Shown here in pieces: positions 1 to 64,000 of a stretch of DNA of 64,000 nucleotides. The position numbers and the translations under genes were made by a program. The notes below the pieces were generated by a model. It was not told the origin of the DNA and ran no database searches. It worked only from the letters and a program-made list of their open reading frames with translations. Source of the DNA: a phage; the NCBI GenBank assembly GCA_016390365.1, contig GCA_016390365.1_3043.1, one strand, 5' to 3'. How positions within the stretch are numbered: position 1 is the stretch's first letter; each line of letters opens with the position of its first letter.

Positions 1-939
1 ATGTACAATATTAAATGCCTGACCAAAAACGAACAAGCTGAAATTGTTAAACTGTATTCAAGCGGTAATTACACCCAGCAGGAATTGGCTGATTGGCAAG
101 GTGTATCGGTTGACACAATCCGTCGTGTTTTGAAAAATGCTGAAGAAGCTAAACGCTCTAAAGTTACTATTAGCGGTGATATTACAGTTAAAGTTAATAG
201 CGATGTAGCTATTGCTCCAGTTGCTAAATCTGATATTATTTGGAATGCTTCTAAAAAATTCATTTCAATTACTGTTGACGGTGTAACTTATAACGCAACT
301 CCTAATACTCATTCAAACTTCCAGGAAATTCTTAATCTGCTTGTAGCAGATAAGCTGGAAGAAGCTGCACAAAAAATTAATGTTCGTCGCGCTGTTGAAA
401 AATATATTTCCGGCGATGTTCGAATTGAAGGTGGAAGCTTGTTCTATCAAAATATTGAATTGCGATCTGGTTTGGTTGATCGTATTCTCGACTCGATGGA
501 AAAAGGTGAAAACTTTGAATTTTATTTTCCGTTCTTGGAAAATCTGCTGGAAAACCCAAGCCAAAAAGCGGTATCTCGACTCTTTGATTTCTTGGTAGCA
601 AATGATATTGAAATTACAGAAGATGGCTACTTCTATGCTTGGAAAGTAGTTCGCAGCAATTACTTTGACTGTCACTCAAACACCTTTGATAACAGTCCGG
701 GTAAAGTAGTTAAAATGCCACGTACTCGTGTGAATGACGATGATACACAAACTTGTTCTCGTGGTCTGCATGTGTGTTCTAAATCTTATATTCGTCACTT
801 TGGCAGTTCAACTAGCCGAGTTGTAAAAGTTAAGGTTCATCCTCGCGATGTAGTATCAATTCCGATTGATTACAACGACGCTAAAATGCGTACCTGCCAA
901 TACGAAGTAGTTGAAGACGTTACTGAACAATTTAAATAA
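1..939 (+). CDS. rIIB: rIIB protein (rapid-lysis, membrane-associated)
   Basis: 312-aa ORF starting at window position 1; sequence (MYNIKCLTKNEQAEIVKLY...) matches T4 rIIB from memory. Confidence 0.93.
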   Translation: MYNIKCLTKNEQAEIVKLYSSGNYTQQELADWQGVSVDTIRRVLKNAEEAKRSKVTISGDITVKVNSDVAIAPVAKSDIIWNASKKFISITVDGVTYNATPNTHSNFQEILNLLVADKLEEAAQKINVRRAVEKYISGDVRIEGGSLFYQNIELRSGLVDRILDSMEKGENFEFYFPFLENLLENPSQKAVSRLFDFLVANDIEITEDGYFYAWKVVRSNYFDCHSNTFDNSPGKVVKMPRTRVNDDDTQTCSRGLHVCSKSYIRHFGSSTSRVVKVKVHPRDVVSIPIDYNDAKMRTCQYEVVEDVTEQFK

Positions 940-971
940 GGGCTTCGGCCCTTATCACATTAAGGAAAATT

Positions 972-1166
972 ATGTTAGGTTATCAAGCACGAGTAAAAGA
1001 AGAATACGATCAATTAATGCTCAAAATTAATGCACTGAGCAAATTTTTAGAAAGCGCAAAGTTTCTAACAGTTAGTGCAGTTGAGCAAGAATTACTGCTT
1101 TCACAGTTTATCTCAATGAAATCTTATGCTGACTGTTTAGAGAAAAGAATTGAACAATTCAAATAA
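972..1166 (+). CDS. hypothetical small protein
   Basis: 64-aa ORF flanked by two identical C(UUCG)G hairpins; no recognisable motif. Confidence 0.45.
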   Translation: MLGYQARVKEEYDQLMLKINALSKFLESAKFLTVSAVEQELLLSQFISMKSYADCLEKRIEQFK

Positions 1167-1168
1167 AT

Positions 1169-1191
1169 AAGGGCTTCGGCCCTTTTGTTTT
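1169..1191 (+). terminator. rho-independent terminator (CUUCGG tetraloop hairpin)
   Basis: AAGGGCTTCGGCCCTT followed by TTGTTTT. Confidence 0.6.
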
Positions 1192-1250
1192 AAGGTAAAT
1201 TATGATTTATTGTATGAATATCGGTGATTCCGACATAAAGGAAAGTTTAA

Positions 1251-1808
1251 ATGCAGAAAACGAATCCTGGGTTACAGAGACTATTTCAGATTCCGACATT
1301 TACTCTATCTAACAGCGATTTAACCAATGAAATGAAGGTCAAAATTGCTGATACAGCAAGATACTCTTTAAAACAAAATCCGAACCAGGATAAGGCAGAA
1401 GTTATCGAAAGATGCCGTATCGCTGTGTACGCAGAGTTTTTTGTGGCAGATTGGCTAAGCGGATATGTTAACAAAGGTCAAGAAGATGTCGATGATCCGT
1501 ACACGTATGCATGGGATGTTTTAGCACATCCAAAATACTGTGGGCTCCGTGTAGAAGTTAAGACACATCAAACTGACTCACGTTGGATTTCGGTAACAAC
1601 AGGATGCAGCGGAGAGTATCCATATGGTTCTGGAATAAATCTAGGGCCCATTCTAAATCATCAAGTCGCTGACTGTATAATTATATTCAACACTAAAGAA
1701 ATTCATCCAGGTGTCATCCAGTACACTCCGAAGTTCATCGGTGACAGAGAAGACCTTCGTAAAGTTGTAAGAAAAAGCAACTACAGCGGATGGTATCTTT
1801 CCATTTAA
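1251..1808 (+). CDS. denB: endonuclease IV (cytosine-DNA specific)
   Basis: 185-aa ORF; length and sequence consistent with T4 DenB; position next to rIIB. Confidence 0.88.
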   Translation: MQKTNPGLQRLFQIPTFTLSNSDLTNEMKVKIADTARYSLKQNPNQDKAEVIERCRIAVYAEFFVADWLSGYVNKGQEDVDDPYTYAWDVLAHPKYCGLRVEVKTHQTDSRWISVTTGCSGEYPYGSGINLGPILNHQVADCIIIFNTKEIHPGVIQYTPKFIGDREDLRKVVRKSNYSGWYLSI

Positions 1809-1824
1809 AAAATTTCACAAAACA

Positions 1825-1854
1825 GTTTACATACCACAAGGACCGTGGTACTAT
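1825..1854 (+). promoter_or_regulatory. T4 early-type promoter
   Basis: -35 GTTTAC at 1825, 18-nt spacer, -10 TACTAT at 1849. Confidence 0.55.
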
Positions 1855-1891
1855 ACAACTATCAACTACTGATACGGATTTGGAGAATAAA

Positions 1892-2155
1892 ATGAAATTT
1901 AAATTTTATTACGCTAAACATAAAATAACTGATGAGTTTGTGTCAGTTGAATATTCGAGCGATGATGAAGGCATGATTTATACTCGCTTAGGATTATCGC
2001 ATTGGGAGTCCGATCAGCCTTATTTTTCAACTCCTGAAGAAATTACACGCTTAGTTAATGGTCATATGAATGACCACTGGAATGTAATTCTTTCAGATAG
2101 TCTTAAAGCGGCTATTAATAGTAATGAAATGAAAATCGCTGAGATTGAACTATGA
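1892..2155 (+). CDS. hypothetical protein
   Basis: ATG at 1892 preceded by GGAGAATAAA and an early-type promoter; start chosen inside track ORF 1790..2155. Confidence 0.5.
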   Translation: MKFKFYYAKHKITDEFVSVEYSSDDEGMIYTRLGLSHWESDQPYFSTPEEITRLVNGHMNDHWNVILSDSLKAAINSNEMKIAEIEL

Positions 2156-2340
2156 GTTCACTATGGTGGTGTTTTGTTTGGTTAATTAGTATTCCAGTAA
2201 TTTGTTTAACATTTACTTTTGTGATGAGGTTATTATGAAAATTTTTAATTCTGTACTTATTGCTTGTGCGTGGTGGGTTGCACAAGTTTCGGCAGTAGTG
2301 ATTGGTATTCACATTTATTACGAATATTTTTAAAAAAGTT

Positions 2341-2370
2341 GTTTACAAGACTGTTCTTCCGTGGTACTAT
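2341..2370 (+). promoter_or_regulatory. T4 early-type promoter
   Basis: GTTTAC at 2341 and TACTAT at 2365; same architecture as other copies. Confidence 0.55.
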
Positions 2371-2398
2371 TACCCTATCAACTACGGAGGAACAGAAA

Positions 2399-2512
2399 AT
2401 GAAAAAGATTGTTAAAGCTATATGGAATGTAGTTATAATACTAGTAGTTTTGAGTATATTCCCAATCGTTTTAATGATTGATGTATTAAACGTTTACTTT
2501 GGATTTATGTGA
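2399..2512 (+). CDS. small hydrophobic membrane peptide
   Basis: 37-aa ORF, ATG at 2399 after GGAGGAACAGAAA; hydrophobic core; downstream of early promoter. Confidence 0.35.
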   Translation: MKKIVKAIWNVVIILVVLSIFPIVLMIDVLNVYFGFM

Positions 2513-2519
2513 GGAAAAT

Positions 2520-2717
2520 ATGAAGCGTAAACGCAGTGCTTTTACATTTATTGAATGGTTTTTCGATAATATTTTTCCGGCTTTGTTCATTTTCATGCTG
2601 ATTTTTGCCTTAGGTTCAGTTGTAGTTGGAATCTATTTGATGGCGGTAGTTGGAATGGACATTCATCAAAATGGTTTAAAATCCGTGGTTGAAACAATTT
2701 GGAATGGTGTAAAATGA
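2520..2717 (+). CDS. small membrane protein
   Basis: ATG at 2520 after GAGGAAAAT; one predicted TM segment (FIFMLIFALGSVVVGIYLMAVV). Confidence 0.4.
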   Translation: MKRKRSAFTFIEWFFDNIFPALFIFMLIFALGSVVVGIYLMAVVGMDIHQNGLKSVVETIWNGVK

Positions 2718-2832
2718 TGAATTTGCTGAGCGGTTGGTTTTATATTCTTATGTTTTACATTGGCGCAAATTTCCCATATTGGATGGGATGGTCAACAACT
2801 GCGTTTGGATTTTATACTCCTTGAGGTGAATT

Positions 2833-3048
2833 ATGAAAATCTTTAAAGATGTAAAAGTTGGTGAAATTTTTTGTTTAGATAATGGTGATCAGTTAATTCG
2901 TATTTCACCTCTTAAGAGCGCTAGCGAGAAACCGACAGTTAATGCTACTTTAGCAAATAACAGTAATGAACGTTTCTGTATTGAAAATGATACTGAAACT
3001 TATACCGTAGAAGAGTTTTGGGAATTGAGCGTCGACTGCGACGATTAA
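2833..3048 (+). CDS. hypothetical protein
   Basis: 71-aa ORF with RBS GAGGTGAATT upstream. Confidence 0.5.
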   Translation: MKIFKDVKVGEIFCLDNGDQLIRISPLKSASEKPTVNATLANNSNERFCIENDTETYTVEEFWELSVDCDD

Positions 3049-3108
3049 TTTAATGGCCGCGTGTATTCATGCGGCCTTGGAGTAGAAAATAATTTAGAGG
3101 AAATTAAT

Positions 3109-3567
3109 ATGAAATATATGACTGCTACTGATCTGAATAATGCGGGCGCTACCGTTATTGGTACAATCAAGAACGGTGAATGGTTTTTGGGAACTCCGCA
3201 TAAAGACTTTTTATCTAAACCTGGATTTTACTTTTTAGTGAGTAAATTAGATGGTCGTCCATTTAGTAATCCATGCGTGTCTGCACGATTTTATGTAGGT
3301 AATCAGCGTTCTAAGCAAGGATTCAGTGCAGTTCTAAGTCATATTCGTCAACGTCGGTCTCAGCTTGCACGTACTATTGCAAATAACAATGTTCCATACG
3401 CAGTATTTTATCTGCCTGCTTCTAAGATGAAACCTCTGACGACGGGATTTGGAAAAGGACAGTTAGCTTTAGCGTTTACTCGTAATCATCATTCTGAGTA
3501 TCAAACACTTGAAGAAATGAACCGTATGTTGGCTGATAATTTTAAATTCGTTTTGCAGGCATATTAA
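3109..3567 (+). CDS. ndd: nucleoid disruption protein
   Basis: 152-aa ORF from ATG 3109 ([11 protein letters not shown]...); matches T4 Ndd from memory; track ORF begins upstream at 3061. Confidence 0.88.
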
Positions 3568-3647
3568 TGAGTAATTTCCACAACGAACACGTGATGCAGT
3601 TCTATCGTAATAATCTTAAAACTAAAGGCGTCTTCGGACGCCAGTGA
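3567..3647 (+). CDS. stp: Stp peptide (suppressor of pseT mutations; PrrC anticodon-nuclease activator)
   Basis: 26-aa [29 protein letters not shown], below the track size cutoff; ATG overlaps ndd stop (TAATG). Confidence 0.85.
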
Positions 3648-3654
3648 GGAAAAT

Positions 3655-3813
3655 ATGAATATCGCAAAATTATTAGGAGTTATTTCATTTATTTGTTGGA
3701 TAGTAGCATGTGTTTTAACTATCTGTATTGATGCCAGCAGTGTGTTTTCGCAAGCTTTAGCTCAGGGTATGTGTGCATATTTAACATTTGTGTTGTTATC
3801 TACTAATGATTAA
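3655..3813 (+). CDS. small hydrophobic membrane protein (possible ac)
   Basis: 52-aa ORF, ATG 3655 after GAGGAAAAT; strongly hydrophobic; position matches T4 ac between stp and gene 52. Confidence 0.4.
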   Translation: MNIAKLLGVISFICWIVACVLTICIDASSVFSQALAQGMCAYLTFVLLSTND

Positions 3814-3946
3814 GAAAATCTTGGGCTATTCATTAGCCCTTGTTATTTTATTGATAGCATTATATTACGGAATAATGTTCGGATTAATTCAAGTCGTGCT
3901 TTTCATTTCTGATGTTATTATGGCACTACATTCACTAGTATGGTAA
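3806..3946 (+). CDS. small hydrophobic membrane peptide
   Basis: 46-aa hydrophobic ORF overlapping the previous ORF end; low confidence. Confidence 0.3.
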   Translation: MIKKILGYSLALVILLIALYYGIMFGLIQVVLFISDVIMALHSLVW

Positions 3947-3950
3947 ATTT

Positions 3951-5279
3951 ATGCAACTGAATAATCGTGATTTAAAAAGTATCATTGATAATGAAGCATT
4001 GGCTTATGCTATGTACACGGTTGAAAATCGTGCCATTCCAAATATGATTGACGGATTTAAGCCAGTTCAACGATTTGTTATTGCTCGAGCTCTTGATTTG
4101 GCACGAGGAAATAAAGATAAGTTTCACAAACTCGCTTCTATCGCAGGCGGTGTAGCGGACCTTGGATATCATCATGGTGAAAACTCTGCGCAAGACGCAG
4201 GTGCTTTGATGGCTAACACTTGGAATAATAACTTTCCTCTGTTAGACGGTCAAGGAAACTTTGGTTCTCGTACTGTCCAAAAGGCAGCAGCAAGTCGTTA
4301 TATTTTTGCTCGTGTAAGTAAAAATTTCTATAACGTATATAAAGATACTGAATATGCTCCGGTACATCAAGATAAAGAACACATTCCGCCTGCTTTCTAT
4401 TTGCCTGTTATTCCTACTGTTCTTCTTAATGGCGTTTCCGGTATTGCAACTGGTTATGCAACTTACATTCTTCCTCATAGTGTTTCTTCTGTCAAGAAAG
4501 CTGTACTGCAAGCTCTTCAAGGAAAGAAAGTAACTAAACCGAAGGTAGAATTCCCAGAATTTCGTGGTGAAGTCGTTGAAATTGATGGGCAATATGAAAT
4601 TCGTGGAACATACAAGTTTACTTCACGAACTCAAATGCATATCACTGAGATTCCATATAAGTATGATCGTGAAACTTATGTGAGTAAAATCTTAGACCCG
4701 CTTGAAGATAAAGGCTTCATTACATGGGATGATGCTTGTGGTGAGCATGGCTTTGGCTTCAAAGTTAAATTCCGCAAAGAATACTCTTTGAGCGATAACG
4801 AAGAAGAACGCCATGCAAAAATTATGAAAGACTTCGGGTTGATTGAGCGTCGTTCTCAGAATATTACGGTTATTAATGAGAAAGGAAAACTACAAGTTTA
4901 CGATAACGTGGTTGATTTAATTAAAGACTTCGTTGAAGTTCGTAAAACTTATGTCCAAAAACGAATTGATAACAAAATTAAAGAAACTGAATCAGCATTT
5001 CGTTTAGCCTTTGCCAAGGCGCATTTCATTAAGAAAGTAATTTCAGGTGAAATTGTTGTGCAGGGTAAAACTCGCAAAGAACTGACCGAAGAACTTTCTA
5101 AAATTGATATGTATTCTTCTTATGTTGATAAACTAGTCGGAATGAATATTTTTCATATGACTTCCGACGAAGCAAAGAAACTTGCTGAAGAAGCTAAAGC
5201 TAAGAAAGAAGAAAACGAATATTGGAAAACTACTGATGTAGTTACCGAATACACTAAAGATTTAGAGGAAATCAAATGA
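3951..5279 (+). CDS. 52: DNA topoisomerase II medium subunit (GyrA-like)
   Basis: 442-aa ORF; sequence matches T4 gp52 from memory (MQLNNRDLKSIIDNEALAYAMYTVENRAIPN...). Confidence 0.95.
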   Translation: MQLNNRDLKSIIDNEALAYAMYTVENRAIPNMIDGFKPVQRFVIARALDLARGNKDKFHKLASIAGGVADLGYHHGENSAQDAGALMANTWNNNFPLLDGQGNFGSRTVQKAAASRYIFARVSKNFYNVYKDTEYAPVHQDKEHIPPAFYLPVIPTVLLNGVSGIATGYATYILPHSVSSVKKAVLQALQGKKVTKPKVEFPEFRGEVVEIDGQYEIRGTYKFTSRTQMHITEIPYKYDRETYVSKILDPLEDKGFITWDDACGEHGFGFKVKFRKEYSLSDNEEERHAKIMKDFGLIERRSQNITVINEKGKLQVYDNVVDLIKDFVEVRKTYVQKRIDNKIKETESAFRLAFAKAHFIKKVISGEIVVQGKTRKELTEELSKIDMYSSYVDKLVGMNIFHMTSDEAKKLAEEAKAKKEENEYWKTTDVVTEYTKDLEEIK

Positions 5280-5425
5280 GTCCATTCATAGGTATTACAA
5301 GCGCTGCATTAGTATCTGGTGGCATTTTACTGGCGGGTTTAGGTGTTGTTCCAGCCGTAGCAGGAGGTCTTCTTGCGTTCGGAATTCAACGTGTTATCAT
5401 GATAGTAATCGCGTTTGAACAGTAA
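5276..5425 (+). CDS. small membrane protein
   Basis: 49-aa hydrophobic ORF, ATG overlaps gene 52 stop (ATGA); followed by a strong terminator. Confidence 0.4.
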   Translation: MSPFIGITSAALVSGGILLAGLGVVPAVAGGLLAFGIQRVIMIVIAFEQ

Positions 5426-5430
5426 TTTTA

Positions 5431-5458
5431 GGGAGAGCCGAGGCTCTCCCTTTTTTAT
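5431..5458 (+). terminator. rho-independent terminator
   Basis: GGGAGAGCCGAGGCTCTCCC followed by TTTTTTATTTT. Confidence 0.75.
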
Positions 5459-5481
5459 TTTAAAATTTTTTTCACAAAACG

Positions 5482-5511
5482 GTTTACAACCAAAGCATAC
5501 TGTGGTACTAT
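5482..5511 (+). promoter_or_regulatory. T4 early-type promoter upstream of motA
   Basis: GTTTAC at 5482 and TACTAT at 5506; A/T-rich UP-like tract upstream. Confidence 0.6.
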
Positions 5512-5552
5512 ACAACTATCAACTACTGATACAGAATTACGGAGATTAGAAA

Positions 5553-6188
5553 ATGTCTAAAGTAACTTACATCATCAAAGCTTCTAACGATGTTCTGAAT
5601 GAAAAAACTGCTGCGATTTTAATTACTATTGCTAAGAAAGATTTCATTACAGCTGCAGAAGTTCGTGAGGTGCATCCAGATTTAGGTAACGCAGTAGTTA
5701 ATAGTAATATTGGGGTATTGATTAAAAAAGGCCTAGTGGAGAAATCTGGTGATGGATTAATCATTACTGGTGAAGCTCAGGATATTATTTCAAACGCAGC
5801 AACTTTATACGCACAGGAAAATGCTCCTGAACTGCTGAAAAAACGAGCAACTCGTAAAGCTCGCGAAATTACTTCTGATATGGAAGAAGATAAAGACTTC
5901 ATGTTAAAACTTTTAGATGAAAATGGATTTGTTCTTAAAAAGGTTGAAACTTATCGTAGTAACTATCTCGCTATTTTAGAAAAACGTACTCACGGAATTC
6001 GTAATTTTGAAATTAACAACAATGGAAATATGCGAATTTTTGGATACAAAATGATGGAACATCATATTCAGAAATTTACTGATATCGGAATGTCATGTAA
6101 AATTGCTAAAAACGGTAATGTGTATCTTGACATTAAACGCTCGGAAGAAAACATTGAAGCAGTAATCACTGTAGCATCTGAACTGTGA
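5553..6188 (+). CDS. motA: middle-promoter transcription activator MotA
   Basis: 211-aa ORF matching T4 MotA in length and sequence; early promoter upstream. Confidence 0.93.
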   Translation: MSKVTYIIKASNDVLNEKTAAILITIAKKDFITAAEVREVHPDLGNAVVNSNIGVLIKKGLVEKSGDGLIITGEAQDIISNAATLYAQENAPELLKKRATRKAREITSDMEEDKDFMLKLLDENGFVLKKVETYRSNYLAILEKRTHGIRNFEINNNGNMRIFGYKMMEHHIQKFTDIGMSCKIAKNGNVYLDIKRSEENIEAVITVASEL

Positions 6189-6198
6189 GGAATAAATA

Positions 6199-6528
6199 AT
6201 GAACAAGTTAGAAATTGTTAATGAACTTCGCCGTTGTGCAGAACCCACTCAAGAGGGGTGGGACATCTGGTACCACGGAGCTTATCTTGGAACTATCGTA
6301 AAGATTAAGACTGGTAAATACATGATTATTCGTGAAAGTAAAGATGCTCCAGTAGGTATTCGCAATAATTTTATGGCGGCGATAAGTTCATTTACGGATG
6401 CAGCTTACGAAATTTACCTTGCTGATTATAAAGAATTCCAGGAATCTCAACCAGTTATTCGCTCAATTGGTGTTAACAAAGCTCAACAGAAAACTTTGTG
6501 GCAGCGTATTAAAGGATGGTTTAAATGA
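6199..6528 (+). CDS. hypothetical protein
   Basis: 109-aa ORF tightly packed after motA; no motif recognised. Confidence 0.55.
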
Positions 6529-6986
6529 AAACTTTTAAAGAACGTTTAGCTCTGTTAGATAAAGCTTTGTCACGTGAGACTCCAGAAAGTCTGGCTGCTA
6601 AATTAGCTTCTTACAGTGGTGAATACACAGAACAAAATGTTTTAGATGAAGTTCCTGAAATCTGTTGGCAGACTGCGTATTGGGATGAAAACCAAAAGTA
6701 TCAACGACGAATTGTTTGCGCAGCCAACCGTTTTAAATTAAAAGATGGACGAACTCTTGTTATTCCAGGTGCTCGTCATTATTCTAAAGATATGGCCGAA
6801 GTTTTAGATGTAGTTAAACCTCAATTAGTTACTCAACAAGTTTGTGATGATGACCAAGGGTTTATTGACCAATATAGTAATTATTGGACACGTGAAGAAG
6901 CAATGATTATTGCAACTTACGCTGGACAAGTACGTATTGAACGTGGTGGTAGTGAAAAAGAACTTTACTCTGAGGACCTTTACTAA
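6525..6986 (+). CDS. hypothetical protein
   Basis: 153-aa ORF, start overlaps previous stop (ATGA); no motif recognised. Confidence 0.55.
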
Positions 6987-7282
6987 TGAATATTAAAAAG
7001 TTTCAAATTGATGGAATTACTAATCAAATCCAGGCACTAGAATATGCCAATAAAATGATGTCAACTAATTGGGGAATTTATACCAATGAGCCGGGATTTA
7101 AGTTCTGCGATATGGAATTCGCCAAAAAGCTTGTAGGAAAAGATTATGTATGTCCATTTAGTTCTCCAGTAAATGGAATGCTAAAACCTGCTTTACGCGA
7201 TCTTTATATTGCGATGAACGAAGAGATGATAAAAGAGCTAAAACGTCAACTGAAGGTGATTCAATTTGGCCAGGGAAATTAA
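6986..7282 (+). CDS. hypothetical protein
   Basis: 98-aa ORF, start overlaps previous stop. Confidence 0.55.
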   Translation: MNIKKFQIDGITNQIQALEYANKMMSTNWGIYTNEPGFKFCDMEFAKKLVGKDYVCPFSSPVNGMLKPALRDLYIAMNEEMIKELKRQLKVIQFGQGN

Positions 7283-7484
7283 TTCAAAATCTGACTATTT
7301 TAATTCTCTCAATGATAAAGATAAAAATCTAATACGGCATTTTATTGTTGAGATGGGATATATTGATACACGTGATTTAAGAGAACATATATTTGAATGT
7401 GGTGTAGCTAAAAAGTTTTCATTCACATGCAAATGTTTGAGAGAGGTAATTCAGCACTATGAACAATTTAGTCGCAAAACATAA
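7266..7484 (+). CDS. hypothetical protein (start uncertain)
   Basis: 72-aa track ORF overlapping previous gene; alternative internal start possible. Confidence 0.35.
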   Translation: MAREINSKSDYFNSLNDKDKNLIRHFIVEMGYIDTRDLREHIFECGVAKKFSFTCKCLREVIQHYEQFSRKT

Positions 7485-7567
7485 TTTTAATAAAGCTTCT
7501 GTTCATAAGGATAAGAAGAAAGCGTTTAAAGAATCTAATCGCAAACAGAAACATAAGGGGAAGGTCT

Positions 7568-7846
7568 ATGATTATTGATTCTCAATCTGTGGTTCAATAC
7601 ACAATCAAAATTGATATTCTAGAAAAGCTATATAAGTTTCTACCAAATTTATACCACTCAATTGTTAATGAATTAATTGAAGAACTACATCTTGAGAATA
7701 ATGATTTCTTGATTGGAACTTATAAAGACCTCTCAAAAGCAGGATATTTTTACGTAATTCCAGCTCCAGGAAAAAGTATTGATGATGTATTAAAAACTAT
7801 AATGATTTATGTCCATGATTATGAAATTGAAGATTATTTCGAATGA
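7568..7846 (+). CDS. arn: anti-restriction nuclease Arn (McrBC inhibitor)
   Basis: 92-aa acidic ORF immediately upstream of asiA; length and position match T4 arn. Confidence 0.6.
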   Translation: MIIDSQSVVQYTIKIDILEKLYKFLPNLYHSIVNELIEELHLENNDFLIGTYKDLSKAGYFYVIPAPGKSIDDVLKTIMIYVHDYEIEDYFE

Positions 7847-7995
7847 GTCATAATCTTGAAAAAGTAATCGAGCATAATGTAGCTCAGGAACGCGAGTCGT
7901 TCAAGGAATTCGTAGAAAAAATTTTTGAAGAAAATAACACAGACCAGTTTACAAATCAAGCGTCTGATGATATTATAATAAAGTCAACTAATTGA
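7843..7995 (+). CDS. small acidic hypothetical protein
   Basis: 50-aa ORF; ATG overlaps arn stop (ATGA); below track cutoff. Confidence 0.3.
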   Translation: MSHNLEKVIEHNVAQERESFKEFVEKIFEENNTDQFTNQASDDIIIKSTN

Positions 7996-8007
7996 GTGGT
8001 ATAGTTA

Positions 8008-8280
8008 ATGAATAAAAACATTGATACAGTTCGTGAAATTATTACTGTTGCGTCTATTTTGATTAAATTTTCCAGAGAAGATATTGTTGAGAATCGTGCT
8101 AATTTTATTGCATTTCTGAATGAGATTGGAGTAACGCATGAAGGTAGAAAGTTAAATCAGAATTCATTCCGTAAAATTGTTTCTGAATTAACCCAAGAAG
8201 ATAAGAAAACCCTCATCGACGAATTCAACGAGGGTTTTGAGGGTGTATATCGATATCTAGAGATGTATACAAACAAATAA
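8008..8280 (+). CDS. asiA: anti-sigma70 factor AsiA
   Basis: 90-aa ORF matching T4 AsiA (MNKNIDTVREIITVASILIKF...). Confidence 0.95.
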   Translation: MNKNIDTVREIITVASILIKFSREDIVENRANFIAFLNEIGVTHEGRKLNQNSFRKIVSELTQEDKKTLIDEFNEGFEGVYRYLEMYTNK

Positions 8281-8937
8281 TTATTTAGCCCTTCCTAATA
8301 TTCTGGCCGCCTGAGAACATATTGATTCAAGGCGGTCATTACTTATATGATCATTTCTATACCAGTACATGGTTATTGTTCCAGCATAGATATTATCCAA
8401 ATTGAAATATGGACAACTGTACATGTAATTTATTTCGGGAGTAGGCTTTTTAGTTGGTAAAAAAGCAAATTTTGAGTTGGAATAATAATGACGTCCATTT
8501 AAATGAACTGTGTATTCATCCATAGTTTTATCAACAGGATATCCTCCAAGTGATTTTTCAGTTATTGTTGAAGGTAATCTTCCTTCGTATGCTATAATAT
8601 CAACAAAATAGTTTAAGTTTTTAGGGCGGAAAGAATACACCGCACTAAAGTCTGCCTCAGATGATATATGAACTATCTGGAGTTGTTCCAGGGCGACAGA
8701 TTCAAAGCGTGCATTTCTTTCCTTTTCAATAATTTCACTGTATGTTTCATACTTTGATTGCTTATAGTACTCAAAGAAACTATCTCCCCTATACCAAACA
8801 ATCGCCATTATAAACAAAAGAATTACGACAGCTACCCGGGAAGCAAGAACTTTCCCGGTAGCATTATCTTTGAACAAGCGATCTAGAACACCAAATAGAA
8901 TATCAGAGGGCGAAAATGATATTCTAGGTGCTGCCAT
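8281..8937 (-). CDS. t: holin T
   Basis: 218-aa ORF with N-terminal TM segment and large periplasmic domain; matches T4 holin length and sequence. Confidence 0.93.
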   Translation of the reverse strand: MAAPRISFSPSDILFGVLDRLFKDNATGKVLASRVAVVILLFIMAIVWYRGDSFFEYYKQSKYETYSEIIEKERNARFESVALEQLQIVHISSEADFSAVYSFRPKNLNYFVDIIAYEGRLPSTITEKSLGGYPVDKTMDEYTVHLNGRHYYSNSKFAFLPTKKPTPEINYMYSCPYFNLDNIYAGTITMYWYRNDHISNDRLESICSQAARILGRAK

Positions 8938-8967
8938 AGACCCTCCTTTTAAGGGTATTTATTCACA

Positions 8968-9747
<780 letters not shown>

Positions 9748-9783
9748 AATTTATACTCCAAAGGGGGCATTTCCCCCTTGTTG

Positions 9784-12732
9784 TTAGAATTTAAAATATT
9801 TACTAATTTTGCGAGCAATTTTAGTAAAGAGAGGCGTTTTCAATTCTTTAATTTCTTCACTCATTTCCTGAATAGCCTTAATTAAAAGAGCATTCACAGC
9901 AGAGTTAGAAATTGTCAGAACATCAGATCCATCAACTTCAACTTTAGATACAGCTTCCGGTAATTCCTTTTCAAGGTCCTGAGCAATAATACCAACTTCA
10001 CGTTTAATAACACTACGGTCTTTAATAGACTTAACTTTATCGTAAATATAAACTTTCAGTCGGCAAACTTTTTCGACCGCTCCATATTCTAATTCTTCTT
10101 TATTAATCTTGAGACGGGAGTCAGAACGAATATACACATCGCTAAAGCTACCATTTCCTGGTGTATAAAAGAATCCATCATGATGGAATTCAAACACAGC
10201 TTGTGGGTGTCCAGCATCAGGAGAAGCCTCCGTGGATCCGACACGAATGATTGCTTGCCCCCACTGTGATGGAATACGACGCATACCAAAGTCAACAGCG
10301 GTGCTATATCCTTGATTGGTTATAACGCTTCTTGCTTTAAGAATAGGATAATAACAATCCTGTGAAACATAACCATGATCAACGAATAATGGAGCTTCTA
10401 CTCGCCATTGGTTGCCCCAATCACCCGGTTGTCTAGCAATCCATCCAGAACCGTTAATGTGTACACGGTCACGGTTAACGTTAACCATTGCGGTATTTTG
10501 CGGGTTTAACGCAATCTCACCATTGTTTGTGATATGTACTGCCGCCTGAGAAGCATAGCTATAAAATGCTAGCGAATTATCAGCACCACCCTTACCAATA
10601 TACCAGTTACCAGTCCCGTCTATGTCACCACGAATATGCAAAGAATTACTAGCAGTCGTTGATAATACAATAGAATCATTAGGTGCATTGATTGTTAACC
10701 GACCTGTCATCGTATCACCGCCTTTACCTACGCGAGTATTCAAGGCAGCATCTAAATTTGTCGCATTGTTATATTTCTTCCAGATTGAACCGGCAATATT
10801 ACCATCTGTATTAAGGAACGCATCACCGACATATACACGCCCTGGAGATTTAAAATAACCTGACGGCATGAAAGTCCACTGTTTTAACCCATCTGCTGTT
10901 CCATCAGCGGATAAATCACCCTGAGCAATGATCTTATATTCGGATGTACCTATAGCCATACCAGTGGCAAAGGTGATATTACTTACAGTATTTTTCTGTT
11001 TAACAATTGGCGCAAACTGGTTTTTATTTGAATCGTCAATAGCCTGATATAATGGCGCAATGGTAGTATTCTGATTTGCGTAAGTATTAGAACCAGAACC
11101 GCTAGCAGGGGCTTGAATATATGCTCCTGGAGCAAGTGAAATTTTCTGATTAGCACCAAGATTAACAGCAGCAGTGATATTCAGCAATCCCCTAAAGTTT
11201 TGTTGAGCAGTCCAAGTATGTGATCCGTCTTCAAGAACAACGCGTCGAACTGTACAAGTTCTATTTCCAGAATTACCGAACACACGAACGACAAAATAAC
11301 GGTAGTTTGTCTTGGATACGGTGCCGCGCCAAATCTGAACAGTACGTCCTGTGCCAGTCTGTTCGCTAGGACCAACGGAAAACATAACCAAGTTTCCGTC
11401 AATCGTCCCCCAATCCATATTTGCTGGCATATTCTTTATTTTGTTCAAAGGAACGCTAAACATACTACCAGGGACAAAATCAAAGGTTTGCCAATCTAAC
11501 TCCGCTAATCGAGCTTTAATACCACCCATACCTAAAGTAATTGGCAGAGAGTAAGATGTATATACTTCGTTCCATGCACCCCACGCACCACCAGTATATG
11601 CACGCTCAAAAATACGTCCGCGAGTAGTTGCACCTGTTCCGGCAGTAGTAAATTTTTGGAAAATAGCACCACCAGAAGCACGCTGTTTAACTTCCAGCAA
11701 ACCAACAATAACAGGCGGCAAACCTTCACCTGTAGGGCAGTTAATAACGGCATCGGTGCCTAAAATATTATATAACCCAGGAGTTTTAAAATCATTAAGG
11801 TCACCATCATAGAAAGTCGCTGGTGTGACATTACCGACTTGTTGCCAAGGTCCCCATTTAGGCGCAGAAGCATCCCACGCAGCAGCAAGACAACGAGTAT
11901 AAACAACACCAAATCTGGTCGTATATCTCTGTGTGCGAGAATAGTTTCCACCTTCATATACTTCTAAAAGTCCTTGAGCGGACGATCCTTCTTCTGGGAA
12001 ATTTCTGTCAAAGGTAGCAATGGAATTTGAACTATTTCGCCACAAACCAAGGTGTTCAGCGCCTCCTAGATCATTAAGATCAATCGTTGTTGACAGTGGA
12101 CGAGTACCAGATTGAATATTTCGCCACGCACTCCACGGACCGTTTACTCCGTTCCATGTAGCAGTCAAGGAACGAATATAAACATTTCCGTATCTAGTTG
12201 TATATCTCTGAGTACCAGCAAATTGACGACCGGCCACAAATACTTCTAGAACACCTACAGCATTTTCTTCTGGAAATTTATTTGCTGGTTGAGCGTTGGT
12301 TGAAGTTGCTTTCGACCAAACTCCAAGATATTCTTCAACAGGCCCATACTCATCTAAATTAGCATCAACAGGTAATTCGCCGTTATTTTTTATAAACGTT
12401 GTACTATTTACATTTATATCAGATGGAGTTAGTGTAATGTCCTTTGATCCATCAAAAGATATACCATTAATTTTCCTAGGTGTTTGCAATTTAGTAGCTG
12501 TACTAGAATTTCCAATTAAAGTTCCAGTTATATTTTCTGTAACCTCTAAAGATCCATTTATAGTTCCTCCATATTTTAAACCTAATTCTATAACACTACC
12601 TGAGTCATCTTTTGTGAAAATTGTTTTATCTTTTAAGTTTATAGCCAATTCACCTTCGGCTAATACTGAAGCTGCAGGACGTTGACCTGCAATTTTGCTT
12701 CTTTTAAATTGTATTTGTTTTAAAGTAGCCAT
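9784..12732 (-). CDS. 37: long tail fiber distal subunit gp37
   Basis: 982-aa ORF; conserved N-terminus; position between 36 and 38; C-terminal helical segment resembling an intramolecular chaperone. Confidence 0.9.
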   Translation of the reverse strand: MATLKQIQFKRSKIAGQRPAASVLAEGELAINLKDKTIFTKDDSGSVIELGLKYGGTINGSLEVTENITGTLIGNSSTATKLQTPRKINGISFDGSKDITLTPSDINVNSTTFIKNNGELPVDANLDEYGPVEEYLGVWSKATSTNAQPANKFPEENAVGVLEVFVAGRQFAGTQRYTTRYGNVYIRSLTATWNGVNGPWSAWRNIQSGTRPLSTTIDLNDLGGAEHLGLWRNSSNSIATFDRNFPEEGSSAQGLLEVYEGGNYSRTQRYTTRFGVVYTRCLAAAWDASAPKWGPWQQVGNVTPATFYDGDLNDFKTPGLYNILGTDAVINCPTGEGLPPVIVGLLEVKQRASGGAIFQKFTTAGTGATTRGRIFERAYTGGAWGAWNEVYTSYSLPITLGMGGIKARLAELDWQTFDFVPGSMFSVPLNKIKNMPANMDWGTIDGNLVMFSVGPSEQTGTGRTVQIWRGTVSKTNYRYFVVRVFGNSGNRTCTVRRVVLEDGSHTWTAQQNFRGLLNITAAVNLGANQKISLAPGAYIQAPASGSGSNTYANQNTTIAPLYQAIDDSNKNQFAPIVKQKNTVSNITFATGMAIGTSEYKIIAQGDLSADGTADGLKQWTFMPSGYFKSPGRVYVGDAFLNTDGNIAGSIWKKYNNATNLDAALNTRVGKGGDTMTGRLTINAPNDSIVLSTTASNSLHIRGDIDGTGNWYIGKGGADNSLAFYSYASQAAVHITNNGEIALNPQNTAMVNVNRDRVHINGSGWIARQPGDWGNQWRVEAPLFVDHGYVSQDCYYPILKARSVITNQGYSTAVDFGMRRIPSQWGQAIIRVGSTEASPDAGHPQAVFEFHHDGFFYTPGNGSFSDVYIRSDSRLKINKEELEYGAVEKVCRLKVYIYDKVKSIKDRSVIKREVGIIAQDLEKELPEAVSKVEVDGSDVLTISNSAVNALLIKAIQEMSEEIKELKTPLFTKIARKISKYFKF

Positions 12733-12740
12733 AAGTCCTC

Positions 12741-13391
12741 TTAATAATAGCCGAAATCTTGAACAGAATCCTTAATTACGATTTGGTCAAATCGTGGAAC
12801 GTGTGAAGGTTGAGATGCAGGATTCTGTGAAAAAAGGTTTGGCGCAGTTAAATTTCCTGTCATAGTGTCTCCAGAGCGTAATACCCTAGAGTTTGCATTT
12901 GCTGTAACAGTATTTATTGCTCCATCAACATAATCTTTGCGAGTAACATCAGATGCTGCGGAAGGAGTAGATGTAACAGTTACCGATGGAGCCGTTACAG
13001 CCCTGGTAAATGTTGTCAAACCTTCTGGTGTAATAGTAATTTGTCCAGTAGTGATTTCACTACCTGCAGGTCTAAAACTAATACCGCCGGAAGAGCCGCC
13101 AACTACAAGAGTATTACCGGTACCGCCACCAGAACGAATTCGAATGGGGGTTTCATTATTACTTAATTGAAGATAACTATTTACCCCGTAATTAATAGTA
13201 ATTGGACCGGTGTAAGTACCACCATTAGCTTTAGAAACGAAATCGTTATCAGCTGCCTGTGGTTTATTATATTCTGAATATATTTTAAATGATTTGTAGA
13301 GTACATCGTCACCGGCTGAATTCAATGGAAAATTTCCTTGATGCCAAATGACAGATCCACCTACAGTTGAACCTACTTTTAAATCAGCCAT
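12741..13391 (-). CDS. 36: long tail fiber distal connector gp36
   Basis: 216-aa ORF (T4 gp36 about 221 aa); late promoter TATAAATA 24 nt upstream. Confidence 0.85.
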   Translation of the reverse strand: MADLKVGSTVGGSVIWHQGNFPLNSAGDDVLYKSFKIYSEYNKPQAADNDFVSKANGGTYTGPITINYGVNSYLQLSNNETPIRIRSGGGTGNTLVVGGSSGGISFRPAGSEITTGQITITPEGLTTFTRAVTAPSVTVTSTPSAASDVTRKDYVDGAINTVTANANSRVLRSGDTMTGNLTAPNLFSQNPASQPSHVPRFDQIVIKDSVQDFGYY

Positions 13392-13414
13392 TATATGCCC
13401 CTTTATTTTAATAT

Positions 13415-13422
13415 TATTTATA
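13415..13422 (-). promoter_or_regulatory. late promoter (TATAAATA) for genes 36-37-38
   Basis: Reverse complement TATTTATA on plus strand, 24 nt upstream of gene 36 ATG. Confidence 0.65.
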
Positions 13423-13448
13423 AAGAAAAAGGGAACCCGAAGGCTCCC
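13422..13448 (-). terminator. rho-independent terminator after gene 35
   Basis: Minus-strand hairpin GGGAGCCTTCGGGTTCCC (UUCG loop) followed by a T-run. Confidence 0.65.
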
Positions 13449-13453
13449 TCAGT

Positions 13454-14569
13454 TTAAACTTCTCTAAATTCTTGCCCAAACACTTTGCCAGTTTTAGAAG
13501 AGGCTTGTGTAGGAAGTACCATTATATCTGGAGGTGAAGCCGATTCACAGACATAATTAACACGAATACCATTGACGCCAAATTCGGCAGGTTTTGAAAT
13601 GCCGCCATTTCTTGATACTTCAGAAAAGCTTAAATTCCTCATTCCGCCTTGACCAGCTTGTGCAGTTCTCTGTGCGTATATCGTAAATCCTACTGCATTT
13701 TCAGGAACAACTACATAATCTTCTTTTAATTCCCAAGACCCAGCTTGCCCAGTAAACTCAGCTTGGGTCGAGGAAATATATCCATTTGATGCATCATAAA
13801 AACGAATAGATATATTTGTAGTTCCAAGATCAAGTAAATCAGCATCAGCATATAGTTGTGCTTTAAGATAAAGAACATCACCAGGAATTAAATTGTAGTC
13901 AGAAAGTTTACTTATAGCAGCTGAAGTTGGCAATCGCGCAATTTCGTTATTAGTTCCACCAACTGCTGACATGAATTGCTCTACACTTTCATATGTTCTT
14001 TTAGGAAATCCTGTAGCTCCGACGTCTTCTAAACTATCAAATACAACATCTAAAATAGTTTGATAATCATCTGTGCTTTTTCTATTACTTAGTTTAACAT
14101 GCTCTAATGCAATAGCTCTTTTAGAAGAAGTATAAAAAGCAGCATATGACACGTCAAATCTTGACAATACTGAATCTGATGGAAAAACTGAAGTTCCTGC
14201 TCCCCTTAACCAAGATACCACTTCAGGAGGAAAATTAACCTTTCCGCTAGTTAATATAGCAACAAGTCTATTGTTTGACAAAGAATTCATGAAACTGACA
14301 AAAGCGGCAGATGTTGTATTGTTTGAAGCAGAAAAAGCATATGACTCGCTATCAACTAATGCTCCCGTAGAAGGGTCAAAAACTCTTAAATGAAGACCTG
14401 CACTAAATGTTTGATTTCCAACGGGATTATCCTGAAATTTAACATATGGCCCTGCAGTAGAAAGCGGGCAAGAGCCCGCTATGCTTATTTTATATCTTAC
14501 TGAATTGCTTTCCGATAAAAATGGCGTTTGGACATATCCTTGTCCAAACTCTGCCATAAATTTTTCCAT
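13454..14569 (-). CDS. 35: long tail fiber hinge protein gp35
   Basis: 371-aa ORF (T4 gp35 about 372 aa) between 34 and 36. Confidence 0.85.
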   Translation of the reverse strand: MEKFMAEFGQGYVQTPFLSESNSVRYKISIAGSCPLSTAGPYVKFQDNPVGNQTFSAGLHLRVFDPSTGALVDSESYAFSASNNTTSAAFVSFMNSLSNNRLVAILTSGKVNFPPEVVSWLRGAGTSVFPSDSVLSRFDVSYAAFYTSSKRAIALEHVKLSNRKSTDDYQTILDVVFDSLEDVGATGFPKRTYESVEQFMSAVGGTNNEIARLPTSAAISKLSDYNLIPGDVLYLKAQLYADADLLDLGTTNISIRFYDASNGYISSTQAEFTGQAGSWELKEDYVVVPENAVGFTIYAQRTAQAGQGGMRNLSFSEVSRNGGISKPAEFGVNGIRVNYVCESASPPDIMVLPTQASSKTGKVFGQEFREV

Positions 14570-14577
14570 AATACCTC

Positions 14578-17500
14578 TTATTCAACCCATTCAAATTTAA
14601 CAGTTTTATTCACTGGGTCAGGAATAATGCGAACATTACCAATTCGCAAGAAATCGCGAATAGTAAGATTACCTATTATTCCATTATCAGATGGGATCGC
14701 TCCTATATCTGAAGGTTGAGGAGGGTTACCTCCGTCAAATACCTGAACAAAACTTGACCAAGAGTTTTTGGTTTTCTGCCATGTACGTGTCCAGCGAGTG
14801 GTACGTGCTTCTGGGGTCGTTGGATAAGTAATCCAATCTTGGTAAAGTGAATCAAGTGTGTTACCAAACTGAGTCAATGTACCAGGAGATTTAACTTCTT
14901 CGCCACGTTCTAAGTATGGAAGCCCAGTCACTTCATTAGTTTTTTCAACCATTTTAAAATAACCCGGGAACTGGTTATAAGTGGCTGAATCATTAATATC
15001 GATTGACCAGAATCCTACAGTATCAGATGTCGGCGCACGGGTATATAAATCAGATGTTTTAGTGCCCTGAGAACGAATTCTCGAGTTAACAGTTAAACCA
15101 CCTGAATTTATAGTAGCACCTTTAGCAATGATCAAGCTTTCACCAATTGTGACCTGCCCAGATTGATTATTAATGGACAATGGACGTAATCCATTAAATC
15201 CACCAGTCTGATCACCCGATGCAGTAAGCATAAAATTCGTTACTGATCCATCATTGCGAACAATGAAACCATAATTTCCGTTAATAGCACGGAAAGCATT
15301 TGCGCTTCGAGAAATAATTTCACCAGTTGCAGTGACTGAATTACCAAATGTTGCTACACCATTTGCATTCAATGTTCCTGAAGCATTAACATTTATCGGT
15401 GTTACTGTACCGTTGATATTAAATGTTATATTTCCAGCTTTATTACGCTGAGAATAAAAATGACTAGACGTTTCATCACTAACTTCAAATACGGTAGAAC
15501 GTGTTGTGTCTGATTCCCCGCTAAATTGATTTCCCCACACTCTGACTGTCATCGTTTGAGCTGGGTTTGTTCCAGTTTGAGGTCCTTTCTCAAAAATCAG
15601 ACGAGTTGCCGTTCCAGTATTAGAAATAGTTAATGTACTATTTGCTGAAACTGATCCACCGAATGTAGCAGTACTAGATGATACAAGAGGGGCACTCAGA
15701 TTCGTTTGTTGGGTTAAGGTTAGTGAACCATTAACTGTTTGTGCAATGTCCCTACGAATGAACTGGAGCGAATCTAGACCATCTAATAAATTACTATCTA
15801 CAGCTTTTGCTTTTAATGGCAAATAATTTGCTAATACGCGATTTAATTCATATGGTGATACTGCATAACCATTTTTCTCATATGATTCTAATGGCTGTGT
15901 TGAACCTACCGTATCATTACCAACGAATGTAATTGAACCAGATGAAGTTTTAACAAAACCTCTTATTGCAGTAGTAGCTGCCCAAGTAGGTTCACTCTGC
16001 ACAATCCATTTTAAATTTTTTGGAGATACAGCAGTATTTGCTGACGTTCCAGCTACAGTTTCAGACCGAGTTGCAACTTTAATAACGCCTTCCTGTGCTT
16101 CAGTAGATTTAGTACCTAAAAGCTTTTTAGGAGTTATTAGAACATTATCCAATGTTCCTGCAGCAGCTTCAACTTGTGTAGCTACACGAAGTGTACCACG
16201 CTGTGTCTCATTTGCTTCAAGAATATTAAGGGTATAATGGTCCCAGAGAGTTCCTGATTCAACTAATCCAGATAGAGCAACAACAGAAGTACGATCAGTA
16301 CTATTAAATCTGGTTTTAATTTTTAATGGTGTAGAGATACGAGTATCGTCGACGCCTGCGTCGAATTCAACTTGCGTAGCAATTTCAGCTATACCACTTA
16401 AACTTTCAGTTGCTCTACGGTCATTTAAAGTTTTAGGAGTGACTGCGCGAGTATAATCAGTTCCTGTATTAACTTCGCTTTGCGTAGCAATTTCAATTAA
16501 ACCAATTCTTCCATCAGTTGATGTCTTTTTATGTAACGTTTCTGGTGTTACAACCGCATTTGCCCATCCTTCTTGGCTTTGTCCAGCAATTACTTCACTT
16601 TCAACTGCTAAAATTACTGCGCCTTGTTGCGTTGGAGTAGCTTTATACTGATCCAAAGCTTTAGGTGAAACAACTAAATTATTAGTGTTTTTATTATAAA
16701 CATTTGTACCATTTAATTCACGACTAGAAGCTGGAGTAGCTCCTGCAGTAGATACAAAAGTTACAATACCCGATAATGTTTCAGAACCTTGACGAGCTTG
16801 AAGCTTTTTAGGAGTGATGATTGTAGTATCATCGATACCTGTATTAGTTTCCTGCTGCGTAGCAATTTCAGCAACACCTCTGCGAGTTTCTGTAGCAGTT
16901 CTTTCATTCAGCTTTTTAGGAGTGATGATAAGGTCATCTGCAAAAGAGAATGTAGTGTTCTGATTTACTTGAGCAGTAGTTGCTATTCTTGCAATACCTC
17001 TGCGAGTTTCTGTAGCAGTACGATTAGCTAACGTTTCTGGAGTAATTGCTAATTCTTTTTGTGGAGAATTTTCTAAATCAGCATTTGCTTGAGCTTGCGT
17101 AGCTAAAGCAATTACGCCTAATCTTGCTCTAGTAGAAGCATTTAAAGAGTCTACTCTTTCTACAGTTGGAACGTTTTGCTGTACAACCCAGTATTTTCCA
17201 TCAGAATCTTCTATATAAGCAAGTTGTAAAACTGGAACATAATTAGTTTCACCATTAAAAACTAATTCTTGAACTGTTACCCATTCAGCTTCAGGCGGAT
17301 ATTCTGAACGTTTTGGGAATTGCAGCAATTGAACTGAAGAAGCAATTTTATCTTCACCGGCAGCTTTGATTTTAACTGTTTGTCCTTTTCTCATGTAATT
17401 CATGGAAATTTTAACAGTATCACCAACAGAAATATCAGTCGGAAGCTGAAGCTCAATTGTTTGAGTTGTTCCATTATTCGCACCAAATACCATAACTTCT

Positions 17501-18447
17501 TCATTTGGACGAATGTTTGAATTAGTCGTTATAATGCGTAAACGTGCTTTACTATCCCCGTCAAACAATCTCCACAATTTCTCATTATCATCAAACATCA
17601 AGAAACCGTCAATCGATGTACGGCCTTCAATGGAATGAGTTCCAACTTCTTGCACTGACGTTGTTTCATCATATGTCGTAACAATTGTATGATAAAGTGG
17701 ATTTAATTTATCTAAATCAACGAAATTAATGATATCTCCATGATTGGCAAATCTTGGAAGTTTAACATTAATCGGTGCGGCAGAAGTAAATCTACGTACG
17801 ATAAAATCATTAGATTGTGCTTGATATGCAGTCGATGGAGTAACAATTGCAGCTTCTCTGCTATAATCAGCAATATACATTTGCCACAAACGGTTATTAA
17901 AAATGAATACCATCTGTGACTTTGGATGAGTCATTAAAACTGAACGTACCTGTTCACCTCTAAAATTGACAATACTCTGATTTGAAGAATTTATTTTAAC
18001 CTGATTTATGCCAGGTTTTCCACCGATATCTTGAATTATTACGGTTTCTCCATCAAGCGGAGAAGGTGGTAAAGTAAACTCAATGTCATTGCCAACTGAT
18101 GTATCTACTGAAATTGCTTCTCCGGATTTTAATTGATATGGTCCAGATGATACGGTTGTATATACGGCATCAGTACGTAATGCTTTCCAACGAATTCTAT
18201 TAAAATTTCCAGCAGGTTTTGGAATATTATCCGTTGCTGCCCAAAAACGATTATTATAAATGATTACAAAATCTTTTAAATATCCACGAGTTGGATCATA
18301 TTGCTGAACTGTGTTTTCTTGAATTAAGTAATCAACGTTAACACCGTCAGTTCCTACGGTACGATCAGCTAAAGCTACGTTGATTATTTTATCGCCACCT
18401 GCGTCCAGACCATCTTCTGCTCTGAACTTTCTTTTAATCTCGGCCAT
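14578..18447 (-). CDS. 34: long tail fiber proximal subunit gp34
   Basis: 1289-aa ORF, same length as T4 gp34; internal repeated motifs (..TPKKL..ATETRRG..IATQ..); late promoter upstream. Confidence 0.95.
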   Translation of the reverse strand: MAEIKRKFRAEDGLDAGGDKIINVALADRTVGTDGVNVDYLIQENTVQQYDPTRGYLKDFVIIYNNRFWAATDNIPKPAGNFNRIRWKALRTDAVYTTVSSGPYQLKSGEAISVDTSVGNDIEFTLPPSPLDGETVIIQDIGGKPGINQVKINSSNQSIVNFRGEQVRSVLMTHPKSQMVFIFNNRLWQMYIADYSREAAIVTPSTAYQAQSNDFIVRRFTSAAPINVKLPRFANHGDIINFVDLDKLNPLYHTIVTTYDETTSVQEVGTHSIEGRTSIDGFLMFDDNEKLWRLFDGDSKARLRIITTNSNIRPNEEVMVFGANNGTTQTIELQLPTDISVGDTVKISMNYMRKGQTVKIKAAGEDKIASSVQLLQFPKRSEYPPEAEWVTVQELVFNGETNYVPVLQLAYIEDSDGKYWVVQQNVPTVERVDSLNASTRARLGVIALATQAQANADLENSPQKELAITPETLANRTATETRRGIARIATTAQVNQNTTFSFADDLIITPKKLNERTATETRRGVAEIATQQETNTGIDDTTIITPKKLQARQGSETLSGIVTFVSTAGATPASSRELNGTNVYNKNTNNLVVSPKALDQYKATPTQQGAVILAVESEVIAGQSQEGWANAVVTPETLHKKTSTDGRIGLIEIATQSEVNTGTDYTRAVTPKTLNDRRATESLSGIAEIATQVEFDAGVDDTRISTPLKIKTRFNSTDRTSVVALSGLVESGTLWDHYTLNILEANETQRGTLRVATQVEAAAGTLDNVLITPKKLLGTKSTEAQEGVIKVATRSETVAGTSANTAVSPKNLKWIVQSEPTWAATTAIRGFVKTSSGSITFVGNDTVGSTQPLESYEKNGYAVSPYELNRVLANYLPLKAKAVDSNLLDGLDSLQFIRRDIAQTVNGSLTLTQQTNLSAPLVSSSTATFGGSVSANSTLTISNTGTATRLIFEKGPQTGTNPAQTMTVRVWGNQFSGESDTTRSTVFEVSDETSSHFYSQRNKAGNITFNINGTVTPINVNASGTLNANGVATFGNSVTATGEIISRSANAFRAINGNYGFIVRNDGSVTNFMLTASGDQTGGFNGLRPLSINNQSGQVTIGESLIIAKGATINSGGLTVNSRIRSQGTKTSDLYTRAPTSDTVGFWSIDINDSATYNQFPGYFKMVEKTNEVTGLPYLERGEEVKSPGTLTQFGNTLDSLYQDWITYPTTPEARTTRWTRTWQKTKNSWSSFVQVFDGGNPPQPSDIGAIPSDNGIIGNLTIRDFLRIGNVRIIPDPVNKTVKFEWVE
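16876..17019 (-). repeat. 34: direct repeats within gene 34
   Basis: Exact 24-nt ACCTCTGCGAGTTTCTGTAGCAGT at 16876..16899 and 16996..17019 (plus-strand coordinates), matching the repeated TATETRRG protein motif. Confidence 0.85.
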
Positions 18448-18481
18448 TCTCCCGGGCTCCTATTGTGTTTTCAATAATAAG

Positions 18482-18489
18482 TATTTATA
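18482..18489 (-). promoter_or_regulatory. late promoter (TATAAATA) for gene 34
   Basis: TATTTATA on plus strand, 35 nt upstream of gene 34 ATG. Confidence 0.65.
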
Positions 18490-18551
18490 CCTGTTTACTT
18501 TAAGATTTAGATAGTATATAATAGAAATCTCACTAATTGAACGAGGTTCAT

Positions 18552-19469
18552 ATGGATTTAGAAATGATGCTGGATGAAGATTACAAAGAAGGAATTTGCT
18601 TTATTGACTTTAGTCAAATTGCTCTTTCAACTGCTCTGGTAAACTTCCCAGATAAAGAAAAAATTAATTTATCAATGGTTCGTCATTTGATATTGAACTC
18701 AATTAAGTTTAATGTCAAAAAAGCAAAAACGCTTGGATACACTAAAATTGTACTATGTATTGATAACGCGAAATCTGGATACTGGCGTCGTGATTTCGCT
18801 TATTATTATAAGAAAAACCGTGGAAAAGCACGAGAAGAATCTACTTGGGACTGGGAAGGTTATTTTGAATCCAGTCATAAAGTTATAGATGAATTGAAAG
18901 CTTATATGCCATACATTGTTATGGATATTGATAAGTATGAAGCAGATGACCACATTGCTGTTCTTGTTAAAAAGTTCTCTTTAGAAGGACATAAGATTTT
19001 AATCATTTCATCGGACGGTGACTTTACTCAACTTCACAAATATCCAAATGTTAAGCAATGGTCACCGATGCACAAGAAATGGGTTAAAATTAAAAGCGGT
19101 TCTGCTGAAATTGATTGTATGACTAAAATTCTTAAGGGTGACAAAAAGGATAACGTTGCTTCAGTTAAAGTACGTTCTGACTTTTGGTTTACCAGAGTTG
19201 AAGGTGAACGGACTCCTTCAATGAAAACTTCAATCGTTGAAGCTATTGCTAATGATCGTGAGCAAGCTAAGGTACTTCTCTCAGAATCTGAGTATAATCG
19301 TTATAAAGAAAATTTAGTTCTAATTGATTTTGATTATATTCCTGATAATATTGCTTCAAACATTGTGAATTACTATAATTCATATAAATTACCACCGCGT
19401 GGCAAAATTTATTCATATTTTGTAAAAGCGGGTCTTTCTAAATTAACTAATAGCATTAATGAATTTTGA
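18552..19469 (+). CDS. rnh: RNase H (5'-3' exonuclease/flap endonuclease)
   Basis: 305 aa from ATG 18552 (MDLEMMLDEDYKEG...), matching T4 RNase H; track ORF starts 15 nt upstream. Confidence 0.95.
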   Translation: MDLEMMLDEDYKEGICFIDFSQIALSTALVNFPDKEKINLSMVRHLILNSIKFNVKKAKTLGYTKIVLCIDNAKSGYWRRDFAYYYKKNRGKAREESTWDWEGYFESSHKVIDELKAYMPYIVMDIDKYEADDHIAVLVKKFSLEGHKILIISSDGDFTQLHKYPNVKQWSPMHKKWVKIKSGSAEIDCMTKILKGDKKDNVASVKVRSDFWFTRVEGERTPSMKTSIVEAIANDREQAKVLLSESEYNRYKENLVLIDFDYIPDNIASNIVNYYNSYKLPPRGKIYSYFVKAGLSKLTNSINEF

Positions 19470-19477
19470 GGTGAATA

Positions 19478-19747
19478 ATGGCTAAAAAAGAAATGGTTGA
19501 ATTTGATGAAGCTATCCATGGCGAAGACTTGGCTAAATTTATTAAAGAAGCATCTGACCATAAACTGAAAATTTCCGGTTATAATGAACTGATTAAAGAT
19601 ATTCGAATTCGTGCCAAAGATGAACTTGGCGTTGATGGTAAGATGTTTAATCGTCTATTAGCTTTGTATCATAAAGATAATCGTGATGTGTTTGAAGCTG
19701 AAACTGAAGAGGTAGTTGAACTTTATGACACAGTTTTCTCTAAATGA
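19478..19747 (+). CDS. dsbA: double-stranded DNA-binding protein DsbA
   Basis: 89-aa ORF; length and position as T4 dsbA. Confidence 0.88.
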   Translation: MAKKEMVEFDEAIHGEDLAKFIKEASDHKLKISGYNELIKDIRIRAKDELGVDGKMFNRLLALYHKDNRDVFEAETEEVVELYDTVFSK

Positions 19748-20063
19748 TATTCGTCCGGTCGATGAGACCGGTCTTTCAGAAAAAGAACTTTCAATCAAGA
19801 AAGAAAAGGATGAAATAGCAAAGCTTCTTGATCGTCAAGAAAACGGATTTATTATTGAAAAAATGATAGAAGAGTTTGGAATGAGTTATCTTGAAGCTAC
19901 AACAGCATTCTTGGAAGAAAACTCTATTCCTGAAACTCAATTTGCTAAATTTATTCCTTCGGGTATAATTGAAAAAATTCAGTCAGAAGCTATTGACGAA
20001 AATCTTTTACGTCCTTCTGTTGTTCGTTGTGAAAAAACTAATACATTAGATTTTCTACTATGA
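19725..20063 (+). CDS. 33: late transcription co-activator gp33
   Basis: 112 aa from ATG 19725 (MTQFSLNDIRPV...); matches T4 gp33. Confidence 0.9.
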   Translation: MTQFSLNDIRPVDETGLSEKELSIKKEKDEIAKLLDRQENGFIIEKMIEEFGMSYLEATTAFLEENSIPETQFAKFIPSGIIEKIQSEAIDENLLRPSVVRCEKTNTLDFLL

Positions 20064-20713
20064 TTAAACTCCGCATGCCTGCTGGTGGTGAAAGATATAT
20101 TGATGGTAAATCAGTTTATAAATTATACTTAATGATAAAACAACATATGAATGGAAAGTATGATGTAATTAAGTATAATTGGTGCATGCGGGTGTCTGAT
20201 GCCGCTTATCAAAAGCGAAGGGATAAGTATTTTTTCCAGAAGTTATCAGAAAAATATAAATTAAAGGAACTTGCTTTAATCTTTATAAGTAATTTGGTTG
20301 CTAACCAAGATGCTTGGATTGGTGACATCTCTGACGCTGATGCACTTGTGTTTTATCGTGAATATATCGGACGCTTAAAGCAAATTAAATTTAAGTTTGA
20401 AGAAGATATTCGCAACATTTATTATTTTAGTAAAAAAGTTGAAGTTTCTGCTTTTAAAGAAATCTTTGAATATAATCCAAAGGTTCAGTCAAGTTATATT
20501 TTTAAACTTCTGCAATCGAACATAATTTCGTTTGAGACGTTTATCTTGCTTGATTCGTTTTTAAATATAATTGATAAACATGATGAACAGACTGATAATT
20601 TAGTCTGGAATAATTATTCTATAAAGTTAAAGGCTTATAGAAAAATTTTAAATATTGATTCACAGAAAGCTAAAAATGTTTTCATTGAAACTGTGAAATC
20701 TTGCAAGTATTAA
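20060..20713 (+). CDS. 59: helicase loader gp59
   Basis: 217-aa ORF matching T4 gp59. Confidence 0.93.
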   Translation: MIKLRMPAGGERYIDGKSVYKLYLMIKQHMNGKYDVIKYNWCMRVSDAAYQKRRDKYFFQKLSEKYKLKELALIFISNLVANQDAWIGDISDADALVFYREYIGRLKQIKFKFEEDIRNIYYFSKKVEVSAFKEIFEYNPKVQSSYIFKLLQSNIISFETFILLDSFLNIIDKHDEQTDNLVWNNYSIKLKAYRKILNIDSQKAKNVFIETVKSCKY

Positions 20714-20721
20714 TTGCTTAT

Positions 20722-20729
20722 TATAAATA
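20722..20729 (+). promoter_or_regulatory. late promoter (TATAAATA) upstream of gene 32
   Basis: Exact TATAAATA 84 nt upstream of gene 32 ATG. Confidence 0.45.
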
Positions 20730-20739
20730 GATTATAATT

Positions 20740-20812
20740 ATCTCACTGACCAGCTATGAGGTCATACATCGTCATAGCACCAACTGTTAATTAAATTAAA
20801 AAGGAAATAAAA
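20740..20812 (+). promoter_or_regulatory. gene 32 mRNA leader / putative translational operator
   Basis: AU-rich unstructured tract TTAATTAAATTAAAAAGGAAATAAAA directly before ATG, preceded by a GC-containing structured segment; resembles the known gp32 autoregulatory site. Confidence 0.5.
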
Positions 20813-21721
20813 ATGTTTAAACGTAAATCTACTGCTGAACTCGCTGCACAAATGGCTAAACTGGCTGGAAATAAAGGTGGTTTTTCTTCTGAAGATAAAG
20901 GCGAGTGGAAACTGAAACTCGACAATGCGGGTAACGGTCAAGCAGTAATTCGTTTTCTTCCGTCTAAAAATGATGAACAAGCACCATTCGCAATTCTTGT
21001 AAATCACGGTTTCAAGAAAAATGGTAAATGGTATATTGAAAACTGTTCATCTACCCACGGTGATTACGATTCTTGCCCAGTATGTCAGTATATCAGTAAA
21101 AATGATTTGTACAACACTGACAATAAAGAGTACGGTCTTGTTAAACGTAAAACTTCTTACTGGGCTAACATTCTTGTTGTAAAAGACCCAGCTGCTCCAG
21201 AAAACGAAGGTAAAGTATTTAAATATCGTTTCGGTAAGAAAATCTGGGATAAAATCAATGCAATGATTGCGGTTGATGTTGAAATGGGTGAAACTCCGGT
21301 TGATGTAACTTGCCCGTGGGAAGGTGCTAACTTTGTACTGAAAGTTAAACAAGTTTCTGGTTTTAGTAACTACGACGAATCTAAATTCCTGAATCAATCT
21401 GCGATTCCAAACATTGACGATGAATCTTTCCAGAAAGAACTGTTCGAACAAATGGTTGACCTTTCTGAAATGACTTCTAAAGATAAATTCAAATCATTTG
21501 AAGAACTGAGCACTAAGTTCAGTCAAGTTATGGGAACTGCTGCAATGGGTGGTGCCGCTGCAACTGCCGCTAAGAAAGCTGATAAAGTTGCTGATGATTT
21601 GGATGCATTCAATGTTGATGACTTCAAAACAAAAACTGAAGATGATTTTATGAGCTCAAGCTCTGGCAGTTCATCTAGTGCTGATGACACGGACCTGGAT
21701 GACCTTTTGAATGACCTTTAA
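20813..21721 (+). CDS. 32: single-stranded DNA-binding protein gp32
   Basis: 302-aa ORF; sequence matches T4 gp32 including the acidic C-terminal tail; AU-rich leader upstream. Confidence 0.97.
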
Positions 21722-21743
21722 CAGATTATATTACTAATTAATT

Positions 21744-21770
21744 GGGGACCCTAGAGGTCCCTTTTTTATT
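21744..21770 (+). terminator. rho-independent terminator after gene 32
   Basis: GGGGACCCTAGAGGTCCC followed by TTTTTTATTT. Confidence 0.75.
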
Positions 21771-21791
21771 TCAAAATTTTTTCACAAAATG

Positions 21792-21821
21792 GTTTACATC
21801 CCTGTTCTTCTATGGTACTAT
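21792..21821 (+). promoter_or_regulatory. T4 early-type promoter
   Basis: GTTTAC at 21792 and TACTAT at 21816. Confidence 0.55.
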
Positions 21822-21865
21822 ACAACTATCGGCAATACTGCTGACGATTAAAGAGGAAAACAATA

Positions 21866-22095
21866 TGGCTAAAGTTGATATTGACATCGTTGATTTTGAA
21901 TATATTGAAGAAATTATTCGTAATCGTTATCCTGAACTTAGTATCACAAGTATTCACGATGATCCCAATTATTGCAATTTTTCTATTGTCATTGAAGGTC
22001 CTCTTGAAGACCTCACCCGCTTTATGGCTAATGAATATTGTGATGGTATGGATTCTGAAGACGCAGAATTTTACATGGGATTGATTGAACAATAA
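21866..22095 (+). CDS. hypothetical acidic protein (frd.3-like position)
   Basis: ATG 21866 with RBS AAGAGGAAAACAA and early promoter upstream. Confidence 0.5.
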
Positions 22096-22100
22096 TTATC

Positions 22101-22122
22101 AAGGGGCTATTACAAGCCCCGT
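22101..22122 (+). terminator. candidate terminator hairpin
   Basis: GGGGCTATTACAAGCCCC followed by GTTAAAAT; weak U-tract. Confidence 0.4.
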
Positions 22123-22140
22123 TAAAATGAGGAAAACGTA

Positions 22141-22506
22141 ATGTATATTGGCAAAAAGTATGAGCTTGTTCCAAGACTTATTGATACATTTATTAATTAT
22201 CGCCCACGTTCTAATTCATCGATAGTTAAAATTATTCAAGAAAATGGTGGATGGTTTGAAGTTAAAGAAGCTTTCTTTGTTGATGGATTTAGAGTAATAA
22301 AACACATTGAATGCGCAAATGGAAAGCATTTTTACTTTAACGTTTGTGAAGAAGAGTTTTATTGTTTCCGCGAATATAAAGAACCGACTTCTGAAGAGGA
22401 TGAAGTCAAAGACAAGGTTTCTGGCGTAACAAAAATTCACTGCATTGTTGACGAAAACAATGTAGATGAAATCATTGAACTTTTGCGAAAAACTTTCAAA
22501 AAGTAG
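22141..22506 (+). CDS. hypothetical protein
   Basis: 121-aa ORF with RBS GAGGAAAACG. Confidence 0.5.
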   Translation: MYIGKKYELVPRLIDTFINYRPRSNSSIVKIIQENGGWFEVKEAFFVDGFRVIKHIECANGKHFYFNVCEEEFYCFREYKEPTSEEDEVKDKVSGVTKIHCIVDENNVDEIIELLRKTFKK

Positions 22507-22535
22507 TTTACAAAAGGGTAGTAGTGTGATACTAT
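22506..22535 (+). promoter_or_regulatory. T4 early-type promoter
   Basis: GTTTAC at 22506 and TACTAT at 22530. Confidence 0.55.
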
Positions 22536-22644
22536 TACCCTATCAAAACTAATGGAGAAAAGAAAATGTTCGCACCTTATATTATGGCAGCAGTTATGTT
22601 GGTCTGTTTATATCTTTTGATTAAAGCTTGCTAAGGAGAATAAA

Positions 22645-22887
22645 ATGAGATTACAACGTCAGAGTATCAAAGATTCAGAAGTTAGAGGTAAATGGTATTT
22701 TAATATCATCGGTAAAGATTCTGAACTTGTTGAAAAAGCTGAACACCTTTTACGTGGCATGGGATGGGAAGATGAATGTGATGGGTGTCAGCTTTATGAA
22801 GACGGTGAAAGCGCAGGATTTTGGATTTATCACTCTGACGTCGATCAGTTTAAAGCTGATTGGAAAATTGTGAAAAAGTCTATTTGA
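22645..22887 (+). CDS. hypothetical protein
   Basis: 80-aa ORF with RBS AAGGAGAATAAA. Confidence 0.5.
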   Translation: MRLQRQSIKDSEVRGKWYFNIIGKDSELVEKAEHLLRGMGWEDECDGCQLYEDGESAGFWIYHSDVDQFKADWKIVKKSI

Positions 22888-22897
22888 GGAAAATATT

Positions 22898-23230
22898 ATG
22901 TCTGACATTCATGTAATTGGAATTTCACAAGTAAATATTCGCTGCCAATTTAAAACTGTACCCGGGGTGACTCATATTACTTTATCACACGACCCATATT
23001 CTCGTGGAAGACAGTTAACTGGTGTAATTAAGTTTTTCGGTGGAATTGGTGGTAATGAATTTACTGTAGGCGATGAAGAAATTGTTGGCTGTAAATTAAA
23101 AGTTCAGAAGGGCGTGTTAGAACTTTTTAGTGATGAAGTTTTTGATGAAATCTCACGAGCAGTTAACAAAGGAATGTTAACGTTAATTAAAATGATTAAA
23201 GCTAGCGGATATGTTCCTGATCCTTTTTAA
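22898..23230 (+). CDS. hypothetical protein
   Basis: 110-aa ORF with RBS GAGGAAAATATT. Confidence 0.5.
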   Translation: MSDIHVIGISQVNIRCQFKTVPGVTHITLSHDPYSRGRQLTGVIKFFGGIGGNEFTVGDEEIVGCKLKVQKGVLELFSDEVFDEISRAVNKGMLTLIKMIKASGYVPDPF

Positions 23231-23241
23231 TAGGAGATAAT

Positions 23242-24068
<827 letters not shown>

Positions 24069-24088
24069 AATAATACGTGGCGGAAAAT

Positions 24089-24436
24089 ATGAATTTTAAT
24101 TATTACCCTATTCTATTAGAAGAAGACGCGAAACAGCCAAAGTGGCAGGGTCCTCAGTTTATTAAAGGTGTCTATCAATTAGTAGTTCCTAAAGACAAGA
24201 TTTATAGCAGTTGTTTCACTGAATCCGCTTGCAGTATTTTCGGTAATAGTTCTCCGTATTGGAATTTTGACATAAAGCTGAATAGAAATATCGATATTTG
24301 GTTGAAAGCTATGGATATTGGTAATATCACGTTTGATGAGAATAATTATCATATTATTGGTCGCTTTTCCAAACGCGGTAAAGAATTATATTTCACGCCT
24401 GAAATTGAGAGAAAATTTGATGCTAAACCGTATTGA
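24089..24436 (+). CDS. hypothetical protein between frd and td
   Basis: 115 aa from ATG 24089 (track ORF begins at GTG 24077); no motif recognised. Confidence 0.5.
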   Translation: MNFNYYPILLEEDAKQPKWQGPQFIKGVYQLVVPKDKIYSSCFTESACSIFGNSSPYWNFDIKLNRNIDIWLKAMDIGNITFDENNYHIIGRFSKRGKELYFTPEIERKFDAKPY

Positions 24437-24481
24437 TTATTTAGCTTCATAAAATGTATTATAATTTATATAAGGTACTAA

Positions 24482-25030
24482 ATGAAACAATACCAATTTT
24501 TAATTAAAGATATCCTGGAAAATGGCTACAAAACCGATGACCGAACAGGCACAGGAACAATTGCTTTGTTCGGTACTAAATTACGCTGGGATTTAACTAA
24601 AGGTTTTCCTGCAGTAACAACTAAGAAGCTCGCCTGGAAAGCTTGCATTGCTGAGCTAATATGGTTTTTATCGGGAAGCACAAATGTCAATGATTTGCGA
24701 TTAATTCAACATGATTCGTTAATCCAAGGCAAAACAGTTTGGGATGAAAATTACGAAAATCAAGCAAAAGATTTAGGATACCATAGCGGTGAACTTGGTC
24801 CAATTTATGGAAAACAGTGGCGTGATTTTGGTGGTGTAGACCAAATTATAGAAGTTATTGATCGTATTAAAAAACTGCCAAATGATAGGCGTCAAATTGT
24901 TTCTGCATGGAATCCAGCTGAACTTAAATATATGGCATTACCGCCTTGTCATATGTTCTATCAATTTAATGTTCGTAATGGATACCTTGACCTTCAGTGG
25001 TATCAACGTTCGGTAGATGTTTTCTTGGGT
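24482..25030 (+). CDS. td: thymidylate synthase, exon 1
   Basis: 183 codons of TS ending ..QRSVDVFLG; intron follows after the terminal U; the in-frame stop at 25031-25033 is the intron's first codon. Confidence 0.93.
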
Positions 25031-26045
25031 TAATTGAGGCCTGAGTATAAGGTGACTTATACTTGTAATCTATCTAAACGGGGAAACTCTCTAGTAGACA
25101 ATCCCGTGCTAAATTGTAGGACTGCCCTTAATAAATACTTCTATATTCAAAGAGGTATTTATGAAAAGCGGAATTTATCAGATTAAAAATACTTTAAACA
25201 ATAAAGTATATGTAGGAAGTGCTAAAGATTTTGAAAAGAGATGGAAGAGGCATTTTAAAGATTTAGAAAAAGGATGCCATTCTTCTATAAAACTTCAGAG
25301 GTCTTTTAACAAACATGGTAATGTGTTTGAATGTTCTATTTTGGAAGAAATTCCATATGAGAAAGATTTGATTATTGAACGAGAAAATTTTTGGATTAAA
25401 GAGCTTAATTCTAAAATTAATGGATACAATATTGCTGATGCAACGTTTGGTGATACATGTTCTACGCATCCATTAAAAGAAGAAATTATTAAGAAACGTT
25501 CTGAAACTGTTAAAGCTAAGATGCTTAAACTTGGACCTGATGGTCGGAAAGCTCTTTACAGTAAACCCGGAAGTAAAAATGGGCGTTGGAATCCAGAAAC
25601 CCATAAGTTTTGTAAGTGCGGTGTTCGCATACAAACTTCTGTTTATACTTGTAGTAAATGCAGAAATCGTTCAGGTGAAAATAATTCATTCTTTAATCAT
25701 AAGCATTCAGACATAACTAAATCTAAAATATCAGAAAAGATGAAAGGTAAAAAGCCTAGTAATATTAAAAAGATTTCATGTGATGGGGTTATTTTTGAAT
25801 GTGCAGCAGATGCAGCTAGACATTTTAAAATTTCGTCTGGATTAGTTACTTATCGTGTAAAATCTGATAAATGGAATTGGTTCTACATAAATGCCTAACG
25901 ACTATCCCTTTGGGGAGTAGGGTCAAGTGACTCGAAACGATAGACAACTTGCTTTAACAAGTTGGAGATATAGTCTGCTCTGCATGGTGACATGTAGCTG
26001 GATATAATTCCGGGGTAAGATTAACGACCTTATCTGAACATAATG
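25031..26045 (+). mobile_element. group I self-splicing intron in td, carrying the I-TevI gene
   Basis: 5' intron sequence TAATTGAGGCCTGAGTATAAGGTGACTTATACTTGTAATCTATCTAAACGGGG matches the T4 td intron from memory; ends ..CTGAACATAATG with terminal G; rejoined exons give a 286-aa TS. Confidence 0.88.
25161..25898 (+). CDS. GIY-YIG homing endonuclease I-TevI (intron-encoded)
   Basis: 245-aa ORF inside td intron; sequence matches I-TevI (MKSGIYQIKNTLNNKVYVGSAKDFEKRWKRHF...). Confidence 0.95.
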   Translation: MKSGIYQIKNTLNNKVYVGSAKDFEKRWKRHFKDLEKGCHSSIKLQRSFNKHGNVFECSILEEIPYEKDLIIERENFWIKELNSKINGYNIADATFGDTCSTHPLKEEIIKKRSETVKAKMLKLGPDGRKALYSKPGSKNGRWNPETHKFCKCGVRIQTSVYTCSKCRNRSGENNSFFNHKHSDITKSKISEKMKGKKPSNIKKISCDGVIFECAADAARHFKISSGLVTYRVKSDKWNWFYINA

Positions 26046-26357
26046 CTACCGTTTAATATTGCATCATATGCTACGTTAGTTCATATTGTAGCTAAGATGT
26101 GTAATCTTATTCCGGGAGATTTGATATTTTCCGGTGGTAATACTCATATCTATATGAATCACGTAGAACAATGTAAAGAAATTTTGCGTCGTGAACCTAT
26201 GGATTTATGCGAATTACAATTAAAATTTCCAGATGAATTTGATGAATGGGACACAGAATCGCAGGTATTTTGGTTGAGTCAATTCGCAAAGCCGCATAAT
26301 TTTGTTCTTAACAACTATGAATCACACCCTCCTATTAAAGGAAAGATGGCGGTGTAA
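26046..26357 (+). CDS. td: thymidylate synthase, exon 2
   Basis: 103 codons in frame with exon 1 after intron removal ([21 protein letters not shown]...). Confidence 0.9.
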
Positions 26358-26377
26358 TTTTATTATTGCGAGGATAT

Positions 26378-26623
26378 ATGATTTTACGATTTAAAGATAC
26401 TTCTGGCGTTGTTCTTTTTACACTTCCTAACCCAAGCGAGTTAGAAGTTCCAGGACCAGAACAGCCTATTATCATTTATGGTAAAAAATACTATACTCAT
26501 AAAATGACTCGTGAGTATTTTGATAATAAAATTTCCACAGTTAAAACTTCTTCTGACTGTTACTATGATATTACTGTATTAACGGAAAAACAATATGACG
26601 AATGTAGAACTTTAGCAGTATAA
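26378..26623 (+). CDS. hypothetical protein (nrdA.1-like position)
   Basis: 81 aa from ATG 26378 with RBS GCGAGGATAT; track ORF begins at TTG 26366. Confidence 0.45.
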
Positions 26624-27343
26624 ATATGATTCCCAGCAATCTAGAGCGCATCTTTTAGATATAAGTTTTCTGCTTATTCCGGTTTGACGCACAGCTTCTG
26701 CTATTGTTGGATATTCTACCCCATCTATACTTACTCTTAGATGGGGTTTCTTTTTACCTCTCTGTGAGTCAGAAATTCGTTTTCTAACTTCATTGGTATG
26801 CGTCTGTCCGTAATATGGATTATTGATGCCTTTCATATTAAGTGCAGCGTTTCTTTCTTGGAACTTTTTGCTTATTTCTATAGCACGATCTAACCCATAG
26901 TGTTCTTCTATAGTTTTACCTTTGATGTCTCTAGGTCTACCATGTTTTTGCTTAAGTTCTTCTGGTGATAATTTTGAATTATTATTTTTAATTGCATTTG
27001 AAATTTTATTAAGGATTTCTTGCTTTCTTGGGTGATGAGATAAGGTATCCCCAAACGATGCGTCTGCTATATTATACCCATTTTCCTTTGAGTCATATTC
27101 ATGCATCCAATAATTTTCACGTTCAATAATGATAGATTTTTCGTATGGAAGTTCTTCTATGATTTTACATACGAAAGCATCTTTACCATGCTTATTATAA
27201 GAACGCTGCAGCTTTATTGAATGATGATTTCCATTATCTAAATCTTTAAAGTGTCGTTTCCATCGTTCTTCAAAATTAATTGCACTTCCTATATAGTGCT
27301 TATTAGTTTTAGTGTTTATAATAGCATATATTCCAGATTTCAT
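26612..27343 (-). CDS. free-standing GIY-YIG homing endonuclease (I-TevI paralog)
   Basis: 243-aa ORF; N-terminal about 100 aa closely parallels I-TevI catalytic domain (GIY..YIG, ERWKRHF, IERENYW, NGYNIAD); SD AGGAG and late promoter upstream on minus strand. Confidence 0.8.
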
Positions 27344-27365
27344 TATATTCTCCTATATAAAATTA

Positions 27366-27373
27366 TATTTATA
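27366..27373 (-). promoter_or_regulatory. late promoter (TATAAATA) for free-standing GIY-YIG endonuclease gene
   Basis: TATTTATA on plus strand, 22 nt upstream of the ATG, with SD AGGAG in between. Confidence 0.6.
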
Positions 27374-27398
27374 TGGGGTAACTTACTACAGAGGACTT

Positions 27399-29663
27399 AT
27401 GCAATTAATTAATGTTATCAAAAGTAGTGGTGTTTCTCAGAGCTTTGACCCGCAAAAAATTATTAAAGTTTTATCTTGGGCAGCTGAGGGAACATCAGTA
27501 GATCCTTATGAATTATATGAAAATATTAAATCATATCTCCGTGATGGAATGACAACTGATGACATTCAGACTATTGTCATTAAGGCTGCTGCGAATTCTA
27601 TTTCGGTTGAAGAACCTGATTATCAATATGTAGCTGCACGTTGTTTAATGTTTGCTCTTCGTAAGCATGTTTATGGGCAGTATGAACCACGTTCATTTAT
27701 TGACCATATTTCTTACTGTGTAAATGAAGGTAAATATGACCCCGAATTATTGTCAAAATATTCAGCAGAAGAAATTACATTTTTAGAATCAAAAATTAAG
27801 CACGAACGGGATATGGAATTTACTTATTCCGGGGCGATGCAATTAAAAGAAAAATATCTAGTTAAAGATAAAACCACTGGTCAAATTTATGAAACTCCAC
27901 AGTTTGCATTTATGACTATTGGAATGGCATTGCATCAAGATGAACCTGTTGATAGATTAAAACATGTTATTCGTTTTTATGAAGCAGTATCTACTCGACA
28001 GATTTCACTGCCAACTCCTATTATGGCTGGTTGCCGTACTCCGACTCGACAGTTCAGTTCATGCGTTGTTATTGAGGCAGGAGATTCATTGAAGTCTATC
28101 AATAAGGCTTCCGCTTCGATTGTTGAATATATCTCTAAACGCGCTGGAATTGGTATTAACGTTGGTATGATTCGTGCCGAAGGTTCTAAGATTGGCATGG
28201 GTGAAGTACGCCATACTGGTGTTATTCCTTTTTGGAAACATTTTCAGACTGCTGTTAAATCATGTTCACAGGGTGGAATTCGTGGCGGCGCTGCTACTGC
28301 TTATTATCCTATTTGGCATTTGGAAGTTGAAAATCTTCTCGTTTTGAAAAATAACAAAGGCGTAGAAGAAAACCGTATCCGTCATATGGATTATGGCGTT
28401 CAACTGAATGACCTAATGATGGAACGATTCGGAAAGAATGATTACATTACTTTGTTCAGTCCGCATGAAATGGGTGGCGAACTTTATTATTCTTATTTTA
28501 AAGACCAAGACCGTTTCAGTGAATTATACGAAGCAGCAGAAAAAGACCCTAATATTCGTAAAAAGCGTATTAAAGCCCGTGAACTATTTGAATTGCTCAT
28601 GACTGAACGTTCAGGAACAGCAAGGATTTATGTACAGTTCATTGATAATACGAATAACTATACTCCGTTTATTCGTGAAAAGGCACCTATTCGTCAGAGT
28701 AACTTGTGCTGTGAAATTGCTATTCCAACAAATGACGTGAATAGTCCTGATGCTGAAATTGGATTGTGTACTCTCTCTGCGTTCGTACTAGATAATTTTG
28801 ACTGGCAAGACCAAGATAAAATTAATGAATTGGCAGAAGTTCAAGTTCGTGCTCTTGATAATCTTTTGGATTACCAAGGATATCCAGTTCCTGAAGCAGA
28901 AAAAGCTAAAAAGCGTCGTAACCTCGGTGTAGGTGTTACTAACTATGCAGCTTGGCTGGCAAGTAACTTTGCTTCTTATGAAGATGCTAACGATTTAACA
29001 CATGAACTATTTGAGAGATTACAGTATGGACTCATTAAAGCATCCATTAAGCTCGCCAAAGAAAAAGGACCTTGCGAATATTATTCAGACACTCGTTGGT
29101 CTCGAGGCGAATTACCTATCGACTGGTACAATAAAAAGATTGACCAAATCGCTGCGCCTAACTACGTGTGTGATTGGGACGAACTTCGATCTGAACTCAA
29201 ACAGCATGGAATTCGAAATTCTACTTTATCCGCGTTGATGCCATGTGAGTCATCTTCCCAAGTTTCTAACAGTACAAACGGTATCGAGCCTCCACGTGGA
29301 CCAGTCTCTGTTAAAGAATCAAAAGAGGGCTCCTTTAATCAAGTCGTGCCCAATATTGAGCATAACATAGACCTTTACGATTATACATGGAAATTAGCTA
29401 AGAAAGGTAATAAACCTTATCTTACGCAGGTAGCTATTATGCTGAAATGGGTTTGTCAATCAGCTTCGGCGAATACATACTATGACCCGCAGATTTTTCC
29501 AAAAGGAAAGGTTCCAATGTCATTAATGATTGATGATATGCTATACGGATGGTATTATGGCATTAAAAATTTCTATTATCATAATACCCGCGATGGTTCT
29601 GGTACTGATGATTATGAAATAGAAACTCCAAAAGCTGAAGATTGTTCATCCTGTAAATTATGA
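27399..29663 (+). CDS. nrdA: aerobic ribonucleotide reductase large subunit
   Basis: 754 aa from ATG 27399 (MQLINVIKSSGVSQSF...); matches T4 NrdA; track ORF is extended upstream to 27312. Confidence 0.97.
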   Translation: MQLINVIKSSGVSQSFDPQKIIKVLSWAAEGTSVDPYELYENIKSYLRDGMTTDDIQTIVIKAAANSISVEEPDYQYVAARCLMFALRKHVYGQYEPRSFIDHISYCVNEGKYDPELLSKYSAEEITFLESKIKHERDMEFTYSGAMQLKEKYLVKDKTTGQIYETPQFAFMTIGMALHQDEPVDRLKHVIRFYEAVSTRQISLPTPIMAGCRTPTRQFSSCVVIEAGDSLKSINKASASIVEYISKRAGIGINVGMIRAEGSKIGMGEVRHTGVIPFWKHFQTAVKSCSQGGIRGGAATAYYPIWHLEVENLLVLKNNKGVEENRIRHMDYGVQLNDLMMERFGKNDYITLFSPHEMGGELYYSYFKDQDRFSELYEAAEKDPNIRKKRIKARELFELLMTERSGTARIYVQFIDNTNNYTPFIREKAPIRQSNLCCEIAIPTNDVNSPDAEIGLCTLSAFVLDNFDWQDQDKINELAEVQVRALDNLLDYQGYPVPEAEKAKKRRNLGVGVTNYAAWLASNFASYEDANDLTHELFERLQYGLIKASIKLAKEKGPCEYYSDTRWSRGELPIDWYNKKIDQIAAPNYVCDWDELRSELKQHGIRNSTLSALMPCESSSQVSNSTNGIEPPRGPVSVKESKEGSFNQVVPNIEHNIDLYDYTWKLAKKGNKPYLTQVAIMLKWVCQSASANTYYDPQIFPKGKVPMSLMIDDMLYGWYYGIKNFYYHNTRDGSGTDDYEIETPKAEDCSSCKL

Positions 29664-29714
29664 TATAATTTGACTCATGGACGAGTCACTAACTATTAAC
29701 TAAGAGGAAAATTT

Positions 29715-30390
29715 ATGAGCACAGTTTTTAATACAAATCCAGTTGATGTTTTAAAAGAACCTATGTTTTTTGGTTCAGGTCTTGGTATTGCGCGTTATGA
29801 TATTCAACGGCATCGAGTATTTGAAGAACTTACTGAGAAGTCTTTATCATTTTTTTGGCGTCCTGAAGAAGTAAACTTAATGATGGATGCTGCACAGTTT
29901 AATAAGCTTCCTCAGTATCAGCAAAATATTTTTACTAACAACCTGAAGTATCAATCACTTTTGGATAGCATTCAGGGCCGTGCGCCGTCTGCTGTACTTA
30001 TGTCATTAATTTCAGACCCAAGCCTTGATACATGGGTTGCTACATGGACTTTTAGTGAAACTATTCACAGTCGTTCATATACTCATATCATGCGAAATCT
30101 TTATACTGATCCATCGAAGGTATTTGATGAGATTGTATTAGATGAAGCTATCATGAAACGTGCTGAATCTATCGGTCGCTATTATGATGATGTCTTGGTT
30201 AAAACCCGTGAATGGGAAAATGCTAAAGAATTTGTAGAACTAGCTAAAGAATCTCCTGATGCCGACTTTCGTTTAAACCGAGCTATTAAACAAGAAGCCG
30301 AAGCTAAACGTGCTTTAATGAAGTCTCTTTACCTCTGTTTACACGTTATTAATGCCTTAGAAGCTATTCGTTTTTATGTATCTTTTGCGT
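29715..30390 (+). CDS. nrdB: ribonucleotide reductase small subunit, exon 1
   Basis: 225 codons plus 1 nt of NrdB ending ..EAIRFYVSFA; exon ends on U at 30390; the in-frame stop belongs to the intron. Confidence 0.9.
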
Positions 30391-30500
30391 AAAATGCGCC
30401 TTTAAACGGTAACGTTTATCGAAAACTCCTTTAATTGCTGGAAAGTCCTTTATAGGAAAACTAGCAGCCAAGGTTTTGCTTGCACCTTTAATTAGTATAA

Positions 30501-30508
30501 TATAAATA
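30501..30508 (+). promoter_or_regulatory. late promoter (TATAAATA) inside nrdB intron for I-TevIII
   Basis: Exact TATAAATA 28 nt upstream of the endonuclease ORF. Confidence 0.6.
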
Positions 30509-30535
30509 TGATTATACTTTTAAGAGGATGCACAA

Positions 30536-31345
30536 TTGAACTATAGAAAAATTTGGATAGATGCTAACGGACCTATACCTAAAGATTCTGATGGAAGAAC
30601 ATACGAAATCCATCATAAAGACGGTAACCGTGAAAATAATGATTTAGATAATTTGATGTGCCTTTCTATACAGGAACATTATGATATACATTTAGCTCAA
30701 AAAGATTACCAGGCTTGTCATGCTATAAAGCTTAGAATGAAATATTCTCCTGAAGAAATTTCTGAATTAGCTTCTAAAGCCGCAAAATCTAGAGAAATCC
30801 AGATTTTTAATATCCCTGAAGTACGAGCTAAAAATATTGCCTCTATTAAATCTAAGATAGAAAATGGTACATTTCATCTTTTAGACGGTGAAATACAGCG
30901 TAAATCTAATTTAAATAGAGTTGCATTAGGTATACATAATTTTCAACAAGCTGAGCATATTGTAAAAGTTAAAGAACGCAATATTGCAGCTATAAAAGAA
31001 GGTACTCATGTATTTTGCGGTGGTAAAATGCAGTCAGAAACTCAATCAAAACGGGTAAATGACGGTTCACATCATTTCTTGTCAGAAGACCATAAGAAAA
31101 GAACATCAGCAAAAACATTAGAAATGGTTAAGAACGGGACCCATCCTGCACAAAAAGAAATCACATGTGATTTCTGCGGTCACATTGGTAAAGGTCCTGG
31201 ATTTTATCTAAAACATAATGACAGATGTAAATTAAATCCAAATAGAATTCAATTGAATTGTCCATATTGTGATAAGAAAGATTTATCACCATCAACATAT
31301 AAACGATGGCACGGCGACAATTGCAAAGCAAGGTTCAACGACTAG
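30536..31345 (+). CDS. HNH homing endonuclease I-TevIII (intron-encoded, full length)
   Basis: 269-aa ORF inside nrdB intron with zinc-finger-like Cys pairs; ORF as tracked begins at TTG 30536 with SD AAGAGGA 7 nt upstream; TATAAATA at 30501. Confidence 0.8.
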   Translation: MNYRKIWIDANGPIPKDSDGRTYEIHHKDGNRENNDLDNLMCLSIQEHYDIHLAQKDYQACHAIKLRMKYSPEEISELASKAAKSREIQIFNIPEVRAKNIASIKSKIENGTFHLLDGEIQRKSNLNRVALGIHNFQQAEHIVKVKERNIAAIKEGTHVFCGGKMQSETQSKRVNDGSHHFLSEDHKKRTSAKTLEMVKNGTHPAQKEITCDFCGHIGKGPGFYLKHNDRCKLNPNRIQLNCPYCDKKDLSPSTYKRWHGDNCKARFND

Positions 31346-31481
31346 TCTTCGGACGTAGGGTCAAGCGACTCGAAATGGGGAGAATCCCTCTGGGATTGTG
31401 ATATAGTCTGGTCTGCATAGTAATATGTAGCAGTTCATAAGAGAACGGGTTGAGAATTAGCGAGCTCAATCGAACATAACG

Positions 31482-31984
31482 GTACCTTTAACTTCCACAA
31501 GAATATGGAAATCATGGAAGGTAATGCCAAGATTATGAAGTTCATTGCACGTGATGAGCAGCTTCACCTTAAAGGCACTCAATATATTATTCGTCAACTT
31601 CAACTTGGCACTGATGGCGATGAATGGGTTAAAATTGCTCAAGAGTGTGAACAAGAAGCAGTTGATATTTTCATGGAAGTTAACCGCCAAGAAAAAGATT
31701 GGGCAGTTCATTTATTTAAAAATGGCGATGTTCCTGGATTAAATACAAATAGCATGTGGAGCTTTATTGATTACTTAACTGTATCTCGTATGAAACAGTG
31801 TGGTCTTCCATGCCCAATTACCGATGCTCCGGTTAAACATCCGTATCCTTGGATTCGTGAATATCTTAATTCTGATAATGTTCAATCCGCGCCACAAGAA
31901 GTAGAACTGTCATCCTATCTTGTTGCACAGATTGATAATGATGTTGATGATAAAGTTATGATGAGTTTTAAAAAATATTTTTAA
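31482..31984 (+). CDS. nrdB: ribonucleotide reductase small subunit, exon 2
   Basis: 167 codons in frame after splicing; contains the conserved NrdB C-terminal region. Confidence 0.85.
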
Positions 31985-31988
31985 GGAG

Positions 31989-32010
31989 TGGGCCGCAAGG
32001 CCCATTTTAT
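31989..32010 (+). terminator. terminator-like hairpin after nrdB (GCAA tetraloop)
   Basis: GGGCCGCAAGGCCC followed by ATTTTATT, immediately before denA ATG. Confidence 0.5.
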
Positions 32011-32011
32011 T

Positions 32012-33599
<1,588 letters not shown>

Positions 33600-33602
33600 G
33601 CT

Positions 33603-33633
33603 GTTTACAAGTCCCTCGTGTTGTGTTACAGTA
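33603..33633 (+). promoter_or_regulatory. early-type promoter upstream of alc
   Basis: GTTTAC at 33603; part of a repeated promoter-leader element. Confidence 0.45.
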
Positions 33634-33657
33634 GTCTTACTGACATAACATGAGGAC
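33603..33657 (+). repeat. promoter-leader repeat, copy 1
   Basis: GTTTACAAGTCCCTCGTGTTGTGTTA.AGTA.TCTTACTGACATAACATGAGGA shared with 46533..46587, 2 mismatches. Confidence 0.8.
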
Positions 33658-33660
33658 TTT

Positions 33661-34167
33661 ATGATGGATTTGCAGCTTATTACTACTGAGATGGTCGTTG
33701 AAGCATACGGTGATACTACAGATGGGATTTCTGTATTCAAAGGAAATCGTCGAGTTGGATATATCACCGATCTTAAGAAAGATTTAGCTAAGCAAGTCAA
33801 GCGGAAAACGACCATTAAAGAATATCGAAATCGTCGTCTTGAGCAAGCTCGTGATATGCTTCCTGATGCGGTTGAGGAGATGAAAGTCTTTTTAGAAAAT
33901 CAGCTTGCGAAATATGATTGTGATGTGTTCATTAATCAGACTCAACCTAATGTTCATATTAACAACTGTAAATGCTATATCATCGTTAATCCTTTAACGG
34001 GAAAACATCGTCTTGGAATTAGTAATCCAAATCGTAGCGCATCGGATATGGCAGAAGATGTTGAGGCATGCTTTAAAATTTCTAAATCTCCGGCTGAACA
34101 TCATATTTTAATTAACGGTCTTTCTCAAGACGATATTATAGAGGTTATTAAAACTTTATGCAATTAA
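33661..34167 (+). CDS. alc: Alc (blocks host transcription on cytosine DNA)
   Basis: 168-aa ORF matching T4 Alc in length and sequence. Confidence 0.9.
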   Translation: MMDLQLITTEMVVEAYGDTTDGISVFKGNRRVGYITDLKKDLAKQVKRKTTIKEYRNRRLEQARDMLPDAVEEMKVFLENQLAKYDCDVFINQTQPNVHINNCKCYIIVNPLTGKHRLGISNPNRSASDMAEDVEACFKISKSPAEHHILINGLSQDDIIEVIKTLCN

Positions 34168-34511
34168 GTAATACGACAGCAGGCTTGCTATTAATTGTAA
34201 TTGCATTGGGCGGAACTTCTTTAATTTTAAAAAATAAAATTGAAAGATTAGAAACGTCTGTTGTAGAAATTACAAAAACGGCCAATGAAAACGCTTTAGC
34301 ATTAAATAATTTGCGAATTCAGTATAATTATATTGATGCGATGAATAATAAAAATCGTGAGGCAATTGCTGCTATTGAGCGTGAAAATGAAAAACTGCGC
34401 AAAGACGCAAAGAAGGCGGATGTGGTGGCTCATAAGCCAGGATTGGTTGAAAAACAAATCAACAACTCCTTCAACAAGTTCGCAGAAGACATCCAGGACC
34501 TTTCTAAATGA
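34158..34511 (+). CDS. i-spanin (inner-membrane spanin subunit, pseT.3-like)
   Basis: 117 aa; N-terminal TM segment (AGLLLIVIALGGTSLIL) then coiled-coil-like periplasmic region; overlaps the next ORF by 4 nt. Confidence 0.6.
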   Translation: MQLSNTTAGLLLIVIALGGTSLILKNKIERLETSVVEITKTANENALALNNLRIQYNYIDAMNNKNREAIAAIERENEKLRKDAKKADVVAHKPGLVEKQINNSFNKFAEDIQDLSK

Positions 34512-34807
34512 TTAGACTATCAGCAGTAATATTATCTATTGGTCTTCTAGTTGGTTGTTCGACAAAGCCTCTAGAAGTAAAGAAAGAAACAGTTCATCCT
34601 AATTGGCCAGTACAAATAAAGTCATACGATGAAGCTAAACTATCCTGGCAAGTTAAAGTTATTGATGGTAAAGCTTGGGTCGGTATGCCATTCGAAGATT
34701 CCCAGGAATTTCGTATTTGGCTTAATGATGTAAAACGATATGTACATGATCAGAAAACTATGATATGTTATTATCGCCAAGAGTTAAAAGAGGATAAATG
34801 CAAATGA
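34508..34807 (+). CDS. o-spanin (outer-membrane lipoprotein spanin subunit, pseT.2-like)
   Basis: 99 aa; signal peptide with lipobox LVGC; paired with preceding TM/coiled-coil ORF. Confidence 0.6.
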   Translation: MIRLSAVILSIGLLVGCSTKPLEVKKETVHPNWPVQIKSYDEAKLSWQVKVIDGKAWVGMPFEDSQEFRIWLNDVKRYVHDQKTMICYYRQELKEDKCK

Positions 34808-35028
34808 TTTCATGGCATCAATTTGAACATCTCAAAGGATTGATTTATGAATCCGAGATGGCTGCAATGATTTATGGACGCCAGATTCAACGATTAGAAT
34901 CTTTACCTCCAACTAATGATGTTTTATTAGCTCAATCACGTGCTAATCTTAAAAATGAATACCAAAATAAGTGGGGTAAAGCATCTAAAGACCTGCATGA
35001 TTATATTCAATCATTGGTTGAGAAATAA
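34798..35028 (+). CDS. hypothetical protein
   Basis: 76-aa ORF. Confidence 0.45.
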   Translation: MQMISWHQFEHLKGLIYESEMAAMIYGRQIQRLESLPPTNDVLLAQSRANLKNEYQNKWGKASKDLHDYIQSLVEK

Positions 35029-35031
35029 TAA

Positions 35032-36254
<1,223 letters not shown>

Positions 36255-36255
<1 letters not shown>

Positions 36256-36452
36256 TGGCGTGGCATCATGAAACTTGGTCTATTGTTATTGTAAATAGTG
36301 GTTTAGTTGGTACTAGTAATGGGCAATTTTGTGTATTCACTAGTGAAATCAGAGCTTGGGAGGAATGCCTTAAATTAAGAGAAAAGAATCCTGATGTTGA
36401 ACTAACAGTAAAGAAAACTAAACTGCCTTTACCATGGAAAACTTATGAATAA
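36255..36452 (+). CDS. hypothetical protein (cd.5-like position)
   Basis: 65 aa from ATG 36255 overlapping pseT stop (TAATG). Confidence 0.45.
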
Positions 36453-36645
36453 CATAGAAAAGATTTATCGTCTTTGTGATAAAATTGAAAAAGAAAAGAA
36501 ATATCTATTTTGTTTATGGCCTATTGTTGATGGAAGAGTAGGCTTAGATGTTCTTGATTATGAAACAGAAGACAGAGTAGATGGTTCAACTTTTGATAAT
36601 GCGTTGGATGTTATTAATTGGCTTGAAGAAAATTATGTGAGGTGA
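36445..36645 (+). CDS. hypothetical protein
   Basis: 66-aa ORF. Confidence 0.45.
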   Translation: MNNIEKIYRLCDKIEKEKKYLFCLWPIVDGRVGLDVLDYETEDRVDGSTFDNALDVINWLEENYVR

Positions 36646-36647
36646 AT

Positions 36648-36923
36648 ATGTTTCCGACTTATTCTAAAATCGTAGAAGTAGTGTTTAGTCAAATTATCGC
36701 TAATAATATGTTTGAAAAGCTTGATAACGCAGCCGAGCTTCGAATTCATGCTCAAGTGACTCATGTATTGAACACTTTGCTTCCAGACCAGGTGGATTCT
36801 ATTGCAATTACGCTGTATCCGGGTTCCGCGCATATCATTGTCGTATTTGGTCTTGATGCTGAGCTAGTCATCAAAGGCGATATTCGCTTTGAATCACAGA
36901 CATCAGAATTCAAGGCAATTTAA
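36648..36923 (+). CDS. hypothetical protein
   Basis: 92 aa from ATG 36648 (track ORF starts at GTG 36642). Confidence 0.45.
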   Translation: MFPTYSKIVEVVFSQIIANNMFEKLDNAAELRIHAQVTHVLNTLLPDQVDSIAITLYPGSAHIIVVFGLDAELVIKGDIRFESQTSEFKAI

Positions 36924-36926
36924 TAG

Positions 36927-36966
36927 TTTACTTTTTGGTAGAGTTGTGATATTATAGCTCTACCAA
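36927..36966 (+). promoter_or_regulatory. early-type promoter with dyad symmetry around -10
   Basis: GTTTAC at 36927; inverted repeat TTGGTAGAG (36935) / CTCTACCAA (36958) flanks the -10 region. Confidence 0.45.
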
Positions 36967-36985
36967 AACAAATGAGGAAAACAAA

Positions 36986-37222
36986 ATGCTAAGTGAAAAA
37001 CCAATTACTGTTAAAGAATTCCAAGAAAAAGTTAAACTATTTGCCCAGGAATTGGTAAATAAGGTTTCTGAACGATTTCCGGAAACATCGGTTCGCGTTA
37101 TTACCGAAACTCCTCGTTCAGTATTAGTAATTGTGAATCCAGGTGATGGTGATCAAATAACACATCTCAAATTGGATTTTGATGGATTAGTTGAAGCACA
37201 AAGGGTGTATGGCGTACTATGA
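36986..37222 (+). CDS. hypothetical protein
   Basis: 78-aa ORF with RBS GAGGAAAACAAA and early promoter upstream. Confidence 0.5.
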   Translation: MLSEKPITVKEFQEKVKLFAQELVNKVSERFPETSVRVITETPRSVLVIVNPGDGDQITHLKLDFDGLVEAQRVYGVL

Positions 37223-37557
37223 TGAATTTAACTGATATAATTGATAATTGTCTTGAAAATGATACTGGCGATCATAGAGCGCTTGACTCTGAAACAGCAC
37301 AGTTCATTAGAATAACTTTAATGAATGACACTCTAGTGAATAGTATTCATCCTTCTGTGTATGATGCTATTATTGTGACGAAGTATCCAGTTGAGCTTCA
37401 CAAAAAGATGGTTGGCGCAATTTTTATTGATAAGAAAAACCGCTTTAAAGATGGGCAGAATATAATTAGTTCTGTTATTAAAAGTATAACTAAACTTCGT
37501 CACGAAATTTATCGTGTTGAAACTGCTAAATCTGCTTATCTGGTGATTATGAAATGA
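37219..37557 (+). CDS. hypothetical protein
   Basis: 112-aa ORF, overlapping starts and stops with neighbours. Confidence 0.5.
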   Translation: MMNLTDIIDNCLENDTGDHRALDSETAQFIRITLMNDTLVNSIHPSVYDAIIVTKYPVELHKKMVGAIFIDKKNRFKDGQNIISSVIKSITKLRHEIYRVETAKSAYLVIMK

Positions 37558-38135
37558 AAGCGAGTACAGTACTTCAAATTGCATATTTAGTATCACAAGA
37601 ATCAAAATGTTGCTCCTGGAAAGTAGGAGCAGTAATTGAAAAGAATGGACGTATTATTTCTACTGGATATAATGGTTCACCTGCAGGTGGTGTGAACTGC
37701 TGTGATTATGCTGCTGAGCAAGGTTGGTTGCTGAATAAGCCTAAACATACTATCATTCAAGGTCATAAGCCTGAATGTGTATCATTTGGTTCAACTGATC
37801 GTTTTGTCTTGGCGAAAGAACACCGTAGCGCTCACTCTGAATGGTCGTCTAAAAATGAAATTCATGCTGAACTAAATGCGATTTTGTTTGCTGCACGAAA
37901 CGGTTCTTCAATTGAAGGTGCTACTATGTATGTAACACTTTCTCCTTGTCCGGATTGCGCAAAAGCGATAGCTCAATCTGGTATTAAAAAGCTGGTTTAT
38001 TGCGAAACATACGATAAAAATAAACCTGGCTGGGATGATATTCTGCGAAATGCAGGTATTGAAGTGTTTAATGTTCCTAAGAAAAACTTGAATAAGTTAA
38101 ACTGGGAAAACATCAACGAATTCTGTGGTGAATAA
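37554..38135 (+). CDS. cd: dCMP deaminase
   Basis: 193-aa ORF with zinc-binding deaminase motifs (HAE..., PCPDC); matches T4 Cd. Confidence 0.95.
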   Translation: MKASTVLQIAYLVSQESKCCSWKVGAVIEKNGRIISTGYNGSPAGGVNCCDYAAEQGWLLNKPKHTIIQGHKPECVSFGSTDRFVLAKEHRSAHSEWSSKNEIHAELNAILFAARNGSSIEGATMYVTLSPCPDCAKAIAQSGIKKLVYCETYDKNKPGWDDILRNAGIEVFNVPKKNLNKLNWENINEFCGE

Positions 38136-38371
38136 TGAAATTTCGTTTGGTACAGCTCACAGCAATTAGTTCTTATTCTAACGAGAACATTTCATTTGCT
38201 GTAGAGTATAAGAAATATTTTTTCTCTAAATGGAAGCAGTATTATAAGTCAGAATGGGTTTGTATTGATAGGCCGTATAGTTGGAAATCTGATTTAGAAA
38301 AATGCCAAAAATTGCTTTCCACTCTTAAAGAACGTGGAACAACCCATATTAAAACTGTAATAGGTAAATAA
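38135..38371 (+). CDS. hypothetical protein
   Basis: 78-aa ORF. Confidence 0.45.
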   Translation: MKFRLVQLTAISSYSNENISFAVEYKKYFFSKWKQYYKSEWVCIDRPYSWKSDLEKCQKLLSTLKERGTTHIKTVIGK

Positions 38372-38680
38372 ATGAAACTGACAACTGAACAGAAAGTAGC
38401 AATTCGTGAAATTTTGAAAACTAAATTGTCCATGGGTATTTCAAACGTAGTTTTTGAAAAGTCTGATGGTACTATTCGTACTATGAAAGGCACTCGTGAT
38501 GCGGACTTTATGCCAACCATGCAAACTGGTAAATTGACTGAATCTGCTCGGAAAGAATCTACTGATATGATTCCAGTATTTGATGTTGAGCTTGGTGCAT
38601 GGCGAGGTTTTTCTATTGACAAATTGATTTCCGTTAATGGTATGAAAGTTGAGCATTTGCTCCAATTTATTGGTAAATAA
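38372..38680 (+). CDS. hypothetical protein
   Basis: 102-aa ORF. Confidence 0.5.
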   Translation: MKLTTEQKVAIREILKTKLSMGISNVVFEKSDGTIRTMKGTRDADFMPTMQTGKLTESARKESTDMIPVFDVELGAWRGFSIDKLISVNGMKVEHLLQFIGK

Positions 38681-38736
38681 ATGCTTTAAGAATTATTTGT
38701 TATTATTAATTCATCTGTTAACAAAAAGGAAAAACG

Positions 38737-39072
38737 ATGTCTGAAGTACAACAGTTACCAATTCGTGCTGTCGGTGAATATGTTATTTTAGTTTCTGAAC
38801 CTGCACAAGCCGGTGATGAAGAAGTTACAGAATCAGGACTTATTATTGGTAAACGTATCCAAGGCGAAGTTCCTGAACTGTGTGTAGTTCACTCTGTCGG
38901 TCCTGATGTTCCTGAAGGTTTCTGCGAAGTTGGTGATTTGACTTCTCTCCCAGTTGGTCAAATTCGAAATGTTCCGCATCCTTTTGTAGCTCTGGGTCTT
39001 AAGCAGCCAAAAGAAATTAAACAAAAATTTGTTACCTGTCACTATAAAGCTATTCCGTGTCTTTATAAGTGA
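38737..39072 (+). CDS. 31: co-chaperonin gp31 (GroES-like)
   Basis: 111-aa ORF matching T4 gp31. Confidence 0.93.
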
Positions 39073-39219
39073 TATAAATAATAATATGAATTGGGTGTCG
39101 GAATAATAAGTTAACCGAACAATTCTATGTGGTAGTCTACAACTGAGAGATCTGTCGAAAGAAGATGAAATTCAGAAGAACGTGACTACCGAGTTTTAAT
39201 CTCTAACGAGAATTTTTAA

Positions 39220-39468
39220 ATGATTAAACAATTACAACACGCTCTTGAACTGCAACGAAACGCATGGAATAATGGTCACGAAAACTATGGCGCATCTATT
39301 GATGTTGAAGCCGAAGCTCTTGAAATCCTGCGTTATTTCAAACATCTGAATCCTGCTCAAACTGCATTAGCTGCTGAGCTTCAGGAAAAAGATGAACTTA
39401 AATATGCTAAGCCTCTGGCTTCTGCTGCACGAAAAGCAGTTCGTCATTTTGTGGTAACACTGAAGTAA
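39220..39468 (+). CDS. rIII: lysis inhibition accessory protein rIII
   Basis: 82-aa ORF; length and position match T4 rIII. Confidence 0.85.
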   Translation: MIKQLQHALELQRNAWNNGHENYGASIDVEAEALEILRYFKHLNPAQTALAAELQEKDELKYAKPLASAARKAVRHFVVTLK

Positions 39469-39864
39469 TTTATTGGAGATTCACTGCCTTAGTGTGAGCT
39501 AAATCGAGGAGCCGTCGAACTGTCTGATTAATGATTTGCGAATCATTATAGTTTTAAGACCCCGGCAGTTTTACGGTGTACCTCTTGAATGTTATTTTAT
39601 AGCGGCAAGTGCATGCTACCCCGAGGTGATGGCCAATCGGGAGTACGCCTCAAGGCCTATATATCCATCAGTATATATCTTATCCTCGAGTAATCGGACC
39701 CGGAACCTTTAAGCTAACGGTGTGCAACAGATAAGAGCTATAAGGTATGATGACGAGGTTTATGGTTATCCTGTCGGTAAATATTCAAAACCTAAGTACC
39801 CCTTTGAGGGCTTTCGCAGGCAATGCCAATAAGTCCTGCATTTTCGTTTAAAAGAGAATTTATA

Positions 39865-40041
39865 ATGGCAAAACAAGCTAAAGCAAAGAAAGCAGTTGAA
39901 AAGAAAGTTGGTGATTCTAAACGCGCTGGCTACAAGCGTGGGTCGAACTCTCGTATCAATCAAACTGTTGAGAAGATCATGCGCCGAGCACGTGCGGTTC
40001 TTCGAGATGATGCTTCTCGTTTTGGTAAGCAGAAAGCATAA
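39865..40041 (+). CDS. small basic protein
   Basis: 58 aa from ATG 39865 (MAKQAKAKKAVEKKVGDSKRAGYKRGS...) with RBS AAAGAGAATTTATA; terminator immediately downstream. Confidence 0.45.
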   Translation: MAKQAKAKKAVEKKVGDSKRAGYKRGSNSRINQTVEKIMRRARAVLRDDASRFGKQKA

Positions 40042-40046
40042 GTTGA

Positions 40047-40071
40047 GGACTCCTTCGGGAGTCCTTTTTTA
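40047..40071 (+). terminator. rho-independent terminator (CUUCGG hairpin)
   Basis: GGACTCCTTCGGGAGTCC followed by TTTTTTATTTT. Confidence 0.75.
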
Positions 40072-40094
40072 TTTTCCAAAGATTGCACAAAGTT

Positions 40095-40124
40095 GTTTAC
40101 AGTACGGTTCCTTTGTGATAGTAT
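40095..40124 (+). promoter_or_regulatory. T4 early-type promoter
   Basis: GTTTAC at 40095 with -10-like TAGTAT about 18 nt downstream. Confidence 0.45.
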
Positions 40125-40151
40125 TATCTTACACAAACAAAGGAGAATAAA

Positions 40152-40517
40152 ATGAACTACATCAACTTTGAACGTAAATATGTTTCTAATGGTATTGCAG
40201 GTTCTATTGATACTATTTGTCTCTGGAAACATCAAAACGGATCAGTATGCGAAATCGATCAGTATATGACTCCTAATTACGTTTATATGCGATTTGAAAA
40301 TGGCATCACGGTTTCAATCACTAAGGAAGGTTCCAACTTTAAAATCGCTCTAGATGATGATTTCCGTGAACGCGATTTAGGGACTCATCCTTGTTGGAAT
40401 GGCGTTCATCGCAAGCTTCTGATTAAAACTTGGATTCGTCATATTCTGAGTAACAAAGCTAAACCTGAGCATCTTGAAGCAATCTTTGATGTAGTTCTTA
40501 ACGAATTTGATATTTAA
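40152..40517 (+). CDS. hypothetical protein
   Basis: 121-aa ORF with RBS AAGGAGAATAAA and early promoter upstream. Confidence 0.5.
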   Translation: MNYINFERKYVSNGIAGSIDTICLWKHQNGSVCEIDQYMTPNYVYMRFENGITVSITKEGSNFKIALDDDFRERDLGTHPCWNGVHRKLLIKTWIRHILSNKAKPEHLEAIFDVVLNEFDI

Positions 40518-40545
40518 GCTTCGGCCCCTTACTGAGGAAAATATT

Positions 40546-40833
40546 ATGTTTATGACTACTTATTTTGATACCCGCAAAAATTTCTGTGAAGTTGTTTTCT
40601 CAAAGGCACCTAAAGACCTTCCTACACATTTGCAACCTACTAGCGAATCGATTAAAAACTACGTTGATGTGGTTTGTCCTTTAGAGTTCCGTACTGTAAA
40701 TGGGCGTGATACTTTAGCTATCACTAAACTTAATCGTGAAATTGACATTGACCCTTCAATTGCGCGCGAAATTAATATCTCTGATATTGGTGGCGGTAAT
40801 GTTAAATCACATGGTTTTCAGATGAGGTTTTAA
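40546..40833 (+). CDS. hypothetical protein
   Basis: 95 aa from ATG 40546 with RBS GAGGAAAATATT (track ORF starts at TTG 40507). Confidence 0.45.
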   Translation: MFMTTYFDTRKNFCEVVFSKAPKDLPTHLQPTSESIKNYVDVVCPLEFRTVNGRDTLAITKLNREIDIDPSIAREINISDIGGGNVKSHGFQMRF

Positions 40834-41030
40834 TGAAATTCTTTTTAGGTCAAACTGTTGAATTAAAGGGAGTTGGTATACCTGGATTAATTTCTAAGGT
40901 TTTATCTGCATTTAAATCTGGAGACCTTCAAATAAAAGAGGCTTATATTGTTTCTTGGGTAGATGGAAATGAAGACCTTCGTATGGGTGATGAATTATCT
41001 CCTATCTACGGATTAAAGGAATTAGTATGA
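40833..41030 (+). CDS. hypothetical protein
   Basis: 65-aa ORF. Confidence 0.4.
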   Translation: MKFFLGQTVELKGVGIPGLISKVLSAFKSGDLQIKEAYIVSWVDGNEDLRMGDELSPIYGLKELV

Positions 41031-41233
41031 ATATAATTAATAAGATTTTTGGAATTCAGTACATTAAGGTCACATATAAAGTAACAGATAAAAATCCGTA
41101 TACTGATGAACACGAAGAACCGAAAGTTGAGTCTATTATATTAGAAAAGGACCCTAACTGGCCAGTTGAATTTCGTCTTCCTTGCTATGGTCATTGGGCT
41201 GATGTTGAAATTATAAGCATTGAAAATGTCTGA
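41027..41233 (+). CDS. hypothetical protein
   Basis: 68-aa ORF. Confidence 0.4.
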   Translation: MNIINKIFGIQYIKVTYKVTDKNPYTDEHEEPKVESIILEKDPNWPVEFRLPCYGHWADVEIISIENV

Positions 41234-41684
41234 GTTAGAGATTAGAAGCAATTTTAGGTGGCCATCATGTGCATTAAGTAATTTCGCCCATTGGCCTTTC
41301 GTTATGGATGGCATTCAATTTGGAGGTCTTGAAGGATTCCTCCAAGGATGCAAGGTGAAAAATGTTGAACAACAACGTCGTATATTTGGGTTATCCGGGC
41401 TTGCCGCCCAACAAGCTGGAAGGTCTTATGCAAGAGCTCAGGACCGTGGGACCCTCTTCTGGCTTGGAGCTCCGTTTTCAAGATACTCCCCAGCGTGGAA
41501 AGAATTATACACAAATGCATATTTTGAAGCAGCGATCCAAAACAAGGGCTTTCGTGATGCATTACAAGCCTCGAAAGGAAAAGTTTTGAAGCACAGCATG
41601 GCTAGTGATCTAACAAAAGATGATACAATACTAACCGAAGCTGAATTTATTGATGTGTTAAACCTATTAAGAGACTCTCTATGA
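41226..41684 (+). CDS. NADAR-domain (YbiA-like) protein, 30.3-like
   Basis: 152 aa from ATG 41226; YbiA/NADAR-like sequence; local GC visibly higher than flanks. Confidence 0.55.
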   Translation: MSELEIRSNFRWPSCALSNFAHWPFVMDGIQFGGLEGFLQGCKVKNVEQQRRIFGLSGLAAQQAGRSYARAQDRGTLFWLGAPFSRYSPAWKELYTNAYFEAAIQNKGFRDALQASKGKVLKHSMASDLTKDDTILTEAEFIDVLNLLRDSL

Positions 41685-42517
41685 AGCCTACTATTTTGAC
41701 TGATATTGATGGTGTATGTTTAAGCTGGCAATCAGGTCTTCCTTATTTTGCCCAAAAATATAATCTTCCATTAGAACATATTTTAAAAATGATTCAGGAC
41801 GAAAAATTTATTTCTCCAGGTAAACTCTTTAACTGTGATGAAGAACTTGGCGTTAAGCTAATTGAAAAATACAATCGTTCGGATTTTATTCGTTACTTGT
41901 CTCCATATAAAGATGCTCTGTGTGTAATTAACAAATTAAAAGAAGATTATAATTTTGTTGCTGTTACAGCACTGGGTGATTCTATTGACGCTCTGCTGAA
42001 TCGTCAATTTAATTTGAATGCTCTTTTTCCTGGTGCCTTCTCAGAAGTACTGATGTGTAGTCATGATTCTTCAAAAGAAGAGTTGTTCAAAAAGGCAAAA
42101 GAGAAATATAACGTAATTTGTTATATTGACGATCTCGCTCACCATTGCGATCACGCGAGTGAAATATTAAATGTTCCTGTTTATTGGATGGCTCGAGGGG
42201 AGCGTGACAGTATTCCAAAAACCGCTCAGCGAGTTTATACATGGAATGATGTAGAGAATAAGCTTTTTCCATCGAAGGAAAATAAAGAAAATTTTGATAG
42301 TGAAAAAGTTATAAAAGATGTAATTGAAAAGATGATTAAAAATGATTCTTTTCCTTGGAACACTACCTGGAGAACTCCTGGATTTAATCCTTATAATCTA
42401 TATCATCCATATCAGACACATCCGTTTCAGACATGGAACTATATTAAACATGGTGGCATAGAGTATTTGTATAATAGACCTACTTGTGGTGATAATATTT
42501 TCCAAGGAGCATTCTAA
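41681..42517 (+). CDS. HAD-superfamily hydrolase-like protein (30.2-like)
   Basis: 278 aa; N-terminal DxDG motif (ILTDIDGV) and later ICYIDD typical of HAD phosphatases/nucleotidases. Confidence 0.5.
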   Translation: MKPTILTDIDGVCLSWQSGLPYFAQKYNLPLEHILKMIQDEKFISPGKLFNCDEELGVKLIEKYNRSDFIRYLSPYKDALCVINKLKEDYNFVAVTALGDSIDALLNRQFNLNALFPGAFSEVLMCSHDSSKEELFKKAKEKYNVICYIDDLAHHCDHASEILNVPVYWMARGERDSIPKTAQRVYTWNDVENKLFPSKENKENFDSEKVIKDVIEKMIKNDSFPWNTTWRTPGFNPYNLYHPYQTHPFQTWNYIKHGGIEYLYNRPTCGDNIFQGAF

Positions 42518-42786
42518 TGTTTGTTGTTCACACTATTTATGAAAATGAAGGTAATACTACACGTGATTACGGTCACGTAAATCAATTTTTTAGATGCAAT
42601 CCAGAATTCCGAGCTCAAAAAGACGAACGAATTTTTAAAAAATGCGTAGAGCAAGGTTTCATTTATATCAAGCACTGGATGCAAGGAAATAAAGTTAGAA
42701 CCACGTACCACAGGTCTTTGACTGAGCTTAATGATGAATTGATTTATAATAGAGCTGTAAACCAAACTCTAAAGGATGAACAATGA
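42517..42786 (+). CDS. hypothetical protein
   Basis: 89-aa ORF immediately upstream of ligase gene. Confidence 0.45.
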   Translation: MFVVHTIYENEGNTTRDYGHVNQFFRCNPEFRAQKDERIFKKCVEQGFIYIKHWMQGNKVRTTYHRSLTELNDELIYNRAVNQTLKDEQ

Positions 42787-44246
42787 TTCTTAAAATTCTG
42801 AACGAAATAGCATCTATTGGTTCAACTAAGCAGAAGCAAGAAATTCTTGAAAAGAATAAAGATAATGAATTGCTTAAACGGGTATATCGTCTGACTTATT
42901 CTCGTGGGTTACAGTATTATATCAAGAAATGGCCTAAACCGGGTATTGCTACCCAGAGTTTTGGAATGTTGACTCTTACCGATATGCTTGACTTCATTGA
43001 ATTCACATTAGCTACTCGGAAATTGACTGGAAATGCGGCAATTGAGGAATTAACTGGATACATCACCGATGGTAAAAAAGATGATGTTGAAGTTTTGCGT
43101 CGAGTGATGATGCGAGACCTTGAATGCGGTGCTTCGGTATCTATTGCAAACAAAGTTTGGCCAGGTTTAATTCCTGAACAACCTCAAATGCTTGCAAGTT
43201 CTTATGATGAAAAAGGCATTAATAAGAATATCAAATTTCCAGCCTTTGCCCAGTTAAAAGCTGATGGAGCTCGGTGCTTTGCCGAAGTCAGAGGTGATGA
43301 ATTAGATGATGTTCGTCTTTTATCACGAGCCGGTAATGAATATCTAGGATTAGATCTTCTTAAGGAAGAATTAATCAAAATGACCACTGAAGCCCGCCAG
43401 ATTCATCCAGAAGGCGTGTTAATTGATGGCGAATTGGTATACCATGAGCAAGTTAAAAAGGAGCCAGAAGGCCTAGATTTTCTTTTTGATGCTTATCCTG
43501 AAATTAGTAAAGCCAAAGAATTCGCCGAAGTAGCTGAATCACGTACTACTTCTAATGGAATCGCTAATAAATCTTTAAAGGGAACCATTTCTGAAAAAGA
43601 AGCTAAATGCATGAAGTTTCAGGTTTGGGATTATGTTCCGTTGGTAGAAATATACGGTCTTCCTGCATTTCGTTTGAAATATGATGTACGTTTTTCTAAA
43701 CTAGAACAAATGACATCAGGCTATGATAAAGTAATTTTAATTGAAAACCAGGTAGTAAATAACCTAGATGAAGCTAAGGTAATTTATAAAAAGTATATTG
43801 ACCAAGGTCTTGAAGGTATTATTCTCAAAAATATCGATGGATTATGGGAAAATGCTCGTTCAAAAAATCTCTATAAATTTAAAGAAGTAATTGATGTTGA
43901 TTTAAAAATTGTAGGAATTTATCCTCACCGTAAAGACCCTACTAAAGCGGGTGGATTTATTCTTGAGTCAGAGTGTGGAAAAATTAAGGTAAATGCCGGT
44001 TCAGGCTTAAAAGATAAAGCCGGCGTAAAATCGCATGAACTTGACCGTACTCGCATCATGGAAAACCAAAATTATTATATTGGAAAAATTCTAGAGTGCG
44101 AATGCAACGGTTGGTTAAAATCTGATGGCCGCACTGATTACGTTAAATTATTTCTTCCGATTGCGATTCGTTTACGTGAAGATAAAACTAAAGCTAATAC
44201 ATTCGAGGATGTATTTGGCGATTTTCATGAGGTAACTGGTCTATGA
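42783..44246 (+). CDS. 30: ATP-dependent DNA ligase gp30
   Basis: 487-aa ORF, same length as T4 DNA ligase; adenylation motif KADGAR present. Confidence 0.97.
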   Translation: MILKILNEIASIGSTKQKQEILEKNKDNELLKRVYRLTYSRGLQYYIKKWPKPGIATQSFGMLTLTDMLDFIEFTLATRKLTGNAAIEELTGYITDGKKDDVEVLRRVMMRDLECGASVSIANKVWPGLIPEQPQMLASSYDEKGINKNIKFPAFAQLKADGARCFAEVRGDELDDVRLLSRAGNEYLGLDLLKEELIKMTTEARQIHPEGVLIDGELVYHEQVKKEPEGLDFLFDAYPEISKAKEFAEVAESRTTSNGIANKSLKGTISEKEAKCMKFQVWDYVPLVEIYGLPAFRLKYDVRFSKLEQMTSGYDKVILIENQVVNNLDEAKVIYKKYIDQGLEGIILKNIDGLWENARSKNLYKFKEVIDVDLKIVGIYPHRKDPTKAGGFILESECGKIKVNAGSGLKDKAGVKSHELDRTRIMENQNYYIGKILECECNGWLKSDGRTDYVKLFLPIAIRLREDKTKANTFEDVFGDFHEVTGL

Positions 44247-44431
44247 AAGCTTACTTAGAAACAGTTGTCGTGGCTCAAAAAGAAGGTGGAGATGTTTCTA
44301 CTTCTGTATCACAAGTCGTTCTCGAATTTGTAGATGCATATGCTTATAATAAATTTACAGAAACATTTGATGCCTATGAAAAAGGTCCAAAGTTTGAAAT
44401 ATACCGTACTCTCTTACCACTAGATTATTAA
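44243..44431 (+). CDS. hypothetical protein
   Basis: 62-aa ORF followed by a CUUCGG hairpin terminator. Confidence 0.45.
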   Translation: MKAYLETVVVAQKEGGDVSTSVSQVVLEFVDAYAYNKFTETFDAYEKGPKFEIYRTLLPLDY

Positions 44432-44452
44432 AGGCCTTCGGGCCTTTAATTT
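44431..44452 (+). terminator. terminator-like CUUCGG hairpin before alt late promoter
   Basis: AAGGCCTTCGGGCCTT followed by TAATTTT. Confidence 0.55.
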
Positions 44453-44460
44453 TATAAATA
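44453..44460 (+). promoter_or_regulatory. late promoter (TATAAATA) upstream of alt
   Basis: Exact TATAAATA immediately after a terminator hairpin, 20 nt before RBS GAGAGG. Confidence 0.65.
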
Positions 44461-44646
44461 GAATAAACACTAGAGAGGATATGATGGAACTTATTTGACG
44501 AAGATACTACTCTTCCAATTACAAACTTAAATCCAAAGAAGAAAATACCGCAAATTTTTTCAGTTCATGTTGATGATGCAATTGAACAACCAGGCTTTCG
44601 TTTATGTACCTATACATCTGGAGGTGATACTAATCGCGATTTAAAA

Positions 44647-46533
44647 ATGGGCGATAAAATGATGCATATTGTTCCTTTTACATTAACTGCTAAAGGTTCA
44701 ATTGCTAAATTAAAAGGTCTTGGTCCAAGCCCAATTAATTATATCAATTCAGTTTTTACTGTTGCGATGCAAACAATGAAGCAGTATAAAATTGACGCGT
44801 GCTTATTCCGTGTACTAAAGAGTAAAACAAATGGCGCAGCTCGTCAAATGCAAGTTATTGCTGACCGTTTAGTACGTACTAAAGGAGCAGGTCGATATGT
44901 TCTTTTAAAGGAAATCTGGGATTACGATAAAAAGTACGCATATATTATGGTTTACCGTAAAAATGCCAATTTAGAAGACATTCCAGGTGTACCTCCTATT
45001 TCAACTGAGTTATTCACAAAAGTTGAATCAAAGGTCGGTGATGTTTATGTAGACGTTAAAACAGGTAATGCTGTTCCTAAAGCTGTCGCTGTTGCTGCTT
45101 CTATTGCTTTAGAAAATGATAAGCGCACGGACCAAGCTGTTATTCAGAAAACTAAAATCAGTCGTCGATTAGCAGCACAAGCTCAATATTCTACTGTCGA
45201 TGCTTCACTTCAGGGTGATAGCTTCGCTGCTAAGAAATATCAGGAATTTGAATCTAAAGTTCCGGTATATAAAGCAGAAGGACCAATGAACTCTGGCGTT
45301 ATTCAGATTGGTTCAAACTTCAGCAAAGGAGCTATTGGTGGTATGAGAAGTGCTTTTCGTTTTAAATCTAACGATTATGAACTAGAAAGTTTCCGAAATC
45401 ATATTGCATTAGCCCATGCACGTTTACGTGATCCATCTATCAAGTTGCAGAGCGATATAACATATCAAGGTTCTCAAGAATATTTAAAGAATAAAGAATT
45501 CTTTGATTATAAAACTGATAAAATTTTAAGCGATCTTGCTGACATTAATATTTCTAATAGCTTTGATGTTATTAAGAAAATTATCAATGATTTAGTTAAA
45601 GGTTCTAAAGCTACACCAGATGAAAAGACAGCTATTATTCAATTTGTCATGAATGGCATTTATAAATTGATTAATGAATCTGCCGCCCAGGCATATGAAT
45701 ACGCAAGCACCGAAGTAGCTCCAAAAGGACTGACTCAGGCTGAATCTGATGTAATTGAAGATTATTGTGCAGATTCATATGTTGAAATGAACTCGTTTCT
45801 TTTGGGTAAACCGGATTCTACCCGCGAAGAATATATGGAACGAGCTATTAAGCACATCGAGACGTTGGATTCTGCATTCGCTAAAGGTTCAGTTCTTCCT
45901 CCAGGAACTACACTTTACCGTGGACAAGAAGTTACCTTTAAAACTTTGCGTCATAACATTGAAAACAAAATGTTCTATTTCAAGAACTTCGTATCTACAT
46001 CGCTTAAACCAAATATCTTCGGCGAGCATGGTAAAAACTATATGGCTCTAGATGATTCTGGCGCAGTATTTTCTGGTGAAGGAGAAGGTTCTGTTGATGC
46101 AGAAGATTTGATGCATATGGGTAGTCATTCTACATATGCTAATGAAGATGCTGAAACTAGCGTGGGTATGGTAATTAAAGGAGCTGAGCGAATCAAAGTT
46201 ATCGTTCCAGGTCATTTATCAGGATTTCCATCAGAAGCTGAAGTTATTCTACCGCGTGGAATTTTACTGAAGATTAATAAAGTAAGTACGTACTTTATGA
46301 AAGAAACTGCTTATAACAAGTATCTAATCGAAGGTACAATCGTTCCTCCTTCTGAACAATTAGAAGAATCAGTATATGATGGCGACCATCTAATGGAAAC
46401 TGGTGAAGTTCGTCCAATGGCTGGATTTAATCAATTCCTTGTAGAAGAATCAAAAGAAGAGGAAAACGAAGTTTCTCAAATCTTAGCTTCTTTGGTTAAC
46501 ATCAACGGAATGTCTAAAAAGTTCAAAATGTAG
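44647..46533 (+). CDS. alt: ADP-ribosyltransferase Alt (5' end disrupted; coordinates from first in-frame ATG)
   Basis: 628-aa ORF with ART-like motifs (YRG, STS, EVILPRG); frame is open upstream to 44485 (..FDEDTTLPITNL..) but RBS-linked ATG at 44481/44484 is in another frame. Confidence 0.75.
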   Translation: MGDKMMHIVPFTLTAKGSIAKLKGLGPSPINYINSVFTVAMQTMKQYKIDACLFRVLKSKTNGAARQMQVIADRLVRTKGAGRYVLLKEIWDYDKKYAYIMVYRKNANLEDIPGVPPISTELFTKVESKVGDVYVDVKTGNAVPKAVAVAASIALENDKRTDQAVIQKTKISRRLAAQAQYSTVDASLQGDSFAAKKYQEFESKVPVYKAEGPMNSGVIQIGSNFSKGAIGGMRSAFRFKSNDYELESFRNHIALAHARLRDPSIKLQSDITYQGSQEYLKNKEFFDYKTDKILSDLADINISNSFDVIKKIINDLVKGSKATPDEKTAIIQFVMNGIYKLINESAAQAYEYASTEVAPKGLTQAESDVIEDYCADSYVEMNSFLLGKPDSTREEYMERAIKHIETLDSAFAKGSVLPPGTTLYRGQEVTFKTLRHNIENKMFYFKNFVSTSLKPNIFGEHGKNYMALDDSGAVFSGEGEGSVDAEDLMHMGSHSTYANEDAETSVGMVIKGAERIKVIVPGHLSGFPSEAEVILPRGILLKINKVSTYFMKETAYNKYLIEGTIVPPSEQLEESVYDGDHLMETGEVRPMAGFNQFLVEESKEEENEVSQILASLVNINGMSKKFKM

Positions 46534-46563
46534 TTTACAAGTCCCTCGTGTTGTGTTATAGTA
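46533..46563 (+). promoter_or_regulatory. early-type promoter (second copy of alc-type element)
   Basis: GTTTAC at 46533; about 55 nt nearly identical to 33603..33657. Confidence 0.45.
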
Positions 46564-46587
46564 TTCTTACTGACATAACATGAGGAA
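46533..46587 (+). repeat. promoter-leader repeat, copy 2
   Basis: Near-identical to 33603..33657. Confidence 0.8.
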
Positions 46588-46593
46588 CACAAA

Positions 46594-46884
46594 ATGAAAT
46601 CTTCTTTACGCTTTTTAGGTCAAGAACTTGTAGTTGAAGGCGTTATTCCTGCTGATAATGCTTTTAATGAAGCAGTTTACGATGAATTTATCAAAATTTT
46701 TGGAACAGATAAAAAGTTCGGAATTTTTCCTTCTGAAAATTTTTCAAAGCCAGAACAGACTGAAAGTATTTTTCAGGGTGTAGTAACAGGTAAATTTGAG
46801 TCAGAAGCTCCGGTAAAAATTGAAGTTTATATTGAAGACAGTTTAGTTGCTTCAGTTTCTGCTTTCATTTCATTCCGTAAATAA
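46594..46884 (+). CDS. hypothetical protein
   Basis: 96-aa ORF; promoter-leader element upstream nearly identical to that of alc. Confidence 0.5.
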   Translation: MKSSLRFLGQELVVEGVIPADNAFNEAVYDEFIKIFGTDKKFGIFPSENFSKPEQTESIFQGVVTGKFESEAPVKIEVYIEDSLVASVSAFISFRK

Positions 46885-46908
46885 AAATATGGGGACCTTT
46901 CGGTCCCC
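46881..46908 (-). terminator. rho-independent terminator after gene 54
   Basis: Hairpin GGGGACC(GAAA)GGTCCCC on minus strand followed by T-run (plus-strand AAAAATAT). Confidence 0.6.
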
Positions 46909-46912
46909 ATTG

Positions 46913-47878
46913 TTATATTGCTCCTAATATTTTACTCTGCGAATTGACAATCCCTGTCATAGTATTAATGTTTGAAATGCTTCCTGCAGTCCCTCCTAAT
47001 CTACTAAGTCGTGAAAGCGAATTAGATAGTCCAGTAACACCTCCACTATTTCCAAGAACGCTTTGAATACCATTTATAGCAGCAGATTCAAGCCATTCAA
47101 GCGCAGCTTGCCTATCAACTGCTCCAGCCTGCATCACTCTGTACGCAAAAGTAACATCAAATGTAGTTATTTGGTTATCTCCATCATATGATAACTCAGG
47201 AGCGCTCACTGACACTGGAATGCATCCAGTGAACATCACCGCAGTATGAGGTAATCCATTGCGAGAATGAAGATTAACCTGAATATCTGCCTCGACATCT
47301 TGTGGCAAAGCACGCAATCCAGTTACTGGGTCTTGAACAGAGTTAACCCAGTCTTGCATTGCACGATAGTTACAAGCTTCTGAATCCATTCTAAATGAAA
47401 TAACCAAAGGGTCTAATTCTCTCCCAGTTATACGAATATTAGGAGAATTATAGTTCCAGTCAGTTTCATAGGATAATCTATTCTCTGGCATTTTTACAGA
47501 GTATATCATCAATCCAGATGAGTTATATGCCATGTTAAAGAAGTCAATTAAATATGTACCAACTGTAAATGAGCCTAATAAACTTTGAACTGTACGTTGA
47601 CTCATGGCACCAATAAGATATTTACTAACCCCTGATTTTCTTATCAGTTTTTGTGTGCCAGCTGTAATTAGCGTGGTAATTCCCTGATTAATATCGCCTT
47701 GAGTTAATCCTAACCAATTTGAATTTAGGCCCAAGTTATTATAAGAAAAGTTGCTAATTGAACTTATCAACGAAGAGCTTTTAGTTGATGGAGTTGTCGC
47801 AAAAACGCAGCTAAACATATTATTACGTTGGAAATCTGCGTTTATTGCTTGATTATTAAATTCCTCTAAAGAATACAT
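46913..47878 (-). CDS. 54: baseplate tail tube initiator gp54
   Basis: 321-aa ORF; length and order match T4 gp54. Confidence 0.88.
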   Translation of the reverse strand: MYSLEEFNNQAINADFQRNNMFSCVFATTPSTKSSSLISSISNFSYNNLGLNSNWLGLTQGDINQGITTLITAGTQKLIRKSGVSKYLIGAMSQRTVQSLLGSFTVGTYLIDFFNMAYNSSGLMIYSVKMPENRLSYETDWNYNSPNIRITGRELDPLVISFRMDSEACNYRAMQDWVNSVQDPVTGLRALPQDVEADIQVNLHSRNGLPHTAVMFTGCIPVSVSAPELSYDGDNQITTFDVTFAYRVMQAGAVDRQAALEWLESAAINGIQSVLGNSGGVTGLSNSLSRLSRLGGTAGSISNINTMTGIVNSQSKILGAI

Positions 47879-48972
47879 TAAAAAGTCCCCGCATATAAAG
47901 AAGCACGGTTTAACGTGATAATTTCTCTCATAGTAATCTCGAGAGTAAATGTACTAGGGAGGTTTGGAGCAATAGCTAATCCGTTAAAGTTACCATTAGG
48001 TGTTTTATCAAATCTAATGCTCTGTATTTGGCATGGGCCAAATATTTCCGTTTTTCCATCAAACTTAGATGTTGCACCAAAGTTTTTCACCATCCAAATT
48101 GTAGGGTTTGAAACCACTAGAACGTTAGTTAAACTCGATGTCATTTTCTCAAATAGTGTTTTATTTTTAGCTGCGTCTTCCGGAGATAAAGGTTCAATTA
48201 ACGTAGAACGATACCAATCATCTAAATACCCCTTTATTTCAGCAGCATATTGAGATTTACCCGTTTCGCCATAAGAAAAATAGTTAAAATATTGATAGAT
48301 ATTAATAATAGCCATTAAATCTTCTGTTGAACGTGGAGTCAAATCCCATGTAAACACTTTAGTTCTATTTTCGGCACCACCATACATACTTCTGGCTGTC
48401 GTATAAATCTGTTCATTATTATCAGCCATTATACCTTGTGTTATACTTTCCAATGCCCCAAATACTGCAGTTGAAGCAATATTACTTAGCACACCAGTAG
48501 CAGTACCTCCGCCTCTACTGATAAGGCTTTCTTGAACATCATTAAATCTATGTGATGATGTATCAACATCAGATTTAGATCTTGGTAAAAGAATGTTTGC
48601 GACAGGAGCTTTACTTATTGTTCCTGAATTATTGTTTGATATTAATCCATTTGATAGTTTTGATACTGTACTACTAATAGTGTTTCTAGCTGTACGTAAA
48701 ATACTAGAAGATGAAGAAGAGTAGTTAGATCTCATCGTTCTGAGACTTCCAGAATCCCTAGATGACATATTGTATGCAGTAAATAATAATCCATTCTTAT
48801 ATAGATCTGTTACCTGGAAGTCCCCTGTAGTGTCATTCCCACTAGCACGCCCAGTTGGAAACTGGGCTGTGTATGTTTTAGTTCCTACTTCTGATTTAGT
48901 ACTCTGTCCGGCTGAAATTTTCTCACCGGACTTTTTAATTAAATCAGCAGTTATTTCTTTAACAATTGCCAT
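47878..48972 (-). CDS. 48: baseplate tail tube cap gp48
   Basis: 364-aa ORF; length and order match T4 gp48. Confidence 0.88.
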   Translation of the reverse strand: MAIVKEITADLIKKSGEKISAGQSTKSEVGTKTYTAQFPTGRASGNDTTGDFQVTDLYKNGLLFTAYNMSSRDSGSLRTMRSNYSSSSSSILRTARNTISSTVSKLSNGLISNNNSGTISKAPVANILLPRSKSDVDTSSHRFNDVQESLISRGGGTATGVLSNIASTAVFGALESITQGIMADNNEQIYTTARSMYGGAENRTKVFTWDLTPRSTEDLMAIINIYQYFNYFSYGETGKSQYAAEIKGYLDDWYRSTLIEPLSPEDAAKNKTLFEKMTSSLTNVLVVSNPTIWMVKNFGATSKFDGKTEIFGPCQIQSIRFDKTPNGNFNGLAIAPNLPSTFTLEITMREIITLNRASLYAGTF

Positions 48973-48980
48973 ATTATTCC

Positions 48981-50753
48981 TTAATTAACTCCAGTCGCAT
49001 CAAATACACCAGGAGCAGTCGTGCTCGTTACGGGTGTCATATTATGAACGACAGTATTTTTCTTAATAACATTATTAGTATTATTGATCGAAGGAGATGC
49101 TTGTTGAACAGGAGCTTGCTGTGCTTTGTTCTTTTCAATAACCTGGACCTGTTTCGCTTCTGGTGATTTAGCAGAAGTTTGAGGTTTGGCATTAGGCTGA
49201 TTTTTCTTGAGCTCTTGATAAGTAGCATCAATTTTAGCAAATCTAGAAGCAAGTTCTTTTTTAACTGCCGGTGAATTATTTAAATCCGGGTCATCCATCC
49301 GTTTTTTAAGGTCTTCATAAGCAGCTTCAACTGATTTAACCGTTGAGTCTTTACTCATATCAGCTGAATCAGCATATTTTTCAAAGCGAATCATTGCGGC
49401 ACGGGCTTCATTAGCCTTCATTAAAGCATTTTTTCTTTCTTCAGGTGAAAGTTGCTTTAATTTTTCTTCTTCTGCTGCGCGTTCTTCGTCGGTAGTTAGT
49501 GCTTCTTTATTATCAACCCCGCGGATCCAATTAGATGCACGAGTTTTCCAATTAGCAATTTTATCTAATCCTTTTGCTATCGGACCAAGGTCTCCGTTCA
49601 TTCGTTTATCTTGATAATTTGCAACTTTTTCCTGGTCTTCTTTATTAAGAGATGCTCCAGTAGAATTTTGGAAATTTTCCAGTGCTCTTCCTTCTACTTC
49701 GTCAGCAGTATCTTTCATACCAGGAATAACTCGAAGAATTGCTGCTGATAATTTAGCCATTCCAAGCTGAATAAGTTCTCCTAAATTATAAAGAACCTTT
49801 CCAAGCCCTTCTACAATAGCTACCGTCAAACCGCCCCAATCTCCCGCTTCCCAGAACTTTTTAATTTCATCAATAGATTCAAAGATGCTCTGTAATAAAG
49901 GACCCCAAGTTCCGGTTTCGCTTGAAAAAGTTTTAAAATCAGTGCTAAACAAATCCCAGGCTTTTGAAAATTTATCTGACCAATATTTAAAATGAACCAT
50001 CAGTAGGTCTATTCCAATAACAACAGCCATTATTAATGCAACCATTTTAGCAGCTTCAATAGCAGCACTGACAGTATACTTAAATAGCATGCTTGATATT
50101 TTATCAGTAATTGAAATGGATTTTTTAAATCCAAAATCAACAGTCTTTGTTAATTTATCTAAAGCTTGAGATAATTTTAAATTAAATGCTTCTTTTTTCT
50201 GTTTTTCTTCCGGTGACTCTCGCTTAGGTTCAACTGGTTGAGGGGCAGGGAAAAAATCAGCGTCAGGATCATTATTAACTGCTTCAGGAGCTGGTAATAA
50301 TGGACCAACAAATTCAGCTGTATCATCCTCAACAACTTTAACGGGAATAGCACTTTCGACTACAGCTAAGCTGGTTCCTGTCTGTTGAATTCCAGCTGTT
50401 TGAATTTTTTGTTCTAGTAAACTCGTTAATTTATCTAATTTACTTCCGAGTGATTCACCGATTTCTTTATTAATATTGTTGCCAATTTCTACAGTTTCAG
50501 CAATTAACTCAGAACCAGCAGTAGTATCACTCACTGCGCTTTCTACATTGTCAATTGCTCCAATTATTTCATTCGATTTTTCTTCAACGGTTTGAGCTAT
50601 TAATTCAGAAGCAGCTTGAGCATCATCCAATTTTGTAGAAATGTCATTAAGCCCAGATAAAGTGTTAGAAGCGGATTTAGCCGCTTCCTGAACTGGTTTA
50701 TTATCTGAAATAACTTTTCTACGCATCGTTTGCATTTCTTGTGGCTTTTTCAT
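48981..50753 (-). CDS. 29: baseplate hub / tail length determinator gp29
   Basis: 590-aa ORF; length and order match T4 gp29. Confidence 0.88.
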   Translation of the reverse strand: MKKPQEMQTMRRKVISDNKPVQEAAKSASNTLSGLNDISTKLDDAQAASELIAQTVEEKSNEIIGAIDNVESAVSDTTAGSELIAETVEIGNNINKEIGESLGSKLDKLTSLLEQKIQTAGIQQTGTSLAVVESAIPVKVVEDDTAEFVGPLLPAPEAVNNDPDADFFPAPQPVEPKRESPEEKQKKEAFNLKLSQALDKLTKTVDFGFKKSISITDKISSMLFKYTVSAAIEAAKMVALIMAVVIGIDLLMVHFKYWSDKFSKAWDLFSTDFKTFSSETGTWGPLLQSIFESIDEIKKFWEAGDWGGLTVAIVEGLGKVLYNLGELIQLGMAKLSAAILRVIPGMKDTADEVEGRALENFQNSTGASLNKEDQEKVANYQDKRMNGDLGPIAKGLDKIANWKTRASNWIRGVDNKEALTTDEERAAEEEKLKQLSPEERKNALMKANEARAAMIRFEKYADSADMSKDSTVKSVEAAYEDLKKRMDDPDLNNSPAVKKELASRFAKIDATYQELKKNQPNAKPQTSAKSPEAKQVQVIEKNKAQQAPVQQASPSINNTNNVIKKNTVVHNMTPVTSTTAPGVFDATGVN

Positions 50754-51283
50754 TCAAATAATCCAATAATATTGCCAATTCCAGTTATTGGACCATTAGG
50801 GCCAGGAATTGCTAAAGTTGTAGAAATATCATTTGCCCATTTTAATACAAATGCTGGCATCTCAAGAAAATTAATTTCTTTAACTTCATCATTGACCTTA
50901 AGCAAGCATTTAGATAACATATCGCTCACCGTTAAAAATTGCTCAAATTTTCCAGGAGGTCTAAAATAAAATGTATTTCCTTGGTATTGAAATTCTAATC
51001 TTTGGCATACATAAACGTCATTTATGTCATAAGTATAACCATCTATTTCTTTACGAGATTTAATCTTTCCATTAAATTCCAATAAATGAATGGAAACGAA
51101 ATCAACTTCTGCTGGTGATAAATTCGGACAAATAGAATCAATAAGAAGTTTTAAATTTTCATCAGGACCTTTAACATCTTTTAAAATGTTATAATGTTTA
51201 AGACCCATTTTAGGAATAGAAACTTCTTTATTGCTTATTGGAAGAACTATTTTCTTCAGTGGTAGTATCAGATTTAAATTCAT
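50750..51283 (-). CDS. 28: baseplate hub distal subunit gp28
   Basis: 177-aa ORF; overlaps the 3' end of gene 27 by 56 nt. Confidence 0.8.
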
Positions 51284-52403
51284 TTTTAACCTTAACTGGG
51301 TCTATTGTTTCCAGTTTCGTTGCATTAGTGAACATATATAAATGAGTTACTGAATTATTATTGGATAATTCGTGGATAACTTCATCAACGTAAAATTCTG
51401 TTTTAAATTGGTTTTTACTATCATTAAAAATAATTTTAACGCCAGGAGTCAAGTTAAAATTACCGACAGTAGAACATTTAGCATAGCCATCGTATTGTGC
51501 CATAGTTTGAAGACGAATAGCTTCTTCATAGCCATTCCTATAAGTCATTTCAGAATAAGCACCTGACCTTGACACTACAATAGAGTTTTCGCCCTTTCCT
51601 GTAGTAATCATTGGCAATGAAGAATCTAAAAATGAATGAGCATAGATAGTAGCATTTTTCATTGGGTCGCGTTTATGAGGATTAGATTTAGTCAACCAAA
51701 CGAAATCATATGCTAATGGATATTTTAATTCTTGGATGAATTGACCTATTAAAGATGGCTCACCGACAATCATTGGATACGGTTCTTGATTTATCATCAT
51801 ATCATAGTCCATCATGTTAACTCCCATGATGTCTTGCCATACAAATACAAATTTGTCACTTCCTACAGCTAGAGCAACTTCTCTGACATACGACAAATAG
51901 TTTTCAAATGTGCTAGTCCATGGAATATCAGGAACATAAGCATTTATAGCATTTATTGCTGGAGTTAATAACGTGCGATCCTGATAAATGACACCAAGCA
52001 TTTCCTTTATAGATTCGCCTGCATCAGAGAAAAACGGTCTGCCAAATTTAAGATTTTCTATAGAATGAATAGTTCCCAATTCAATAGCAATGATGTTATC
52101 ACCCTTTGAATCTACCGATACGGAAAAGTGCTTACATCCATAAATTCGTGTTTTAACATTATTAATATCGTTTGCATTAGCTACAGAAATCTGAATTATT
52201 TCATTTCCATCCATTTTTGTATGGATATTTTTAGAATCATAAAACTGCAGCATTCCTTCATTTCGACCATAAAGAGAATCCCGCATAGTTAATGTGGTAA
52301 TAGTAGCAGCTAATTCAACAAATCTATTATTACTCCAAGCGTCATAACTCTCAAATAATTTAACGCTGAGATTTGGATATCCGGGGCGTTGCAACATACT
52401 CAT
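51228..52403 (-). CDS. 27: baseplate hub subunit gp27
   Basis: 391-aa ORF; length and order match T4 gp27. Confidence 0.88.
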
Positions 52404-53152
52404 TGTTGTTTATCCTTCTCAATCAGTTTTAATACGAATCCGCGCTCAGCAGGAATCATTTTCATTATTGAATTTAAGCTATAATTACTTTTTACAAGTG
52501 TGTGATTAATTTGATAAAAAGTAAATATCTCATCTGGATTAACTAATAGCTTAAACACATCTACTATATCAGTGTATTTTTTTACATACTTATTACAACA
52601 CGACATATGCAGTGTTAAATTAATAGGATTCATTGCATCGAGAATTTTTTCTAATGTTTCTATCTCGATGGCATCAACAAGTTCTATTTGACTCGATTCG
52701 CTAATTTCCTTCCAATCATACCACATTTCATCTACTTGAACGGAATGAATATTTTCAGTAATCATCTTTGCTTTATTTTCATAAAACTCAGAAGGAAACT
52801 TTAATTTAATTTTAACATTAGCTACATCAAAAACAGGTTCCTTTAATTCTTTTTGATATATTTCAAATGGAACTGTCTTTTCTTTTTTGCATTTTGGACA
52901 TACAAATGTGACCGGTACTTTAGTTTTACCTATTGACCCTACAAATACCTGCAAAAATATAAATGGTTGCCAAGTCTTCGGATAGTCTCCAAAATAATCG
53001 GCAATTAAATCAGCAATTATTTCTTTTTGTTCTTGTGGTGACCGATGTTCTATATCGTTTCGAACTAACAAAAAATCTCGATAATCTTCTACCGTAAATG
53101 GTTTAAAACGATGAACACCATCTGGTAATTTACAACGAATAATGTTTGCCAT
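52400..53152 (-). CDS. 51: baseplate hub assembly catalyst gp51
   Basis: 250-aa ORF with paired CxxC motifs; late promoter and SD upstream. Confidence 0.85.
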
Positions 53153-53169
53153 AGATGCTCCTTTTATTC

Positions 53170-53177
53170 TATTTATA
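53170..53177 (-). promoter_or_regulatory. late promoter (TATAAATA) for gene 51 operon
   Basis: TATTTATA on plus strand; overlaps the divergent gene 26 late promoter. Confidence 0.6.
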
Positions 53178-53181
53178 AATA
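53174..53181 (+). promoter_or_regulatory. late promoter (TATAAATA) for genes 26-25
   Basis: Exact TATAAATA 21 nt upstream of gene 26 ATG. Confidence 0.65.
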
Positions 53182-53202
53182 TGATAAATAAAGGAGCTAA
53201 AT

Positions 53203-53829
53203 ATGTATGAATACAAATTTGATGTGAGAGTTGGTTCTAAAATAATCAACTGTCGCGCATTTACTCTTAAAGAATATCTAGAACTTATTACTGCTAAAAA
53301 GAACGGTTCAGTAGAAGAGATCGTTAAAAAGCTAATTAAAGACTGTACAAATGCAAAAGATTTAAACCGTCAAGAATCAGAATTATTGCTGATTCATTTA
53401 TGGGCGCATTCTCTTGGAGAAGTTAATCACGAAAACTCCTGGAAGTGCACCTGTGGAACTGAAATACCAACCCATATAAATCTATTACATACACAAATAG
53501 ATGCACCAGAAGACCTCTGGTATACACTGGGTGACATTAAAATTAAGTTCCATTACCCTAAAATTTTTGATGATAAAAACATAGCCAACATGATAGTATC
53601 ATGTATAGAAACGATTCATGCTAACGGTGAAAGCATTCCAATTGAAGACTTAAATGAAAAAGAGTTGGAAGATTTATATTCTATCATCACAGAGTCAGAT
53701 ATTGTAGCTATAAAAGATATGCTTTTAAAGCCTACTGTTTATTTGGCTGTTCCAATTAAGTGTCCAGAGTGTGGAAAAACTCACGCTCATGTAATAAGAG
53801 GACTCAAAGAATTCTTTGAGCTATTGTAA
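53203..53829 (+). CDS. 26: baseplate hub subunit gp26
   Basis: 208-aa ORF; divergent from gene 51; late promoter upstream. Confidence 0.85.
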
Positions 53830-54227
53830 TGGCAAATATTAATAAGCTTTATTCTGACATTGACCCAGAAATGAAAATGGATTGGGACAAAGATGTTTCA
53901 AGATCTCTTGGATTAAGGTCAATTAAAAATAGCCTTTTAGGAATTATTACAACCAGGAAAGGGTCAAGGCCATTTGACCCAGAATTTGGATGTGATTTAT
54001 CTGATCAGCTTTTTGAGAATATGACTCCTCTTACTGCTGATACTGTTGAGCGTAACATTGAAAGCGCAGTAAGAAACTACGAGCCACGTATTGATAAATT
54101 AGCAGTTAATGTAATACCTGTTTATGATGATTATACTTTGATAGTAGAAATACGCTTTTCAGTCATCGATAACCCTGATGATATTGAGCAGATAAAACTA
54201 CAACTGGCTTCCAGTAATAGAGTATAA
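53829..54227 (+). CDS. 25: baseplate wedge protein gp25
   Basis: 132-aa ORF matching T4 gp25 in length and position. Confidence 0.9.
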   Translation: MANINKLYSDIDPEMKMDWDKDVSRSLGLRSIKNSLLGIITTRKGSRPFDPEFGCDLSDQLFENMTPLTADTVERNIESAVRNYEPRIDKLAVNVIPVYDDYTLIVEIRFSVIDNPDDIEQIKLQLASSNRV

Positions 54228-54253
54228 TGCTTCACGTATAAACGTGGTATAAT
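54227..54253 (+). promoter_or_regulatory. MotA-dependent middle promoter upstream of uvsY
   Basis: MotA box ATGCTTCA at 54227, 13-nt spacer, -10 TATAAT at 54248. Confidence 0.6.
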
Positions 54254-54293
54254 GAATCTAAGTCCATCCAATAACAATTGAATAGAGAACAAT

Positions 54294-54707
54294 ATGAGAT
54301 TAGAAGATCTTCAAGAAGAATTGAAGAAAGATGTGTTTATAGATTCGACTAAATTACAGTATGAAGCAGCTAATAATGTGATGTTATATAGTAAATGGCT
54401 TAATAAGCATTCAAGTATTAAAAAGGAAATGCTTAGAATTGATGCACAGAAAAAAGTTGCTCTTAAAGCTAAATTAGACTACTACTCGGGACGAGGAGAT
54501 GGTGATGAATTTAGTATGGATCGTTACGAGAAATCAGAAATGAAGACAGTTCTATCAGCTGATAAGGATGTTTTAAAGGTTGATACTTCATTACAATATT
54601 GGGGAATTTTATTAGATTTCTGTAGCGGAGCTCTTGATGCTATCAAATCACGCGGATTTGCTATTAAGCACATTCAAGACATGCGAGCATTTGAGGCTGG
54701 AAAATAA
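54294..54707 (+). CDS. uvsY: recombination mediator UvsY
   Basis: 137-aa ORF; MotA-box middle promoter upstream. Confidence 0.9.
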   Translation: MRLEDLQEELKKDVFIDSTKLQYEAANNVMLYSKWLNKHSSIKKEMLRIDAQKKVALKAKLDYYSGRGDGDEFSMDRYEKSEMKTVLSADKDVLKVDTSLQYWGILLDFCSGALDAIKSRGFAIKHIQDMRAFEAGK

Positions 54708-54931
54708 TGAGATATAGCATTGATGATGCTTTTAATTATGAAGAAGAATTTGAAACGGAAATTCAATTCTTAATGAAAAAGTATAATCTCAAGCGTCAGG
54801 ATATTCGTATCCTGGCCGACCACCCATGCGGTGAAGATGTACTTTATGTTAAAGGAAAATTTGCTGGATATCTTGATGAATATTTTTATTCCAAAGATAT
54901 GGGCATTGATATGCATATGAGAGTTATATAA
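54707..54931 (+). CDS. hypothetical protein (uvsY.-1 position)
   Basis: 74-aa ORF overlapping uvsY stop. Confidence 0.5.
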   Translation: MRYSIDDAFNYEEEFETEIQFLMKKYNLKRQDIRILADHPCGEDVLYVKGKFAGYLDEYFYSKDMGIDMHMRVI

Positions 54932-54959
54932 ATAGATATATAATTTAGAGGAGACAATC

Positions 54960-55127
54960 ATGTCAGATAAGATTTGTGTTGTCTGTAAAACTCCAATCGA
55001 TTCTGCATTGGTTGTTGAAACAGACAAAGGTCCTGTACATCCTGGGCCTTGCTATAATTACATTAAAGAACTACCAGTTTCAGAAAGTTCGGAAGAACAA
55101 TTAAATGAAACACAACTTTTGCTATAG
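54960..55127 (+). CDS. small Cys-containing protein (uvsY.-2 position)
   Basis: 55-aa ORF below track cutoff, RBS GGAGACAATC; terminator downstream. Confidence 0.4.
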   Translation: MSDKICVVCKTPIDSALVVETDKGPVHPGPCYNYIKELPVSESSEEQLNETQLLL

Positions 55128-55150
55128 TGTGACCTTTAGTCTATAGTTTT

Positions 55151-55179
55151 GGCCCTTCCTTTTTGGTTGGGCCTTTTTT
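55151..55179 (+). terminator. rho-independent terminator after uvsY operon
   Basis: GGCCC...GGGCC stem followed by TTTTTTAATTT. Confidence 0.6.
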
Positions 55180-55182
55180 AAT

Positions 55183-55425
55183 TTAAAAGCTTTCTTCTAC
55201 TTCATTGTCTGAATCTTCTAATTCAGCTCTTTTTCCTGCCAAAGCATCTCTCACAGAGATGTCATCAGTATCTTTTAATTCAGTTTCTTTAACTCTTTTC
55301 TTATAATAAGCTTCAAGTTCTTCTAAACCTTCTAATGTTTGACAAGAGGCAATTTTACCCATAAATTCATCAATAGAAGCTTCATAAAGAAATTGTTTAA
55401 ATTCTAGTAACATCTTTTTCTCCAA
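55183..55425 (-). CDS. uvsW.1: UvsW.1 protein
   Basis: 80-aa acidic ORF immediately downstream of uvsW on the same strand. Confidence 0.6.
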   Translation of the reverse strand: MEKKMLLEFKQFLYEASIDEFMGKIASCQTLEGLEELEAYYKKRVKETELKDTDDISVRDALAGKRAELEDSDNEVEESF

Positions 55426-55438
55426 AGGGCCGAAGCCC

Positions 55439-56950
55439 TTATAAATTAACTGTTTTCATTACGTAATTAAATTTTTCATCTGCGTAGCGCTGAATACGAT
55501 CAATGCCGTGTTTTAAAAGATAGTTCAAATGAACGTATTTCTTTTTCGTATTAGCAGATTTTGGCTTGACGCCTGCGTCATCTATAAGATCCCAGACTGT
55601 TGCAATTGTTTTAGAACCATGTTTACGTAATACGCGACCTATTGTTTGCAATACAATAATTTTAGATTTAACACCGTGTGCTAAAACAACGTGATGCAGA
55701 TTTTTAACTGAAATACCAGTAGAAAATACACCATAACTAGCTACTATAATTATTCCTTTACCGTTTTCAGCTAAGGTTTTCATTATATTGCGGGTTTCGG
55801 TATCAACTTCCCCTGATACGTAATAAACTTTATCGTATTCATTTTTAATTAAATCGAAAATAGCTTTACCGTGCGATACGTGTTTAAACATGACAAAAGC
55901 GTTTTCATCTTTTTGTGCAAGCTTAATAGCTAATTTAGCGATCCATTTATTTCTTTTACTAAGCCCAGTAATAATTTTTATTTCTTCTTGGTAAGTTTTT
56001 CCCTTTAATTTAGTAGTGAACTCATCGGGATAGCGAAGAAAAATACTATTAATTTTTAACTCAGTTACTTGTCCATCTTCCATTAATTTAGAGGTCGTTA
56101 CTGGCTTAAATATTTCACCGAACATTCCAACATACTGCATGATATTGGCTTTGCCATCACGTAATGAACCAGACAAACCGAATTTGAACATGCAGTTATT
56201 TAAACCTGATATGATAGATGAAATACTTTTTCCTGTAGCAAGATGACATTCATCATTCATCATCATTCCAAACTGTGAGAACCATTCTTTCGGTTGTTTT
56301 ACTACAGTTTGCCATGTACCAACAACGACCGGTGCATCATTTTTATATTTATCATCTTTTGATGCTCCACCACCGATTTTCTTTATCATTGCATGACTGA
56401 ATAAACGATAGTCAACAAAGTCATCAGCCATCTGAGTTGTCAGAGCAGTTGTTGGAACAATAATAAGAATTTTGCCTTCATAATTTTCCAAATAATACCG
56501 AGCAAGCAAAGCTTGAATTAAAGATTTACCTGCGGATGTTGGAAGATTAAGAATTCTACGACGATTAACTAATCCTTCGAACACTGCATCTTTTTGATAC
56601 CAATGCGGTTCAATTCTTTTATTTCCTGAATAGATTTCTAATTTAGAAAGCCATTCATCAAAATCTTTTCTTGATAATTCTTCTTTTTCGTTAATCTGTG
56701 GGTCAATCCAGGCTTTATAGCCAAAGTTATCGCAGAACTTTTTAATTTGCCCGACTAAACCGAATGGAAGAAGGCGATTATAATCTAAAAGACGAATTCG
56801 TCCATCCCAGTGGCCATATTTGTACTTCGGATTAAAACGATACCCATCAGCTTCAAAGCTAAAGAAATCACGGAGTTCATGAAATGTACTTTCTTCACAA
56901 TCAATTCTCACGTGACTAAAATCATAAAAATGTACTTTAATGTCAGTCAT
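55439..56950 (-). CDS. uvsW: RNA-DNA and DNA-DNA helicase UvsW
   Basis: 503-aa ORF with SF2 helicase motifs (PTSAGKS Walker A, DECH box); late promoter upstream. Confidence 0.95.
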   Translation of the reverse strand: MTDIKVHFYDFSHVRIDCEESTFHELRDFFSFEADGYRFNPKYKYGHWDGRIRLLDYNRLLPFGLVGQIKKFCDNFGYKAWIDPQINEKEELSRKDFDEWLSKLEIYSGNKRIEPHWYQKDAVFEGLVNRRRILNLPTSAGKSLIQALLARYYLENYEGKILIIVPTTALTTQMADDFVDYRLFSHAMIKKIGGGASKDDKYKNDAPVVVGTWQTVVKQPKEWFSQFGMMMNDECHLATGKSISSIISGLNNCMFKFGLSGSLRDGKANIMQYVGMFGEIFKPVTTSKLMEDGQVTELKINSIFLRYPDEFTTKLKGKTYQEEIKIITGLSKRNKWIAKLAIKLAQKDENAFVMFKHVSHGKAIFDLIKNEYDKVYYVSGEVDTETRNIMKTLAENGKGIIIVASYGVFSTGISVKNLHHVVLAHGVKSKIIVLQTIGRVLRKHGSKTIATVWDLIDDAGVKPKSANTKKKYVHLNYLLKHGIDRIQRYADEKFNYVMKTVNL

Positions 56951-56979
56951 GTCTAAATACCATGTAATAAATATATCTA

Positions 56980-56987
56980 TATTTATA
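56980..56987 (-). promoter_or_regulatory. late promoter (TATAAATA) for uvsW
   Basis: TATTTATA on plus strand, 29 nt upstream of uvsW ATG. Confidence 0.6.
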
Positions 56988-57000
56988 CTGAGGAAATATT

Positions 57001-57681
57001 ATGATAGATAAAGATTATATTGCAGAGCTGAAGGCTCTTGATGATAATAAAGAAGCTAAAGCTAAATTAGCTGAATATGCTGAACAGTTTGGTATAAAGG
57101 TCAAAAAGAATAAATCTTTTGATAATATCGTTAATGATATTGAAGAAGCCCTCCAGAAGCTCGCTAGTGAACCTATGCCAGAGACTGATGGGTTATCTAT
57201 TAAAGACTTAATTGATGCTGCTGATGCCGCAGAGGGATTAAAATATGACGATGAAGAAGTCAATCCAGAAGCAGCACTTTTGATTGATTCTCCGGTTAAA
57301 TCTGACATTAAAATTGAAGTAGTAGAAACGGATAAAATTCCTGAAAATACTGATGTTTTGATTGAAGACACTCCTTTTGTTGAAGAAAAATTCGAACAAG
57401 CTGTAGCTGAGATTATTGAATCTGAAAAGCCGTCTGTATTTACTCTTCCGGAAAACTTTAGCCCGAATCTTCAGTTGATTGGAAAAAATCCAGGATTCTG
57501 CACTGTTCCTTGGTGGATTTATCAATGGATTGCTGAAACTCCGGATTGGAAATCTCACCCAACAAGTTTTGAACATGCGTCGGCACACCAAACTTTATTT
57601 AGCTTAATTTACTACATTAATCGTGACGGATCAGTTCTAATTCGTGAAACACGTAATTCTTCTTTCGTAACATTAAAATAA
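57001..57681 (+). CDS. inh: prohead protease inhibitor Inh (assignment by position)
   Basis: 226-aa acidic ORF between uvsW and hoc. Confidence 0.6.
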   Translation: MIDKDYIAELKALDDNKEAKAKLAEYAEQFGIKVKKNKSFDNIVNDIEEALQKLASEPMPETDGLSIKDLIDAADAAEGLKYDDEEVNPEAALLIDSPVKSDIKIEVVETDKIPENTDVLIEDTPFVEEKFEQAVAEIIESEKPSVFTLPENFSPNLQLIGKNPGFCTVPWWIYQWIAETPDWKSHPTSFEHASAHQTLFSLIYYINRDGSVLIRETRNSSFVTLK

Positions 57682-57690
57682 GGATAACTT

Positions 57691-59097
57691 ATGGCTTTTA
57701 CAGTTGATATAACTCCTAAAACATCTACTGGAGTTATAGATCAGACTCAGCAGTTTACTGCTACACCCAGTGGTCAAACTGGAGATGGACCTATTACATA
57801 TGCTTGGACTGTAGACGACGCTCCACAGGAAGAAACGTCAGCAACTTTTAGTTATGTACTAAAAGGACCTGCCGGTCAAAAGACTATTAAAGTAGTTGCA
57901 ACCAATCAAGTTGCAGAATCTGAACCTGAAACAGCTGAAATTAGTACAACTATCACAGTTCAAAATAAGACACAAACAACTACTTTGGCAGTAACTCCTG
58001 GTAGCCCTGATGCTGGAGTGATTGGAACTCCAATTGAATTTACCGCTGCCTTAGCTTCACAGCCATCAGGTGCAAACGCTACGTATCAATGGTACGTTGA
58101 CGGTTCTCCTGTGGGCGAAGCAACTAGCACTACATTCAATTACACTCCTGACGCAAGCGGAGTTAAAACAATTAAGTGCGTAGCTCAAGTAACCGCGACA
58201 GATTATGATACAAAGGAAGTTACTTCCAATGAAGTGTCACTGACTGTTAATAAAAAGACGCAGACAACTACCTTGGCAGTAACTCCTGATAGTCCTCCAG
58301 CTGGAGTAATTGGAACCCCAGTTCAATTTACTGCTGCCTTGGTTTCTCAACCTGATGGAGCGTCTGCTACATATAAATGGTATGTAGATGATTCTCAAAT
58401 TGGTGGAGAAACTAACTCTACATTTAACTATACTCCAACTACAAGTGGAGTAAAAAGAATTAAATGCGTAGCCCAAGTAACGGCTGAAAATTATAATGAA
58501 AAGGAAGTTACTTCTAATGAAGTATCATTAACAGTTAATAAGAAGACAATGAATCCACAGGTTACATTGACTCCTCCTTCTATTAACGTTCAGCAAGATG
58601 CTTCGGCTACATTTACTGCTAATGTTACGGATGCTCCAGAAGAAGCACAAATCGAATATTCATGGAAGAAAGATTCTTCTCCTGTAGAAGAATCAACTAA
58701 TGTATACACGGTTGATACATCATCTATTGGAAGTCAAACTATTGAAGTTACTGCAACCGACTATGATAGTAAAACAGTTAAAGCAACAGGCCAAGTTCAG
58801 GTAACTGATAAAGTTGCTCCGGAACCAGAAGGTGAATTGCCTTATGTTCATCCTCTTCCACATCGCACTTCAGCTTATATCTGGTGCGGTTGGTGGGTTA
58901 TGGATGAAATCCAAAAAATGACCGAAGAAGGTAAAGATTGGAAAACTGGAGATCCAGATAGTAAATACTACCTGCATCGTTACACTCTTCAGAAGATGAT
59001 GAAAGACTATCCAGAAGTTGATGTTCAAGAATCACGCAATGGATACATCATTCATAAAACTGCTTTAGAAACTGGTATCATCTATACCTATCCATAA
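57691..59097 (+). CDS. hoc: highly immunogenic outer capsid protein Hoc (expanded)
   Basis: 468-aa ORF of tandem Ig-like domains plus C-terminal capsid-binding region; about 92 aa longer than T4 Hoc. Confidence 0.85.
   Translation: MAFTVDITPKTSTGVIDQTQQFTATPSGQTGDGPITYAWTVDDAPQEETSATFSYVLKGPAGQKTIKVVATNQVAESEPETAEISTTITVQNKTQTTTLAVTPGSPDAGVIGTPIEFTAALASQPSGANATYQWYVDGSPVGEATSTTFNYTPDASGVKTIKCVAQVTATDYDTKEVTSNEVSLTVNKKTQTTTLAVTPDSPPAGVIGTPVQFTAALVSQPDGASATYKWYVDDSQIGGETNSTFNYTPTTSGVKRIKCVAQVTAENYNEKEVTSNEVSLTVNKKTMNPQVTLTPPSINVQQDASATFTANVTDAPEEAQIEYSWKKDSSPVEESTNVYTVDTSSIGSQTIEVTATDYDSKTVKATGQVQVTDKVAPEPEGELPYVHPLPHRTSAYIWCGWWVMDEIQKMTEEGKDWKTGDPDSKYYLHRYTLQKMMKDYPEVDVQESRNGYIIHKTALETGIIYTYP
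57967..58542 (+). repeat. hoc: tandem duplication of a 288-nt Ig-like domain unit inside hoc
   Basis: Units 57967..58254 and 58255..58542 encode near-identical 96-aa segments (KTQTTTLAVTP...SNEVSLTVNKK); nucleotide identity estimated by eye at about 80 percent. Confidence 0.85.
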
Positions 59098-59107
59098 TCA
59101 TAATCAT

Positions 59108-59135
59108 AAGGGGCTTCGGCCCCTTTCTTCATTTT
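59108..59135 (+). terminator. rho-independent terminator after hoc (CUUCGG hairpin)
   Basis: AAGGGGCTTCGGCCCCTT followed by TCTTCATTTT. Confidence 0.65.
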
Positions 59136-59192
59136 GAAAGCACACAAAACATACTCAGAAAATGATGTATATAATGGCATCAACTCGATAAC

Positions 59193-59390
59193 ATGAGATT
59201 GATTATGAGAACTGAGGTTGTGGTGTTTACTCTTCATGAGTCTGGAAAGTCATTCATTGAAATTGCTCGTGAATTAAACTTACAGGCGAAAGAAGTGGCT
59301 GTATTATGGGCTCGAGCTATGACTGCTAAGAATAAATTTGAAACTCGAGAAAAAGTTGTCTATAGAAAAAGATATATTAATAAAAGGTGA
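59193..59390 (+). CDS. hypothetical protein
   Basis: 65-aa ORF; alternative start at 59205. Confidence 0.4.
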   Translation: MRLIMRTEVVVFTLHESGKSFIEIARELNLQAKEVAVLWARAMTAKNKFETREKVVYRKRYINKR

Positions 59391-59393
59391 AAA

Positions 59394-59672
59394 ATGGAAC
59401 AGTATGATCTTTATGAAAATGAATCTTTTGCTAATCGATTACGCGAAAAAGCACTTAAAAGTAAACAGTTTAAGCTAGAGTGTTTTATTAAAGATTTTTC
59501 GGAACTTGCTAATAAAGCAGCTGAACAAGGTAAAACATATTTTAGTTATTATTGTACTGCTCGCGATAAATTGATTACTGAAGAAATTGGTGATTGGCTG
59601 AGAAAAGAAGGATTTAGCTTTAAAGTCAATAGTGATCAGCGTGATGGTGATTGGTTAGAAATTACATTTTGA
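59394..59672 (+). CDS. hypothetical protein
   Basis: 92-aa ORF upstream of rnlB. Confidence 0.5.
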   Translation: MEQYDLYENESFANRLREKALKSKQFKLECFIKDFSELANKAAEQGKTYFSYYCTARDKLITEEIGDWLRKEGFSFKVNSDQRDGDWLEITF

Positions 59673-59681
59673 GGATTAATT

Positions 59682-60686
59682 ATGTTTAAAAAGTATAGCA
59701 GTCTTGAAAATCATTACAATTCTAAATTCATTGAAAAACTTTATAGTTTAGGATTGACTGGTGGCGAATGGGTAGCTCGTGAAAAGATTCATGGCACAAA
59801 TTTCTCATTAATTATTGAGCGTGATAAAGTAACTTGTGCTAAACGCACTGGTCCTATTCTTCCTGCTGAAGATTTCTTTGGGTATGAAATTATTTTGAAG
59901 AATTACGCTGATTCCATTAAAGCAGTACAAGATATTATGGAAACTTCAGCGGTTGTATCTTATCAAGTCTTCGGTGAATTCGCCGGACCTGGCATTCAGA
60001 AGAATGTCGATTATGGCGATAAAGATTTTTATGTATTTGACATTATTGTTACTACAGAAAGTGGTGATGTGACTTATGTCGATGATTATATGATGGAATC
60101 ATTCTGCAATACATTTAAATTTAAAATGGCTCCACTTTTAGGTCGCGGTAAATTTGAAGAACTTATTAAATTGCCAAATGATTTAGATTCTGTCGTCCAG
60201 GATTATAATTTTACGGTAGACCATGCTGGATTAGTTGATGCAAATAAATGCGTTTGGAATGCTGAAGTAAAAGGCGAAGTATTTACCGCTGAAGGATATG
60301 TATTGAAACCTTGTTATCCTTCTTGGATGCCTAATGGCAATCGCGTAGCTATCAAATGCAAGAACTCTAAATTTAGTGAAAAGAAAAAGTCTGATAAGCC
60401 TATTAAAGCTAAAGTTGAACTGTCAGAAGCTGATAACAAATTGGTTGGAATTTTAGCTTGTTACGTTACACTGAACCGAGTAAATAACGTTATTTCTAAA
60501 ATTGGTGAAATTGGTCCAAAAGATTTTGGAAAGGTGATGGGGCTAACTGTTCAAGATATTTTGGAAGAAACTTCTCGTGAAGGTATTACTCTAACTCAAG
60601 CGGATAATCCTTCTTTGATTAAGAAGGAATTAGTTAAAATGGTACAAGATGTACTTCGTCCGGCTTGGATTGAATTGGTAAGTTAA
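59682..60686 (+). CDS. rnlB: RNA ligase 2
   Basis: 334-aa ORF with nucleotidyltransferase motif KIHGTN; matches T4 Rnl2. Confidence 0.95.
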
Positions 60687-60690
60687 ATAA

Positions 60691-60720
60691 AAAGGGACCT
60701 TTCGGTCCCTTTGTTTTATT
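60691..60720. terminator. bidirectional terminator between rnlB and gene 24
   Basis: AAAGGGACCTTTCGGTCCCTTT with T/A runs on both sides. Confidence 0.7.
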
Positions 60721-61999
60721 CATCAATGATAATTTTTGGTAGCTTAACACCTAATAAAACAGACAAATCTGAACGACCCGCCATTTTATCCATGTCTCCA
60801 CCATCAATTACTCTTGCTTCTTTTTCATCTTTTGCTACAGTGTAAGGATTTGCAGATAAAGCATATCTAACTAATAAACCGATAGATGGCTGCAAACTTT
60901 CTGGATCAACTACAACTTTAAATGCACCTACATGTTCAGGGTCATCTAAGTCAAGACCTTCTGTATACGGGGCATAGAAAATTGATCCAACAATTTCTTT
61001 TTCACCAATATTTTCTACTACGCCAACGATTACATAATCTAATGGACTGTTGGTATCGCAATAAAGCGGTAAACCATTAGCTAAGAACCCGTAGGCATTT
61101 TGTGAAAGATATTTGTCATCTTCTGGTTTATGTTTTAACCAACCTGATGCAGCAAGAATCGCAGCGGCACGAGCTGAAGCAACACAGAACGTTGCTGTAT
61201 AAGTTGATTCTTTCTGGATATGTGAAACCATTTCACACACCATTCGGTATAATGAACGACCAGCTTCAGGCGCAGATGCATAACTCAAATCAATGAATCC
61301 AGTATCAGTAATTCCTGTAACTTTATAGCGTTTTGACACTGTAATCAAAGACTGCAGAATATCTTTATTGATTTCATCTGCCATTTCGGTTGCAAGCAAA
61401 TCTTCCAAGAAATTAGGAGCATCGAATCCATTTGCTTCTAAATCTTGTGCTAATTCGACTGTGATGCCAGTTTTAAGTTTACGAGATTTAACTGCGGTTT
61501 GCCATTTATTAATCTGGAATCTAGCATCCGCAATTTCGCTATCAGAGCTTTCAAATTTGCTTGTTACTGCAGCATCAGAAAATAGACGAACTTTTAAAAG
61601 AACAATTGCAATCTGAAGAGCTAATTCTAAATCGCTTTCTTCAATATCAGCAAATGGTGTATCTTCTAATACTTTATAAACGATATTATTATATTTGAAT
61701 AAATCACCTTTATTGAGAGTTAATTTAGACTCTTCTGTTAATTCTGTGATTTGTTCTCGGTCTACATACCCAGCTTCGCCGGCGTAAGTAGCACCAGTTT
61801 TAAATGTAAATTCGTTATCCGGGTTAAGGTATTTGATACCATAAAAAGCAGCAACAGGTTGATTAGTTCTTTGCGTTGCTACAATGTCAGAATATATTAA
61901 TTTAGTGGTAGCGCGAGTCAAAGCAACGAGATTTGGGCGACCGATTGAGTTGCTATTCGTTGTGGTTGATTCGCGCAGAAGTTCGTTGATTTTAGCCAT
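60716..61999 (-). CDS. 24: capsid vertex protein gp24
   Basis: 427-aa ORF; similar to the gp23 fold region; late promoter 28 nt upstream. Confidence 0.9.
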   Translation of the reverse strand: MAKINELLRESTTTNSNSIGRPNLVALTRATTKLIYSDIVATQRTNQPVAAFYGIKYLNPDNEFTFKTGATYAGEAGYVDREQITELTEESKLTLNKGDLFKYNNIVYKVLEDTPFADIEESDLELALQIAIVLLKVRLFSDAAVTSKFESSDSEIADARFQINKWQTAVKSRKLKTGITVELAQDLEANGFDAPNFLEDLLATEMADEINKDILQSLITVSKRYKVTGITDTGFIDLSYASAPEAGRSLYRMVCEMVSHIQKESTYTATFCVASARAAAILAASGWLKHKPEDDKYLSQNAYGFLANGLPLYCDTNSPLDYVIVGVVENIGEKEIVGSIFYAPYTEGLDLDDPEHVGAFKVVVDPESLQPSIGLLVRYALSANPYTVAKDEKEARVIDGGDMDKMAGRSDLSVLLGVKLPKIIIDE

Positions 62000-62026
62000 T
62001 GCGCTTTCCTTTTGGTTTATATGATT

Positions 62027-62034
62027 TATTTATA
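62027..62034 (-). promoter_or_regulatory. late promoter (TATAAATA) for gene 24
   Basis: TATTTATA on plus strand, 27 nt upstream of gene 24 ATG. Confidence 0.65.
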
Positions 62035-62040
62035 CCATAA

Positions 62041-62068
62041 AAACAACTAAAGGGACCCGAAGGTCCCT
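62041..62068 (-). terminator. rho-independent terminator after gene 23
   Basis: Minus-strand hairpin GGGACCTTCGGGTCCC (UUCG loop) followed by TAGTTGTTTT. Confidence 0.7.
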
Positions 62069-62082
62069 TAAATCGTCAAAGA

Positions 62083-63648
62083 TTAGATACCTTTAACATA
62101 TACACGGCGGAAGTAAGCGTTTTTACCAAGGCTATTCAGAATAGAAGGCATACCGCTCTGGATGCGAGAAGCCGGAGCCTGAGCAGCGGATTCTGCAAAT
62201 GGGTTGATACCGATACCGTAACGAGTTTTGAATCCCATTACCGGTTGGAAGTTCTTCGGATCAGAACCACGCAGCGGAGTCAGAGCTACATATGGAGCAT
62301 AGTAAATACCAGCATCCATTTCGTTCGGACCTTTATAACCTACAGTGAAATAATCCTGTTTAGCATACTGGTCGATATATACACGGTATTTACCACCCAG
62401 AACACCAGCAAATACTGACTTGGTAGTATCAGTGTTAAAGCCGGTAGCCAGACCCTGTGCAGCATAAGAAATGCCAGTATCAACTGAAGCCAGAACGTTA
62501 ACTACGTTACGGGAAGCGATAATGAAGTTACCTTCGCCGCGACCAGTCTGACGAGCAATTTCAACTGCTTCTTTGTCAATCTGGAACAACAGAGCTTTAA
62601 AGGATTCACCTGCCCAGCGAGCACCACGAATATCAATCGGATCCTGGAAGTCAAATACACCAGCTTTAGAACCCGGAGTCAGGGTCATACCAGATTTACC
62701 AACCTGAGCTGAGTAGTTAATCCAATCAACAACTTCGCGGTTGATTTCCAGCATAATTTCGGTAGCCAGAATACCGGACAGTTCAGCATCAGCATCCATA
62801 CCGTGAACAGCGCGGAGGTCCTGTGCTAATTCGATAGAGTAAGCAGCTTTCAGCTGACGAGATTTAGCTTCGATAACTTGTTTATCGATACGGAAGCCCA
62901 TTTCATTCCATGGGTTATCGGTAGAACCGTTGAAACCTTCCTGAAGTTCAGCGATAGAAGTAGCCATGCCTTCAGCGATTTCTACCAGTACACCAGCTTC
63001 CATTTGTTTCTTAACTTCGGCATCTAATTTAGCAGCATCAGTCGCACCAGCATCGATTGTTACTACAGCGGAAGCTTGCAGATACACAGTACCAGTTTCC
63101 TGGAAGAAGTGAGTATAGATATCACCTACAACGGTTTGTGTGCTAGCAGCAAGAGCTGGGAATTTCTTAGCAGCACCCTGACCAGAGAACATTGCATCTG
63201 GACCATACATTGGGTGGAATGCTTCTTTAGCATCGGAAGCGATTGGGTCTTTACCATATACTGCACGCAGTGCGAATACCTGGCCAGTCGGGCTGTTCAT
63301 CGGCTGAACACCGCAAATATCGAAAGCAATCAGGTTAGGAATAGCACGACGTACCATACCCATAACAGCCGGGCCAATCTGAGTTACTGCGCCAGAAGTC
63401 TGACCTGCAGCGATGTTGGTAGCATTGTAACCGTGGTCACCACCGATTTCAGCTTCTGTTAAGAAAGAACCAAATGCCTGAGCAATTTTTTCGTCTTTAT
63501 ATTCCGGAGCTGTCTGGAAATCTTTTTCCTGGTTTTCAAAGATTTTAGCGATAATCGCTTGTTTGCTATTAGCAATTTCCGGTAAACCTTCACCTTCCAG
63601 TAATGGCTTCCATTTGTTCAAAAGTTCAGCTTTAGTTTTGATAGTCAT
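62083..63648 (-). CDS. 23: major capsid protein gp23
   Basis: 521-aa ORF, same length as T4 gp23 precursor; strongly biased codon usage. Confidence 0.97.
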   Translation of the reverse strand: MTIKTKAELLNKWKPLLEGEGLPEIANSKQAIIAKIFENQEKDFQTAPEYKDEKIAQAFGSFLTEAEIGGDHGYNATNIAAGQTSGAVTQIGPAVMGMVRRAIPNLIAFDICGVQPMNSPTGQVFALRAVYGKDPIASDAKEAFHPMYGPDAMFSGQGAAKKFPALAASTQTVVGDIYTHFFQETGTVYLQASAVVTIDAGATDAAKLDAEVKKQMEAGVLVEIAEGMATSIAELQEGFNGSTDNPWNEMGFRIDKQVIEAKSRQLKAAYSIELAQDLRAVHGMDADAELSGILATEIMLEINREVVDWINYSAQVGKSGMTLTPGSKAGVFDFQDPIDIRGARWAGESFKALLFQIDKEAVEIARQTGRGEGNFIIASRNVVNVLASVDTGISYAAQGLATGFNTDTTKSVFAGVLGGKYRVYIDQYAKQDYFTVGYKGPNEMDAGIYYAPYVALTPLRGSDPKNFQPVMGFKTRYGIGINPFAESAAQAPASRIQSGMPSILNSLGKNAYFRRVYVKGI

Positions 63649-63666
63649 TTGTGTTAACCTTTAAAA

Positions 63667-64000
63667 TTAGAAACGAGATGCGACTTTCGCATATACACTT
63701 ACAATATCTTCTGCACCAGATGCAGATTTATCTTCTACAGCTTCAGTGACGAAATTCAGTCCGGCTGCTTCAGTATCAGGAGTATTTATACTCTCAGTAA
63801 TAGTGCTTTCATCTTTATTAGATTTCTTCACCATTTCTACGATTGCACTCAATTTACTTGAGAATGCATCTGAATAATCCATACCTTCGACCAGAGCAGA
63901 GACTTTTTCTTTTTGAGACTCAGTCAGATCTTTAGTACTTTCGCTCAATGCCACTTCACGCTGCACATAATTGATATATGCGTCACGCTTATTGAGTTCT
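63667..64000 (-). CDS. 22: prohead core scaffold protein gp22 (3' portion; 5' end beyond window)
   Basis: Acidic ORF open to the window edge on the minus strand, directly upstream of gene 23. Confidence 0.7.
   Translation of the reverse strand, partial: ELNKRDAYINYVQREVALSESTKDLTESQKEKVSALVEGMDYSDAFSSKLSAIVEMVKKSNKDESTITESINTPDTEAAGLNFVTEAVEDKSASGAEDIVSVYAKVASRF
63783..63790 (-). promoter_or_regulatory. candidate late promoter for gene 23 (inside gene 22)
   Basis: TATTTATA on plus strand, about 135 nt upstream of gene 23 ATG. Confidence 0.4.

Follow-up and report, generated by a model that had tools for sequence, protein, structure and literature searches.

In a preprint on phage T2, Collins et al. 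(bioRxiv 10.64898/2026.06.19.733364) described arn.4 to arn.1 and arn as one "arn operon" and attributed its stabilisation to ArcZ, a host sRNA. In the passages of this preprint considered here, the ArcZ site is located at positions +285 to +294 of arn.2, a GCATT motif is proposed as the RNase E site, and reporters carrying arn.2 and a 70-nt segment show ArcZ- and RNase E-dependent control. The same passages report that the defect of T2 ΔarcZ is suppressed by ΔmcrC, and they mention counter-defence as a possible function of arn.4 to arn.1. In T4, the orthologues of all four genes have been detected as RNA and protein; arn.2, arn.3, and arn.4 were assigned to early RNA and early protein, and arn.1 was assigned to early RNA and middle protein (PMC9697503 supplement). 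A further point of comparison is the CmdTAC (PD-T4-9) system, which targets T-even phages and whose antitoxin, CmdA, is composed of two N-terminal helices and a disordered tail; T4 can escape from CmdTAC by stabilising CmdA (PMC11618068).

We analyzed a 64,000-nt stretch of phage DNA, referred to here as the window (assembly GCA_016390365.1; contig GCA_016390365.1_3043.1), and in it the block at positions 6199 to 7484 (Table 1). An earlier sequence-only reading had described this block as four tightly coupled ORFs between motA and arn. [quoted passage not shown] Their stop and start codons are joined, as claimed, by ATGA at 6525 to 6528 (arn.4/arn.3), by TAATG at 6984 to 6988 (arn.3/arn.2), and by a 17-nt overlap (arn.2/arn.1). 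A Shine-Dalgarno sequence (GAGGA) is present 7 nt upstream of arn.4 and overlaps the motA stop codon. The sole characterised gene of the arn-block transcript is arn. We regard the block as the upstream part of the T-even "arn operon," consisting of orthologues of T4 genes in the same position; our estimate for this assignment is a probability of roughly 0.9, which applies to identity and operon anatomy and not to function. The genes arn.4 to arn.1 are thus already known as catalogued T4 genes and represent an ordinary genome feature.

Table 1. Positions of genes, protein regions, and regulatory sequence motifs in and around the arn block of the window
Feature	Coordinates	Strand	Basis or remarks
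Sigma-70 early-promoter-like site, TTTACA-17-TACTAT with TG extension	5483..5511	+	Upstream of motA
motA, middle-transcription activator	5553..6188	+	Pfam MotA_activ 5e-61, MotCF 7e-66; upstream neighbour
arn.4, 109 aa, ATG start, pI 9.2	6199..6528	+	phrog_1594 2.5e-54, residues 1-109
arn.3, 153 aa, ATG start, pI 4.9	6525..6986	+	phrog_839 4e-73
Arn.3 N-terminal module, aa 1-32, two predicted helices	6525..6620	+	PADLOC PD-T4-9_B and BLASTP to CmdA
Arn.3 C-terminal core domain, about aa 55-153, ends LYSEDLY	6687..6983	+	Motif conservation
arn.2, 98 aa, ATG start, pI 8.9	6986..7282	+	phrog_1844 2e-51
arn.1, full length, 72 aa, TTG start	7266..7484	+	phrog_4452 5e-38, residues 1-72
ArcZ target CCAGGGAAAT	7270..7279	+	Exact complement of ArcZ nt 65-74 (AUUUCCCUGG)
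GCATT, proposed RNase E motif	7337..7341	+	11 nt upstream of internal ATG 7353; arn.1 codons 24-26
39-aa ORF, very basic, pI 10.2	7459..7578	+	Pfam DUF7230 1.2e-11; phrog_1359 5e-23
arn, DNA-mimic McrBC inhibitor	7568..7846	+	Pfam DM_Arn 1.2e-53; downstream neighbour

The four block ORFs are real genes and not chance ORFs, because each matches a PHROG (E values, 1e-38 to 1e-73), because 828 phage records match and 478 span 80% or more of the stretch from motA to asiA, because dN/dS values in comparison with the diverged phage JK45 are low (arn.4, 0.09; arn.3, 0.15; arn.1, 0.10), and because the T4 orthologues are detected at both the RNA and protein levels. Scans of all ORFs against Pfam, NCBIfam, and PADLOC revealed no informative family beyond a CmdA-like match described below. 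The earlier statement that no protein family is recognisable in the block holds for the local copy of Pfam-A but not for newer precomputed Pfam entries, which cover Arn.4 (PF26821, carried by 55 of 55 homologue clusters), Arn.3 (PF26092, carried by 157 homologue clusters), and Arn.2 (PF26819). None of the four ORFs matched Pfam DM_Arn (PF22134) at E values up to 0.1, and only the ORF at 7568 to 7846 did so. An Rfam scan of positions 5200 to 8400 returned sub-threshold chance matches only. The products of arn.4 to arn.1 are small and hydrophilic, which suggests that they are soluble cytoplasmic proteins.

The sequence-only reading had also stated that T4 has fewer ORFs at this position and proposed a lineage-specific module. 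[quoted passage not shown] T4 looks poorer because its arn.4 has ATA in place of the ATG start (68 aa annotated, compared with 109 aa in the window) and because the annotation of its arn.1 begins at an internal ATG (43 aa, compared with 72 aa read from TTG in the window), leaving apparent gaps that would favor a module absent or reduced in T4. The T4 reference annotation and alignment nevertheless place the four genes in order, with the full arn.4 frame open and the long arn.1 frame intact, and we consider such a lineage-specific early accessory module to be extremely improbable. That reading had named T4-like orthologues of known function as evidence that would speak against it. Orthologues do exist, but none has a known function; no function assigned by experiment to any of the four proteins was found in T4-like references or in the arn-operon preprint passages (bioRxiv 10.64898/2026.06.19.733364). 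Many GenBank records call arn.1 to arn.4 "anti-restriction nuclease," a label that is carried over from the gene names and does not constitute functional evidence.

Conservation differs among the four genes. Directly downstream of motA, arn.4 is present in T4, T6, JK45, IME523, and K65; its start codon is lost in the T4 record, and it is frameshifted by a 2-nt deletion in the T2 record AP018813, lesions that we count as support for the dispensability of the gene. The least conserved member is arn.2, with only 23 homologue clusters (nearly all >90% identical) and with homologues at 92 to 99% identity; it matches phrog_1844 over its full 98 aa, is diverged in JK45, AugustSocin, and K65, and is absent from IME523 and P545. 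The other three genes are present in Kanagawavirus, Marfavirus, and an unclassified Klebsiella phage (i.e., the other Tevenvirinae-type genera sampled). They always co-occur in the T4-type phages sampled, with a changed order in Marfavirus P545, and Arn.4, Arn.3, and Arn.1 may act together. Among 65 Arn.3-like genes from 41 other phage groups, however, there was no recurrent neighbour and no adjoining arn.4 or arn.1, and therefore the triad may reflect lineage synteny and not a complex. One macro-domain-like neighbour of an Arn.3-like gene, judged by eye, was dropped for lack of Pfam support.

The full length of Arn.1 is 72 aa, as judged from sequence conservation. The TTG start at 7266 is preceded by a Shine-Dalgarno sequence (AAGGTGA) 6 nt upstream, and in a tblastn search, coverage of the 72-aa protein reached 80% or more in 803 of 808 phage records. 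Different genera share a conserved N-terminal stretch of 29 aa, with invariant residues over five lineages that include Y11, F12, N13, S14, K20, I23, F26, and I27, and codons 3 to 29 yielded a dN of 0.17 and a dS of 1.43 against JK45 (dN/dS, about 0.12). Other genera use ATG or GTG as the full-length start, each preceded by a Shine-Dalgarno sequence of its own, and this start is annotated in several records. The family is split between phrog_4452 (long form) and phrog_6212 (short form). Across the family, H41, C45, C57, and H64 are invariant, and the sequence is helix rich.

The position of the ArcZ site has to be read together with this longer arn.1. The decamer CCAGGGAAAT falls at +285 to +294 of arn.2 and at the same time spans codons 2 to 5 of full-length arn.1; it occurs only once in the window, and no exact ArcZ complement in positions 5553 to 8280 is longer (the ArcZ sequence was verified in 5,417 E. 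coli genomes). An imperfect ArcZ duplex at 6560 to 6599 had a better RNAduplex score than the known site but was rejected, since it rests on large interior loops. By pairing with CCAGGGAAAT at the arn.2/arn.1 junction, ArcZ would shield the transcript from RNase E, as reported for T2 in the preprint passages; for the window, we confirmed the motifs only. The preprint draws the 70-nt stretch that separates arn.2 from the short arn.1 as intergenic, whereas here both the ArcZ site and the RNase E motif fall within the arn.1 coding sequence; with Arn.1 read as 72 aa, the "intergenic region" in those passages is coding. One could argue from the preprint reporter data for ArcZ/RNase E control (bioRxiv 10.64898/2026.06.19.733364), and from the presence of both the ArcZ complement and GCATT in the window, that the stretch is mainly an RNA leader controlling arn and that these 70 nt are non-coding. 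This seems very unlikely to us, given that the 70 nt encode the conserved Arn.1 N terminus under a low dN/dS, that full-length starts with Shine-Dalgarno sequences occur in other genera, and that the other genera sampled keep the genes though the ArcZ site is missing. RNA control and coding can coexist, and the contradiction is limited to the "non-coding" part. Because the ArcZ site lies on the arn.1 initiation region, ArcZ may act via arn.1 translation as well as via RNase E access.

Between arn.1 and arn, the chain of overlapping genes has a further link, a 39-aa ORF that shares 26 nt with the 3' end of arn.1 and 11 nt with the 5' end of arn. It was 71 to 100% identical in 22 of 22 T4-type loci examined (dN/dS, 0.13) and is annotated in T2 and T6 but not in the T4 reference. 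The sequence-only reading missed this ORF, and the T2 arn-operon preprint passages (bioRxiv 10.64898/2026.06.19.733364) make no mention of the gene. A relationship of the peptide to ArfA was considered and rejected (BLASTP, empty; ArfA versus DUF7230, E value of only 0.11).

The promoter scan identified the early-promoter-like site upstream of motA as the sole promoter-like site able to feed motA and the arn block, and a terminator-like hairpin (5430 to 5451) lies just before it. No promoter-like or terminator-like sites were scored between motA and arn, and a search of positions 5200 to 8400 gave no strict match to the MotA box (WWTGCTTYA). The motA-to-arn chain of overlapping, ribosome-coupled ORFs would most likely be read from the early promoter before motA. 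The description of the block as early accessory genes in the sequence-only reading agrees with the T4 omics data, which class the block genes as early. The preprint passages term the arn cluster middle (bioRxiv 10.64898/2026.06.19.733364), in contrast to the early timing indicated by T4 omics and the promoter scan.

Arn.3 consists of two parts, a module of residues 1 to 32 and a C-terminal core domain. The N terminus is the mosaic, fast-changing part of arn.3, and the core is conserved. After residue 45, the window protein is 99% identical to T4 Arn.3, and the module variant of T4, T2, and T6 is 49% identical to that of the window. An AF2 model (pLDDT, 87) contains helices at residues 4 to 16 and 20 to 28 and a folded domain (pLDDT, 89 to 97). 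All of the invariant residues of the core motifs (RIVCAAN, ARH, QGFID, R-EA-IA-GQ, and C-terminal SEDLY) are present in the window protein; the invariant Arg, His, Gln, and Asp residues and the fixed SEDLY end suggest a conserved ligand or target site. The core is widespread in phages (3,433 clusters) and also occurs inside "large polyvalent protein" ORFs; no Pfam domain was detected in the N-terminal parts of 10 long proteins with the Arn.3 domain. Single-sequence and profile searches of PDB returned nothing, the core has no relative with a solved structure, and no fold likeness to solved anti-defence proteins (nucleotide sponges, 2H phosphoesterases, or DNA mimics) was found.

The N-terminal module gave the CmdA-like match. 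Residues 1 to 32 of Arn.3 and of CmdA (E. coli N2250, L104, positions 2535 to 2768; locus identified with the help of a primer listed in the supplement of the Nature 2024 paper) are identical at 17 of 32 positions (53%; BLASTP E value, 3e-9), ungapped and in register from residue 1. Consistently, residues 1 to 31 of Arn.3 align to positions 1 to 31 of the 77-position PADLOC profile PD-T4-9_B (E value, 9e-9), and seven further module carriers also match these profile positions. The module is also present in unrelated Vibrio and Klebsiella phage proteins. Scans of genomes and plasmids for the module found nothing, and no window ORF scanned matched PD-T4-9_A or PD-T4-9_C.

With respect to function, we infer that the block proteins are non-essential, host-directed accessory proteins. 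Counter-defence is our leading guess, a tentative one that we place somewhat short of even odds. It is weakened by the suppression of the T2 ΔarcZ defect by ΔmcrC, since Arn alone accounts for the measurable phenotype of the transcript. Beyond the CmdA N-terminal homology, we found no fold or sequence link of the block proteins to a characterised protein. Arn.3 would be the best candidate effector, because a swappable module homologous to what is presumably the toxin-facing end of CmdA is joined to a widespread phage domain. In its simplest form, Arn.3 would be an antitoxin mimic against CmdTAC whose N-terminal hairpin binds the CmdT mRNA ADP-ribosyltransferase as CmdA does; without the chaperone-addiction tail and LAA degron, it would persist through infection, and the toxin would stay neutralised. 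The N-terminal homology favors this proposal, as do the helices of the Arn.3 model, which fit the two-helix description of CmdA, and the facts that CmdTAC is aimed at T-even phages and that T4 escapes via stabilised CmdA (PMC11618068). Moreover, the rapid exchange of the module in arn.3 and the reportedly wide variation of CmdA both fit an arms race. The published plating data, however, point the other way: ECOR22 CmdTAC imposes a restriction of about 200,000-fold on Paracelsus (Bas36), whose module is of the window type apart from two substitutions; T2, T4, T6, and most BASEL T-even phages are restricted; and some version of the module is present in every restricted phage whose arn.3 was read (T2, T4, T6, Bas36, Bas37, and Bas39). 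The resistant phages Bas35 and Bas38 carry two different module variants, neither of which is closer to CmdA. Moreover, the role of the CmdA helices as the toxin-binding part is an inference of this analysis, and the occurrence of the module with unrelated partner domains indicates that it may be a generic helical adapter. CmdTAC thus still acts against a phage that carries this N-terminal module, which makes an anti-CmdTAC role no more than a weak lead, and we judge the mimic quite unlikely. When the module type was tracked against CmdTAC resistance in T2, T4, T6, and the five BASEL phages for which arn.3 was read, no supportive pattern emerged. Both resistant phages, Bas35 and Bas38, have Glu at position 9 (n = 2, with differences at many other loci).

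A broader version of the counter-defence proposal, which we likewise hold to be improbable, treats Arn.3 as a modular protein whose hypervariable hairpin, either taken from the CmdA antitoxin or common to both proteins, docks CmdT-type toxins or, in the Vibrio and Klebsiella phage variants, other toxins. Once the host antitoxin had been degraded, a protease-resistant fused core would maintain neutralisation of the toxin, and the T-even module variants would be specificity alleles for different CmdTAC variants; if so, lack of protection in the one tested pairing (Paracelsus versus ECOR22 CmdTAC) would be expected. Alternatively, the block proteins may belong to the MotA/AsiA transcription or host-takeover programme, with Arn.1, for example, being a small zinc-binding helical protein with RNA polymerase or the nucleoid as its target. 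The block lies between two sigma-70-directed middle-transcription factors in every fetched T4-type locus spanning the region, its genes are expressed early, the four invariant His and Cys residues and helix-rich sequence of Arn.1 would suit such a role, and an Arn.1 homologue is located among replication genes of a T5-like phage. In mosaic phage genomes, though, synteny by itself carries little weight, and no sequence match to DNA-binding or RNA-polymerase-binding families was obtained, and we consider this alternative unlikely. Counter-defence, with Arn.3 as the candidate effector, is the guess that we retain for the block.

The new elements of this analysis are the 72-aa Arn.1, the conserved 39-aa gene, the damage to arn.4 in the T4 and T2 records, and the two-part Arn.3 with CmdA homology. 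The CmdA-like head on Arn.3 provides a functional handle for a gene family that has been without one for 30 years, although published plating data already argue against the simplest anti-CmdTAC version of the idea. Because the T4 and T2 references each carry a different arn.4 lesion and T4 lacks an annotation of the 39-aa gene, deletion or knock-down screens in T4 may under-report this locus.

Compared with CmdTAC, the resemblance of Arn.3 is confined to the paired N-terminal helices, which are predicted in both CmdA and Arn.3. CmdA is a 77-aa protein with a disordered chaperone-addiction tail that ends in DLAA (LAA degron). Arn.3, in contrast, has neither tail nor degron; its module is followed by a folded domain of about 100 aa, with SEDLY at the C-terminal end. 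The CmdA gene lies in a P2-like prophage, flanked by the genes for an ADP-ribosyltransferase toxin and for a SecB-like chaperone, whereas arn.3 has arn.4 and arn.2 as neighbours, with no toxin or chaperone adjoining. Arn shares a transcript with the block genes, but none of the four proteins resembles it in sequence. T4 carries the block at the same position between motA and arn, in the same order and on the same strand. With the first 40 codons of arn.3 excluded, T4 and the window are about 98% identical at the DNA level. The N-terminal module of T4 Arn.3 differs (49% identical over 45 aa), and the window arn.3 is one residue longer. The T2 arn operon, as given in the preprint passages (bioRxiv 10.64898/2026.06.19.733364), has the same five-gene order as the window, arn.4-arn.3-arn.2-arn.1-arn.

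The four ORFs between motA and arn are the T4 genes arn.4 to arn.1, and the window phage is a T-even phage (Tequatrovirus). The window aligned with T4 at about 98% identity, HMMs built in this analysis matched arn.4-arn.1 in T4, T2, T6, and five BASEL T-evens, and a megablast search with motA-asiA matched 828 phage records (at least 80% coverage in 478). The ORF listing reproduced exactly the four ORFs, with coordinates and lengths, of the sequence-only reading. Its premise that T4 has fewer ORFs here was wrong (alignment and HMMs placed all four in T4), synteny comparison recovered the same four genes in each of T4, T2, and T6, and this distribution refutes its proposal of a lineage-specific module. 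The impression of a poorer T4 locus arises because arn.4 and arn.1 are annotated short, i.e., from annotation artefacts. As a genome feature, the arn block is already known; the additions made here are a corrected arn.1 model overlapping the ArcZ site, an overlooked 39-aa gene, damage to arn.4 in the records of both T4 and T2, and a two-part Arn.3 with a CmdA-homologous head. In many GenBank records, the arn.1-arn.4 homologs are named "anti-restriction nuclease"; the records of T2 and T6 give these genes unrelated names (e.g., "endonuclease II" and "virion structural protein"). Profile matches supported none of the "anti-restriction nuclease" and similar labels, which appear to have been carried over from gene names or by best-hit transfer.

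The plus-strand order is 52, motA.1, motA, the arn block, arn, asiA.1, and asiA; beyond asiA, the minus strand carries holin t, gp38, and gp37. The gp38 gene (8968-9747, minus strand) encodes a T2/T6-type adhesin with glycine-rich repeats, not a T4-type assembly chaperone, and has a GC content of 0.47 to 0.52 versus ~0.35 in its surroundings. The junctions of the block overlap (ATGA, TAATG, and then 17 nt), and the overlapping chain runs on via the 39-aa ORF into arn at 7568. No promoter-like or terminator-like sites were found from motA to arn, and no Rfam families were found in the searched region (5200-8400). [quoted passage not shown]

Features of the arn block and its surroundings (positions in the window)
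Feature	Position	Strand	Description
Sigma-70-like promoter	5483-5511	+	Upstream of motA, shortly after terminator hairpin
arn.4	6199-6528	+	109-aa ORF
arn.3	6525-6986	+	153-aa ORF
arn.2	6986-7282	+	98-aa ORF
arn.1	7266-7484	+	72-aa ORF, TTG start
39-aa ORF	7459-7578	+	Highly basic; MNNLVAKHNFNKASVHKDKKKAFKESNRKQKHKGKVYDY; Pfam DUF7230; overlaps arn.1 end and arn start

The start codon of arn.4 is ATG in the window and T6 and ATA in T4 (locus L001, 5834-5960, minus strand); because ATA replaces the ATG start, the T4 annotation begins arn.4 at an internal ATG and gives it 68 aa. The full T4 frame is still open (arn.4 HMM match, 1.5e-62), and the N-terminal 41 aa missing from the short version are the best-conserved part of Arn.4. 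In the T2 record (AP018813), a 2-nt deletion splits and frameshifts this conserved N-terminal part (locus L017, 7314-7641, minus strand). T4 and T2, two classic laboratory phages, thus differ in the kind of lesion. The gene is intact at 107 to 119 aa in all remaining homolog clusters (T6 and ~50 others).

Arn.1 is a 72-aa protein. T4 arn.1 is annotated as 43 aa from an internal ATG, with the long frame intact, and a tblastn search with the 72-aa query gave at least 80% coverage in 803 of 808 records at identities down to 50%. In an alignment of five lineages plus a T5-like Serratia phage, the N-terminal extension contains invariant residues throughout; the same invariance at H41, C45, C57, and H64 points to a metal site. 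The long gene starts at ATG or GTG in other genera, every start having a Shine-Dalgarno sequence (in the window, AAGGTGA, 6 nt before TTG 7266), and codons 3 to 29 compared with JK45 gave a dN of 0.17 and a dS of 1.43. A 94-aa homolog (32% identity, H-C-C-H kept) is present in the T5-like Serratia phage Kamaji (Demerecviridae; L015, 2414-2698), where it sits with replication genes and is flanked by those for the D2 protein and DNA ligase; neither arn.4 nor arn.3 lies near it in that locus.

The 39-aa gene was present at 71 to 100% identity in 22 of 22 T4-type loci examined (dN/dS, 0.13); the annotations of T2 and T6 include it, and that of the T4 reference does not. An ArfA-like ribosome rescue function was considered; E. 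coli ArfA matches DUF7230 only at an E value of 0.11, and we therefore claim no such link. Arn.2 is fast-evolving and limited to Tequatrovirus-like phages. In Klebsiella phage P545 (Marfavirus; L016, 1998-3265), which lacks arn.2 at this locus, the order is arn.4, a 59-aa ORF, arn.1, arn.3, and the 39-aa gene, the block members being still adjacent despite the changed order.

Among the literature searched, only a June 2026 T2 preprint (bioRxiv 10.64898/2026.06.19.733364) discusses these genes. It describes arn.4-arn.3-arn.2-arn.1-arn as one abundant transcript, shielded by the host sRNA ArcZ, which pairs at arn.2 +285 to +294; as a putative RNase E site, it gives a GcAUU motif that precedes the ATG of the short arn.1 by 11 nt. 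Without ArcZ, T2 yield falls, and mcrC deletion suppresses the defect; the authors regard the functions of arn.1-arn.4 as unknown and note that counter-defense may apply. Window positions 7270-7279 are the exact complement of ArcZ nt 65 to 74 (ArcZ sequence verified in 5,417 of 5,426 E. coli genomes), a match that occurs only once in the 64 kb; no other exact ArcZ complement in the region is as long. Given a 72-aa Arn.1, this site falls on arn.1 codons 2 to 5 and the GCATT motif (7337-7341) on codons 24 to 26, so that the 70-nt "intergenic region" of the preprint is coding. Conservation of the ArcZ site does not extend to JK45, IME523, K65, or P545, although these phages keep the genes. RNAduplex with the ArcZ seed region placed its lowest energy (-29 kcal/mol, better than that of the reported site at 7270-7281) on a long imperfect duplex at 6560-6599 (plus strand), within the N-module coding region of arn.3; this optimum is probably an artefact of permitting large interior loops. 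In T4 multi-omics data, arn.2, arn.3, and arn.4 are classed as early RNA and early protein, and arn.1 is classed as early RNA and middle protein (PMC9697503); therefore, all four products are made. The sequence-only description of these genes as early is borne out, while the host-takeover or anti-defense role that it proposed is plausible but unproven.

Arn.3 joins a variable N terminus of ~45 aa, which makes arn.3 a mosaic gene, to a conserved core. Sharp differences between the window and T4 genes are restricted to the first ~40 codons (6525-6660), and T4, T2, and T6 share an N-module variant 49% identical to that of the window. The whole JK45 gene (L010, 1775-2233) is near-identical to that of the window (dS, 0.076) amid neighbors with dS above 1.4 (1.6 to 1.9 for the flanking arn.4 and arn.1), which points to recent lateral exchange of arn.3 alone. 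Some Tequatrovirus genomes have an extra 51-aa ORF between arn.4 and arn.3 (e.g., WilhelmHis, L019, 4841-4996, minus strand; L008, between 1602 and 1745); WilhelmHis is also one of the two BASEL T-evens with normal plating on cmdTAC cells.

Residues 1 to 31 of Arn.3 matched PADLOC PD-T4-9_B (E value, 9e-9). PD-T4-9 is CmdTAC, which comprises an mRNA ADP-ribosyltransferase toxin, an antitoxin (CmdA, component B), and a SecB-like chaperone and aborts T-even infections. Using a primer sequence in the Nature 2024 supplement, we recovered a genuine cmdTAC locus, which lies in a P2-like prophage of E. coli N2250. The CmdA encoded there has 77 aa and ends in LAA, and its residues 1 to 32 aligned without gaps to Arn.3 1 to 32 (17 identical; E value, 3e-9). 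Were Arn.3 an antitoxin mimic, as this homology might imply, carriers of the CmdA-like variant should resist CmdTAC. We compared arn.3, read from five fetched BASEL genomes, with plating data for 12 BASEL T-evens plus T2, T4, and T6 (Nature 2024 source data). However, Paracelsus, with the window-type module (two substitutions), was restricted about 2 × 10^5-fold; T2, T4, T6, KarlGJung, and FriedrichMiescher (T4-type module) were also restricted, whereas the resistant WilhelmHis and AugustSocin carry modules of two other types, neither of them closer to CmdA. The simple mimic model is therefore unsupported for this CmdTAC; an allele-specific version may still hold because CmdA sequences vary widely. 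Both resistant phages have Glu at module position 9, which, with n = 2, is an anecdote and not a correlation.

The homology itself extends beyond Arn.3. The ~30-aa module (consensus, KPFEERLxLLDKALxxETPESLxxKLxSY) also occurs inside a 320-aa Jedunavirus protein of Klebsiella phage PCCM_KpP_22 (L013, 2198-3160) and at the N terminus of a 142-aa protein with Cys-rich motifs in Vibrio phage 277E43-1 (L014, 2501-2929). Both match the same PD-T4-9_B positions and are unrelated to Arn.3 beyond the module, which is portable between proteins. In the published description, CmdA has two helices at its N terminus followed by a disordered tail (PMC11618068); the Arn.3 model (pLDDT, 87) has helices at residues 4 to 16 and 20 to 28, to be compared with those two.

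Follow-up and report, generated by a model that had tools for sequence, protein, structure and literature searches.

A predicted free-standing homing endonuclease gene of the I-TevI subfamily between td and nrdA of T4-like phages

The td intron of phage T4 together with the endonuclease I-TevI is the textbook mobile group I intron, and enzymes of the I-TevI subfamily characteristically cut both DNA strands at a specific site lying away from the sequence they bind, with preference for CNNNG and with 2-nt 3′ overhangs left at the break. An I-TevI-like enzyme, I-BmoI from the thyA intron of Bacillus mojavensis, is also associated with thymidylate synthase and contains NUMOD3-type modules and no zinc finger of the I-TevI type. 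Stand-alone GIY-YIG genes of T4 code for the Seg enzymes (SegA-G), for two of which, SegF and SegG, intronless homing has been shown. Free-standing endonucleases are also found beside genes bearing group I introns, as described for F-CphI and the psbA intron of cyanophage S-PM2 and for MobE and the nrdB intron of T4. The debate on how endonucleases enter introns rests on just two or three natural examples. According to one proposal, an endonuclease that is free-standing and already adapted to a gene may subsequently move into the intron of that gene (Zeng 2009; Bonocora & Shub 2009, summarised in PMC3984707). For I-TevI, the zinc finger is described as a ruler which sets the distance of cleavage and keeps the enzyme from cutting its own operator; the review table of T4 mobile elements does not list td/nrdA among the endonuclease sites, and segD gives a precedent for antisense placement of such genes (PMC2988022).

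Here, we describe a gene located in the td-nrdA interval of a Tequatrovirus genome, analysed within a stretch of 64,000 nucleotides (hereafter, the window). Its predicted product resembles I-TevI (structures 1MK0, 1LN0, and 1I3J) in the GIY-YIG domain (~68% identity), in the N-terminal part of the linker, in the NUMOD3 helix, and in the C-terminal helix-turn-helix, as well as in length (243 vs 245 aa), in the late-promoter motif upstream of the gene, and in the td neighbourhood. Unlike I-TevI, which is intron-encoded and possesses a Cys4 finger, the new gene is free-standing, lies on the opposite strand, and codes for a finger-less protein, the DNA-binding tail of which is ~30% identical to that of I-TevI with the target being probably different, and at its promoter no operator-like copy of a target was found. 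The Seg enzymes provide the nearest parallel in genomic behaviour: a stand-alone GIY-YIG gene between conserved genes, polymorphic among close relatives and expected to spread through repair of double-strand breaks, the flanks being co-converted. The new gene differs from them in its sequence, which places it in the I-TevI subfamily and not with any named Seg, in occupying the nrdA.2/nrdA locus, and in displacing nrdA.1 instead of being merely added. In its genomic behaviour, it is like the free-standing seg genes, but at a locus where T4 has no endonuclease. The pairs F-CphI-psbA and MobE-nrdB share with it the position of a free-standing endonuclease beside an intron-bearing gene but differ in that carriers with intronless td here have the same insertion-site sequence as non-carriers. 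I-BmoI differs in being intron-encoded and bacterial.

The gene, its signals, and the predicted protein

Re-reading of the sequence returned the minus-strand ORF of 243 aa with its ATG at 27343-27341, in agreement with the description given in an earlier note made from the sequence of this DNA, which had considered the product as a GIY-YIG paralog of I-TevI. The coordinates of all features are collected in Table 1.

Table 1. Features of the td-nrdA region (positions in the window)
Feature	Position	Strand	Remarks
td	24482..26357	+	exon 1 24482 to ~25030, intron, exon 2 ~26046 to 26357
Intron-encoded I-TevI	25161..25898	+	245 aa, with zinc finger; resident paralog in the td intron
nrdA.2 (DUF5496)	26378..26623	+	Pfam DUF5496, E=6e-53
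Mobile cassette	26603..27390		788 bp; replaces ~301 bp of T4/T6
Predicted free-standing GIY-YIG homing endonuclease gene	26612..27343	-	243 aa; zinc-finger-less I-TevI paralog
C-terminal DNA-binding region (predicted), aa 171-243	26615..26833	-	NUMOD3 helix 184-194 and helix-turn-helix 214-233
Interdomain linker (predicted), aa 99-170	26834..27049	-	zinc finger replaced by predicted helix aa 151-167
Catalytic GIY-YIG domain (predicted), aa 1-98	27050..27343	-	Pfam, 1MK0/1LN0, Foldseek
Shine-Dalgarno AGGAG	27350..27354	-	6 nt before the endonuclease ATG; sequence reading
T4 late-promoter motif TATAAATA	27366..27373	-	22 nt between motif and endonuclease ATG
nrdA	27399..29663	+	divergent neighbour; Shine-Dalgarno GAGGA 27391-27395

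The expression signals ascribed to the gene earlier, i.e., its own Shine-Dalgarno sequence, the TATAAATA motif 22 nt upstream, and divergent orientation with respect to nrdA (ATG at 27399, plus strand) over a gap of 55 bp between the two start codons, were all found at the expected positions. Taken by itself, TATAAATA is weak evidence, as 15 copies of it are present within the 64-kb window against 9.0±2.7 expected, which is only a mild enrichment for an AT-rich window. In Jiaodavirus, the cassettes of Nispero and PKO111 have kept the motif before the endonuclease, and the gene may be expressed late in infection from this candidate promoter. For nrdA, a candidate middle promoter is located at 27297-27322.

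The gene resides outside any intron and runs antisense to nrdA.2 and nrdA, between which it lies, with flanks collinear with those of T4 and T6; its antisense and intron-free location between td and nrdA was described properly from the outset. Search with Rfam gathering thresholds gave no intron around the gene, and the same search also missed the ORF-containing td and nrdB introns of the window, a miss to be expected because of their large ORF insertions. The neighbouring nrdA.2 has an altered C-terminus (...DECRTLAV) if compared to NrdA.2 of T4/T6 and overlaps the 3′ end of the endonuclease gene by 12 nt. In turn, the intron-encoded I-TevI of the window gives the full set of Pfam matches (I-TevI_DNA-bd, I-TevI_ZnF, and GIY-YIG).

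The two proteins of the window align end to end with 46% identity (BLASTP). The N-terminus of the endonuclease matches the GIY-YIG domain (Pfam PF01541, E=7e-15) and the catalytic domain structures of I-TevI (1MK0/1LN0, E=1e-39), with a Foldseek TM(target) of 0.88 for this part of the model. Y6, Y17, R27, H31, H40, E76, and N91 (Tyr6, Tyr17, Arg27, His31, His40, Glu75, and Asn90 in I-TevI numbering) are intact and invariant across all 62 aligned family members; thus, the catalytic Arg and Glu, loss of which had been named as the observation capable of overturning the assignment, are both in place. The stretch of the I-TevI linker known as “deletion-intolerant” is conserved. The Cys4 zinc finger is absent from the endonuclease: no match to PF22635 was obtained, and the four Cys columns are occupied by I, a gap, R, and A. 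In the alignment of 62 relatives, the four zinc-coordinating Cys residues are confined to the clade of intron-resident I-TevI.

The AF2 model of the protein (pLDDT 80) places helices at 107-123, 127-134, and 145-167 in the linker and at 184-194 (minor-groove helix), 214-221, and 225-233 in the C-terminal part. The C-terminal DNA-binding region had been taken as different from that of I-TevI, and this opinion was not supported, given the end-to-end alignment and several matches. By sequence, the C-terminus corresponds to the DNA-binding domain of I-TevI (1I3J, E=2.8e-7) and contains two NUMOD3 stretches (Pfam, E=2e-6), and its modelled fold matches 1i3j_A (Foldseek E=5e-4, 30% identity), whereas the match to the Pfam profile I-TevI_DNA-bd (PF20987) reaches 21.4 bits and so falls short of the gathering score of 27. 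Judged on these grounds, the tail is homologous to the DNA-binding region of I-TevI, and the real difference between the two proteins consists in the loss of the zinc finger. By sequence and predicted fold, the protein is assigned to the I-TevI subfamily, minus two hallmarks of I-TevI itself, namely the zinc finger and intron residence. Since the finger of I-TevI acts as a distance ruler, its finger-less relative may be expected to choose the cut site mainly by sequence.

A cassette in place of nrdA.1 and its distribution

The locus was aligned (MAFFT) for 10 carriers (among them the window, LH2, Ozark, N2, CJY920, TB004, sutha, RPN226, and ECO07P5) and 7 non-carriers (T4, T6, ESCO58, ECML-134, EC121, NBG2, and SG1) of Tequatrovirus. 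On the left, homology between the two groups stops after ...CAATATGACGAA (26602), within the terminal part of nrdA.2, and on the right it is restored from GAGGACTTATGCAA (27391), i.e., from the start of the nrdA Shine-Dalgarno sequence; in Jiaodavirus, the right junction falls at exactly the same base. The stretch of T4/T6 replaced by the cassette comprises the final ~40 nt of nrdA.2 together with the entire nrdA.1. The absence of an endonuclease from this position in T4, given in the earlier note, was borne out, as both T4 and T6 have nrdA.2 and nrdA.1 there. Carriers from Jiaodavirus contain the same gene between td and nrdA (89-92% aa identity), and non-carriers from this genus have a 68-aa ORF and a homolog of nrdA.1, the product of which is 72% identical to NrdA.1 of T4. 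In both genera, the site thus holds either the endonuclease or nrdA.1 but never the two together, and the presence/absence polymorphism is observed in each genus.

As stated in the earlier note, which took this for a sign of turnover of endonuclease genes, the sites known from T4 are vacant in the window. The gap between gene 59 (20060-20713) and gene 32 (20813-21721) is 99 bp, that between nrdA and nrdB is 51 bp, and the gaps 24/23 (61999/62083) and uvsW/inh (56950/57001) are also too short, so that intervals of 50-100 bp leave no room for segG, mobE, segD, and segE.

Searching with a 2-kb query spanning td, the endonuclease gene, and nrdA gave at least 80% coverage for 9 of 701 matching records, corresponding to 8 other Tequatrovirus phages; the protein at ≥99% identity was also found in 9 records, which represent the same set of phages. 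Carriage of the Tequatrovirus type is therefore about 1% of matching records. Such rarity is unexpected for an efficient homing element unless its arrival is recent. For Jiaodavirus phages of Klebsiella, the gene was registered in 18 of 170 records, about 12%, with 80-95% protein identity. The full-length ORF is present in at least 26 phage records and in many metagenomic contigs, while the IMG/VR search for further loci gave only two distant matches with 30-37% identity. Record annotations read “homing endonuclease,” “GIY-YIG nuclease family protein,” or “I-TevI,” so the gene is already annotated by prediction in about two dozen other phage genomes. Novelty of the gene at this locus was overstated in the earlier note, which had named an identical annotated gene in well-studied T-even genomes as a ground for refutation, and this ground applies by half: the same gene is annotated there in the 8 Tequatrovirus phages and in the 18 Jiaodavirus records, but none of them is a classical, experimentally studied T-even phage, and no classical T-even or RB genome in the phage collection searched has the gene. 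Literature searches returned no paper characterising cleavage, expression, or homing for this gene or its orthologs.

Within and between genera, dN/dS of the endonuclease gene falls in the range of 0.03-0.10 (0.10 vs orthologs), indicating that the gene is under purifying selection and is a real gene rather than a chance ORF. The copy from the window is 91.8% identical to that of Klebsiella phage Nispero with dS of 0.35, whereas dS of the adjoining nrdA is ~2.2. Comparison of E. coli and Klebsiella phages in 100-nt windows gave 85-99% identity for the cassette against ~70% for nrdA, and identity drops from ≥96% to ~70% exactly at 27390/27391. Low dS of the endonuclease relatively to nrdA and this sharp step at the junction indicate that the cassette moves horizontally on its own between genera. 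For two Jiaodavirus phages, Nispero and PKO111, the endonuclease genes (89%) are more diverged than flanking nrdA (91-100%). The copy found in the window is mosaic, its 3′ part being nearer to PKO111 and its 5′ part to Nispero, and in the tree the copies from Tequatrovirus group closely together within the diversity of Jiaodavirus alleles. The simplest reading of this pattern, taken with the varied td backgrounds of carriers, would be that the cassette was acquired once, from a donor resembling Jiaodavirus, and then spread through Tequatrovirus.

Probable target and competing explanations

We regard the gene as a functional (predicted) free-standing homing endonuclease of the I-TevI subfamily, which resides in a 788-bp cassette and spreads by intronless homing with a likely target in the nrdA.1 segment, and assign to this reading a probability of about 0.75. 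Late in mixed infection, the C-terminal tail of the enzyme would bind the td-nrdA interval of a co-infecting phage lacking the cassette, and the enzyme would cut a site in this interval, as may be expected from the properties of the family. Recombinational repair from the carrier genome would then copy the cassette in (“intronless homing”) with displacement of nrdA.1, and insertion of the cassette would destroy the site, making carriers immune.

The position of the target was approached by association scans of three kinds: column by column, under a criterion relaxed to sites monomorphic in carriers, and with sliding haplotypes 15-40 nt long. Between 10 carriers and 7 non-carriers of Tequatrovirus, neither fixed nor carrier-monomorphic differences were found over td exon 1, exon 2, nrdA.2, and the first 1000 nt of nrdA, and td, nrdA.2, and the same part of nrdA were free of carrier-private haplotypes of ≤20 nt, junctions aside. 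Likewise, comparison of 5 carriers with 5 non-carriers of Jiaodavirus over td and the first 1500 nt of nrdA returned no carrier-specific site or haplotype of ≤20 nt beyond the junctions. In this respect, the locus differs from the Seg cases of gene 56 and gene 32, for which carrier-specific flank polymorphism is described, as none was detected in the flanks of the new gene. With the replaced nrdA.1 segment and its junctions being the sole difference between carriers and non-carriers, the target most likely lies in this segment or spans its edge, given that samples of this size (10 vs 7 and 5 vs 5) are small and that carriers are presumed to be immune through sequence. Seg enzymes are known to cleave, to some extent, the genome that encodes them, and with such tolerance of self-cleavage a target in td or nrdA may also be accommodated.

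Several minor signals accompanied the scans. Positions 27563 and 28253 pass the relaxed criterion as isolated sites, the first of them being a synonymous change, and flank SNPs at 26459/26461 and 27563 are in partial linkage to the cassette, which may be an indirect sign of co-conversion upon cleavage near the insertion site. The first-pass signal at the 3′ end of td was rejected since it reflects three mosaic haplotypes unrelated to the cassette, with the window belonging to the T6 type. The profile of 30-mers shared by the window with the 7 non-carriers is dominated by private SNPs.

It might be supposed, with low probability in our estimation, that the enzyme targets td, perhaps at or near the intron insertion site, in the mode of collaborative (trans) homing, that the intron protects the carrier while an ORF-less td intron is mobilised in trans, and that the free-living form is ancestral to I-TevI. 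Genomic context speaks for this idea. Among 80 homologs found, 14 spanning the tree were examined for neighbours, and 14 of 14 are situated inside td or immediately downstream of it, whatever the orientation. The order td-endonuclease-nrdA with a free-standing gene is seen in the window, Jiaodavirus, Yersinia phage phiR1-RT (g234), Acinetobacter phage Octan, P0004, P0007, P0012, and P0037; in Acj133, P0043, and P0054 the gene is free-standing downstream of td even without adjoining nrdA; in P0052 and P0019 it is inside td, and in P0020 between pieces of td. Homology of the tail to the DNA-binding region of I-TevI points in the same direction, but with only ~30% identity the same DNA specificity is not expected, and in the window nrdA.2 stands between the gene and td. 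The background of td in carriers varies from td with the I-TevI intron or with an ORF-less intron to intronless td. Phage N2 pairs the free-standing gene with an ORF-less group I td intron (Rfam Intron_gpI, 72.6 bits), in which the ORF region is replaced by a loop of 12 nt, GTTCTTTTGAAC, and the arrangement of a free-standing enzyme beside an intron-bearing td is seen in the window as well; on the other hand, td is intronless in Ozark, ECO07P5, and the Jiaodavirus carriers examined. In td of PKO111, a carrier, the region of the I-TevI insertion site has the same sequence as in non-carriers, and the occurrence of intronless carriers with such a non-carrier-like site argues that this enzyme does not cut the td insertion site. 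The failure to find a carrier-specific td haplotype in either genus is also at odds with a target in td.

Less probable still is that the endonuclease is retained but immobile, being domesticated or decaying, and serves as a regulator of divergent nrdA or of its own promoter, or as a nuclease directed against competitors. I-TevI is a proven autorepressor, and its zinc-finger mutants lose distance control (PMC2988022); the cassette abuts the ribosome-binding site of nrdA, the gene is rare in Tequatrovirus, and strong purifying selection would be expected from a host-beneficial function as well. All catalytic residues are nevertheless intact, and transfer of the cassette alone between genera has left a clear signature. 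An operator in the I-TevI style, with a target copy overlapping the late promoter of the gene, was searched by comparing 27344-27400 with the td-nrdA loci of T4, T6, and KP13, and 0 matches of at least 15/20 were obtained, which is below the shuffled controls. The supposition that the ORF is spurious or pseudogenised and owes its likeness to I-TevI to a local duplication of the intron gene is hardly credible. It could draw on a 161-nt inverted repeat (73% identity) between 27183-27343 and the 5′ end of the I-TevI gene located 1.86 kb apart, but a full-length ORF in at least 26 phage records and dN/dS of 0.1 are incompatible with decay. Recent duplication of resident I-TevI was ruled out, because the two enzymes fall into different clades and their genes show no more than 73% identity over these 161 nt.

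Linkage to td and a possible origin of the mobile intron

Persistent association with td across the family agrees with the proposal that free-standing enzymes invade introns of the genes they are adapted to, and is no proof of it. One may go further and consider td-adjacent zinc-finger-less enzymes as the free-living lineage from which I-TevI was recruited, with the present enzyme still cutting the td region and forming a natural collaborative pair with ORF-less td introns; we find this extension doubtful. If it were true, the gene would represent a living intermediate in the origin of the td mobile intron, and the zinc finger would be a later acquisition, serving distance control and autorepression once the intron had been invaded.

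By itself, the gene adds a further predicted homing endonuclease to a group of phages rich in them, and its main value lies in the tests it offers for the role of the I-TevI zinc finger and for the origin of the td mobile intron, more than in its existence. Here, a full-length relative of I-TevI is found outside an intron beside td and coexists with the I-TevI intron, with an ORF-less intron, or with none. T4-like phages of E. coli and Klebsiella thereby make testable the choice of target by finger-less I-TevI, the status of the finger as an intron-specific innovation, and cooperation of free-standing and intron-borne forms. The compact finger-less module of nuclease and linker could also be of interest for builders of Tev-fusion genome editors.

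At the level of the family, the constant neighbour of these genes is td and not nrdA.1, which weighs against the reading preferred above. Both forms, the free-standing gene and the intron-encoded I-TevI, are carried together by several phages, e.g., L023, L033, and the window.

Promoter-like motifs and the inverted repeat around the free-standing endonuclease gene

Besides its coding sequence, the 788-bp cassette (26603-27390), which stands in place of nrdA.1 of T4 and T6, carries two promoter-like motifs on the nrdA strand (table). The exact late-promoter motif TATAAATA at its left end faces nrdA, reading through the endonuclease gene, and is kept in all Tequatrovirus carriers of the cassette; judged by sequence, late transcripts of nrdA or antisense to the endonuclease gene could start from it, or else it arose by chance. 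The second motif, similar to the MotA-dependent middle promoters of T4, is a candidate substitute for the nrdA promoter lost along with nrdA.1. Its region holds TATAATAGC, also common to the T6 nrdA.1 3′ end, and a weak hairpin (27282-27299) overlaps it.

The 5′ ends of the I-TevI gene and of its free-standing paralog form the arms of a 161-nt inverted repeat (25161-25321 versus 27183-27343, 73% complementary), lying 1.86 kb apart with nrdA.2 and td exon 2 enclosed by them. Inversion, or gene conversion from one endonuclease gene to the other, could potentially act on this repeat.

Features of the frd-nrdB region in the window and in related phage or metagenomic loci
Feature	Source	Coordinates	Strand	Position and remarks
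ORF, 119 aa	window	24077-24436	+	between frd and td; no Pfam match
Second exact TATAAATA	window	26619-26626	+	cassette left end, overlapping final endonuclease codons (YLY)
TGCTTAT, 13 nt, TATAAT	window	27297-27322	+ (nrdA strand)	within GIY-coding 5′ end of endonuclease gene
Exact late-promoter motif TATAAATA	window	30501-30508	+	28 nt upstream of nrdB-intron HNH gene
HNH endonuclease, I-TevIII type, 269 aa	window	30536-31345	+	inside nrdB intron
"Hef-like" endonuclease, 530 aa	phage N2 (L005)	16072-17664		between nrdA and nrdB
ORF-less td group I intron	phage N2 (L005)	21305-21552		GTTCTTTTGAAC in place of I-TevI region
Insert, ~300 bp	PKO111 (L018)	~2835-3150		endonuclease promoter-nrdA interval
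Insert, ~300 bp	KP179 (L034)	2550-2850		endonuclease promoter-nrdA interval
Locus of P0020, zinc-finger-less family member	L032	2055-4124		between apparently full-length td (285 aa) and 96-aa thymidylate-synthase fragment

Variability of td and of the frd-td gap

Three sharply distinct haplotypes (T4, T6 and Ozark types) are found among close relatives in the 3′ part of td exon 2 (26200-26330), and Jiaodavirus td has an analogous variant, 15 nt longer (KP179, KpV477); the C-terminal coding region of this essential gene is an internal mosaic segment. The arrangement around P0020 could reflect an intron at another td position or a duplication of the td 3′ end made by insertion. The frd-td gap is a further variable slot within the frd-td-nrdA block: frd directly adjoins td in T4-type phages (SG1, RPN226), a 207-nt ORF occupies the slot in LH2 and EC121, and Ozark has there the same 360-nt ORF as the window.

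Endonuclease genes in and around nrdA and nrdB

The nrdA/nrdB gap, filled in N2 by the "Hef-like" gene, is devoid of a gene in the window. In RPN226 (L009 4403-7571), and likewise in the metagenomic relative L023 (765-3919), an HNH / I-HmuI-like endonuclease gene interrupts nrdA, leaving two ORFs, much as mobE splits nrdA in Aeromonas phage Aeh1. An additional insert of ~300 bp with a small ORF is present upstream of nrdA in some Jiaodavirus carriers.

As for the nrdB intron, its HNH gene is full-length in the window, as in RB3, whereas the T4 version is truncated. A mid-protein Pfam match of its product to FlgM (25.7 bits) is probably spurious.

Follow-up and report, generated by a model that had tools for sequence, protein, structure and literature searches.

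The window, a 64,000-nucleotide stretch of phage DNA, very probably carries a full-length, mobile RB3-type nrdB group I intron of the T-even phages with an intact I-TevIII gene. The intron (30391..31481; 1091 nt, T4 nrdB-type, full-length RB3 form) was assigned by its identity with RB3, its unique insertion point and the Rfam model RF00028. It lies on the + strand, as do all features described below. What we examined comprises sequence identity, the splice junction, the RNA core, a regulatory hairpin, purifying selection in the TTG frame of the endonuclease gene and conservation of its start region. The element, its endonuclease, their regulation and the deletion that relates them to T4 are already known from work published in 1991-2010, and the discovery value here is small. 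The practical value lies in annotation: nrdB is one spliced gene, join(29715..30390, 31482..31984), and I-TevIII runs from the TTG at 30536 to 31345.

Splice junction and group I core

The Pfam profile Ribonuc_red_sm spans both halves of NrdB, with exon 1 (29715..30390) covering profile positions 9-141 and exon 2 (31482..31984) positions 174-271. Exon 1 ends in ..TTT GCG T at T30390. This T is the first base of a Cys codon, and the TAA that closes the unspliced nrdB ORF begins at the same base. Exon 2 opens at G31482 (GT ACC TTT AAC ..), and its first two bases, GT, complete the codon. Joining T30390 to G31482 gives TGT (Cys), and the spliced translation is a NrdB of 392 aa that reads ..FYVSFA-C-TFNFHKNMEIMEGNAK.. 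across the junction. An intronless nrdB allele in phage vB_EcoM_NBG2, 98.3% identical to our 300-nt spliced query, is uninterrupted at this place, with ..TTTTGCAT followed directly by GTACCTTTAAC... When the insert is placed on this allele only a single boundary is possible, between T30390 and A30391 on the left and between G31481 and G31482 on the right. The first-pass annotation, which had nrdB split after ..FYVSFA by a 1091-nt element ending in G, was thus exact in its coordinates, and the intronless allele fixes the junction. We also considered a junction shifted by one base, in which GCG would be followed by GGT (Gly), and rejected it because the intron would then end in C and the intronless allele has TGT.

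The first base of the intron is A30391 and the last is G31481, the omega G. In P1 (30387..30399) the exon bases GCGU (30387-30390) pair with the internal guide GCGC (30396-30399), with a U30390.G30396 wobble at the 5' splice site; P1 is unchanged in 10 variants. Alignment of an ORF-less variant to the Rfam model places P2 at 30403-18, the 5' strand of P3 at 30426-31, P4-P5 at 30436-66 and the 5' strand of P6 at 30467-68. The core resumes within the final codons of the ORF, where a second copy of the motif ACAATTG (31317-23) is followed by the 3' strands of P6a (31323-32) and P6 (31333-34). The stretch 31340..31408 contains P7 (31340-44 with 31404-08), P7.1, P7.2, the 3' strand of P3 (31377-82) and P8 (31384-96). 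P9, P9.1, P9.2 and the terminal G occupy 31413..31481, with P9 taken from the Rfam alignment and the G read from the sequence. The ORF occupies the P6a loop. Its last ~10 codons double as the 3' sides of P6a and P6 and as the 5' side of P7, with the stop codon (TAG, 31343-45) in P7/P7.1.

An Rfam scan of the window at the gathering score returned no match anywhere, and RF00028 reached 33.9 bits against a gathering score of 50. The score is below threshold because the 0.8-kb ORF interrupts the model. We considered this weak score as an argument against an intron and dismissed it, as natural ORF-less variants pass: the 304-nt variant of PD112 scores 68.6 bits (E = 4.8e-16) and that of SG1 57.9 bits. 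The sole difference between the PD112 core and that of the window is a 2-nt deletion in the promoter loop. ORF-bearing phage introns like that of nrdB thus escape the Rfam gathering threshold. A tRNA scan of the window found no genes.

To count pairs, we drew P1-P9.2 and the P7 pseudoknot on ten aligned ORF-less cores. For 86 pairs (858 cells), 99.4% are standard pairs, versus 37-45% when the partners are slid by 1-3 columns; as the structure was drawn from the same sequences, this percentage is partly circular, and the independent part of the evidence is the compensatory changes. Five pairs show such changes: two in P2 and one each in P5, the hairpin over the Shine-Dalgarno sequence discussed below and P9, where an A-U pair became G-C.

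The insert is a group I intron, for which we take GTP-dependent self-splicing from the literature; for the T4 and RB3 nrdB introns, self-splicing in vitro and ligated exons in vivo are published, as cited in PMC1865063 and PMC2790892. The RNA folds into the P1-P9.2 core with the I-TevIII gene looped out of the P6a stem and, by analogy, would splice itself so that T30390 is joined to G31482 and the Cys codon is restored. Many GenBank records are annotated as though nrdB were unspliced, with two separately translated genes and an endonuclease gene between them. Two NrdB CDSs are given in NP4, SG1, PD112 and AV109, and the ATG at 31505 could open a 159-aa C-terminal NrdB fragment. That fragment would lack the residues C-TFNFHKN, however, and the exon ends fall exactly where the intronless allele is continuous. 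The group I hallmarks (the U.G at the 5' splice site, the terminal G, the P3-P9 core that scores above threshold once the ORF is absent, and the covariation) and the published splicing of the near-identical T4 and RB3 introns also stand against two separate genes, and we regard that arrangement as extremely improbable.

The I-TevIII gene and its relatives

The I-TevIII gene of the nrdB intron (30536..31345) starts at TTG and encodes 269 aa. It is not a chance ORF, because its product matches PHROG 12324 ('intron-like DNA endonuclease') over the full length (1-269 of 269, E=4.8e-193) and, with residues 4-48, Pfam HNH_3 (E=5.9e-13). With TTG as codon 1, the H-N-H residues H26, H27, N39 and H48 are all present. 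The two zinc fingers are CX2CX12HX3C (211-231, with CDFCGHIGKGPGFYLKHNDRC at 211) and CX2CX13HX3C (242-263, with CPYCDKKDLSPSTYKRWHGDNC at 242), and C211, C214, C242 and C245 stand at their published numbers. In the RB3 enzyme, the four H-N-H residues are required for cleavage (Robbins et al. 2007, PMC1865063), and C211/C214 and C242/C245 for DNA binding (PMC1865063). The earlier description of a 269-aa ORF with HNH and zinc-finger features is therefore correct, with both fingers, the catalytic residues and the two profile matches found. Residues 74-114 also matched Pfam FlgM just above its cut-off (25.7 bits vs 25), which we took as a chance match in a charged helical linker. A sequence search of the PDB with the I-TevIII protein gave no meaningful match to any solved structure.

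We searched 50,697 phage records with the insert by megablast; 129 of them match the intron, 85 at a coverage of at least 80% and 55 at an identity of at least 99%. The intron is 99.8-99.9% identical over 1091 nt to those of RB3 and about 50 other phages. Its relatives come in several sizes: 1091-1096 nt in the window, RB3, NP4, HY03 and others, 598 nt in T4, 592 nt in AV109 and an IMG/VR contig, 420 nt in SG1 and 304 nt in PD112. The full-length 'wild' form (85 of the 129 matching records) is thus commoner among sequenced phages than truncated forms of the T4 type. The intron holds just two copies of ACAATTG, one at 30532-38 that contains the TTG and one at 31317-23, and the 304-nt PD112 intron corresponds to a deletion between them.

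The nrdB intron of RB3 (X59078.1, KM606994.1; Eddy & Gold 1991; Robbins et al. 2007), the phage from which the full-length form was originally described, has the same insertion site and length and is identical to the window at 1089 of 1091 nt. It shares the TTG, the Shine-Dalgarno sequence, the late promoter, the hairpin and the catalytic and zinc-binding residues. The two I-TevIII proteins are identical at 267 of 269 residues with no gaps. The differences, both nonsynonymous, are Y23 here for D23 in RB3 and V143 here for A143 in RB3; at position 23 RB3 is the outlier, because the other five copies compared have Y23. In the RB3 records, nrdB is given as a join of two segments that enclose I-TevIII. 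RB3 also carries mobE between nrdA and nrdB, whereas the phage in the window is without it. The T4 intron (NC_000866) shares with the window the insertion site, the core, the promoter, the Shine-Dalgarno sequence and the TTG. A deletion of 493 nt, bounded by the near-repeats GAAGAACATA and GAAGACCATA, shifts the frame, so that the reading frame of the TTG meets a stop after 22 codons. What is annotated as T4 'I-TevIII' (97 aa) begins with an ATG of a different frame and comprises just the zinc-finger end. The contrast that the first-pass annotation drew between a truncated T4 form and a full-length RB3 form holds in the alignments.

Substitutions indicate that the TTG frame is under purifying selection. 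The NP4 copy is 89% identical; of the 104 differences from it, 66 are third-position changes, and 56 of the changed codons are synonymous and 28 nonsynonymous. This bears on whether the ORF could be intact in appearance but non-functional or decaying, the intron being a passenger as in T4 and mobilized in trans by mobE, on which the T4 nrdB intron depends for its spread (PMC2790892). Decay is frequent in this intron family, as the 598-, 592-, 420- and 304-nt forms show, and V143 is one private substitution of the window's protein relative to six other copies. However, position 143 also varies in intact copies (A, K or T), and the ORF here is full-length, with both zinc-finger motifs and all eight of the residues that experiments showed to be required in place. 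The late promoter, the Shine-Dalgarno sequence and the hairpin are intact too. With only a 51-nt spacer between nrdA and nrdB, mobE is absent and homing in trans by mobE is thus unavailable. Together with the signature of purifying selection, these observations make a passenger intron very improbable.

We therefore retain the reading of an intact gene in a mobile intron, for which cleavage and homing are taken from the literature. The RB3 enzyme is a dimer and the RB3 intron homes (PMC1865063). From the biochemistry of that 99%-identical protein, the window's I-TevIII would likewise bind the intronless nrdB allele as a dimer.

The probable TTG start codon

In the endonuclease frame, an in-frame TAA (30521-30523) is followed only by GAG GAT GCA CAA and then by the TTG at 30536, which is therefore the first possible start. 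A Shine-Dalgarno sequence, AAGAGGA (30522..30528), lies 7 nt before the TTG and is invariant in 12 variants. The nearby ATG at 30528 is out of frame and reads ATG CAC AAT TGA, that is, MHN and a stop. On all of these points our reading of the sequence agrees with the first-pass annotation, which had placed the start at TTG 30536 with AAGAGGA 7 nt upstream and had the ATG frame end after three codons; GenBank and conservation point the same way. It had also allowed for an ATG-initiated frame to emerge on resequencing. Conservation all but rules this out: the 80 nt around the start are the same in 84 of 127 phage records, and TTAAGAGGATGCACAATTGAA is unchanged in all 12 aligned variants, one of which is only 89% identical. 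A pattern scan of IMG/VR for start-codon variants (AANTG) returned one contig, of the truncated form.

The TTG start is not new, and is already part of the public annotation. In the RB3 record X59078.1 the I-TevIII CDS is 191..1000, and position 191 is the same TTG by alignment, within 190 nt that are identical to the window. The same TTG is used in all six full-length genome annotations that we examined, those of RB3 KM606994, NP4, HY03, Biddle_MM4, Pu-Krd-SF5 and fPS-2, each time for an 810-nt gene. The residue numbers used in the biochemistry of 2007 (H26...C245) also fit TTG as codon 1. Changes of the coding type begin at the second codon, where AAC has become AAT, a synonymous third-position change, in three lineages. 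The first in-frame Met, M41, comes only after H26, H27 and N39, and Pu-Krd-SF5 has Ile in its place. From the annotation, the domain boundaries and the substitution pattern we infer that UUG 30536 is the initiation codon in vivo. On this basis, the endonuclease would be translated from UUG 30536 by means of AAGAGGA. The literature on I-TevIII that we consulted (PMC1865063, PMC2790892, PMC2988022 and PMC3014915) contains no direct proof of a native UUG start. Robbins et al. produced the enzyme with a T7 expression vector (PMC1865063), and the review PMC2988022, in general terms, gives the three endonucleases alike an 'AUG initiation codon'. Because reviews say 'AUG' for the three T-even intron endonucleases, the non-AUG start of I-TevIII seems to have escaped functional study.

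The mention of an AUG in that review could be taken to favor translation from elsewhere, either from the AUG 30528 minicistron with reinitiation or frameshifting, or from Met41. The UGA that ends the minicistron (30537-39) overlaps the UUG (30536-38), a geometry that fits termination-reinitiation, and the 13 nt GGATGCACAATTG are invariant in 12 of 12 variants. That invariance can also be explained by RNA pairing (UGCA/UGCA in the hairpin), and reinitiation would still put the start of the protein at the UUG. Moreover, AUG 30528 shares its A with the end of AAGAGGA and so has zero spacing, whereas the spacing of the UUG is normal. Met41 is a poor candidate in view of the cleavage-required residues upstream of it and of its replacement by Ile in one phage. 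The HNH_3 and PHROG profiles begin at residues 4 and 1, and substitutions of the coding type run from codon 2 onward. We thus consider a start other than the UUG very unlikely.

With UUG 30536 as the start, one further reading of the invariant block GGAUGCACAAUUGA is speculative and, in our judgment, rather unlikely. The block may act as an extra, undescribed throttle on I-TevIII translation, combining a weak UUG, which the UGA stop of a three-codon AUG minicistron overlaps, with a minicistron AUG that is itself buried in the Shine-Dalgarno sequence and the UGCA/UGCA base of the hairpin. If this were true, the nuclease would be kept scarce even on late transcripts.

Late promoter, hairpin and the other T-even introns

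A T4 late-promoter consensus, TATAAATA, is matched exactly at 30501..30508. The octamer by itself is weak evidence of a promoter: the window holds 15 copies of it, a mild enrichment over the 9.0 +/- 2.7 expected by chance. The promoter claimed at 30501 is an exact consensus match, and it lies in the loop of a predicted RNA hairpin (30481..30532) that sequesters the Shine-Dalgarno sequence by pairing AAGAGG with CCUUU. The hairpin has a minimum free energy of -14.9 kcal/mol (z = -3.65; none of 200 shuffles folds as well), and its pairing is kept among the variants through one compensatory and several one-sided changes. The late promoter is kept in the full-length NP4 and HY03 introns and is lost or degraded in the ORF-decayed SG1, IMGVR and PD112. 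The evidence for its function is published primer extension in T4, as cited in PMC2988022.

This combination of hairpin and late promoter is the late-expression switch published for I-TevI, II and III (PMC2988022), from which we take late expression here. In the published mechanism, read-through transcripts are translationally silent, and late transcripts start inside the hairpin and so free the ribosome-binding site (PMC2988022; PMC3014915). By analogy, read-through transcripts from nrdB would have their Shine-Dalgarno sequence locked in the hairpin. Late transcripts would start just past TATAAATA and lack the 5' arm of the hairpin, and I-TevIII would therefore be made only late in infection.

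The same region contains a sequence that resembles the homing site and is a putative I-TevIII operator (30474..30493). Here TTTTGCTTGCACCTTTAATT agrees at 17 of 20 positions with the intronless junction, TTTTGCGT joined to GTACCTTTAACT, a match that none of 500 shuffles reaches. It overlaps the 5' strand of P6a, a MotA-box-like TTTGCTTGC and the 5' arm of the hairpin. A putative operator for I-TevIII is mentioned in the review PMC2988022, and at the corresponding position fPS-2 is annotated with a predicted middle promoter.

The T4 introns of td (with I-TevI) and nrdD (with I-TevII) are likewise group I introns in genes of nucleotide metabolism. In both, the ORF is looped from a peripheral stem and its 3' end enters the core, and both share with nrdB a late promoter, a hairpin masking the Shine-Dalgarno sequence and a homing-site copy that resembles an operator (PMC2988022). 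The enzymes differ: I-TevI and I-TevII are GIY-YIG endonucleases, whereas I-TevIII is an H-N-H endonuclease and a dimer that binds DNA through zinc fingers. I-HmuI and other HNH_3 (PF13392) intron endonucleases resemble it in their N-terminal H-N-H domain, after which comes a long, modular region for DNA binding. The window also contains a td intron with I-TevI.

Overlapping elements at the start of the I-TevIII gene

The sequence ACAATTG occurs exactly twice in the nrdB intron, and the two copies lie near the ends of the gene for I-TevIII, the homing endonuclease that the intron encodes. The first copy (30532-30538) includes the TTG start codon and the second (31317-31323) sits 7 codons ahead of the stop codon. 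The ORF-less, 304-nt form of the intron in phage PD112 (L008, 751-1054) is the exact product of a deletion between these two copies. This form could have arisen by a deletion at the microhomology, or it could be the footprint of the endonuclease gene's entry into the intron as a separate cassette.

The first copy also overlaps a three-codon minicistron (ATG CAC AAT TGA, 30528-30539). The A of its ATG is at the same time the final base of the Shine-Dalgarno sequence, and its TGA shares two bases with the TTG start. The minicistron block is unchanged across all 12 aligned variants of the intron, including those from which the ORF has been deleted. Just upstream of the late promoter, positions 30474-30493 match the intronless nrdB homing site at 17 of 20 bases, and none of 500 shuffles gave a match this good. 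This stretch also supplies the 5' strand of P6a, a MotA-box-like motif (TTTGCTTGC) and one arm (5') of the hairpin that sequesters the Shine-Dalgarno sequence, so that up to four functions overlap in it.

Sequence of I-TevIII relative to RB3

The intron differs from that of RB3 at only two positions (30602 and 30963), both of which are nonsynonymous. Codon 23 of I-TevIII encodes Y in the window and D in RB3, and codon 143 encodes V in the window and A in RB3. V143 is private to the window, whereas Y23 is common to the other five full-length copies compared, which makes RB3, the source of the biochemically studied enzyme, the odd one out at residue 23. This residue lies three residues ahead of the catalytic His pair.

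Visual inspection of the linker that connects the H-N-H domain to the zinc fingers (30860-31150, residues ~109-205) shows about five tandem modules of ~23 residues each, centred on G-(T/S/I)-H-x-F (NGTFHLL, LGIHNFQ, EGTHVFC, DGSHHFL and NGTHPAQ). These modules matched no Pfam family. A marginal Pfam hit to FlgM at residues 74-114 of the protein is probably a chance match.

Mobile elements from td to nrdB

The window contains a second ORF-bearing intron, in the thymidylate synthase gene td (24482-26357). Exon 1 (24482-25033) and exon 2 (26043-26357) cover positions 1-175 and 176-266 of the Pfam profile, respectively, and between them lies the 245-aa ORF of I-TevI (25161-25898), with GIY-YIG, I-TevI zinc-finger and DNA-binding domains. 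Like the nrdB intron, the td intron was not detected in an Rfam scan of the window at gathering scores.

The opposite strand carries, in the interval from td to nrdA, a free-standing seg-like gene for a 243-aa GIY-YIG homing endonuclease (26612-27343, - strand) with GIY-YIG, NUMOD3 and weak I-TevI DNA-binding domains. A late-promoter octamer (TATAAATA, 27366-27373, - strand) lies 23 nt upstream of its start. In contrast to the window, T4 and RB3 lack a seg-like gene at this position, and among the 513 phage records with a match, just 9 contain the whole segment, including N2, Ozark and TB004.

In the nrdA-nrdB spacer, RB3 and T4 carry the HNH endonuclease gene mobE. In the window, a 51-nt spacer (29664-29714) without mobE separates the end of nrdA (29663) from the start of nrdB (29715). 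The nrdB intron here therefore travels without mobE, the adjacent gene on which the defective intron of T4 depends for mobilisation in trans (PMC2790892).

Public records of nrdB and its intron

In many public phage genomes, the intron-containing nrdB is split into two separately annotated 'NrdB' CDSs instead of being entered as one spliced gene, as seen at L006, L007, L008 and L010 (GenBank OR122689, NC_054936, MH837626 and OR352939). The second CDS in such records begins at an internal ATG, and the residues C-TFNFHKN are thereby lost. For RB3 itself, the two records disagree by one base in the intron, which is 1090 nt long in the 1991 sequence (L001, X59078.1) and 1091 nt in the 2014 genome (L002, KM606994.1).

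Follow-up and report, generated by a model that had tools for sequence, protein, structure and literature searches.

The stretch of phage DNA analyzed here, 64,000 nucleotides long and called the window below, is from a Tequatrovirus, and the 4 kb around the element under study are 98% identical to many T4/T6-like genomes. The early-transcribed strand is the + strand of the window, and the two copies of the element lie on it together with rnlA, alc, alt, and alt.-3. Copy 1 sits inside the 61-nt gap between rnlA and alc, the gene of a host-transcription inhibitor. The rnlA stop codon TAA (33597..33599) is 3 nt ahead of the copy-1 -35 region, and alc (33661..34167) has ATG codons at 33661 and 33664, of which the second is annotated in T4. 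Copy 2 follows alt, an alt-like ADP-ribosyltransferase gene whose stop codon TAG (46531..46533) provides with its G the first base of the copy-2 GTTTACA. On the 3' side of copy 2 is alt.-3 (46594..46884), which encodes a 96-aa product of unknown function and is the only gene in which CmdTAC escape mutations have been found in T4. A bidirectional terminator-like hairpin (46889..46910, repeat family D8), located between alt.-3 and the convergent late gene 54, closes the unit. Both copies are present in T4 itself, at the same positions upstream of alc and alt.-3, where they differ by one mismatch. In addition, genome comparison shows an alt.-1/alt.-2 indel ~20 nt upstream of copy 2. A paralogy of alt.-3 with a 65-aa ORF at 40833 was considered and rejected as too weak (15-residue match, E = 0.04).

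Two near-identical early promoter cassettes

Both copies consist of a sigma70 early promoter (GTTTACA, 17 nt, TAYAGT) and a leader that extends to the Shine-Dalgarno sequence (SD) GAGGA. The parts follow one another in the order GTTTACA, the 17-nt spacer AGTCCCTCGTGTTGTGT, a TG-extended -10, ~10 nt, and ACATAACATGAGGA with the SD GAGGA, and the start codon comes 4–7 nt further on. In copy 1, the -35 region GTTTACA (33603..33609) is of the T4 early-promoter type, the -10 hexamer TACAGT is at 33627..33632, and the predicted transcription start is the A at 33639, 7 nt past the -10. In copy 2, a promoter search places GTTTACA at 46533..46539 and the -10 hexamer TATAGT at 46557..46562, with the predicted start at the A at 46569; we infer both starts from sigma70 geometry. 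The pattern of T4-type early promoters (Pe), GTTTACA-N17-TACAGT or TATAGT with TG ahead of the -10, is present at both copies, and their position is also that of a Pe: on the early strand and directly 5' of alc or alt.-3, genes that have an SD. The alc-side site is annotated as a promoter in one Tequatrovirus record. The late-promoter motif TATAAATA is absent inside either copy.

The repeat itself comprises positions 33603-33656 and 46533-46586, which are identical at 52 of 54 bases. The mismatches are at 33629 (C/T, the third base of the -10 hexamer) and at 33634 (G/T, just past the -10). The original prediction had described 55 nt with two mismatches; its near-identity stands, while the count at that length rises to three because base 55 differs (33657 C, 46587 A). 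A pattern search and a repeat finder (family D7) gave these two copies and no more in the window, and none of 100 shuffled sequences gave any match to the repeat. The edges of the identity are sharp, with the G of GTTTACA on the left, GAGGA on the right, and unrelated flanks on both sides. Among the 528 pairs that can be formed from 33 T-even early promoters, the two copies are the most alike (52/54, with a mean of 26.7 and sd of 5.0), and the earlier claim that promoter and leader share identity well beyond the needs of a -35 and a -10 is borne out by this match. Other pairs reach 49/54 and 47/54, and the copy pair is thus the extreme of a continuum of promoter-cassette families. A coding origin of the repeat was ruled out, as it spans from the upstream stop codons to before the start codons and holds no common ORF on either strand. 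Megablast with the bare 54-mer under-counts copies, since a 28-nt exact word is needed and the C/T site splits the element; these searches were excluded from the counts.

A predicted hairpin joins the promoter spacer to the Shine-Dalgarno sequence

The dyad GTCCCTCGTGTTGTGT / ACATAACATGAGGAC is predicted to fold at -25.7 kcal/mol in copy 1 and -23.7 kcal/mol in copy 2 (z = -5.3 and -6.2), and 0 of 200 shuffles fold as well; all folding energies given here are in silico predictions at 37 °C. In copy 1, the 5' arm GTCCCTCGTGTTGTGT (33611..33626) is the promoter spacer, contains the anti-SD TCC(C)TC, and includes the extended -10 TG at 33624-33625. The -10 hexamer lies within the hairpin loop, and the 3' arm ACATAACATGAGGAC (33643..33657) holds the SD GAGGA at 33652-33656. 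The 5' arm of copy 2 (46541..46556), again the promoter spacer, is identical to that of copy 1, and its 3' arm ACATAACATGAGGA (46573..46586) holds the SD at 46582-46586. At its base, the stem consists of the anti-SD:SD pairs. The imperfect inverted repeat of the original prediction, with the SD GAGGA in its 3' arm, is therefore found in both copies and folds far better than chance. Curated RNA families (Rfam 15) searched over positions 33300-33900, around copy 1, gave no family, with only a chance snoRNA match (E = 0.89).

The spacer that makes up the 5' arm occupies positions -28 to -13, counted from the predicted start. Because it is upstream of that start, the mRNA made by the cassette's own promoter cannot form the hairpin; this is open only to RNA reading in from rnlA or alt. 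RNA from the predicted start, which lacks the 5' arm, folds no better than shuffles (z = +1.5 for alc and +0.6 for alt.-3). The predicted energy needed to open the region from the SD to +12 is 5.6 (alc) and 4.7 (alt.-3) kcal/mol in own-promoter RNA, versus 25 (alc) and 18 (alt.-3) kcal/mol in RNA entering from upstream. The leader had originally been proposed to fold and hide the ribosome-binding site (RBS), and folding both leaders divides this proposal in two. It is retained for read-through RNA, in which the 5' arm is present and the hairpin is predicted to form, and it is abandoned for the own-promoter leader, which is unstructured, with the 5' arm outside of it. A start downstream of the 5' arm had been named in advance as the observation that would speak against a hairpin in the mRNA, and for the cassette's own transcript this is where promoter geometry puts the predicted start.

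Conservation of the stem across T4-like lineages

We compared the rnlA-alc intergenic regions of 41 IMG/VR contigs and of seven INPHARED genomes from other lineages, six of the latter assigned to a genus. Since a single-protein search of IMG/VR with Alc gave only six close relatives, an alignment-based search was used instead. The layout of the orthologues is constant: rnlA stop, GTTTACA, a spacer of 16–17 nt (18 nt in one), TAnnnT, a short leader, SD, and alc. Pairing of spacer and leader at -15 kcal/mol or lower is found in 27 of the 34 distinct intergenic sequences, and the remaining seven lineages, which include Mosigvirus, have no such hairpin. Of the 27 hairpin-bearing orthologues, 24 contain the SD within the 3' arm, which, as taken from the fold output, ends at the 3' edge of the SD or 1–2 nt past it; in three lineages it ends 3–5 nt short of the SD. 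The arm sequences vary between lineages, for example TCTCCATTTGGTTGTGT (5' arm) and ACACTAACCAAATGGAGA (3' arm) in Karamvirus, TCCTCATCAG and CTGATGAGGA in Jiaodavirus, TCCTCATTTCGTT and AACGAAATGAGGA in Winklervirus, CCTCTCGTTTTTG and CAAAAACGAGAGG in lineage L085, TCCCATTTTGTT and AACAAAATGGGG in lineage L089, and GTCC(C)TCGTGTTGTGT and ACATAACATGAGGAC in T4.

An alignment-free chimera test across 13 lineages gave a mean of -20.6 kcal/mol for native spacer and leader, versus -10.8 kcal/mol when the two came from different lineages, and the native mean was reached by 0 of 100000 permutations. In an alignment of 17 sequences, both sides have changed in 9 of the 13 pairs. Cells of the alignment are paired in 90% of cases, versus 71% in shuffles (0/500 as high) and 32–50% with the partner slid, and the covariation score is 0.52, versus 0.19 in shuffles and no more than 0.15 with a slid partner. 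The register of this alignment was set by hand, with N padding in the loop. The T4 and Dhakavirus stems are in a different register in the MAFFT alignment, so the pair count is limited to the 17 sequences, and the T4-type and Dhakavirus sequences were covered by the chimera test instead. Within five Tequatrovirus genomes, all differences between the copies are in the loop or change U-A to U.G. These comparisons of sequence indicate that the stem has been kept by compensatory change across at least eight T4-like lineages, and hence that it is under selection.

A transition in a Watson-Crick pair gives, with equal chance, either G.U, which is tolerated in sense RNA, or A.C, which corresponds to G.U on the antisense strand. 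We used this symmetry on 25 hairpins picked without regard to strand, by an energy of -15 kcal/mol or lower on either one. The sense strand has 24 G.U pairs and the antisense strand 3, and 20 of the 25 hairpins are more stable on the sense side (Wilcoxon p = 2.6e-4). The threshold is passed on the sense strand only by seven hairpins and on the antisense strand only by none. Such asymmetry argues for a structure of the sense transcript, against a cruciform or a protein operator, and points to the hairpin being an RNA-level structure.

Occurrence among T-even early promoters

The same pairing was looked for in 34 canonical early promoters from the window and from T4 1-76 kb, with the window standing in for the homologous T4 137-169 kb. 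The duplex of spacer and own leader has a native mean of -11.45 kcal/mol, versus -7.04 kcal/mol (sd 0.43) in chimeras, and this native mean was reached by 0 of 20000 permutations. The distribution of duplex energies is bimodal, with 13 hairpins at or below -15 kcal/mol and 15 at or below -11 kcal/mol. Of the 13, seven have a 3' arm that extends over the SD (alc, alt.-3, window 2341, and T4 dexA, ipII, vs.3, and nrdC.9), and in the other six (window 36926 and T4 20612, 57990, 7215, 73939, and 65799) it begins right past the -10 and ends at least 3–5 nt short of the SD. Two paralogous T4 cassettes of the short-arm kind are two compensatory changes apart (AGTTGACAAGATT/AATCTTGTCAACT versus AGCTGACAAGACT/AGTCTTGTCGGTT). 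Dyads around the -10 thus recur among the T-even early promoters sampled, and covering of the SD is one of the two forms they take. Since about half of the promoter-wrapped hairpins of T4 end before reaching the SD, the wider class must do more than bury it.

Origin of the alt.-3 copy

In Dhakavirus, Mosigvirus, Marfavirus, and Karamvirus, the early promoter of alt.-3 is a different one, with a spacer that has an internal palindrome (CCACAAGGATGTGG or similar), and it is unlike the alc cassette of the same phage. In Tequatrovirus, by alignment, the alt.-3 site is a mosaic: its left flank (..TCAAAATGTAGTTTACAA) and its right flank (ATGAAATCT..) match the alt.-3 orthologues, and its core matches alc. 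Within the Tequatrovirus lineage, the alt.-3 copy appears to have arisen recently, by copying or conversion from the alc cassette. The likely donor is alc, because the anti-SD design is present in the alc cassette of most genera, and the exchange would have been bounded by GTTTACA and ..ACATGAGGA, which both sites share. Within each of five genomes the copies are identical at 52–54 of 54 positions. The -10 C/T variant, given for the alc copy and then the alt.-3 copy, is T and T in T4 and in IMG/VR contig 1, C and C in ACG-C40, and C and T in the window and in IMG/VR contig 2. The occurrence of this variant at both loci hints that exchange may still be going on. Near-identity and hairpin thus have separate causes, as recent copying explains the identity of the copies and not their dyad. 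With a cassette borrowed from alc, the CmdTAC-escape gene alt.-3 would show promoter cassettes moving between loci.

A recombination substrate had also been proposed for this element at the outset. As history, the proposal agrees with the mosaic alt.-3 site and its alc core. As a present function it is unsupported: with the copies in direct orientation, a crossover would remove 12.9 kb, genes 30 and 31 among them. T4 readily recombines at very short homologies (PMC9391042), and the mosaic site fits both this behavior and the view of promoter-early stem-loop (PeSL) cassettes as recombination substrates (PMC2839356, PMC4122927).

A proposed gate on translation

We think it rather probable that the translation of alc and alt.-3 is gated by the promoter that made the RNA, with RNA from the immediate-early promoter translated well and read-through RNA poorly. 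The 17-nt promoter spacer would double as the anti-SD strand. In read-through RNA, the spacer would pair with the leader and the SD would be buried in a hairpin of 15–16 bp, with the -10 hexamer in the loop. RNA from the cassette's own promoter would start inside that loop, without the 5' arm, and its RBS would be open. Efficient synthesis of Alc and Alt.-3 would then be confined to the time when early promoters fire.

The RNA entering from upstream would be middle-mode RNA via nrdB-denA-rnlA in one case and late RNA via alt in the other. T4 middle promoters PnrdB, PI-TevIII, and PnrdA have been mapped upstream of denA-rnlA-alc (PMC2988021 Table 1). Upstream of alt, a late-promoter motif TATAAATA at 44453..44460 (+) is the likely source of late RNA reading into copy 2. 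A terminator-like GC-rich stem-loop (repeat family D5) also precedes alt, and with this stem-loop and the late motif both ahead of alt, late alt RNA should run on into alt.-3. A terminator scan found no terminator-like site upstream of or at either copy, and none between rnlA and alc. Read-through into both cassettes is plausible on these grounds; its existence, its amount, and its effect on translation enter the model as predictions. The main text of the T4 omics paper makes no mention of alc or alt.-3. Read-through RNA left untranslated may, as a further step, be prone to Rho-dependent termination, which would reconcile the gate with the attenuator role proposed for PeSL stem-loops.

That attenuator role is the alternative that survives best, and we consider it unlikely for these two copies. 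The stem-loop would stop or attenuate transcription from upstream and so insulate the units, and the burial of the SD would be incidental. Stem-loops between -35 and -10 or over the -10 are known from the early cassettes of RB49 and phi1, and one of them lowered downstream lacZ to a degree similar to rrnB T1 (Arbiol et al. 2010, PMC2839356). Hairpins that spare the SD, which occur in T4 and in some alc lineages, are also in keeping with an attenuator. The copies themselves, however, are followed by the tails CUUUAUGAUG (copy 1) and ACACAAAAUG (alt.-3 copy), with no U tract after either, and the terminator scan has no site at either copy; an intrinsic (Rho-independent) terminator was rejected on the absence of the U tract. 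Their stems are A/U-rich, in contrast to the polyG/polyC stems of RB49. In addition, a plain terminator gives no reason why the 3' arm should track the SD, as it does in 24 of 27 alc orthologues.

Translational coupling, which we regard as quite improbable in its own right, shares the silent read-through RNA with promoter-gated translation and adds a way to relieve it: alc and alt.-3 would be kept silent by the hairpin until the base of the stem is melted by a ribosome that has come to the end of rnlA or alt. In both copies the upstream stop codon is 8–12 nt before the 5' arm, at which distance a terminating ribosome could melt the stem base, so that the block may leak or act as coupling. In other genera the stop codon overlaps the -35 or touches it and the anti-SD follows immediately, and the anti-SD:SD base of the stem is the first part that a terminating ribosome reaches. 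Against this, the tight spacing is perhaps mere genome compaction, and hairpins with a 3' arm short of the SD are left unexplained. Coupling is a refinement of promoter-gated translation more than an exclusive alternative to it.

An element that works as DNA is highly improbable, whether as a dimeric regulator's operator, as a cruciform that would ease the melting of the promoter, or as a site reserved for recombination. The dyad is centered on the -10, the mechanism by which T4 early promoters are shut off is still unexplained (PMC2988021), and PeSLs are proposed recombination substrates. A signal in duplex DNA should nevertheless be strand-symmetric, whereas G.U pairs are unevenly shared between the sense strand (24) and the antisense strand (3), and the operator and the cruciform were rejected on this asymmetry. 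The arm sequences also vary among promoters and lineages, so there is no common operator. Just as improbable is a dyad without function, in which the copies are alike through recent copying (as the mosaic of alt.-3 flanks around an alc core, the different alt.-3 promoter of other genera, the 52–54/54 identity within five genomes, and the same C/T variant at both loci would allow) and the inverted repeat has arisen by chance, since the hairpin folds far better than shuffles and is maintained at alc across genera by compensatory change.

If promoter-gated translation holds at alc and alt.-3, the supposedly free 17-nt spacer of the strongest promoters of T4-type phages would be a second signal, read at the level of RNA, by which the translation of the next gene is set by the origin of the RNA. 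Such a signal would be relevant to the old problem of what stops early protein synthesis, and it would matter for the reuse of T4 early promoters as modular parts and for the re-engineering of T4 genomes in this way. A tentative extension, which we hold to be possible and somewhat doubtful, is that promoter-gated translation is a genome-wide design rule of T-even early genes, in which ~40% of early promoters are wrapped in sense-strand RNA hairpins with the spacer as 5' arm and the cassettes are insulated from upstream RNA translationally, and perhaps also transcriptionally via Rho polarity. Such a rule would help to explain how early protein synthesis stops while read-through transcription of the same genes goes on, and the promoter spacer, usually seen as free sequence, would be under selection at the RNA level.

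Comparison with known systems

T4 early promoters have been catalogued (Hinton 2010, PMC2988021; Nolan et al. 2006, PMC1524935), and both promoters described here are ordinary members of that group. They share with it GTTTAC at -36 to -31, the 17-nt spacer, a TGn-extended -10, an A-rich UP-like region, and conserved positions past the host consensus. Reviews of these promoters ascribe the extra conservation to contacts with RNA polymerase, and do not mention complementarity of the spacer to its own leader.

The cassette fits the description of the PeSL cassettes of T4-type phages (Arbiol et al. 2010, PMC2839356; Comeau et al. 2014, PMC4122927) in most respects. Common to both are an A/T-rich upstream region, a strong sigma70-type early promoter, a stem-loop, and, last, the following gene's SD and start codon. 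PeSLs are also repeated round the genome, with conservation that goes far past the hexamers, and the RB49 and phi1 stem-loops are mostly located as ours is, between -35 and -10 or overlapping the -10. At alc and alt.-3, the early promoter comes with a stable stem-loop that has the SD and start codon at its 3' end, and the repeat is conserved over tens of bases, next to an indel or replacement (the alt.-1/alt.-2 indel and the mosaic alt.-3 site). The proposal that PeSLs are substrates for recombination and modular shuffling has its parallel in this mosaic site. The differences are in the place and use of the hairpin. In T4 and PST, the PeSL stem-loop is described as just upstream of the promoter, and the SD is a separate block in all PeSL descriptions, whereas in the alc and alt.-3 cassettes the SD itself serves as 3' arm and the spacer as 5' arm. 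PeSL stem-loops have been read as terminators or attenuators, while the alc and alt.-3 hairpins are without a U tract. Finally, PeSL pairs flank an ORFan, and the alc/alt.-3 pair flanks 12.9 kb including essential genes.

The closest counterpart to the proposed gate is the group of RBS-sequestering hairpins with an embedded promoter, known from T4 e (lysozyme), soc, 49, and I-TevI and from Aeh1 mobE (PMC3014915). For T4 e, soc, 49, and I-TevI, the logic of promoter choice has been shown experimentally (PMC3014915). In these genes the SD and/or AUG is in a helix on RNA from the distal promoter, and the proximal promoter lies within the sequence of the 5' strand, so that the proximal transcript lacks this strand and is translated. 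By prediction, alc and alt.-3 share both features: the SD is paired in RNA from the distal promoter, and the own transcript, from its predicted start, is without the 5' strand. The embedded promoter of the known cases is, however, a late one (gp55, TATAAATA), which limits the protein to late times. At alc and alt.-3 it is an immediate-early sigma70 promoter, and the gate would favor early expression and silence later read-through RNA. Because of this early promoter, the element is a variant and no strict member of the type. No early-promoter case of an RBS-sequestering hairpin is given in PMC3014915, and the reviews give late-promoter cases only, with the older primary literature outside the scope of this comparison. 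If the gate works, it would be the early-gene mirror image of the late switch of lysozyme, soc, and gene 49. The design of the cassette is ordinary for this phage group, and what differs from the published descriptions is the spacer as 5' arm, the SD as 3' arm, the lack of a terminator tail, and an embedded promoter that is early instead of late.

Other early promoters and their cassettes

The layout of the two near-identical cassettes, copy 1 before alc and copy 2 before alt.-3, is shared by three further early promoters in the window, at 2341–2400, 36926–36985, and 40095–40150. At 2341–2400, the spacer CTGTTCTTCCGTGG pairs with CTACGGAGGAACAG and the Shine-Dalgarno sequence is covered (−23 kcal/mol); at 40095–40150, pairing of TCCTTTGT with ACAAAGGA also covers it, and is weaker. 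At 36926–36985, where TTTTGGTAGAG pairs with CTCTACCAAAA, the 3' arm begins 2 nt past the −10 and the Shine-Dalgarno sequence is not covered.

We also observed a second recurrent type of early-promoter spacer, in which the inverted repeat lies entirely within the spacer, as CCACAAGGA(T/C)(G/C)GTGG or a variant of it such as ACACATGGATGTGT. This spacer type is common to unrelated early promoters and to several genera, being found in the window at 1825–1860, in T4 at 2458 and 50973 (loci L002 and L005), and upstream of alt.-3 in other genera (L019 and L021). More broadly, early-promoter cassettes form families with similarity running from the A-rich upstream region through into the leader, reaching 83% over 69 nt. 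Members lie at 1813–1881, 5470–5538, 21780–21848, 2318–2381, 22483–22546, and 40072–40135 in the window, and the leader ACAACTATCAACTAC is common to many of these cassettes.

In three IMG/VR contigs of about 170 kb (L073, L074, and L103), the rnlA–alc gap has no GTTTACA promoter and carries the G+C-rich stem-loop AAGGGGTGTACAAGCCCCTT, with TATACATAAT after it. These phages thus solve the problem at this locus in another way.

Other repeats in the window

A family of G+C-rich stem-loops whose loop reads TTCG (for example, GGGCTTCGGCCC) occurs at 931–958, 1162–1189, 44424–44451, and 59102–59129, and its placement resembles that of intergenic terminators. Longer repeats include a 288-nt unit in two tandem copies with 76% identity (57955–58530), and a 68-nt unit present four times within 16070–17046, at spacings of 120–483 nt and with 63–74% identity to the reference copy.

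The alt region compared with T4

Upstream of alt, a short repeat beside the late-promoter motif TATAAATA has one 5-bp unit less than in T4 (44453–44470; TATAAATAGAATAAAC in the window vs. TATAAATAGAATAGAATAAAC in T4). Within alt, 11 bp (TTATTACAGAA) flanked by short direct repeats are missing relative to T4 (window 44482–44499; T4 locus L001 from 5503 downward), and therefore the frame from the T4 start codon meets a TGA at 44497–44499, five codons in. The longest alt open reading frame begins again at 44647 and encodes 628 aa, compared with 682 aa in T4; this shortened alt could be a pseudogene or an artifact of a sequencing error, or translation could restart internally.

In T4 (L001, 3066–3451) and ACG-C40 (L105, 14326–14532), what is left of a second alt copy, alt.-1/alt.-2, lies between alt and copy 2; alt.-1/alt.-2 are absent from the window (46500–46533), as they are from T6. 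The final ~20 nt before the copy 2 element (CTAAAAAGTTCAAAATGTAG) are common to genomes with and without alt.-1/alt.-2, and therefore this indel polymorphism stops just 5' of the cassette.
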